A stretch of 29,366 nucleotides of DNA from a virus (lineage: Duplodnaviria; Caudoviricetes), in IMG/VR virus record IMGVR_UViG_3300027798_000161, positions 1 through 29,366 of that record; one strand, 5' to 3'. The notes under the pieces were generated by a model that saw only the letters and a list, made by a program, of their open reading frames with translations, had not been told where the DNA came from and did not search any database. This document shows positions 1-29,366 of this stretch, piece by piece. Numbering within the stretch: the stretch's first letter is position 1; the number at the start of each line of letters is the position of its first letter. Position numbers and translations under genes: made by a program.

Positions 1-148
1 ATTGCGGAGGTCACTCATGAATTTCTCATGAATCTTTGCGATTGTTTCCTCAGTAAACTGAACATAGTATTCACCTTGTTCGTTATCCTTGCGATATATC
101 TCCATTGGTATCATTGCAGGTGCAGTGATTCGATACTTTAAGTCATCA
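1..148. repeat. Terminal direct repeat, left copy (circular assembly overlap)
   Basis: 1-148 matches 29219-29366; mismatches only at 7, 13 and 22; 23-148 is exact. Confidence 0.95.
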
Positions 149-300
149 GCGAATACCATTCGTTGTGCTTGTTCGAAGGCCATTCCTTTCACCTTTATTG
201 CAGGTTGAGAAGTAAATGCAATCTGCTCAATCCCCAAATCTTCTCCATCAGAGTATTCGGGATCAATAGTGATTTTGTATATTGGCAAATCTTTGGTCAT
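1..300 (-). CDS. N-terminal part of prohead protease (XkdF-like); continues across the circular junction into 28550-29218
   Basis: ATG at 300 gives MTKDLPIYKITIDPEYSDGEDLGIEQIAFTSQPAIKVKGMAF..., in frame with MIPMEIYRK...; joined ORF is 969 nt (322 aa). Confidence 0.8.
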   Translation of the reverse strand, partial: MTKDLPIYKITIDPEYSDGEDLGIEQIAFTSQPAIKVKGMAFEQAQRMVFADDLKYRITAPAMIPMEIYRKDNEQGEYYVQFTEETIAKIHEKFMSDLRN

Positions 301-302
301 GT

Positions 303-329
303 ATATATTAAAAAAATTGTAAATTTGTT
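303..329 (-). promoter_or_regulatory. Putative phage late promoter, copy 1 (AACA-N14-TTAATATAT)
   Basis: Ends 2 nt before the protease ATG; the motif recurs before three other structural genes. Confidence 0.6.
320..327 (+). promoter_or_regulatory. Bacteroidota housekeeping -7 element TAAATTTG for the plus-strand gene pair
   Basis: Exact TAnnTTTG match 16 nt upstream of ATG 344. Confidence 0.5.
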
Positions 330-343
330 CATAAATCACACTT

Positions 344-898
344 ATGATAAAAATATTTGAAAGGGAAATTCCCAACAGAATGGATGAATTGACCATTGAA
401 CAATTCGAGAAGGTAACTGAAATCACCAACAACCAAGAACTTGACAACATCGACAGATACATCAAGATTTTTGAATACTTCGGTGTTAAGGAATCCGAAT
501 GGGATGAGAATGAAGTGGAATTAAATGATTTCATCGAGAAGGTAAAGGAATTCAACTCATCTAAATATGAGAAAAAGGATGCAGTTGAGTCGATTGAATT
601 GGAAGGATATACCTACCAAGCACAAATGAAGCTCTCAGTGAAAGACACCAAAATGATTGAGAAGTTGATTGGTCGCAAATCTAACAATTGGATTAGTGAT
701 TTATTGGCATTGATGTTCAAACGAACTGATTTATCACCCAATGAACACTATGCTGAAGCACATTTGAAGCACAAAGCAAAGTTATTTAAGGCCTTGAAAG
801 CTGAAATCGCTATCCCATACCTGGTATTTGTCACTGAAAAAATCGCATCTCATGCTCAATCTCAACCTTCCGAAGCAGTGGAGCCAAGTAACGATTGA
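344..898 (+). CDS. Hypothetical protein, possible tail assembly chaperone-like; paralog of 852-1583
   Basis: 184 aa acidic ORF; N-terminal IPNRMDELTIEQF aligns with LPKQWSQVTIEQF of the next ORF. Confidence 0.6.
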   Translation: MIKIFEREIPNRMDELTIEQFEKVTEITNNQELDNIDRYIKIFEYFGVKESEWDENEVELNDFIEKVKEFNSSKYEKKDAVESIELEGYTYQAQMKLSVKDTKMIEKLIGRKSNNWISDLLALMFKRTDLSPNEHYAEAHLKHKAKLFKALKAEIAIPYLVFVTEKIASHAQSQPSEAVEPSND

Positions 899-1583
899 AC
901 AATTCATTGAAATTAGGTCTTTAAACATTGAGGATGGAACATTTGAATATAACATTGATGTGTTATCCATCCTCTCAGACCTTCCGGTTGAGGACTTTGA
1001 TGATATAGAACTTGATGAACTCCAGGATATAACCAAGCAACTTGCATGGATGACATCAGAACCATCCAAAAGATATCAACATCAACTCGGTGAATTGAAG
1101 CTCAAGCCATTTGTTGACATCACTCTCGGTGAGTTTATCACATTAGAGGCATTCGTCACTGATGACTACATCAAGAACCTCCGTAACATATGTGCGATTC
1201 TTTACCGGAAAACATCAACTGATGAATGGGAGAATATAATCTTCGAACCATACAAATTCAAATCAAGTGATCGTGTTCACTTATTCGATGAGCATCCCAT
1301 CACCTCAGTATTCGGATTGATACCTGAGTATCTTCAGTTTCGCCAAAACTTCCTTGATAGCCATTCCAATCTGATGAGTGAATCATTCGAGGATGAGGAA
1401 GAATCAACCGATTTGGAAGAACGCAAAGAGCAGGAAGAGGAAAAGAAATCATCCAAATGGGGGTGGGAGCAATTGATATGGACCATGTGTAATGGTGACC
1501 TCTCAAAGTTCGATGTGATTACCGATACAAAACTTGTATTGATATTCAACTTCCTTGCAATGAGAAAAGAGCTTGAAATTTAA
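852..1583 (+). CDS. Hypothetical protein, possible tail assembly chaperone-like with C-terminal extension
   Basis: ATG 852 (MLNLNLPKQWSQVTIEQF) preferred over TTG 828; acidic linker followed by a WGWEQLIW domain. Confidence 0.6.
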   Translation: MLNLNLPKQWSQVTIEQFIEIRSLNIEDGTFEYNIDVLSILSDLPVEDFDDIELDELQDITKQLAWMTSEPSKRYQHQLGELKLKPFVDITLGEFITLEAFVTDDYIKNLRNICAILYRKTSTDEWENIIFEPYKFKSSDRVHLFDEHPITSVFGLIPEYLQFRQNFLDSHSNLMSESFEDEEESTDLEERKEQEEEKKSSKWGWEQLIWTMCNGDLSKFDVITDTKLVLIFNFLAMRKELEI

Positions 1584-2002
1584 TAATCAAGAGCATCCCA
1601 AAACTCTCCAAATAGAGGTTGGAAATCATAAATGACTTTGACTTTTTTACGAAGCAATCCACCAAGTTCCAAGATTGGGAACGTCTGAGCCAATTTATTA
1701 ACATACTGACCATACATTTCGGATATCAATCCTTGTTGCTCAAGCTGAGTGTTGAACTTTCGAACCAAATCAAATGGTGCAATACTGATTGTACCGTTGT
1801 TAAGGAATCCGAAGTAATAAGCTGCAACGATTTGAATGCGAAGATTACCCTCAAGAGTTACTTTGGCATTGATACGCACTGAATCATACAAGGTACCGGT
1901 ATCAATCAATGCTTCTTGCTTGATTACGTTCTTGAGTACATTGGCAACCTTTCTCCTTGTTGGATAAAGTATATTGAATTCACCGGTATTTTTATAAGCC
2001 AT
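1580..2002 (-). CDS. Putative neck/tail-completion protein (HK97 gp10-like)
   Basis: IDTGTLYDSV motif plus YFGFLNNGT; last gene of the tail cluster. Confidence 0.55.
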   Translation of the reverse strand: MAYKNTGEFNILYPTRRKVANVLKNVIKQEALIDTGTLYDSVRINAKVTLEGNLRIQIVAAYYFGFLNNGTISIAPFDLVRKFNTQLEQQGLISEMYGQYVNKLAQTFPILELGGLLRKKVKVIYDFQPLFGEFWDALDY

Positions 2003-2006
2003 ACTT

Positions 2007-2034
2007 ATATATTAAGATTAATTCGGAATTTGTT
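2007..2034 (-). promoter_or_regulatory. Putative phage late promoter, copy 2 (AACA-N15-TTAATATAT)
   Basis: Ends 4 nt before ATG 2002; also shares GAACAAATT with copy 1. Confidence 0.6.
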
Positions 2035-2467
2035 CAGGAATTTGGCAATCTGTCCACGAAGGTAGTACAAATGTGATATTCATCAACCATCCCGCTGCAT
2101 AATCCAAGAGGTCATTGTTCAGTGGTGTGAATGTTGGGAATCCTTCCACATCAAAATCAGTATCGGTCAATGAGAATGTATAATTCAAGTAAAGGTCATT
2201 GAGAATCTGCTGAGTATCTGAGAGAATTGTGGTGATATTTGCACGGTCTTTTTGGATGATGTCAAAGCAATATATCTCCAGGTTGAATAAGTTCACGTTA
2301 TCACTTGCAACTACATCCACTGGTACGATATATACCAATGGATACTTCTCATCCTTTGTGGCGAAGTTGAACAACTGCTCTTGAAAATCAGTGCCTACCT
2401 TTTTAACCTGAAGGTGTGCGTTGTAGAATGCGATAATTTCATCTGTTAATGCTTGGTAGGATATCAT
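2018..2467 (-). CDS. Putative tail terminator/completion protein
   Basis: 149 aa acidic ORF with YPLVYI motif, coupled to the tape measure gene. Confidence 0.5.
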   Translation of the reverse strand: MISYQALTDEIIAFYNAHLQVKKVGTDFQEQLFNFATKDEKYPLVYIVPVDVVASDNVNLFNLEIYCFDIIQKDRANITTILSDTQQILNDLYLNYTFSLTDTDFDVEGFPTFTPLNNDLLDYAAGWLMNITFVLPSWTDCQIPEQIPN

Positions 2468-4371
2468 AATTGTGCTGATTTTTGGATTTTCAATATGTTG
2501 TTTTGAGTGGAAGTTATTTCCGTTTCACTTACCACCGCAGTGACTGTGATATTTGTGTTGGTATCTTGACCTCCGCCTTGGTTGTTTTGAGCATTGCCTT
2601 GACCGAATAAGTTACCAGGTACAAATGAAGGTACTGATGATTGAGCCGATGGAGTTGATGCACTCGGTGGTGCTACGTTACCGCCTCCGCCAACAGTTCC
2701 ACCACCACCACCATTCATGAACTTACCAATGGATGTTGCAACGATTGTACCAATGGATGTTGCTGCACGAATCTTCGCACCTGCAATCGCAGCGGTTTTC
2801 AATGCTGCACCCCCATCAGGTAACAATGACCAAGTTGGATTGGATGCGTATGCCGATATCTCTTTTTGAGTATTCACAATTACTTGACCAATGGCAAGAG
2901 CTTTGTCAACCAAGAATAATGCATTCGCCACTTTTTTATTCTCTCCGGCAAGTGATCCAATTGCATCGAGTGTTCCTTTAACTGCATCAAGTTTGGCAGA
3001 TGCAAGTGCTTCATCCGCAGCCTTGACCTCTTCATTGTATTTTTGAAGGTCTTGGAATGATGCCATGTTTGCCTCACCTTGAATCTGAAGTTTTTGAGTA
3101 TTGGTTGCACGAATACGTTCAACCGCTTTCGCTGCACTTTCAATCTGCACTGTTTCCTCATTTGCTCCATCTGCCTTGCGAATATTATTCACCTCAAGAT
3201 TTTTGGCGGTTTCCAATGCGGTCACATCCTGCTTGTATTTCTTTGCCTCAGCAATTAGCTTATCGTATTTAGCAATGGTATCATCAATCTCTTTTTGAGT
3301 TTGAGTTTTACCTGAATCAACAACGAGCTTATTGGCAGTGGCAATCTCTGTTTGGATAGCTTTCAATCCATCCTTGTATGCCTTCGCTCTGACCTCAGCA
3401 TCTGCCTTCGCTTTTTCTTTCGCAGCGTCATCCTTCGCTTTCTGTTCTGCATCATCAGCGATTGCAATCAATGCACGATCCTTTCTTCCTGCCTTGATGA
3501 TGTCGTTCTCTGCTTGAATTTGCTCACGGAGCTTCTTGCGTTTCTCCATGTTATCAGCTGATGCAACTTTATTCAATGCAGCATATTCCTCTTGAGCTTT
3601 TTGTCTGCGGTATATCGCCTCTTTCTCAAGTGCTTTTGACTTATCCAATTCAAGTTGAGTGGTGTCTTTTCCTGCTGCCTTCGCTCTTGCAATCTCGATA
3701 TCATAATTGTCACCAACCGCTGCAACACGTTTCTTGGATGACTCGATTGCTTTGTCATTTGCCTTGGTAACACGTTCAGCATTTTCCTCTGCTGCGTATG
3801 ATGTCAATCCAATCTCATCGGTCAACCATTTGAATGCATCGATAAGGATATTGATTGGGGCCATTAATGCTGCAAGTGCTTTATCAAGTACACCAATTTT
3901 TTTCAAGAACATTACAATTGCCACCACAATTCCAGTGATAACCGCAGCCACAAAAAATATTGGATTCATTAGAATCTGAGCACCAAGTTTTACAAATGTA
4001 GCACCGAGTGTTGTGACTGTCTTTGTAAGGCCTTTGATGGCTCCGGTGATATCTGCTTTCCCTAATGAGCCAACTGTTTTTTGAAATGTGGCAGCCTTCT
4101 CGGATGCACCTTCAAAATCAAGTGACATCAAATCACCTTGGATGTTTGAGAATGCATTGGATACCGCTTCGAATTTCGAACCAGTGGTGAATGTTGCAAC
4201 CTGCTCATTGGCATCCTTAATTCTATCCGCTAATTCACCCGCCTTCTTTGCGAGTGCATCCATCTGAGCAGGATCAGTTGCATTGGCAAGTGCCTCCTTT
4301 AATTGTTTTAACTGTGACTTGAGGGAGCCGACTCCGTTAAGCGTTAAGTCAATTGATACTTCATTACTCAT
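2464..4371 (-). CDS. Tail tape measure protein
   Basis: 635 aa, Ala/Lys-rich and helical, hydrophobic NPIFFVAAVITGIVVAIVMF segment, Gly-rich C-terminus. Confidence 0.85.
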   Translation of the reverse strand: MSNEVSIDLTLNGVGSLKSQLKQLKEALANATDPAQMDALAKKAGELADRIKDANEQVATFTTGSKFEAVSNAFSNIQGDLMSLDFEGASEKAATFQKTVGSLGKADITGAIKGLTKTVTTLGATFVKLGAQILMNPIFFVAAVITGIVVAIVMFLKKIGVLDKALAALMAPINILIDAFKWLTDEIGLTSYAAEENAERVTKANDKAIESSKKRVAAVGDNYDIEIARAKAAGKDTTQLELDKSKALEKEAIYRRQKAQEEYAALNKVASADNMEKRKKLREQIQAENDIIKAGRKDRALIAIADDAEQKAKDDAAKEKAKADAEVRAKAYKDGLKAIQTEIATANKLVVDSGKTQTQKEIDDTIAKYDKLIAEAKKYKQDVTALETAKNLEVNNIRKADGANEETVQIESAAKAVERIRATNTQKLQIQGEANMASFQDLQKYNEEVKAADEALASAKLDAVKGTLDAIGSLAGENKKVANALFLVDKALAIGQVIVNTQKEISAYASNPTWSLLPDGGAALKTAAIAGAKIRAATSIGTIVATSIGKFMNGGGGGTVGGGGNVAPPSASTPSAQSSVPSFVPGNLFGQGNAQNNQGGGQDTNTNITVTAVVSETEITSTQNNILKIQKSAQL

Positions 4372-7060
4372 ATGTTCGAATCTCTAAGGGTGAATTTTTT
4401 AGTTTACTGTCTGCGTGTGCGTGTGTTTGTGTTCGGCAAGTAATAATCACCACATTGCCATCGGTGTTGATGTATGCGGATGCAAGGTAATCGTGTTCAG
4501 TGTTTCCAATAGTTACAAAGGTAGTCAATGTGTCCAATGGAGTCAATGGTGTTCCAAGATATTCACCAACTGCGGTGCGAGTCCAGGTGATTTGTCCGAT
4601 TGTGTTGGAGAATTCAATCACTGTTGGTGCTGATGTACTTAATTGGTTGAGCAATGCAACATATCCTCTCGTTGGGAACGTCATCCCGTTGATTTGCGGA
4701 GTTATAATTCCATCCTCGCTCAATACCTTGTTATCCCCAATAACAATCCCTTTGAGGCCTGTTGCGATAATGTTGCCGGTACCCTTCACAATGACATCAT
4801 CACCACTCAGATTCCCATTTGATTGAAGTGATTTGGTTACAATCGTTGACTCAACTGCATCAACCGATGTGATTGGTGATGTTGGTGTCCCTGGCTTTGT
4901 TTGGAATGGTGCCAATTCGATATCCGAATCAACTGAAATCAATTCAACTTTGGTTGGTGCTGATGTGTTCGCATCGTAGTCAATCACTTGGTTGATGTTC
5001 CACCATGAATTGTCGATGCGGATTTTGTCATTCAATAGCAATGTTTGGATGTCAGCTTCCTTCAAATCGAAATATGCGGTGAGCATTTTTCCGACATTGA
5101 TTTGGTTGACTGTTCTCCTCCAATATGTATTGTAGAGGTTGTTCGATGTTAATGAATCCGGTGAATAGTAATAGTAATCACAAGTACCGAAGTTGATATC
5201 AAAGGTTGGATTTACCGCATCATTGAAATGGCCCAACATTGGATAAGTCGTGTTGTTGAATACTCCCGTTGTGCCATACTCAACCAATCCCCATGAGCCA
5301 CAAGTTTGAACACCTCCATCGTAAAGAATACGGATGTTTGTCTTTGGAGCTTCACCATCCAGGATTGGAACATATCCATTGATTGAGTTGATGATCACTG
5401 GAGTTGGTGAGAATATAAGCTCTTTGGTATCGGTGTCCTTCACATATTCATTGTCGAAGGTATACTCAATCTGCCCATATATCTCATCAGTCATCTGAGT
5501 GTATACCACATTCGCTGAATCGGTATCCGCTTTGTATGTGAGCTTTAATTTCTTGTTAGTTACATCGGGAAGAAATAGGAGATTCTGCTCTTTATCCTTC
5601 ATCAATTTGTAAGTCCAATCCTTTTCAGTTCCATTGTCATAAAACTCATCACGATGGCGAAGAGTTAACTTGTTAGGTTGGTCAGTGTCCACCTCAGCAT
5701 AAAGGTTGTACATCTGAAAGATTGACTTGATGAAATCCGATTGCTTGATTTTCAATGGCACATATTCATTGATGGCTAATGTACCACCAATCACCTGCAA
5801 ATTAGCAGTTGGAAGGATTCGGATTCGAAGTGAGTTGATGGTTAATACCACGTTCACCGGTTGTACTGTACCTGCCCCGAAGAATGCTCCGTATGTTTGG
5901 TATATTCCAACCTCAAGCTGAACCAAATCTCCAGTATTAAGCTCTCCACTATTGGCTAAATTCTGAGCCACAAACATCCCTCCAGTGCGTACTCCTGAAT
6001 CCAATGTTAATCCACTTGGTGAAATAGTCGTGTTGATTGATACCGTTGATGATGGAGCCACGTTAACCAACTGAGATTCATATGAACCGATGGAAGCTCT
6101 CATCCTTGGACGAGTTATAAATGATGCATTTGAATTGACCACATCCATCCCTGAGGTATTATCCAGGAATAGTGAGTAATCCATCTCATACATCATTGTG
6201 TATCCTTGACCTGAATTCAATGAGGTATCAAATGGAACGGTAAACACTCCGGTTGTTGGATTGAATGATGCTTGAATATCTGTTATCTCAGTCCACCCCG
6301 TAGCATTATCAAAGTTGCCATATGACTGAACTGATGAAGTCACATCGAATGGAGTGGTAATTTCTGCCTCAACCAAGTAATCCTTGGTGTCAAATGTGTT
6401 GGCATCCCCATTGTATGGGATAAGTAATTTGTCGAAATGGGAGGAACTCAATCCGGTCCATTCGTATGAGAATCCTGCGTTGGAGAATATGCGGTCAAAG
6501 TATTGCTTCGCATATATAGCAGGTTTAAATTGTCGCACCTGGTACTGATTGCTCCCGGTTGACGAATATGGGAACACATATTTGAATCCATCGGTGATGG
6601 TATTGTCAAACGATGCAATGATGTCCGCAGCTGAGAACGTGTGATTCAAATCACTGAAATCCAAATCGGTCAATTCCTTGTTGGTGATTGCGGTGTAAAA
6701 CTCACATTGAGTATCTTTCACCAAGACATCATACTCAACCATCTGCTCATAGGCATCGGTCATCTGAGATTTGCGAACATTAACCAACTGAAGCAATGCA
6801 TCCTCCATGATTGGCACATCGTTCTGAAGTACGGTGCATTTCGTGATGGTGTTGATGTTGAATGTACCCTCTTGAATATTTACATCGTAATGGTGTCCAA
6901 GGAGGTTGTGGTTGTTCTTGCTTCCAACCAATGTGATTGTCTTGGAGAACGTACCGGTACGCTTCGTGAGGTCACGAATATCACCGATTGAGAAGTTCAA
7001 AGGGAATGCAGTACCTTCCTTTACGTCAAGATAACCATTTGAGAGTTGAATTCTAACCAT
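4364..7060 (-). CDS. Tail tip/baseplate hub-like structural protein
   Basis: 898 aa; N-terminal LNFSIGDIRDLTKRTGTFSKTITL pattern typical of siphophage tail proteins; next to the tape measure gene. Confidence 0.65.
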   Translation of the reverse strand: MVRIQLSNGYLDVKEGTAFPLNFSIGDIRDLTKRTGTFSKTITLVGSKNNHNLLGHHYDVNIQEGTFNINTITKCTVLQNDVPIMEDALLQLVNVRKSQMTDAYEQMVEYDVLVKDTQCEFYTAITNKELTDLDFSDLNHTFSAADIIASFDNTITDGFKYVFPYSSTGSNQYQVRQFKPAIYAKQYFDRIFSNAGFSYEWTGLSSSHFDKLLIPYNGDANTFDTKDYLVEAEITTPFDVTSSVQSYGNFDNATGWTEITDIQASFNPTTGVFTVPFDTSLNSGQGYTMMYEMDYSLFLDNTSGMDVVNSNASFITRPRMRASIGSYESQLVNVAPSSTVSINTTISPSGLTLDSGVRTGGMFVAQNLANSGELNTGDLVQLEVGIYQTYGAFFGAGTVQPVNVVLTINSLRIRILPTANLQVIGGTLAINEYVPLKIKQSDFIKSIFQMYNLYAEVDTDQPNKLTLRHRDEFYDNGTEKDWTYKLMKDKEQNLLFLPDVTNKKLKLTYKADTDSANVVYTQMTDEIYGQIEYTFDNEYVKDTDTKELIFSPTPVIINSINGYVPILDGEAPKTNIRILYDGGVQTCGSWGLVEYGTTGVFNNTTYPMLGHFNDAVNPTFDINFGTCDYYYYSPDSLTSNNLYNTYWRRTVNQINVGKMLTAYFDLKEADIQTLLLNDKIRIDNSWWNINQVIDYDANTSAPTKVELISVDSDIELAPFQTKPGTPTSPITSVDAVESTIVTKSLQSNGNLSGDDVIVKGTGNIIATGLKGIVIGDNKVLSEDGIITPQINGMTFPTRGYVALLNQLSTSAPTVIEFSNTIGQITWTRTAVGEYLGTPLTPLDTLTTFVTIGNTEHDYLASAYINTDGNVVIITCRTQTHAHADSKLKNSPLEIRTYE

Positions 7061-8522
7061 TGATGTTGTCTTGATTTGATAATTTAATGGTGATGCTTTG
7101 CTTGATTAGATTCTTGTTGCGTTGTTGGTATACCTCGTATGCGTTATTCTGCACAATGCATGGTTGATATGCAGTTGACTCAGCGATGTGAATTGGACAA
7201 CCATCCTCTCCAATGATTGGAAGGCCATCCTCAGTGGTATTGTACTGCACAATCTTAACGAATGTCTGAGGTGACGTCAAGAGCTCTTCGAAGTATTGCC
7301 CTGCACTCTCATCCATCCAATTAGTATTGAGGTCAAATGACTTCACCACGTTGATGTTTGACTGCATGAATCCCATATCTTCGGTGCGGTAGTTCCATGA
7401 TGCTCCACTCACATATCCTTTGACATCCTTGTTGAATATCTCGCGAGTGATTTCTCCTCTCTCATATGATTTCAATTGGAAGGCAAATGATGAGTATGAG
7501 CCTAATCGGTCAAGAAATAGCATATGATACTCAGAGATGGTTGTTCTTCGGTCCAGGTTGATTCGGTACTTGAATGACTCAATGCCTAATGCAGTGCGAT
7601 AATACACATCGTACCAATCAACTGTGTTGGTGATAAGGTCACCCGTACCAACCAAGATTCCATAGTTATTTGGTCCAACGGGAACCTGAGAGATGACACC
7701 TACGTTGTTGATGTCTTTGTAAAACGAAGCTCCATTGCTATTCACGAACACGATGCGATCATGTCCTTGAGCACTGCGGAGGTTGAGGTACAAATCTTGT
7801 CCCAATGTGCAGCTGAATTGTTGAGGTTGATTCGTTAACCAATAGCTATCTGCGAAGGTTAGCTTATAATCTGAGTTGTCATACACTGACCAATCCAACC
7901 ATCTGAATGCTCCATTGAAAACAACGTAATCTTCGAAGGTAGTCACGTCCAACGTAATCAATTTGCGGTTATCAGCATAGTGAACAATCCCATTGATTGC
8001 GATATCAGTGATGGAGCTGAACGGAACACCAACAGTGAATGTCGATGTCGTTGCACTGAGTACGGTGTGAAGGCCTTCCAACTGAGGATTCGCCACACCA
8101 TCATCATCTTGTGTGATCATTACCTGGTCACCTACCACAAATGTGTTGGTTGCATGGACTCTCGTGTTACCTCCGTTATCTGTGAGGTTGGCAGTCCAAA
8201 AGTATTCAGCCAATTGCTCCTCTCCGACTTTGACATCGTAAAGGTATCTCGAATTCGGTGCATTGTACCATGATGTGCTCAGTGTGTTGAGGTCCCAAGA
8301 TACTTGGCTCTGAAGGAGCTTCGATAAATCAATCTCACCATATCCATCAACATAGGTTGGGAGCACTTTATACTCCGCAATTTTGTTTGCAGTTCCTGCC
8401 TCGAATACTTGGAATATGTACTTGAATCCCGTGTTGTTCTTGTTGGTTGAATCAACGATGAACTTCAAAGGATTATATGCCGGACTGAATGCCTGAGGTG
8501 ATGCTATGGTTGATTGACTCAT
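7053..8522 (-). CDS. Tail structural protein (distal tail-like)
   Basis: 489 aa, beta-rich, within the tail cluster. Confidence 0.55.
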   Translation of the reverse strand: MSQSTIASPQAFSPAYNPLKFIVDSTNKNNTGFKYIFQVFEAGTANKIAEYKVLPTYVDGYGEIDLSKLLQSQVSWDLNTLSTSWYNAPNSRYLYDVKVGEEQLAEYFWTANLTDNGGNTRVHATNTFVVGDQVMITQDDDGVANPQLEGLHTVLSATTSTFTVGVPFSSITDIAINGIVHYADNRKLITLDVTTFEDYVVFNGAFRWLDWSVYDNSDYKLTFADSYWLTNQPQQFSCTLGQDLYLNLRSAQGHDRIVFVNSNGASFYKDINNVGVISQVPVGPNNYGILVGTGDLITNTVDWYDVYYRTALGIESFKYRINLDRRTTISEYHMLFLDRLGSYSSFAFQLKSYERGEITREIFNKDVKGYVSGASWNYRTEDMGFMQSNINVVKSFDLNTNWMDESAGQYFEELLTSPQTFVKIVQYNTTEDGLPIIGEDGCPIHIAESTAYQPCIVQNNAYEVYQQRNKNLIKQSITIKLSNQDNING

Positions 8523-8644
8523 TCTGTTTCGCTTGGTTTACTAGCTTCGTTTAAGATATTCAAAATAGGAACTCCGAACTTCATCGGTAATTCACTTAAG
8601 ATAGCTTCTAATTGCTTTACTTGTTCTTCTGATAGTGTTAACAT
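8519..8644 (-). CDS. Small protein (41 aa), possibly fibre-associated
   Basis: Hand-translated MLTLSEEQVKQLEAILSELPMKFGVPILNILNEASKPSETE; ATGA overlap with the next gene; absent from the ORF track. Confidence 0.65.
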   Translation of the reverse strand: MLTLSEEQVKQLEAILSELPMKFGVPILNILNEASKPSETE

Positions 8645-8655
8645 ACTTCGTGTTT

Positions 8656-8922
8656 TTATAGGATTGTTACTCCGATAGCTTCAGCGACATACTCGTTTAC
8701 GACTGAATTATCAGTCCCCCAAGTTAAGAATTGTTCTTCAGTTAGCGTGTAATTGCCTTGTGAAAGTTGTACTCCGTCCTCAGTTAGTAATTGCCAATAG
8801 GTCGTGCAAGTTGTTGCAGTAGTTTCGAAGTTCAATACAAGTACGCTCATTCGTGTTGCAGTACCTTCGTTAAGTGGATATACGATTGGTTGAATCGCTA
8901 CTCCGTTTGTGTTTGTTTCCAT
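8656..8922 (-). CDS. Tail fibre-associated small protein
   Basis: 88 aa ORF directly after the fibre gene. Confidence 0.55.
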   Translation of the reverse strand: METNTNGVAIQPIVYPLNEGTATRMSVLVLNFETTATTCTTYWQLLTEDGVQLSQGNYTLTEEQFLTWGTDNSVVNEYVAEAIGVTIL

Positions 8923-8937
8923 TTTATTTATGTTTAT

Positions 8938-9909
8938 TTATACTATTGATAAGATTCCTAAATTGTTCCAAATTGCACCCGTTGGAAGACCTACGGGGGA
9001 GGTTGGAAGGTTTCCAAATATTACTTTTCCGTTTGTTGTTTCGATTGCTCGGAAGTCAGCAGCGGCAATTAAATTTGGATTGATATATAGTCCTCTAGTA
9101 ATTCCGTTCGCACCGCCCGTTTGGTTGATGGTAGGCGTCATTGACAATTGCGTCCAAGTTGCCGTGCCACTTGTTGGTGCAAATCCAATAGGCAAAGACA
9201 TAAATACATTTGTACCGCTTGTATTCGCGTTAGGCAAAGTTGAATTTGTTGTAAATCTGTGAACCGTAGTTGAAGAAAAAACGCTTTGGTAATTCAATGA
9301 ATTATCTGAAATGCTATTAAATATTCTAGTGTTATTACCTCCAAATCTTACATTGTTGTCAACTGATGGAGTGCCTATTGTTAAATCACTAACTCTAGCA
9401 GTCCCGTTCACATCTAACTTATATCCCGCATCGGTTGTTGTGTTGATGAGTACGTTACCCGTTAAACCTTTTAAAACTAAAGATGTTGAATTAGCAACTC
9501 CATTTCTATTTTGTTTAAAAATATAGTCGGAATCTTGACGTGAATTAATAAAATTAAAATGTGAATTTGCTCCAGGTGTATTGTAAAAATTCATTGCACC
9601 ACTTGCTACTGCGAAAGTAATTTCAGAACCTACAACGTGTAATTTTGTACTTGGGGTACTTGTACCTATTCCTAAAAATCCATTCGTGTTATCCCAGTAC
9701 AATGAAGAGCTACCTGTAAGCTTTCCTAATGAATCAGAGAAAGATACCATACCTGTAGTAAGTATAGATGATGCTCCTTGTAATAAATTATTAGTAGCTC
9801 CATCTCCTATATATACTCTTTTCGTATCTGTAGTGAATAACAATTCACCTGCAATACCTGTAGGTAGATTTACTTGTAAGCCTCTTTTTATTTGTAATGT
9901 ATTAGGCAT
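8938..9909 (-). CDS. Tail fibre / receptor-binding protein
   Basis: N-terminal QIKRG...GELLFTTDTKRVYIGDG module; LGIGTSTPSTKLHVVG and INTTTDAGYKLDVNG fibre repeats; Gly/Thr/Asn-rich. Confidence 0.75.
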   Translation of the reverse strand: MPNTLQIKRGLQVNLPTGIAGELLFTTDTKRVYIGDGATNNLLQGASSILTTGMVSFSDSLGKLTGSSSLYWDNTNGFLGIGTSTPSTKLHVVGSEITFAVASGAMNFYNTPGANSHFNFINSRQDSDYIFKQNRNGVANSTSLVLKGLTGNVLINTTTDAGYKLDVNGTARVSDLTIGTPSVDNNVRFGGNNTRIFNSISDNSLNYQSVFSSTTVHRFTTNSTLPNANTSGTNVFMSLPIGFAPTSGTATWTQLSMTPTINQTGGANGITRGLYINPNLIAAADFRAIETTNGKVIFGNLPTSPVGLPTGAIWNNLGILSIV

Positions 9910-10420
9910 GTTTGTTAGCTATTAATTTACACAAATTTACGAATTCTTCTTGAGTATAACTTTGCTTCATATAGTTGACTTGCTTTATGACAAGCTGAAC
10001 ATTATCTAGTGTATAATCTAAATCACTATTTATTCTGTCCATGCTCATGTCAAAAGTATCTTCATCTATTTTCATAGCCGAACCACTTAATGCGCATAGT
10101 CCATTTTGTTTATTATACAATTCTATGAATTCTTCGTAAGTAATTTTAAATTCTTTATCTCTAGTAAGAGCACCTGCCCTCCATGTTTTATACAATCTTG
10201 TTGTGTGGAATGAAAATGGATCGTTAAGTCTTTTCTTAGTCTTTCTTCCAAACATAGCGGCTTTTGCCTTATCGGAAGTCCCCCTTCTGCCTATCTTAAT
10301 TCCTTGTTGCTTCATTTTAAGATAGAAACCCCCAACACTATACCCTTCCATTTTTGCTATGTCTTTAACAAGTAGATTAGGATCTGTTAAGTCATATTTA
10401 CTTAAATCAATTGTCTTCAT
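9902..10420 (-). CDS. Free-standing HNH/His-Me finger endonuclease-like protein
   Basis: QNGLCALSG...SMDRINSDLDYTLDNVQLV...NYMK motif; overlaps both neighbouring genes. Confidence 0.7.
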   Translation of the reverse strand: MKTIDLSKYDLTDPNLLVKDIAKMEGYSVGGFYLKMKQQGIKIGRRGTSDKAKAAMFGRKTKKRLNDPFSFHTTRLYKTWRAGALTRDKEFKITYEEFIELYNKQNGLCALSGSAMKIDEDTFDMSMDRINSDLDYTLDNVQLVIKQVNYMKQSYTQEEFVNLCKLIANKHA

Positions 10421-10806
10421 TAGAAAGCCCCCATATCTAAATTGGCATAAAGTATATTTGTAGTTGGGTCGAAAAACAAGTTCGCCGATTCTTGAACTAC
10501 ATTTCCCGTGCCTTCAAACAATACACGTCCAACAGTACCCGATGTGATAGCAGTCGTACCGATTGTGATTCCCGTTGATATTGTGAATGTTCTATCTGCT
10601 GATAGGTCTTGTGTAGTTCCGTTTATTGTTAGGGTGCGTGATGTTGGGACGAATCCCGTTGTCGCTCCCGCAACGATTTCCGCTCCAGTGATTGACTTGG
10701 TTACATAGCTTCCACTCACCAATTCAGATATCTCCAATAAATCGGTTGATGCAAGGTTGGCTCCTTTCGGATCCATCTGCGATATTTTCTTTGTTCTAAA
10801 TGCCAT
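10420..10806 (-). CDS. Tail fibre anchor/proximal protein
   Basis: KKISQM start, VPTSRTLTINGTTQDLSADRT fibre motif, C-terminal LDMGAF. Confidence 0.6.
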   Translation of the reverse strand: MAFRTKKISQMDPKGANLASTDLLEISELVSGSYVTKSITGAEIVAGATTGFVPTSRTLTINGTTQDLSADRTFTISTGITIGTTAITSGTVGRVLFEGTGNVVQESANLFFDPTTNILYANLDMGAF

Positions 10807-10808
10807 AT

Positions 10809-10836
10809 ATATATTAACAAAAATACCTCTTTTGTT
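10809..10836 (-). promoter_or_regulatory. Putative phage late promoter, copy 3 (AACA-N15-TTAATATAT)
   Basis: Ends 2 nt before ATG 10806, the first gene of the tail cluster. Confidence 0.6.
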
Positions 10837-11987
10837 TAGAAGGCGAAGTATGAGTCATCGGTATAGTATTCCTTTCGGATGTAAGTTCCGGCATATCGCA
10901 CCGCATCCATGGCATCATCCCACAGCTTCACCGGCTCATCCGTGATTTGGTCGCCTATCTTCTTCCACTTATAATTCTCGTATTCTTTTTTTATCCTGGA
11001 CTCATCCTCGCAGAACACTCCGAAGGTCTTGATGTTGTCGATGCCTTTCTTCACAACCTTGTTCGCATTCTGCACATCGTATCCTGCATTGTTCATTTCC
11101 GCGATTATCTCCGGTCGTGCGTAATCTGCCACAATCGTGATGTGCTTCTCCACTCCAAGTTGCTCACACTTCTCGATGAGATTGGTGGTGGTGAGGTAGC
11201 TCTCATAGATGACCGGCTCGATGTAGATGTCATCTTCACACCAATACACTCGCATGAGAGCAGTGGGGTGATTGTAACCGAAGTCAAGTCCATACACATA
11301 GTTCACGAATCTTGCAGGTCGATGCTTCACGAAGGTCCAATTGGAATAGATGTTTGATTTGCTGATTGCCTTCTCACCGAGTGCGTAGATTTGATACAGT
11401 GATTCATCGGTCCGCTTGAGGTCCTCGATTTGCCTACGGATTGAATCCGGAAGGAATGGATTGTCGCGGTACGTTGATTTGATGAGGATGCTCTCCTCCT
11501 TAGGTAACTCATACAACCAGGATGCTGATTCACTTGGATTGTAATCGAAGATGAGCTTTCCTTCGGTACGCATATTTATTTGAGTGAAGTCATCGAAAAA
11601 TAATTCGTTTGCCTCATTGCACCATGCGAGGTCGCGTTTCCTTCCTCTTATTTTTTGCTCATTATCGACTGAAAAGAATTCAATCATGCTTCCATTCGGG
11701 AAGGTGTAGATGTTCTCCGACTTGTTGTGAGCATTGACATCATAGATATCCATCTCCTTCATGATCTCAAGGAAATCCCTCATGACTGTTGCTCGAAGTG
11801 CAGGAAACGTTTTTCTGATAATAGATGTAACCTTCCCCCTATTTTGGAGAGAGTAAACAATTATCATTTGACAAAGGGAATATGTCTTAGATGACCTTGA
11901 GCCTCCCTCATTAATTATAAAACGTACATCCTTATCCTGGAGAGCTTGATAGTTCTTCTCAAAGATAACGGTGCTATTTATCTCCAT
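10836..11987 (-). CDS. terL: Terminase large subunit (PBSX/SPP1-like)
   Basis: Walker A GGSRSSKT, Walker B WCNEANE, DYNP, nuclease motifs GLDFGY and DDAMDAVRY. Confidence 0.95.
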   Translation of the reverse strand: MEINSTVIFEKNYQALQDKDVRFIINEGGSRSSKTYSLCQMIIVYSLQNRGKVTSIIRKTFPALRATVMRDFLEIMKEMDIYDVNAHNKSENIYTFPNGSMIEFFSVDNEQKIRGRKRDLAWCNEANELFFDDFTQINMRTEGKLIFDYNPSESASWLYELPKEESILIKSTYRDNPFLPDSIRRQIEDLKRTDESLYQIYALGEKAISKSNIYSNWTFVKHRPARFVNYVYGLDFGYNHPTALMRVYWCEDDIYIEPVIYESYLTTTNLIEKCEQLGVEKHITIVADYARPEIIAEMNNAGYDVQNANKVVKKGIDNIKTFGVFCEDESRIKKEYENYKWKKIGDQITDEPVKLWDDAMDAVRYAGTYIRKEYYTDDSYFAF

Positions 11988-12405
11988 CCGGCTTGATGAT
12001 GTTCACCTTGATTTCGTTGATGTCCTTTCCGTTGGTCGTGATGTCAGCCTTCTCGGTGAGTCCATTTAATCGTTGAGTGATGGATGCGTTGTATTGGCCA
12101 ACCATTCCTCCTGCAATTTGGTCATTGCGGATTTCATCGCTTATGCGTGAGCAGATTGTCGTAAACGCCGAATATCTCCCTCCCGTATTTGCAAAATAAT
12201 CATGCACAACCAAAGAATGATCGTGGCAAAACACTCTGAATCCACTCAAAGTCAATGGAGCTTCCAATGGAATAGGCTCAGCCTTCCCGGTTTTGTTACT
12301 CAATGAGTATTGGAATCGAGGATTCTCTTTAACGTGCTTCCGATACTTCTCGAATAGCTCATATAAATCCTCCGGTGTTTCAAAGTTGCGTGGCCTTCCT
12401 ATCAT
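11974..12405 (-). CDS. terS: Terminase small subunit (P22 gp3-like)
   Basis: GRPRNFETPEDLYELFEKY and PLTLSGF motifs; immediately upstream of terL. Confidence 0.85.
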   Translation of the reverse strand: MIGRPRNFETPEDLYELFEKYRKHVKENPRFQYSLSNKTGKAEPIPLEAPLTLSGFRVFCHDHSLVVHDYFANTGGRYSAFTTICSRISDEIRNDQIAGGMVGQYNASITQRLNGLTEKADITTNGKDINEIKVNIIKPDGDK

Positions 12406-12674
12406 TATTCCTCTCCTTTACCTGGTGTTGGTTTTACTCTTCTTTTTCTCTTTGGAATCGGTTTTGCACTCACTTCCTGCTCTATGCCCTCATATTGAAT
12501 GCATTTCTCAGGTGCGGTTGTTGTTTCCGATTCGTTCTCAAATAAATATCCCATGCCAATTGACACATAATATTTGTACTTTGATACATCTATATTATCA
12601 ACAACAACGGTTATGTTTCGAACTGTTGCGTGTTTGACAATAGTTTTCCCTTTATATTCCTCCTTGATTCTCAT
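12405..12674 (-). CDS. Hypothetical protein
   Basis: 89 aa ORF coupled to terS. Confidence 0.65.
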   Translation of the reverse strand: MRIKEEYKGKTIVKHATVRNITVVVDNIDVSKYKYYVSIGMGYLFENESETTTAPEKCIQYEGIEQEVSAKPIPKRKRRVKPTPGKGEE

Positions 12675-13191
12675 TTTTTATCCTATTTAGATCGTGTTTA
12701 ATATCCCTAATGTAATAATGAGCCGATGTCACCGGAATGTCAAAATACTTAGCCATTGACCTGGCGGTGTTATATCCCTTCTCATAATATGCTTGAAAGA
12801 TTATGACCTTGATTCTGTCCTTCATCTCTCTCTTGTATATCTCAATGCATGACTTGTGGTCATGGTATTTCTTTTCCTCTCTAATCTTTTGCTCCAAATC
12901 CTCCTCGTCATCGCAGTCATTCGGAATATCAAGCTCATTGGCACCCACTCTCTCCTCAAGTTGACTGATTGACGTGGACCAAAGGATTTGTTTCTTGATT
13001 GTATTCAATAAGTAGCTCTTGACCTTATTCTCATCCTTTGTGTCATCACTTATCTCAGCCACATAAAGATATGAGTTGTTAATGACCACATCGGCACTCA
13101 TCCTGGCTTTGAATTTAGTGAGGAAATACTCAGTGTACGTCCTCACCTCATCATAATGCCTTGAGATATATCGGTCAAGTGTTTGCTTCAT
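12652..13191 (-). CDS. Putative sigma-70/ECF-like factor (late transcription)
   Basis: Region-2-like ADVVINNSYL...KSYLLNTIK and C-terminal HTH TARSMAKYFDIPVTSAHYYI; upstream of the terminase genes. Confidence 0.6.
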   Translation of the reverse strand: MKQTLDRYISRHYDEVRTYTEYFLTKFKARMSADVVINNSYLYVAEISDDTKDENKVKSYLLNTIKKQILWSTSISQLEERVGANELDIPNDCDDEEDLEQKIREEKKYHDHKSCIEIYKREMKDRIKVIIFQAYYEKGYNTARSMAKYFDIPVTSAHYYIRDIKHDLNRIKNENQGGI

Positions 13192-13378
13192 ACCATTCAA
13201 TGAATTGCTTATAATATATCTTCCTCACTGTCCTGGCACAAAAGCAATCGGTTGTTTTCTCTCCGGTGTGCTTATCGTATATCTTATAAAGTGATATCAA
13301 CGTGATTTTGGCATACTTAGACGCATCACTTGACGTGACAATCTCATTGATATATTTTACTTCAGCTTCGCTAAACAT
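13175..13378 (-). CDS. Hypothetical protein with CxC motif
   Basis: 67 aa, DCFCA. Confidence 0.6.
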   Translation of the reverse strand: MFSEAEVKYINEIVTSSDASKYAKITLISLYKIYDKHTGEKTTDCFCARTVRKIYYKQFIEWYEANT

Positions 13379-13605
13379 TCCTCAATTATAAACGCAATGA
13401 ATGACACAATAGTTGCCTGAATGAAATCACCGGTGATGATCCATGTGGACCATAAGCTCATGCATTTCCAACAACCAAGTCCGGCATGAATGTAGTTGAC
13501 CAAGTGATTTGGTTTGATTCGCATTGCCAATCCATCCCATATCATTTGCAGTGGCTCAAAGGATACCAGGAACCAACTGAGTGCGAGTGAAGCTAAATAA
13601 GTCAT
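13357..13605 (-). CDS. Small membrane protein with CxxC (DUF1360-like)
   Basis: Hydrophobic segments flanking CWKCMSLW. Confidence 0.55.
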   Translation of the reverse strand: MTYLASLALSWFLVSFEPLQMIWDGLAMRIKPNHLVNYIHAGLGCWKCMSLWSTWIITGDFIQATIVSFIAFIIEECLAKLK

Positions 13606-13937
13606 ATCTTTAATTTTTCAATATACAAGGTTGCATCCATCAATTCATCCTGGAGATGATTCAACCAATCAATCAAAGGTAAGTAATTATTCTCCAATGT
13701 GGTACCATATTTTTTAATTCCCATCTCGGAACGTTCATAATACTTGGTTATGACCTTCATTACGATTGGATCGGTGTTGATTGGTTTCTCCTCAGGGATG
13801 ATTTCCACTTCCTCAAGCATTGCACCAAATGTTCTCAGCTCTTCAGCAAAGATTTGCTTGGTATTTGAATTAATCTCATTCATCATTATCTCCATAAAGT
13901 CATATAAGTTTTGGAGCTCTTTGTTAGTTTTTTTCAT
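13602..13937 (-). CDS. Putative all-alpha NTP pyrophosphohydrolase (MazG-like)
   Basis: KKYGTTL...WLNHLQDELMDATLY motif. Confidence 0.5.
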   Translation of the reverse strand: MKKTNKELQNLYDFMEIMMNEINSNTKQIFAEELRTFGAMLEEVEIIPEEKPINTDPIVMKVITKYYERSEMGIKKYGTTLENNYLPLIDWLNHLQDELMDATLYIEKLKI

Positions 13938-13938
13938 C

Positions 13939-14133
13939 TCAATTCATTTGACATTTAACTTCATCGAATGCAGCTGCATCCACTTCATCGATATATACCT
14001 CATCATCTTCCATCGTTAACACAATGCAATAATTGACATTCATCCCACTGAACACATCCTGAAACCGGTTGATGATCATGTGTGGATTCTCATTCTTGGT
14101 GCCAACATAGGCAATGAAGTATCTATCTCTCAT
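13939..14133 (-). CDS. Hypothetical protein
   Basis: ATG 14133 (MRDRYFIAYVG...) overlaps the end of the upstream gene. Confidence 0.6.
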   Translation of the reverse strand: MRDRYFIAYVGTKNENPHMIINRFQDVFSGMNVNYCIVLTMEDDEVYIDEVDAAAFDEVKCQMN

Positions 14134-14332
14134 AATACTTGAAAAATTTGATGTAGAACTCCTCATTCACTGGATGACCTTTCAAGAATCTCCACAACTG
14201 AAGATAAGTGATTCCCATGTCCTCAGCGATATGAGCTAATTTGTATCTCTTGGATACCCGTGACCTCACCTCTCTATCGATGAAGTCACGAATGGTTTCC
14301 CCATCAGAAAGGTGAATCGTCAAAGCTCTCAT
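14123..14332 (-). CDS. XRE/Cro-like HTH DNA-binding protein
   Basis: LAHIAEDMGITYLQLWRFLKG helix-turn-helix pattern. Confidence 0.6.
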   Translation of the reverse strand: MRALTIHLSDGETIRDFIDREVRSRVSKRYKLAHIAEDMGITYLQLWRFLKGHPVNEEFYIKFFKYYER

Positions 14333-14606
14333 CAACTACCGGCATTGAGTTAATATTCCACACATCCAAAGTATTGTAATACTTCCCGTTGTATTCTCTT
14401 CCTCTCAGATTGAATTTCACTGTGATATCGATACCAGGTGAATACTCATCCAACATTTTACACTTGTCTTGAGCTAATTGGAATGAGATGTCCTGAGGAT
14501 ACTCTCCATTTGGTACTGTAAGGACGAACATTCTCACTGAGAACTTGTCGCTGATTTGTTTGATTGGCTCAATTACTTTGATTGTGCCTGTTACTGATAA
14601 TTCCAT
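14304..14606 (-). CDS. DUF3127 family protein (OB-fold, SSB-like)
   Basis: EYPQDISFQL and VKFNLRGREYNGKYYNTLDVW motifs; acidic tail DDSPF. Confidence 0.85.
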   Translation of the reverse strand: MELSVTGTIKVIEPIKQISDKFSVRMFVLTVPNGEYPQDISFQLAQDKCKMLDEYSPGIDITVKFNLRGREYNGKYYNTLDVWNINSMPVVDESFDDSPF

Positions 14607-14627
14607 ATTTGATTTAATTGTTTACGT

Positions 14628-14732
14628 TTAAAATGCTCCGCTGAATACTTGTGAAGCTATCATTGTCATTACTGCAATTATAATTATCGTTATGATTGTC
14701 ATTCCGATTATTGCAATCGTTTTCTCTTTCAT
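14628..14732 (-). CDS. 34-aa single-pass membrane peptide; starts in the last array repeat
   Basis: Hand-translated MKEKTIAIIGMTIITIIIIAVMTMIASQVFSGAF. Confidence 0.6.
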   Translation of the reverse strand: MKEKTIAIIGMTIITIIIIAVMTMIASQVFSGAF

Positions 14733-14887
14733 TGTTCTTGTTGTTTAAGTTCTTCTAATTCTTGTTCTTTTTGTAATTTTAATTCTTGTAGGCCTTCAAT
14801 AACTTTTTTCAAACGCCTAATCTCAAATTCTTCAAATGTTAAAGTATTATCAAAATATTCAATGCTAAGAGATTCTACTGTTTTCAT
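14729..14887 (-). CDS. Cassette ORF, 52 aa coiled-coil-like, ends KQQEQ
   Basis: Hand-translated MKTVESLSIEYFDNTLTFEEFEIRRLKKVIEGLQELKLQKEQELEELKQQEQ; fills one repeat-to-repeat unit exactly. Confidence 0.75.
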   Translation of the reverse strand: MKTVESLSIEYFDNTLTFEEFEIRRLKKVIEGLQELKLQKEQELEELKQQEQ

Positions 14888-15096
14888 TGTTCTTGTTGGT
14901 TTAAAATGTCAAGTTCTTTTCTGACTGATTTCCAATACAATCTGTCTTCTGGGTAGTGTAGGCAATCACTTTCAATAATTGTATCTACTGCTACTTGTGC
15001 TGATAATATAGCGTTATCACATTCTCTGCAATTAAAATTAAATTTATCTACTAATTCTTTTGCTTGTTCTTTTGTTGTTAATTGTTTCTCTTTCAT
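14884..15096 (-). CDS. Cassette ORF, 70 aa, ends NQQEQ; homolog of 21141-21320
   Basis: KEQAKELVDKF...AVD...YWKSVRKEL pattern. Confidence 0.75.
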   Translation of the reverse strand: MKEKQLTTKEQAKELVDKFNFNCRECDNAILSAQVAVDTIIESDCLHYPEDRLYWKSVRKELDILNQQEQ

Positions 15097-15374
15097 TGTT
15101 CTTGTTGTTTAGTTTCAATTCGTTTTTTATACCCATTACAAATATCAAGAATGAAATCCATTCTATCTTCTTCAGAATCGAATCCAGTCATCATTTCATC
15201 TAATGTATCTTTTAAAATAGCAACTTGACTTTCAATTGATTCGTGTTTTTGTCTTTTATCAATTTTTTCTGCTTGTTCAAATATTTGGTCAAAGGTCATA
15301 TTTTCATACCAATACTCATCGCACATTAATTTCTCTTTAATATACTCTACTGCTGATAATTTTTCTTTTTTCAT
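15093..15374 (-). CDS. Cassette ORF, 93 aa, ends KQQEQ
   Basis: SAVEY...FEQAEK resembles TAVEW...IQQAKE of the neighbouring cassette. Confidence 0.75.
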   Translation of the reverse strand: MKKEKLSAVEYIKEKLMCDEYWYENMTFDQIFEQAEKIDKRQKHESIESQVAILKDTLDEMMTGFDSEEDRMDFILDICNGYKKRIETKQQEQ

Positions 15375-15595
15375 TGTTCTTGTTGTTTAAATGTTTCGTT
15401 GTAGTAATGTTCTGTGTTAAGAAATGCAGTTAGTACATCTAAATCTTTTGCTTTGTCTAAACATTTTCTTGCAAAATCAATATTCTGGTTCTTTTCCATT
15501 TCTTTGGCTTGTTGTATATGAAATCTAAAATCGGGAGTACAATTCTCTATACCTCCAAAATGCTCATTAATCAACCATTCTACTGCTGTCTTCAT
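15371..15595 (-). CDS. Cassette ORF, 74 aa (MKTAVEWL type), ends KQQEQ
   Basis: Bounded by repeats at both ends. Confidence 0.75.
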   Translation of the reverse strand: MKTAVEWLINEHFGGIENCTPDFRFHIQQAKEMEKNQNIDFARKCLDKAKDLDVLTAFLNTEHYYNETFKQQEQ

Positions 15596-15750
15596 TGTTC
15601 TTGTTGTTTAAATTTTACTTTTAACTTTCTTAATATTCTACCATCTTTAGTGGCTTTATTTGCGTGAAATGTACAATACCATTTGCATTCAAAATATTGG
15701 CTATTTGTTATTGTTGAATTTCTTGTGCAATTTTTATGTTCGCATTTCAT
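15592..15750 (-). CDS. Cassette ORF, 52 aa putative zinc finger, ends KQQEQ
   Basis: Hand-translated MKCEHKNCTRNSTITNSQYFECKWYCTFHANKATKDGRILRKLKVKFKQQEQ. Confidence 0.7.
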   Translation of the reverse strand: MKCEHKNCTRNSTITNSQYFECKWYCTFHANKATKDGRILRKLKVKFKQQEQ

Positions 15751-16034
15751 TGTTCTTGTTGTTTAGTTATAATTTCATGTTTAACTCCAAATTTATCATA
15801 GGTAGTGATTGTAGCATCTCCAACTCTTATTTTTGGTTCATTAGGTTCATCAACTATTCTAAATGATTCTTCGTTTTCTTTCCACTCGTCTACTATCTCA
15901 AGGTTACCACTGAATACATATCCAATTGCTCTCAAAAGTCCTTCTACCATTTGTAACGCTTCGTCAAGGTCAACATCGTTGAATGGGACTTCATGTGTCA
16001 CTGTGTGTTCGTATTGTTCGATTGTTATTTTCAT
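15747..16034 (-). CDS. First ORF of the array, 95 aa, ends KQQEQ
   Basis: ATGA-coupled to the exonuclease; repeat at its 3' end only. Confidence 0.75.
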   Translation of the reverse strand: MKITIEQYEHTVTHEVPFNDVDLDEALQMVEGLLRAIGYVFSGNLEIVDEWKENEESFRIVDEPNEPKIRVGDATITTYDKFGVKHEIITKQQEQ

Positions 16035-16648
16035 TTCGCTTCCAATAATTTATAATACTCATTATAATACTCAGTACACAATTCCAATCTCTCAACCATC
16101 TCTTGCTCCTTCGCTTCATCACGATCAAAAGAAAGTACGGTGATTCTCTTCTCCGGTGCGATGTGGTCAACGCGGTGTATATCTAAGTTCTCCCACTCGT
16201 TCAGTAGTTCGTTGGATGTAGTTACCATGCAATATATTAATTCTGCCTTAGGTCGGTCATATAACCTCATGTAAGCTCTCAACTGCCACTCATATATTGT
16301 ATCATATCCATCCTCTGCCATCACTGGAAAGGTATCCAATGACCAGGATGTTTTGATGTCGATTATTGAATCATTAGTGATGATATCACATTCACCGGTC
16401 ATCAGCTCGTCAACCATTCGCACAGTGTTCTTGATGTATCCATCGAATCGCACAGTATTAAGCAGGTCAATTGAGTCCTGCTCTTGCATCAATCCTTTTT
16501 GGATGTACTTATTGTTGATTTCACTTCGGTAACCGTAAAAATTCTCCTTTGCAATCTGCTTGATGTAACTCTTCGCAGTTGCTCCCATTTCATTCTTGCC
16601 TCGGCCATTGGTCATCAACTTGCCGATGGAGGATGGATGCCACTTCAT
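16031..16648 (-). CDS. YqaJ/lambda exonuclease-like PD-(D/E)xK nuclease
   Basis: PSSIGKLM, KG...E, GECD...IDIKTSW and YEWQLRAYM motifs. Confidence 0.8.
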   Translation of the reverse strand: MKWHPSSIGKLMTNGRGKNEMGATAKSYIKQIAKENFYGYRSEINNKYIQKGLMQEQDSIDLLNTVRFDGYIKNTVRMVDELMTGECDIITNDSIIDIKTSWSLDTFPVMAEDGYDTIYEWQLRAYMRLYDRPKAELIYCMVTTSNELLNEWENLDIHRVDHIAPEKRITVLSFDRDEAKEQEMVERLELCTEYYNEYYKLLEAK

Positions 16649-17166
16649 ACTTCTAATGCTTTAAGTTGTACCTCAGTCAATGACCATTTCTCAATCAATT
16701 GCTCCTTTGTATACTTTCCTGCACTAATGGATGCCACTGCGGATTCAAATCTCGCATTGTCAAGAGCAGGTTTCACCGGATTGACTGCAATCGATGCTGC
16801 CTTTCCATCATCATCCACTGCCTGAAGTGAAAGAAGTGATTGCAATGTACCTCTTCGGAAGTAAGTAACCGCACTAAGTACCTTTTGTGGATCCGTTATA
16901 ATCGGCAAGGTCATGAATGATTCAACCATTTCACCTGAATCGATATCAATAATGCGAGTCACTACATCGGTACCAATCACCGGCTGAAGCAATATCAAAC
17001 CATTCTCCAATAAGATTGGCTCAACTGCGGTAAGCAATGCATTGATATCGGCATACGACTTTTTGAAATGTGGATTAGTGGCGTTCTTCGCTACCTTTCC
17101 GATTTGCTGTTTAGCAAGATGCAACTTTTTGTACAGAGTTGATACTGTTTGTTCTTGTTTTTCCAT
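16645..17166 (-). CDS. ERF-family single-strand annealing protein
   Basis: NPHFKKSYAD and SAVTYFRR...DDDG signature. Confidence 0.85.
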   Translation of the reverse strand: MEKQEQTVSTLYKKLHLAKQQIGKVAKNATNPHFKKSYADINALLTAVEPILLENGLILLQPVIGTDVVTRIIDIDSGEMVESFMTLPIITDPQKVLSAVTYFRRGTLQSLLSLQAVDDDGKAASIAVNPVKPALDNARFESAVASISAGKYTKEQLIEKWSLTEVQLKALEV

Positions 17167-17188
17167 TATTTAGCGTGTTAATTTTCAA

Positions 17189-17218
17189 TAAAGATAATAA
17201 ACTATTTTAGATTGGCAA
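17189..17218 (-). promoter_or_regulatory. Host-type promoter TTG-N19-TATCTTTA for the recombination operon
   Basis: Near-consensus Bacteroidota -33/-7 with 19-nt spacer upstream of ERF. Confidence 0.5.
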
Positions 17219-17660
17219 TAAAATTATCATAAAATTCGATGAAATCATCAAAAGTTCGAGAGATATAGTACACTCCTCCAGCATCTTCAATCATTTGTTG
17301 ATATACTTTTTGTGCATCTGATTGCCTATCCTTCCCATACTTCACCTCAATCTTGACTGAGCGACCTCGAATGGTTGCCGAGATATCTGCGGAACCTGGT
17401 GTTCCCGTTCCCTTTGTCCATTGTCCTCCCATCTCCACTCCATCAGTACGGTACTTTTTGCGATATAATCCCATCGTATTGATTCGCTCTGCTTGACATC
17501 CACTCATCTGAAGGAATCCACATATGGATTTGGTGAGTGCGTTTGCTGAGTTATCTTGCCAATTAGTTAGAAAGCTATCCACATATGGCAACTTTGGATA
17601 CTTCGCTCGTGTGAGAGCTCTTTCGAGGTCTTTGATTCGTTCTTTGTTTTGTTTTGTCAT
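17202..17660 (-). CDS. VRR-NUC-like nuclease / putative junction resolvase
   Basis: PGSADI...IEVK...RQSDAQ...AGG motif. Confidence 0.75.
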   Translation of the reverse strand: MTKQNKERIKDLERALTRAKYPKLPYVDSFLTNWQDNSANALTKSICGFLQMSGCQAERINTMGLYRKKYRTDGVEMGGQWTKGTGTPGSADISATIRGRSVKIEVKYGKDRQSDAQKVYQQMIEDAGGVYYISRTFDDFIEFYDNFIANLK

Positions 17661-20059
17661 ATCTCTTTTGCTTTATCGTTTAACTCATCCCAAATGTCAT
17701 CCTTTGGTTTCTCAACCTGCAAACCTGGTATATTCAATTCAAAGTATCTTCCATTGTGATTCCTTCCTTTACTCATCACATATCCTTTCACATTAGCATA
17801 TTCAGCTACCCATTTGAGGAACTTCCTTGATTCTAGATCCTTCCATCCATTAAATTCAGATGTGAATTGTTGCATCACTCCACTATTGTAATGGAATATG
17901 TTGAGTGCAAGATTCCCCTCCTCAGTCCAATCATAGAAATCTTTCGATGTTGATTGAATGAATCTCTTCGCATCGGCATTGATTGATATTGATTTAGTCA
18001 ATCCATTGGAAAGGAACAATTGAAGATTCTTTATCATGTAATTGTCAAAGCGAATCCAATCATCATCTCCCCATGAGTCAAAGAGCAATCTTCCATACTC
18101 ATCCAATGGTGATCGTCTTGAATGGAAGTATTGAAAGAATTCAAGTTCATGCCTTCTCCGGTCATGAGAGCTTCCTGCTCCACTTATCACATAGTTGGTT
18201 GTGATGACAATCTTTGGTGACCTTTCAAATGGGATAAATATCTCATCCTTATTTTTTCGGTTGACTGTGATTCCTTCCGAGATGATTGAGAATAATTGCT
18301 CAAAATCAAAGTTGCGTTTCACATCATCGAATGCTAGAATCTGAGAATCCAAGTTCACCCGTTGGTATACGAAATCACTCTTTCCAGGATTGAAGCTCTT
18401 TCCATCAATCTTTACGACTCTTCGGAAGTATCCGAGAGCTGCCAACATCAATGACTTCCCACTTCCCCCATTTGGATTGTCATCAATCTCTTGGTCATTG
18501 AAGATGATTGCCTTTTGATCCGTTTTATCTTTGAATGAATGGATGAGATATCCCAAGGTTGTTTCAAGTGACATGATTCTCACATCGTCATTGGCAGATA
18601 CCTTTTTAACGAAATCCTCAAAGTCATTTGTTGAATCCTTGATTGGAGTGAAATCACGTTGAATGATTTGATTCTCCCAAATGTATCCATCCACATCGAT
18701 ATAACTCATGACCTTCACATCATTCTTGGATACTTTCACCACTCCATTCTTAAATGGGATGAATGATGAGTCCTTGGTGTCCTGGAGCATGAAGATATCA
18801 ATCGAGTCAATCATGTTCAGGTGATTCTCATTGAAGAGATAAGGTGAACGTGAGCAGTAATTCCAAACATTGACCTCATTCTTATCGAGAAGGTAGTTCA
18901 AAACATAATCTTTGATTTGTTCAGTGGAACTCAATCGGACTTTGTTCTCCTTCACCCTCACAAATGTAGGTCGTTCAGCATTCTCCGGATAGTATTTGTT
19001 GAATCCACTCTTCACCAAGAACTCACTGTATTTTATTGGCTCGATTTGGACTCCTTTCTTTGAATCAACCATCCAGAATACATCATCACCTGATGCAATC
19101 TCTTCCTTTATATCATCGATAATGTCATCAGCGACTCCCAACTGTTTCTTGATATCATCCTTAGTGATTCCCGACTTGAGTTTTTGTTTGACCTTGTGAA
19201 AGGTATCCTTATCCTCAAAGTATTTTGTTGAGAATGTCGCTTTTTTATATGCTGAATTGATGGATGTTACCATTTCACCATGGTTGAAGCTCGTTCCTTG
19301 GCAGTATTTAGTCCATATGTATTGTTCAGTTGTTGACTTATCAATGCCATATTCACACATGACACAAGCCAACTTGAAAACAAAGTGATTTCTACTCCCC
19401 TCCTCGAATTTACATCCATGGTCAAATCGCTCAATCAATGAAATGATTTTATCCTCATCATTCAATATGCAAATCGGAGTACGTTCAGTGTAATTGTATC
19501 CCTCATCTGTTTCAATTCCTTCCCATACTTGACAAAACTCATTGAAGTATATCTTCGGATCGTATGATTCAAAGCAAACACGAGATACATTTGAATTCTT
19601 CACGTCAAAATAATCCGATTGGAAGTATTTACCGAATGCAGTGAATCTCCTTTTGTGTTCGAGCTTGTCTGATTTTGGAATGCTGATGACTGCCTTCAAT
19701 CCATTTCCACCTGGAGAGGTGAATACCATCATGACGTGCTTATCATCAATCAATCGAGCTCTCTCTACCTCCATTACCTCCTTTGATGGATATTGGTCAA
19801 AGTCCAAAACACATAATCCGGAATGCTCAACCAATGAATTGTCATTTCTCTCTGAGAATATTCCATTGAACATGATTGCATTCAACGATGACTTCAATCG
19901 GTCATGCTCCGGATCACTCTTTTCGAGTTTTCTAATTTTTGTTATTTTGGAAATCAATTCAGGATTCCCAACTTTGATTCGTTGGTATATGTCATGAATT
20001 GTGAGCTCATACGGTGTATCTTTTGAGCTAAAAAGATTCTTAAATACTGATACTTTCAT
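17657..20059 (-). CDS. Primase-helicase (BT4734/VirE-N-like primase, PriCT-like region, P-loop helicase)
   Basis: HSGLCVLDFD, FTSPGGNGLK, SRVCFESYD, EGSRNH, Walker A GGSGKS, Walker B LAFDD, TTN. Confidence 0.85.
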   Translation of the reverse strand: MKVSVFKNLFSSKDTPYELTIHDIYQRIKVGNPELISKITKIRKLEKSDPEHDRLKSSLNAIMFNGIFSERNDNSLVEHSGLCVLDFDQYPSKEVMEVERARLIDDKHVMMVFTSPGGNGLKAVISIPKSDKLEHKRRFTAFGKYFQSDYFDVKNSNVSRVCFESYDPKIYFNEFCQVWEGIETDEGYNYTERTPICILNDEDKIISLIERFDHGCKFEEGSRNHFVFKLACVMCEYGIDKSTTEQYIWTKYCQGTSFNHGEMVTSINSAYKKATFSTKYFEDKDTFHKVKQKLKSGITKDDIKKQLGVADDIIDDIKEEIASGDDVFWMVDSKKGVQIEPIKYSEFLVKSGFNKYYPENAERPTFVRVKENKVRLSSTEQIKDYVLNYLLDKNEVNVWNYCSRSPYLFNENHLNMIDSIDIFMLQDTKDSSFIPFKNGVVKVSKNDVKVMSYIDVDGYIWENQIIQRDFTPIKDSTNDFEDFVKKVSANDDVRIMSLETTLGYLIHSFKDKTDQKAIIFNDQEIDDNPNGGSGKSLMLAALGYFRRVVKIDGKSFNPGKSDFVYQRVNLDSQILAFDDVKRNFDFEQLFSIISEGITVNRKNKDEIFIPFERSPKIVITTNYVISGAGSSHDRRRHELEFFQYFHSRRSPLDEYGRLLFDSWGDDDWIRFDNYMIKNLQLFLSNGLTKSISINADAKRFIQSTSKDFYDWTEEGNLALNIFHYNSGVMQQFTSEFNGWKDLESRKFLKWVAEYANVKGYVMSKGRNHNGRYFELNIPGLQVEKPKDDIWDELNDKAKEI

Positions 20060-20080
20060 TTTTTGCGTGTGTTAATGTGA

Positions 20081-20088
20081 CAAATATA
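20081..20088 (-). promoter_or_regulatory. Host-type -7 element TATATTTG for the primase-helicase
   Basis: Exact TAnnTTTG match 21 nt upstream of ATG 20059. Confidence 0.55.
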
Positions 20089-20098
20089 GGTAAAAAAT

Positions 20099-20266
20099 GT
20101 CAATCCGTGACGATGTTGAAAAGTTATCGTCACGCCTATAAACTATATTGGGATTGACTTTGAGCAAAAGCGTGACGATGTGACGATAAAAAAACTCGAT
20201 GCCCATTCCTAAAAATTGACTTATTGTATATAGTAGGTATATAAGAGCATCGTCATATCGTCACGC
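20099..20266. repeat. Iteron-like inverted repeats, putative replication origin
   Basis: Six TGACGAT heptamers: CGTGACGAT-N11-ATCGTCACG (20106-20134) and a 17/18 inverted pair at 20170-20187 and 20249-20266 around an AT-rich spacer. Confidence 0.7.
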
Positions 20267-20665
20267 ATCACTACTCAAGAGCTCCTCATATTCATTCCTC
20301 AACACTCTCCTTTTGATTGATTTGAGCTGATTGTACGATCTACATTTGAGGATATCATCTCTCAAAAATCGTAATTTCTTTACATTAGCACTTCCCTGAA
20401 GCTCATCGATATCATCTTGAATTACGGTAATGTAATATAAATCACCACTCTCAACGGACCAATTGTGTTGCTTGATATTATGCATCACTGTTGCATGACC
20501 TCGATTGAATAGTTCACCAATGGAATGGAATGGGAGATTCAATGCTCTCAATTCAGCCATTAGGTATCTCCTTCTCATTGTCAATACCTGGTGTCGACTC
20601 GTTACATCCAATGCATCTCGTTGGATGATGTGTTTAATTGCTTTTATTTTATCGTTCTTTGTCAT
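20261..20665 (-). CDS. Protein with DnaA domain IV-like HTH
   Basis: IGELFNRGHATVMH resembles the DnaA C-terminal signature; ATG 20665 (MTKNDK) preferred. Confidence 0.6.
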   Translation of the reverse strand: MTKNDKIKAIKHIIQRDALDVTSRHQVLTMRRRYLMAELRALNLPFHSIGELFNRGHATVMHNIKQHNWSVESGDLYYITVIQDDIDELQGSANVKKLRFLRDDILKCRSYNQLKSIKRRVLRNEYEELLSSDA

Positions 20666-20903
20666 CTTCTGCGTTTTGTAGCCATTGTCTGAAGGCCATT
20701 TGTATATCCATTTGCTGATTCCATATCTCTGCTCCGGCATCATCGAGCAATCTCTTATCACTTCGCCGAATCTCATCGAGTAGCATATTCGCCTTTTGTT
20801 TTATTGACTTTGTGAATATCTTCTCATCATTCATGTCCTCGATGAAGTCACCAATCACCGGAAGTATTCCAACGATTGCAAGTATTTTGGTTGATGGTTT
20901 CAT
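20649..20903 (-). CDS. Hypothetical protein
   Basis: 84 aa, coupled to neighbouring genes. Confidence 0.65.
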   Translation of the reverse strand: MKPSTKILAIVGILPVIGDFIEDMNDEKIFTKSIKQKANMLLDEIRRSDKRLLDDAGAEIWNQQMDIQMAFRQWLQNAEDDKER

Positions 20904-21043
20904 ACCGGCTCCACTTTAAATTTTCCAACTGTACAAAGGCCTCGATTCAATAGATCCGATTTCTTCCAATAGCACAATGACTTGGATGGGAATGTCCAGG
21001 ATTGAATGACTGTCTTTCCAGAATAGTAACTTAGCTTATACAT
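20900..21043 (-). CDS. Hypothetical protein, 47 aa
   Basis: Hand-translated MYKLSYYSGKTVIQSWTFPSKSLCYWKKSDLLNRGLCTVGKFKVEPV; ATGA overlap. Confidence 0.6.
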   Translation of the reverse strand: MYKLSYYSGKTVIQSWTFPSKSLCYWKKSDLLNRGLCTVGKFKVEPV

Positions 21044-21144
21044 AGCGACACTAATTTAATGATGATTAATACTGCTGCGATACCAAGGCTCAATGCAATT
21101 CCAAGCATCGATGCTTCATGGTTTTCTTTTCTTTTGTAGCTCAT
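21031..21144 (-). CDS. 37-aa membrane peptide
   Basis: Hand-translated MSYKRKENHEASMLGIALSLGIAAVLIIIKLVSLCIS. Confidence 0.55.
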   Translation of the reverse strand: MSYKRKENHEASMLGIALSLGIAAVLIIIKLVSLCIS

Positions 21145-21320
21145 AATTTTTCGATTTCTTGTTTAACTTCATTCCAATAATATACCATAGATTCAACGCA
21201 AGTATGAAGGCACTCATCAACTGCAATTAATGCACATTTTTTAATTGGAGTATAGGTAATAGTATTTACTGTTTTATTGTACTTATCAAATAATTCTTTT
21301 GCTTTTTCTTTTGGTGTCAT
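21141..21320 (-). CDS. 59-aa protein (MTPKEKAKEL type); homolog of cassette 14884-15096
   Basis: Hand-translated; ATGA overlaps at both ends. Confidence 0.7.
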   Translation of the reverse strand: MTPKEKAKELFDKYNKTVNTITYTPIKKCALIAVDECLHTCVESMVYYWNEVKQEIEKL

Positions 21321-21445
21321 AACGTCTGATTAAATTTTATTTCACATATTCTCTTGTACAGTTCCTCGTTGAATGTACCTCTGATGTGTTCGTGTGATGA
21401 CTTGGTTGTCCAAAACCTTTTCATCCTTTGCAGTTTAAATACCAT
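21317..21445 (-). CDS. Hypothetical protein, 42 aa
   Basis: Hand-translated MVFKLQRMKRFWTTKSSHEHIRGTFNEELYKRICEIKFNQTL. Confidence 0.55.
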   Translation of the reverse strand: MVFKLQRMKRFWTTKSSHEHIRGTFNEELYKRICEIKFNQTL

Positions 21446-21785
21446 ATTCTTCCCAATCAATTTCATCGTTATCATTTCCCCAAGTATATTCACTTAGGAA
21501 ATCTCTTTCATCCATTAGATGTTCAATCATTCTAAGCATCCATTCCTTATATCCAGGATCAAACTCCATGACCTTATCATCGGGGAATTCATCGGTCCAC
21601 CACACTCCACTCTTCACATTGATATCGATATCATATCGAGCGGTTTCAAAATCATAGTTGCTTTTCCACCAATCAATGTCAATTTGGAAATATATTGCTC
21701 CAATTTTATAATGAGCTTCCATTGAGCAGTTATCCACATCCATGAAGTCCAAATCAATTCTCTCTACTTCTTTTTTCCAATTCAT
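21435..21785 (-). CDS. Acidic hypothetical early protein
   Basis: 116 aa, rich in D, E and W. Confidence 0.65.
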   Translation of the reverse strand: MNWKKEVERIDLDFMDVDNCSMEAHYKIGAIYFQIDIDWWKSNYDFETARYDIDINVKSGVWWTDEFPDDKVMEFDPGYKEWMLRMIEHLMDERDFLSEYTWGNDNDEIDWEEYGI

Positions 21786-21985
21786 TTCGCTGAGTTTTTA
21801 GTGATGAGTTCACCGTATTTCTCCAATACCGGTGACTGAACGTGTTTTTCTTTGATTTGCGGGACTTTATTGGTTTGGCAATAGTCAGGTTGTGTAGCGG
21901 TAAAGTAAAGCATCACAGTCCAAAATAATGACAAAGCCACAACAGTGCCAAGGATGTCCTTTTTATTTTCGTTTAGTGTTTTCAT
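21782..21985 (-). CDS. Small membrane protein
   Basis: One hydrophobic segment, ILGTVVALSLFWTVMLYF. Confidence 0.6.
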   Translation of the reverse strand: MKTLNENKKDILGTVVALSLFWTVMLYFTATQPDYCQTNKVPQIKEKHVQSPVLEKYGELITKNSAK

Positions 21986-22149
21986 ATTCCTCTTAATTTA
22001 CATACTAGTTTATGAACAGCTGACCATCTTGCAATTTGCATATCCGTAATAGGATCATGCATTCCAAGTTTATCAATACATTCCATCATTTCGTTCCATA
22101 ATTGCTTTTCCTCTGCAATTATAATTTGAATCATTTCTTGTTTTTTCAT
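21982..22149 (-). CDS. First early gene, 55 aa hypothetical
   Basis: Hand-translated MKKQEMIQIIIAEEKQLWNEMMECIDKLGMHDPITDMQIARWSAVHKLVCKLRGI; ATGA-coupled. Confidence 0.65.
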   Translation of the reverse strand: MKKQEMIQIIIAEEKQLWNEMMECIDKLGMHDPITDMQIARWSAVHKLVCKLRGI

Positions 22150-22174
22150 AGCGGTGTTTTTTAAATTTATACTG

Positions 22175-22205
22175 CGAATATCGGTATAAGTTTCATTTCT
22201 GCAAA
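22175..22205 (-). promoter_or_regulatory. Host-type early promoter TTTG-N19-GATATTCG
   Basis: -33 TTTG with 19-nt spacer; -7 has two mismatches; upstream A-tracts. Confidence 0.45.
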
Positions 22206-22271
22206 ACTTTTTTAACTTTTTTTTCAGTTTTGAACAAAATTAATTGTGAATGCTATATCCGATGGGGTGCT

Positions 22272-22376
22272 AATGCGTATATTTTGCGTATAAATTCGTA
22301 TCAATGCGTATATACAATTGCCAATAAATTAAAATAATGGCCAATGTTTGTCACAAAATAAGGTTAAATTGTGACA
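22272..22376. repeat. Helically phased CGTAT repeats plus TGTCACAA-N12-TTGTGACA inverted repeat
   Basis: CGTAT at 22276, 22287, 22297 and 22307; inverted repeat at 22349-22376. Confidence 0.65.
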
Positions 22377-22407
22377 GTTTTTGTAATAGAACAAAGGTTA
22401 TACCCAT

Positions 22408-22437
22408 AAAAAAAGGGATACCATTTCTGACATCCCC
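22408..22437 (-). terminator. Intrinsic terminator of the head/lysis operon
   Basis: GGGATGTCA-GAAA-TGGTATCCC stem followed by T7. Confidence 0.8.
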
Positions 22438-22456
22438 CTTTACACACGCTAATGAG
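22408..22456 (-). ncRNA. Candidate small antisense RNA (or regulatory 3' UTR)
   Basis: CTCATTAGCGTGTGTAAA precedes the terminator and is complementary to the leaders of ERF, primase and early genes; -7-like TAAATTAG at 22460-22467. Confidence 0.35.
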
Positions 22457-22464
22457 TTGCTAAT

Positions 22465-23340
22465 TTACAAAGGAAATTTGATTGAGTCGATACTTTTGTG
22501 CATTTTTCTTATGCCTTCTCTCTTGATTTCTTTGGCGTTTATCTTCAGTATCCTTCCTCCGGTTGGTTTGATGGGAGCTCCTCTCTCAACGTGCCATCCT
22601 TTTGAGCCATCACCATACTCCTCTTTGTAAGTTCCGGTAAGCATGAGGTGGATGTTCTTGTGGTGATTCACATATCCATGCTTTGGTGAATGAGTTACTG
22701 TATCTCTCACATCATTACGACAAGCATTCTCATGGATGTGGCCCATTGTGAACACATCAAAATCCTCATACATCTCCAATGACCTGGTCAAGTTGATTGC
22801 TCCCTTGGTAACGATTCCTCCACCACCTGAGCCATGAAAGTATTTAACTTTGGTTGTGGTCCATGTACTCGCATTGTATTTCTGATGAATGATAAGCCAT
22901 CCACCATAACCTCCGGTCATTACACTGCTTCCATTCTTGTAATTAAGTAGGTCAACGAATCGCTGAAGGATATCCGTTTCTTGATACTTTATGATGGCAG
23001 TTTCATGATTTCCGTATCCGATGACAGTAAGGATGTGAGCATATGGTGAGAACCACTCAACCGCAGTTTCAACGATTGAGTCAAGGTACTTTGAATTATT
23101 GTGCTCAGGTCGGATGTCGGACTTGTTTCCTCTACGATCACCTTTCCCTTGCATCAAGCAAAAGAAATCACCATTGACCATGACCTTAATATCATTCTCA
23201 AGGCAGTAATCAAAATCTCTTTTCAATAAATCCCAATCGCATTTTGGATTGTCCCAGTGAAGGTCGGACATCATTGCAAGTTGAACGGTTGCTCCATCAA
23301 TGTGAAGCTCATGAATGTTTTTAGAGTGCTTTTTGAGCAT
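22465..23340 (-). CDS. Calcineurin-like metallophosphoesterase
   Basis: SDLH, GD, GNHE, HG and GHIH motifs; ATG 23340 preferred over 23376. Confidence 0.85.
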   Translation of the reverse strand: MLKKHSKNIHELHIDGATVQLAMMSDLHWDNPKCDWDLLKRDFDYCLENDIKVMVNGDFFCLMQGKGDRRGNKSDIRPEHNNSKYLDSIVETAVEWFSPYAHILTVIGYGNHETAIIKYQETDILQRFVDLLNYKNGSSVMTGGYGGWLIIHQKYNASTWTTTKVKYFHGSGGGGIVTKGAINLTRSLEMYEDFDVFTMGHIHENACRNDVRDTVTHSPKHGYVNHHKNIHLMLTGTYKEEYGDGSKGWHVERGAPIKPTGGRILKINAKEIKREGIRKMHKSIDSIKFPL

Positions 23341-23764
23341 ATTTAAAAAGGTATTTGGTGAATAATCCGAGTCCAAATCCTATAACAAACAACCAAATAT
23401 TTGCTTTCGATTTCTTCTCGCTTTTATATTTGGCAACTTCCACCTTTTGAATTTGGCGGATAGTATCTCTTTTCAATTTAAACTCGATTTTTTTCTCCCA
23501 ACGGGTGCGTGGAATGTACTGAGTTTTCCACATTACAACCGTATCCTTCTGAGTGATGAATTTCTCCCACACAATTTCGTTGTTCACGATCACGGGAAAT
23601 GAATCAACCGATGTGATTTGGATGGTATCGGATACCTCCTCACATTTGTATCCTTTTTTGATTGCCTTGTTTAGATGGTGCTCTGCTGAACACGATACCA
23701 ATAATACACTAACGAGTATTAAGGCCTGAAGGTTTTTTGATAATCTGATAATCGATTGAGCCAT
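23321..23764 (-). CDS. Lipoprotein with u-spanin-like topology
   Basis: Lipobox LVSC after a hydrophobic stretch; C-terminal TM IWLFVIGFGLGLF; follows the endolysin. Confidence 0.6.
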   Translation of the reverse strand: MAQSIIRLSKNLQALILVSVLLVSCSAEHHLNKAIKKGYKCEEVSDTIQITSVDSFPVIVNNEIVWEKFITQKDTVVMWKTQYIPRTRWEKKIEFKLKRDTIRQIQKVEVAKYKSEKKSKANIWLFVIGFGLGLFTKYLFKYAQKAL

Positions 23765-24282
23765 CCGTTCAAAAATTTAGCGTTTTTTCCTGTTGAAATT
23801 GCATAAAAGAATCGTTTTCTTTCGTTGATTAATTCATCAAATAATTGTGTGGGATTGATAGCATTTGCACAGTTAATCGTTTTATTTCCGATTATCCCAT
23901 CTATACTGCACAACAATCCACAGTGATTGATTGCAACCTGTAAACTTTTACCTGCTTGTTTGGCTCCGCTTCCCCATGCCATTCCTGTAACAAATATTGC
24001 AATGTTTTGTGACGTAAATGAATCACCTTTAACACCATCCCAATATCCTTTTTTAAATATTTTAAACCAATCCGCTGAATTCATAGCAAAGAATCTTGCA
24101 TTGTTTTCGGGACCATAAAAAGAAACCCACGTTTTGTATGTGATTCCTGCGTTTGTATGCCATCCCGTTTTGCCATTGAATGGTGTTGGACATGGATAGG
24201 ATGAAGCCGAATCATTTTTATCACGACTCAATCCACCTTCCCATTTCTTCACGAACTTAACGTACTTTTCAATCAATGTCAT
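23719..24282 (-). CDS. Endolysin, glycoside hydrolase family 108
   Basis: WEGG catalytic motif, TNAGIT, DGIIGNKT, C-terminal FLNGWLNR. Confidence 0.85.
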   Translation of the reverse strand: MTLIEKYVKFVKKWEGGLSRDKNDSASSYPCPTPFNGKTGWHTNAGITYKTWVSFYGPENNARFFAMNSADWFKIFKKGYWDGVKGDSFTSQNIAIFVTGMAWGSGAKQAGKSLQVAINHCGLLCSIDGIIGNKTINCANAINPTQLFDELINERKRFFYAISTGKNAKFLNGWLNRLSDYQKTFRP

Positions 24283-24704
24283 TTGAATTCGTCTAAGTTA
24301 GTTTTTGTCCTTGTGATAAATTTGCGAAGAGCTGCGAGTACATTCTTGCCTGTAACACTCTCATATGATTCGTTGATTGACTTTATCTCAACCATCACGC
24401 AAAAGAATGCGAATACTTTGGTCATTATAAGCTCAACGGAGATGAACTGAGCAATGATATCCCCTGCGATGTACTTCTCAATCAGAAAGGTGAACATAAT
24501 TGCACCACCATAAAGCAATGACTTGGAAATTGTGTCGGATAATCTGCGAGATTGGAACGCATTCCAACCGCCTTTTTTTACTGATCGCCAAATACCGAAG
24601 CAAGTATCAATGAAGATGGCCAACATTGCCAAGTATATCATCGGCATAACCGGTGAAAGTACCGCCCAAAACGAAGCTAACAATATCAACACATTCTGCC
24701 TCAT
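24279..24704 (-). CDS. Holin
   Basis: Multiple TM segments; IDTCFGI and EIKSINES motifs; upstream of the endolysin. Confidence 0.75.
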   Translation of the reverse strand: MRQNVLILLASFWAVLSPVMPMIYLAMLAIFIDTCFGIWRSVKKGGWNAFQSRRLSDTISKSLLYGGAIMFTFLIEKYIAGDIIAQFISVELIMTKVFAFFCVMVEIKSINESYESVTGKNVLAALRKFITRTKTNLDEFK

Positions 24705-25267
24705 AATACCAATATTTGATTGTTATAACCGTTATCAGTTGGATATCCACAAGTCCATGTTCCATTCATGAAGCAATTTCCCACACACATATGACAATCA
24801 ATCTGAGGTCTTAAATCCGTATCGCGATTCTCATGGGATGTGAAGAGTGGAAATTCCGCTTTGTTCTTTACCAGGTAGCGAATCAATCTCATTTCAAAGA
24901 ATGATGCCTTTTGTGCATAATGCTCCATCCCGAATGCGACATCTGAACGAGATACACTGGATGAGTTATCACCGAATTGAGTTTGAAGTCCTTTGTTCTT
25001 AAGTTGATAAGTCAATCCAAAGATTGCATCCTCTGCTGAACGCCACGCGACAACCGGTTGAATGAATAGAACAAGAGCTTCCTCTTCCGGTGTCAATGTT
25101 TGGTCGTTGTATGCCTCCAAAAGATAATCATAAAAGACAGTCCCGAGTATTGGCATCACTCTCAATTGTGCTTGAGTCGCAATATATGGAGTCACATCAG
25201 TCACATCCACATTGGCAGTGATTGGTGTGTTCGTTTTGAGGTAGGTTTCAGTGATAAAATACAACAT
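24701..25267 (-). CDS. Putative head-tail adaptor
   Basis: AQLRVMPILGTVFY pattern; directly after the portal gene. Confidence 0.55.
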   Translation of the reverse strand: MLYFITETYLKTNTPITANVDVTDVTPYIATQAQLRVMPILGTVFYDYLLEAYNDQTLTPEEEALVLFIQPVVAWRSAEDAIFGLTYQLKNKGLQTQFGDNSSSVSRSDVAFGMEHYAQKASFFEMRLIRYLVKNKAEFPLFTSHENRDTDLRPQIDCHMCVGNCFMNGTWTCGYPTDNGYNNQILVL

Positions 25268-26586
25268 TATGCTTGAGGTGTTTGTGGTTGATTACTTGCA
25301 ATAACATCTCCACCTTGAATTGGAGGTAACGATGCGAGAGCTCTCACTTCATTCGGTGTCATGGTATCCAATACCTTAGTCGCAACCAATGGACTCATGG
25401 CATTCAATGCGTCTTGAGTTTTGGATGCATCACCTTCCACCTCAACGATTGTTTCATTGATGATTTGGAAGTTGTTGATTTTGAAATCTGCGTTGATTTT
25501 TGCAATTCGAAGTATCTCATTGAATATATCAGATACCTGTTCTCTTAATGGCATCACAACATTCTTTTCAAATATCACATATGCTTGTTTGATATCACTT
25601 CCTGAGCCAAGTGAGCCGGTTGTTCGAACTCCCATCAGTATCGGATCTATTGTATGAGCAAAACAAATTTGCTCAGTATTCAATCCGGATGCTTCCTGGA
25701 ATAGTTTATCGTTTTGATTGGTTGGAATGCTTTCAATTTTAGGCATCTGCTCCGCACCATTTGAAAAGAATGCGACTGCCTTTCCTGCATTCGCTGCACC
25801 TTTCATCTTGTCCATCGTATTTCTTAGGACATTTTTCTCCTCTTCCGACTGCGGTCGTTTAGGGAACATCATTGCGAATGATGGGAAAACACTGTTCTGA
25901 ATATTTGATTTTGCGAAGTACGAAAGTTCGCCAGAGAGATATGCAAAATTAAGTGCCGATGTGTATTTTGGAAGCGGATACCACTCTTGACCTAAACACT
26001 CAACCTCGTATACAAATAATTGGCATTTATCAGTGCAGGTTGGATGGTATCTTTGAATGTCACGCACGTCAATTCTTGCGGACCAATCATCGCAAAGGAA
26101 ATAATCATTATGATCACGTCCTCTTCTCACTTTATCCGGAGATTGATTCTCCATTCGAGTGAGCTTCATTTTATCATCAAAGTACAATTTAAAGTAAACA
26201 CGATTGTGTACAATCAATTGTTCGGTTGTAATCCGAACTGTCTTTTTCAATCGAGATTTCTTCTCAAATGTGTACAATTCAAGGAGCTCTTGAGGTGTCG
26301 TTGTAGTTGTTTTCAATTCAATCCCTCCACCAATTACTGCATTGGTTTTATAATCCACAATGGAGCCATGCAAAGGCGATGAGTATACCAATTGGTTAAG
26401 GACGGAAGGAAATAAATTTGAATCCCCGAATGGAATGTATCCACTCGTTTGATGCCTCCCATTAACGTATGGAAGAGATAAATTCCCTGAGCCAATTTTA
26501 AGAAATGGTGTTGAAAAGGATTGATATCCTTCTACCACTTCGGGTGATTCCTGCTTTGTTGTTCTGAATCGGTCAAATAATCCCAT
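25267..26586 (-). CDS. Portal protein
   Basis: 439 aa; FGDSNLFP, SPLHGSI, ICFAHTIDPILMG and TPNEVRAL motifs. Confidence 0.85.
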   Translation of the reverse strand: MGLFDRFRTTKQESPEVVEGYQSFSTPFLKIGSGNLSLPYVNGRHQTSGYIPFGDSNLFPSVLNQLVYSSPLHGSIVDYKTNAVIGGGIELKTTTTTPQELLELYTFEKKSRLKKTVRITTEQLIVHNRVYFKLYFDDKMKLTRMENQSPDKVRRGRDHNDYFLCDDWSARIDVRDIQRYHPTCTDKCQLFVYEVECLGQEWYPLPKYTSALNFAYLSGELSYFAKSNIQNSVFPSFAMMFPKRPQSEEEKNVLRNTMDKMKGAANAGKAVAFFSNGAEQMPKIESIPTNQNDKLFQEASGLNTEQICFAHTIDPILMGVRTTGSLGSGSDIKQAYVIFEKNVVMPLREQVSDIFNEILRIAKINADFKINNFQIINETIVEVEGDASKTQDALNAMSPLVATKVLDTMTPNEVRALASLPPIQGGDVIASNQPQTPQA

Positions 26587-26588
26587 GT

Positions 26589-26930
26589 TTAATCGTAGAT
26601 TGAGTTCGTTATTGCACCACTTACAACCATTCTCCCCTCCTCAATGACCACTCCGGTCGTATCCTGGATTGATGTTGGTGGAATTGTTGATTCGTACACT
26701 GAATATCGGTATTGTCCCTTGACCAAAATCACATCAACCGGCTCATCCAATAGGAAGAGATTGAATCTTTCCTTCCAATCGGAGATGTCAGCGGTGGTGA
26801 ATAGGATGGGAGTGTCGGTTGTATCCATTTCATTCTCAAAAACGAACAAATAATACGGATTCGAGAGAGTGCTCACCTCAGTCAGAGTCAGCACAATTGA
26901 ATTAACCTCACCTTTATCAATGTAAATCAT
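26589..26930 (-). CDS. Small virion protein (head closure-like)
   Basis: 113 aa, beta-rich; preceded by the late-promoter motif. Confidence 0.5.
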   Translation of the reverse strand: MIYIDKGEVNSIVLTLTEVSTLSNPYYLFVFENEMDTTDTPILFTTADISDWKERFNLFLLDEPVDVILVKGQYRYSVYESTIPPTSIQDTTGVVIEEGRMVVSGAITNSIYD

Positions 26931-26934
26931 ACTA

Positions 26935-26962
26935 ATATATTAAGAAAACCTTCAAAAATGTT
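26935..26962 (-). promoter_or_regulatory. Putative phage late promoter, copy 4 (AACA-N15-TTAATATAT)
   Basis: Ends 4 nt before ATG 26930, immediately after a terminator. Confidence 0.6.
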
Positions 26963-26965
26963 TAT

Positions 26966-26993
26966 AAAAAAAGCCCACCCTAATGGATGAGCT
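26966..26993 (-). terminator. Intrinsic terminator after the major tail gene
   Basis: AGCTCATC/GGTGGGCT stem with G-U pairs, followed by a T run. Confidence 0.65.
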
Positions 26994-27012
26994 CTCTCTT
27001 TTCTAGATAATG

Positions 27013-27537
27013 TTAAGCAATCAATGCTGCGATAATAGTTGAATCAACCTCGTATGCAAGGAAATCGTTCTCAGCGATCAATGTCACTGAATATTTCGAA
27101 CCATCTGCACGAGCAGTTCCTGAACCTTCACCAACTGCACTCAATTGTAAATAAGGGAAGTACCAATATTTACCATTAGCATCTTGGATGATTGCGTTTA
27201 GGTATTGTTGACCAGCACCAAGTACCTTAATCGCTTGTGACTTAGATTGGTCACGGCGGTGGAACATCAAGCTGATTGTTGCAGTTACATATGAGCTACC
27301 ATTGACAAGGTCAATCGCTGCATCTTCGGTGTAACTTCCGGTATTTCTGCGGATTTCAAATTCAGTATATAAATCACCACCTGTTATGATGTCGATACTG
27401 TCGATGGTCCATGTGTTTGGAGTTGAGTCCAACGTGAATCCTTCGATGTTATCTTGTTGATTTATGTACACTTTGAAAATCCCACCACTGTTATTGTCGC
27501 ACGACTTAACTATGGATTCTAAATTTTCACAAGCCAT
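27013..27537 (-). CDS. Major tail (tube) protein, putative
   Basis: 174 aa; C...C...GGI start, DANGKYW and SGTARADG motifs; follows the capsid gene. Confidence 0.65.
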   Translation of the reverse strand: MACENLESIVKSCDNNSGGIFKVYINQQDNIEGFTLDSTPNTWTIDSIDIITGGDLYTEFEIRRNTGSYTEDAAIDLVNGSSYVTATISLMFHRRDQSKSQAIKVLGAGQQYLNAIIQDANGKYWYFPYLQLSAVGEGSGTARADGSKYSVTLIAENDFLAYEVDSTIIAALIA

Positions 27538-27557
27538 TTTTGTTGTTTTAAATATTG

Positions 27558-27586
27558 AAAAATAGAGGGGAGTATTTCATCCCCTC
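27558..27586 (-). terminator. Hairpin or weak terminator after the capsid gene
   Basis: GAGGGGA...TCCCCTC followed by TATTTTT. Confidence 0.55.
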
Positions 27587-27597
27587 AGAAATATTAA

Positions 27598-28530
27598 TTA
27601 TGCAGCAGCATTGTAGAATACAATCTCAGCACCATTCACATGAGTGAATCCAACTTTCATGTTTGCACGAGTACGGATAACCGGCTCAGCAACTGTATCA
27701 GCTAAATTGATAGCTCTCAACGCTTTACCATCTCCTTCAGCATCGAAAGAATAGATAAGATTTCCTTTCAACGTAGCGACAATTTTGGAAGTTGTTCCCA
27801 TTCCTGGACACAATACCATCTTGATACCTAAGTAAGAGAAATCTAATGCTTGAGTCAAGTTGGCTTGAGTATTCGCAGCAGCAACCGCAGCACGGTAAGC
27901 AGTAGCAACCGGTGTTGATACATAGATTCTCAAATCCTCTTGGTTAGCGATAACCGCAGCAGGGATTGCAGCGTATACCAATGCCAATTTAGCAAGTACA
28001 TTTGATGGAGTAATCGCAACTGGAGAAGCGATATCAATCACTGCTGAATCAGCAAGTAAAGATTTCACATAACCATCACACAATGCAAGTGCAGGAACCA
28101 ATGATTCTGTATCACCTAACCAACGTAATTTCTCGATGTTCTCAGCAATTGTTTTTGCCATTTCTCCCCAATAGAAATCCATGAAAGATGCAACAGTGAA
28201 ATCACCATTTGAACCTTTTGTCATTTGTAATGATACGAATGACTGCTCCAATTGGAATTGACAAATCTCTGCCATTGCAGACAATCCACATACGTCTACC
28301 TCTACTGAAGAAAGCTCATCAGTACTTGCATTCCATCCGCAATTTTCTGCTTGTAAAACTTGACCAAATGTTACGGTCGAAATTTTCGTTTTAAATTTTA
28401 CTCCTGGAAGTGTACGGTAGTTGTCAACCGTTTCCTCTTGTAAATACGCTCGTGAGTAAAATGCCTCACTGTTTGCTTGTAATAATGCTGATGCATCAAT
28501 ATCCAAGTCGAATCTTAATTTTCTGCTCAT
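27598..28530 (-). CDS. Major capsid protein
   Basis: 310 aa, directly after the protease; WLGD...DG motif of HK97-fold capsids; strong A-rich leader. Confidence 0.8.
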   Translation of the reverse strand: MSRKLRFDLDIDASALLQANSEAFYSRAYLQEETVDNYRTLPGVKFKTKISTVTFGQVLQAENCGWNASTDELSSVEVDVCGLSAMAEICQFQLEQSFVSLQMTKGSNGDFTVASFMDFYWGEMAKTIAENIEKLRWLGDTESLVPALALCDGYVKSLLADSAVIDIASPVAITPSNVLAKLALVYAAIPAAVIANQEDLRIYVSTPVATAYRAAVAAANTQANLTQALDFSYLGIKMVLCPGMGTTSKIVATLKGNLIYSFDAEGDGKALRAINLADTVAEPVIRTRANMKVGFTHVNGAEIVFYNAAA

Positions 28531-28549
28531 TTTGTTTTGTTGTTAATTG

Positions 28550-29366
28550 TTAGTTATTTGTGTTTAAAAATTTACTTACTGCACTGAATTTTTCTTGCAT
28601 CGACATTTTAGTTTTGTTGTCGGTTGCTTCAACTTCAACTTCAGTTTCTCCAACCATCATCTCCTCCATTTGGTTGCGAAGGTCAGCGATCAATGCGATG
28701 ATTGCTTTCTCTCTCTCCTCAAGAATCGGTGTAACGATTGCAAGGATAGCCTCTGAATCCATTGCAGGATCAATTGCCATTTCTTCATTTACTGCATCTT
28801 CAACAATTGGAGCTTCTTCCTCAACAACTGTTTCCTCCATTACAATCTCTTCCATTGTAGCCTCTTCAATTGGTGCATCCTTAATCTCGATGATTTCGCC
28901 ATCTACAACAACGTAGATTTTCCCATCGATTAAGTGCTCCCCGTCAGGTAATTTGTTCATGTTATATTTATTTAATTGATTACTTAATTTCAATCCCAAG
29001 AATCCCTCGATTGAGAATCCAACTTGGTCATTGGCAACCAATTCAGCATAATACTCTTTGTCAGTTATCTGAGCAGTTACCATCAACGTACCTTTTGGAA
29101 CTTCAATACCGAATGTTGAGAATGCCTTATCTTGTTTTGGATTATCAACCACCCATGTTTCAAGGATATATGCAGGAACTGTCTTTGATGTGTCATGCTC
29201 CAGGTTAAATAGGTCACGATTGCGAAGGTCGCTCATGAACTTCTCATGAATCTTTGCGATTGTTTCCTCAGTAAACTGAACATAGTATTCACCTTGTTCG
29301 TTATCCTTGCGATATATCTCCATTGGTATCATTGCAGGTGCAGTGATTCGATACTTTAAGTCATCA
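28550..29366 (-). CDS. Prohead protease (XkdF-like) with acidic scaffold-like C-terminus; begins at 300 across the junction
   Basis: FNLEH, ETW, PKGT and GFSIEG motifs; LPDGEH followed by an E-rich region. Confidence 0.8.
   Translation of the reverse strand, partial: DDLKYRITAPAMIPMEIYRKDNEQGEYYVQFTEETIAKIHEKFMSDLRNRDLFNLEHDTSKTVPAYILETWVVDNPKQDKAFSTFGIEVPKGTLMVTAQITDKEYYAELVANDQVGFSIEGFLGLKLSNQLNKYNMNKLPDGEHLIDGKIYVVVDGEIIEIKDAPIEEATMEEIVMEETVVEEEAPIVEDAVNEEMAIDPAMDSEAILAIVTPILEEREKAIIALIADLRNQMEEMMVGETEVEVEATDNKTKMSMQEKFSAVSKFLNTNN
29219..29366. repeat. Terminal direct repeat, right copy
   Basis: Matches 1-148 with three substitutions. Confidence 0.95.

Follow-up and report, generated by a model that had tools for sequence, protein, structure and literature searches.

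A short joint, conserved at the DNA level, at which phage mini-genes appear to be exchanged

Introduction

Integrons combine rows of single-gene units with an IntI-type tyrosine recombinase and a folded attC site. Among arrangements described in phages, the PeSL cassettes of the T4-type phages phi1 and RB49 undergo insertions, deletions, and replacements at their repeats without an integrase (Arbiol et al. 2010; PMC2839356). In the sections of that paper cited here, the exchange is ascribed to homologous recombination and likewise compared with integrons, the PeSLs are described as having a sigma70 promoter, a stem-loop terminator, and a Shine-Dalgarno sequence, and mini-circles are demonstrated. 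A more general proposal concerns linker or boundary sequences, that is, short conserved sequences at module edges that allow in-register exchange between phages (Botstein 1980, through PMC2839356; PMC3029335), and the passages of PMC3029335 used here state that most mosaic boundaries lack recognizable sequences of this kind. The SAS of Cluster K mycobacteriophages (Pope et al. 2011; PMC3203893) has a Shine-Dalgarno core and is nearly confined to one cluster; according to the parts of that paper on which we draw, it sometimes includes an upstream stop, and no recombination role is given for it there. Erf/exonuclease-type pairs, for their part, drive phage mosaicism on short or diverged homology, as stated in the cited portion of PMC3945230.

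Whether phage mosaicism arises through targeted exchange at conserved linkers or through random joining and selection is a long-standing question. Here, we analyze a row of mini-genes in a phage genome of 29,366 nucleotides (IMG/VR virus record IMGVR_UViG_3300027798_000161), the whole of which we call the window. An original prediction, made from the letters of the window, saw in the 20-bp repeat between these genes an integrase-free, integron-like way of shuffling them. We find that this repeat, referred to below as joint A, is real, widespread, and tied to gene exchange.

The array and its setting

The window is the complete genome of a small tailed phage (29 kb, with a 148-nt terminal repeat at 98% and a completeness of 100%), in which family matches identify terminase, portal, tape measure, and endolysin genes. 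Its best-matching metagenome run is from freshwater and may be the sample of origin, and blastn against cultured phages gave weak matches only (E 0.4). The host was probably a member of the Bacteroidota, because Flavobacterium phage elemoA has an exact copy of the 15-base TAVEW block discussed below, in addition to small genes that are arranged in a row and have A-rich joints of a related kind. Two + strand genes at 344-1583 have no family match, the rest of the genome being read on the - strand, and an endonuclease-like gene at 9902-10420 (PHROG endonuclease/HNH matches), which lies in a low-GC stretch near the terminase, is possibly a homing endonuclease.

The array is on the - strand, as are the genes that flank it. 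Directly upstream, on its left (16031-17166), are the genes for an Erf single-strand annealing protein, a candidate recombinase (16645-17166; PF04404, matched by Pfam and PHROG), and for an exonuclease that is its candidate partner (16031-16648; PHROG match to phrog_5715), and on the right is a DUF3127/single-strand binding protein (SSB) gene (14304-14606; Pfam and PHROG, phrog_4932). The first array gene (15747-16034) encodes a 95-aa protein of the KITIEQ family with a weak phrog_935 match; it has no joint upstream, and its C-termini are many and different among relatives. It is followed by cassette genes of 52 aa (15592-15750), 74 aa (15371-15595, TAVEW/AKEMEK family), 93 aa (15093-15374), 70 aa (14884-15096, KEKA type, with a weak phrog_21441 match), and 52 aa (14729-14887), and the last gene (14628-14732) encodes a 34-aa hydrophobic peptide with a GAF end, which is the usual right-hand anchor in relatives. 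A paralog of the 70-aa gene, also matching phrog_21441 (83% over 42 nt), lies at 21141-21320 in a second region of small genes, which lacks the joint.

As predicted, joint A is present in five exact copies on the - strand (copies 1 to 4 at 15746-15765, 15591-15610, 15370-15389, and 15092-15111, and copy 6 at 14728-14747) and in one with two mismatches (18/20; copy 5, 14883-14902), while shuffled sequences had a mean of 0.02 matches and none of 100 reached six. Copy 2 continues into the TAVEW block, and copies 4 and 6 have the 27 identical bases ascribed to them (ending at 15111 and 14747), the other 14 pairs sharing 16-24. The predicted units of 155, 209, 278, 221, and 155 bp hold one ORF each, six ORFs end in (K/N)QQEQ with a TGA that overlaps the next ATG, and the suspected AT-richness is borne out: the GC content of 14728-15765 is 28.3%, lower than in any other of 567 stretches of equal length, and that of the remaining genome is 39.5%. 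The view that these ORFs are mostly unrelated needs to be qualified, as 15371-15595 is a member of a large TAVEW family and 15093-15374 is chimeric, its two halves being found separately in TAVEW-type genes.

In one frame, joint A reads TAA ACA ACA AGA ACA ATG; in another, its last codons are CAA TGA. Thus, two of the three incoming frames are terminated, and the next ATG is supplied. The coupling of TGA to ATG holds in the window array and is not general, since at 183 exact sites the upstream ORF ended at the TGA of the motif in 83 cases and at its first TAA in 33, read through in 3, and was not found in 64 (some loci being short). The joint has no hairpin: 70-nt folds at all six copies, on both strands, were no stronger than -3.8 kcal/mol. 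Across 120 unique QQEQ ends with their stop, glutamine is encoded by CAA in 360 of 360 cases and glutamate by GAA in 119 of 120, against 15% CAG and 21% GAG elsewhere in the same ORFs, and 115 of these ends finish in ATGA. The ends from loci that were not picked by motif agree in codons (20/20), as do the FKSE ends of the second joint described below (13/13), and near-fixed codons are also found in TAVEW and AKEMEK (ACA, 142/148; GCC, 83/89). To judge from these codons, what is conserved at the joint is the DNA.

Distribution of the joint and of its genes

A search for the 20-mer in phage and metagenomic records, proposed with the original prediction, gave exact copies in about 530 IMG/VR stretches, a number estimated from 15 of the 64 parts of the stored stretches. 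The carriers range from small phages to a 174-kb genome (G001), which has 23 copies within two mismatches, on one strand throughout and nearly all clustered; the matched part of its terminase has no BLASTP similarity to that of the window (E 5.0). In bacterial and archaeal genomes, there were 25 matches to joint A, each of them single within its fetched locus. Genes that begin at joint A or joint B encode 477 proteins, which make up 297 families (224 with a single member), and joints also head ordinary genes, including those for thioredoxin, an MT-A70 methyltransferase, Thy1, and HNH (L004, L300, L327, and L342).

None of the seven array proteins has a Pfam or PADLOC match, and their two weak PHROG matches are of unknown function. 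A Pfam scan that covered 145 of the 254 family representatives of at least 45 aa left 134 without a match, and six passed the curated cut-off (DUF3127, thioredoxin, MT-A70, Thy1, DUF7695, and HNH_3); these six look like ordinary genes behind a joint. At L149:7035-7550 and in L154, a joint-headed gene continues in frame through the SSB gene, and the resulting DUF3127 ORF is extended at its N-terminus. In the cultured phage elemoA (L278:4990-5700, MT497017.1), a TAVEW gene is accompanied by related A-rich joints and genes end in FKK; the elemo isolates span 59.7 to 61.7 kb.

Gene content and order at the locus

Close relatives do not carry the same genes in the same order. Among loci with exonuclease and SSB genes at least 87% and 85% identical, respectively, over their full length, the interval between the two genes varies from 125 to 1,801 bp over 23 distinct intervals (window included; a few share gene content), in which joint A occurs 0-6 times and joint B 0-5 times. 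For instance, one relative (L185) with an exonuclease 99.5% identical to that of the window has an interval of 288 bp with two genes. The last two units of the window, the gene at 14884-15096 and the one after it, are in reverse order in L139/L195 and likewise in metagenome run X19, and another order swap distinguishes L410 from L411.

Four of the five window units were found bounded by joints at both sides in other contexts. The unit at 15591-15765 runs from motif to motif in a foreign context in L438 (184 nt, 92.9%), that at 15092-15389 from joint to joint inside longer foreign contigs (X3, record 21, with 0 differences; X11, record 2, with 1), and those at 14882-15114 and 14727-14905 are joint-bounded in L448 (94%) and in another phage, L446 (98.9%), respectively; the fifth, with the TAVEW gene, has matches in halves only. 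Homologues of the cassette gene at 15592-15750 have joint B in L439 and neither joint in L441 and L443. Eleven joint-to-joint indels were detected, of which three were self-comparisons and were dropped. Among the eight that remain, the cleanest are one of 440 nt (L042/L095), between flanks that are 99.1% identical over 323 nt and 99.4% over 315, and one of 482 nt (L023/L089), and several have one flank that is short or only 84-95% identical.

Cassettes are also found across lineages. G001 has 247 nt at 94% in common with a 10-kb locus, all other matches being of at most 51 nt; a 65-kb genome (G003) has, as its best match against 20 of the 29 kb of the window, 122 nt at 93%; and G008 (63% complete) has 336 nt at 99% in common with L047, the remaining matches being cassette or joint pieces only. 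Within populations, no deletion was seen in the array, one contig of the best-matching run spanning 14560-16700 without differences, and the assembled contigs of the metagenome runs contained neither circles nor within-population deletions. Contig joints with an undetermined interval were not counted as deletions because other phages with two joints give the same signal.

In L199, the exonuclease is joined directly to the last array gene, and in L185/L133 and L150, the first array gene ends in DEQ or EEQ by way of only the last 8-10 bases of the joint, as if freshly joined at a very short patch. L184 and L137/L220 are the two ends of one 31-kb contig whose versions of the array end and SSB differ by a 351-nt joint-to-joint unit, perhaps representing two strains in one sample. 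At G001:C1:172240-173789 (L408, L001), a 651-nt three-gene unit that starts at a joint is repeated head to tail, with 100% identity over 498 nt to the contig end, and this tandem may be due to unequal crossover, a circle, or an assembly artefact.

Breakpoints at the joint

The breakpoints of gain and loss do not miss the repeat but concentrate at it. They were collected from 142 non-redundant arrays, most of whose loci were fetched by motif, and the counts are phylogenetically non-independent. Out of 204 unique ends of shared DNA, 78 fall within a joint of both partners, 30 within a joint of only one partner, and 96 outside it in both, where 9.6% would be expected from the share of positions that the joint occupies (nominal p 8e-28, the ends not being independent). 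A breakpoint was present at 169 of 175 informative joints, at 24 of 37 plain gene starts (65%), and at 31 of 427 mid-gene positions, and the excess of joints over plain starts has a nominal p of 2e-7. Because breaks are frequent at plain gene starts too, part of this signal is explained by exchanges surviving at gene boundaries. Among recurring classes, 59 of 64 upstream and 59 of 63 downstream switch partner at the joint, while controls 600-1,000 bases away gave 2/8, 1/7, 5/10, 0/5, 2/5, and 1/4. The joint is found at both ends, with foreign flanks, in 23 of 96 two-ended shared segments. As for the 96 ends outside the joint, 20 are at AKEMEK, 14 at TAVE, 19 at the array end, 6 at the start of the first gene, and 37 elsewhere, and breakpoint ends are spread over tens of bases.

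A second joint and recombination within genes

Joint B (TTTAAATCAGAATAAGATG), at which the gene ends in FKSE, was found in about 330 IMG/VR stretches. Twelve pairs share a gene end but continue with joint A in one member and with joint B in the other, the switch falling at a common patch of about 10 bases; on this comparison, joints A and B are at least two interchangeable joints.

The idea of atomic, whole-gene cassettes did not hold, as genes also break at internal AKEMEK blocks (20 of 21 informative blocks have a breakpoint) and at shorter patches. Both blocks of the window are conserved as DNA and lie on the - strand, that of AKEMEK (15491-15508) being an internal crossover hot spot and that of TAVEW (15575-15589) a secondary crossover patch. 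Proteins of the TAVEW family (276 matches) follow a plan of TAVEWL, front, AKEMEK, back, and YYNETFK, with QQEQ or SE added, and the front and back halves of 15371-15595 are re-paired in relatives. Among 108 parsable TAVEW proteins, a set biased by the query, 53 have a window-like front, with 45 distinct backs, and 7 have a window-like back, 6 of them with other fronts.

In the model of the protein encoded at 15371-15595 (pLDDT 89.5), which consists of a short helix and one long helix, AKEMEK lies inside the long helix, so half swaps would be expected to keep the fold. No fold match for this model reached E 0.001, the TAVEW alignment gave no match to a PHROG (0/108) or to a solved structure (best E 0.039), and in the Atlas, the family appears in unnamed viral clusters only. 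The fixed N-terminal helix on diverse bodies recalls, going by descriptions, the internal proteins of T4, which have only a capsid targeting sequence in common according to the cited part of PMC3012670.

How mini-genes may be exchanged

We consider it likely, with a probability of about 70%, that the joint, a DNA-conserved sequence common to dissimilar phages, is where accessory mini-genes and halves of genes enter, leave, and change their order, probably by homology-driven crossover and not by a site-specific recombinase. Crossover between the joints of two phages by ordinary homologous recombination would add, remove, or reorder mini-genes, with annealing in the window phage probably performed by Erf and the exonuclease. 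The stop in two frames and the A-rich leader would keep the recombinants translatable, and since every additional genome with these letters would be a further recombination partner for the others, the joint may be kept uniform. Both joints probably began as tails of TAVEW-family genes, joint A as that of a tandem family, and would then have been grafted onto other genes via crossovers at shorter patches. That ends scatter and use whatever patch is shared fits homology-driven crossover, and the AKEMEK hot spot and the switching between joints A and B counted for general homology rather than one site.

With regard to the enzymes, the cited part of PMC3945230 indicates that Erf/Exo of phage D3 recombines diverged DNA efficiently, Erf having been assayed on 800-bp substrates, and gives identities of 23-27 nt for Red-beta and 31-34 for RecA. 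Two joints have a median exact identity of 20 nt, below the range for Red-beta, and 20% of joint A pairs reach 23 nt. An Erf match was found in two of five other carriers and in none of G001-G003, in a search for Erf alone among annealing proteins. Because the identity at the joint lies under the Red-beta range and Erf is matched in only two of these five carriers, we can only infer the recombining enzyme. A bolder version, in which freshwater Bacteroidota phages, both small and large, keep the 20 letters as a community-wide connector to plug into a common library of hundreds of mini-genes, with units moving out and back in as circles, a second joint within the long helix recombining halves into new host-takeover proteins, and no integrase taking part, seems doubtful to us.

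An unlikely but better-surviving alternative to homology-driven exchange is that the motif is maintained because it signals a translation start or translational coupling, as SAS may do, and that breakpoints gather there only because exchanges at boundaries survive. According to the cited part of PMC6847099, adenines at -3, -6, -12, and -13 increase translation in F. johnsoniae, and joints A and B both have A at all four positions, as do 4 of the 40 other window genes. The joint is also unstructured, 161 of the 174 exact sites that precede a complete ORF lead into one of 25-150 aa, and plain starts break in 24 of 37 cases, so that a role as an A-rich leader of the Bacteroidota type is plausible by analogy. 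However, the exact 15-mer has a probability of 2.4e-7 under the start profile of those 40 genes, and both joints meet the four-adenine rule with different letters, which means that the rule does not fix the letters; a leader role does not explain the letter-perfect identity of the joint. Nor would it account for the joint at both segment ends with foreign flanks (23/96) or for AKEMEK, which is equally hot and has no start role. It is possible that the joint letters are the binding site of a specific translation factor.

Clearly less probable is an integron-like, site-specific system in which a host recombinase, or an unrecognised one of the phage, cuts the joint and moves the cassettes as circles. 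One gene per unit, order swaps, letter-perfect conservation across lineages, and the joint-bounded 651-nt tandem of G001 (which may be an assembly artefact) would all suit such a system. Nevertheless, the predicted absence of an integrase was upheld, as PF00589 was found in none of five phage genomes (the control detected 14 of 14) and in none of the 50 window ORFs, and the serine recombinase PF07508 was not found in the window. The lack of a stem-loop in the 70-nt folds, the single matches in bacteria (25/25), the switch between joints A and B at a patch of about 10 bases, and the intragenic hot spots argue against it as well.

The two remaining readings are very improbable. A QQEQ tail acting as a protein signal for packaging or stability, with DNA identity following from it, might be seen in the 70 of 477 joint-started proteins and 21 of 120 family homologues that end in QQEQ, but it is largely refuted by the near absence of synonymous codons, and 33 of 183 sites stop at the TAA of the motif without the tail, while the MRRITKS gene has different tails in L195, L158, and L161. 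Mosaics made by chimeric assembly at a repeated word might be suspected, as every comparison rests on metagenomic contigs and one contig contains both versions, L184 and L137, but are unlikely to explain the pattern because 98% of unrelated joint pairs share fewer than 31 exact bases, under the 31-letter words behind the Logan contigs; moreover, in both X3 and X11, divergence of the joint-bounded pieces sets in at the 20-mer edge, and the alternative order is found both in IMG/VR (L139) and in the independent run X19.

Comparison with known systems

A literature search by topic, and not by the letters of the motif, found no description of this joint, and the parts of PMC11375127 and PMC13586616 that we cite contain nothing on such repeats. 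The likeness to integrons, as originally predicted, is limited to the outcome, namely single-gene units that differ in content and order. In contrast to integrons or CALIN, no IntI-type recombinase was found in the five phage genomes, the joint has no attC hairpin, and the units are split internally.

The PeSLs are similar in that a repeated motif lies among small variable genes that are gained and lost at the repeat. In contrast to them, the joint is 20 bp long, unstructured, and partly coding, occurs in phages with dissimilar terminases, and is accompanied by an intragenic hot spot. A terminator scan gave 0 terminators, and there is no Shine-Dalgarno sequence at the joint, the 15 bases before the ATG containing one G. 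A sigma70 scan gave 16 sites against 12.2 +/- 3.6 expected, none of which recurs at the copies; a Bacteroidota promoter pattern has one match, far from the array; and Rfam had 0 matches over 13500-17500.

Like SAS, the joint is an asymmetric repeat in one orientation directly before the ATG of non-structural genes, but it lacks the Shine-Dalgarno core and is not confined to one phage cluster. The window also resembles Red-like systems in encoding Erf and an exonuclease beside the array, whereas PMC3945230 does not demonstrate activity on 20-nt patches and three of five other carriers have no Erf match.

The linkers are also short conserved sequences at mosaic boundaries that are common to different phages, but the present joint is identical in every letter across about 530 records, borders single genes, and provides both a stop and a start. 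One defined 20-mer, with a breakpoint excess over plain starts, links at least 297 protein families across dissimilar phages, and a linker of this kind could pay for itself by supplying the stop and start signal. The new elements are a minimal, partly coding joint found in dissimilar phages, another joint with which it is interchangeable, and a hot spot inside genes; the outcome is like that of the T4 PeSLs and of linkers, and the joint is neither a PeSL nor an integron.
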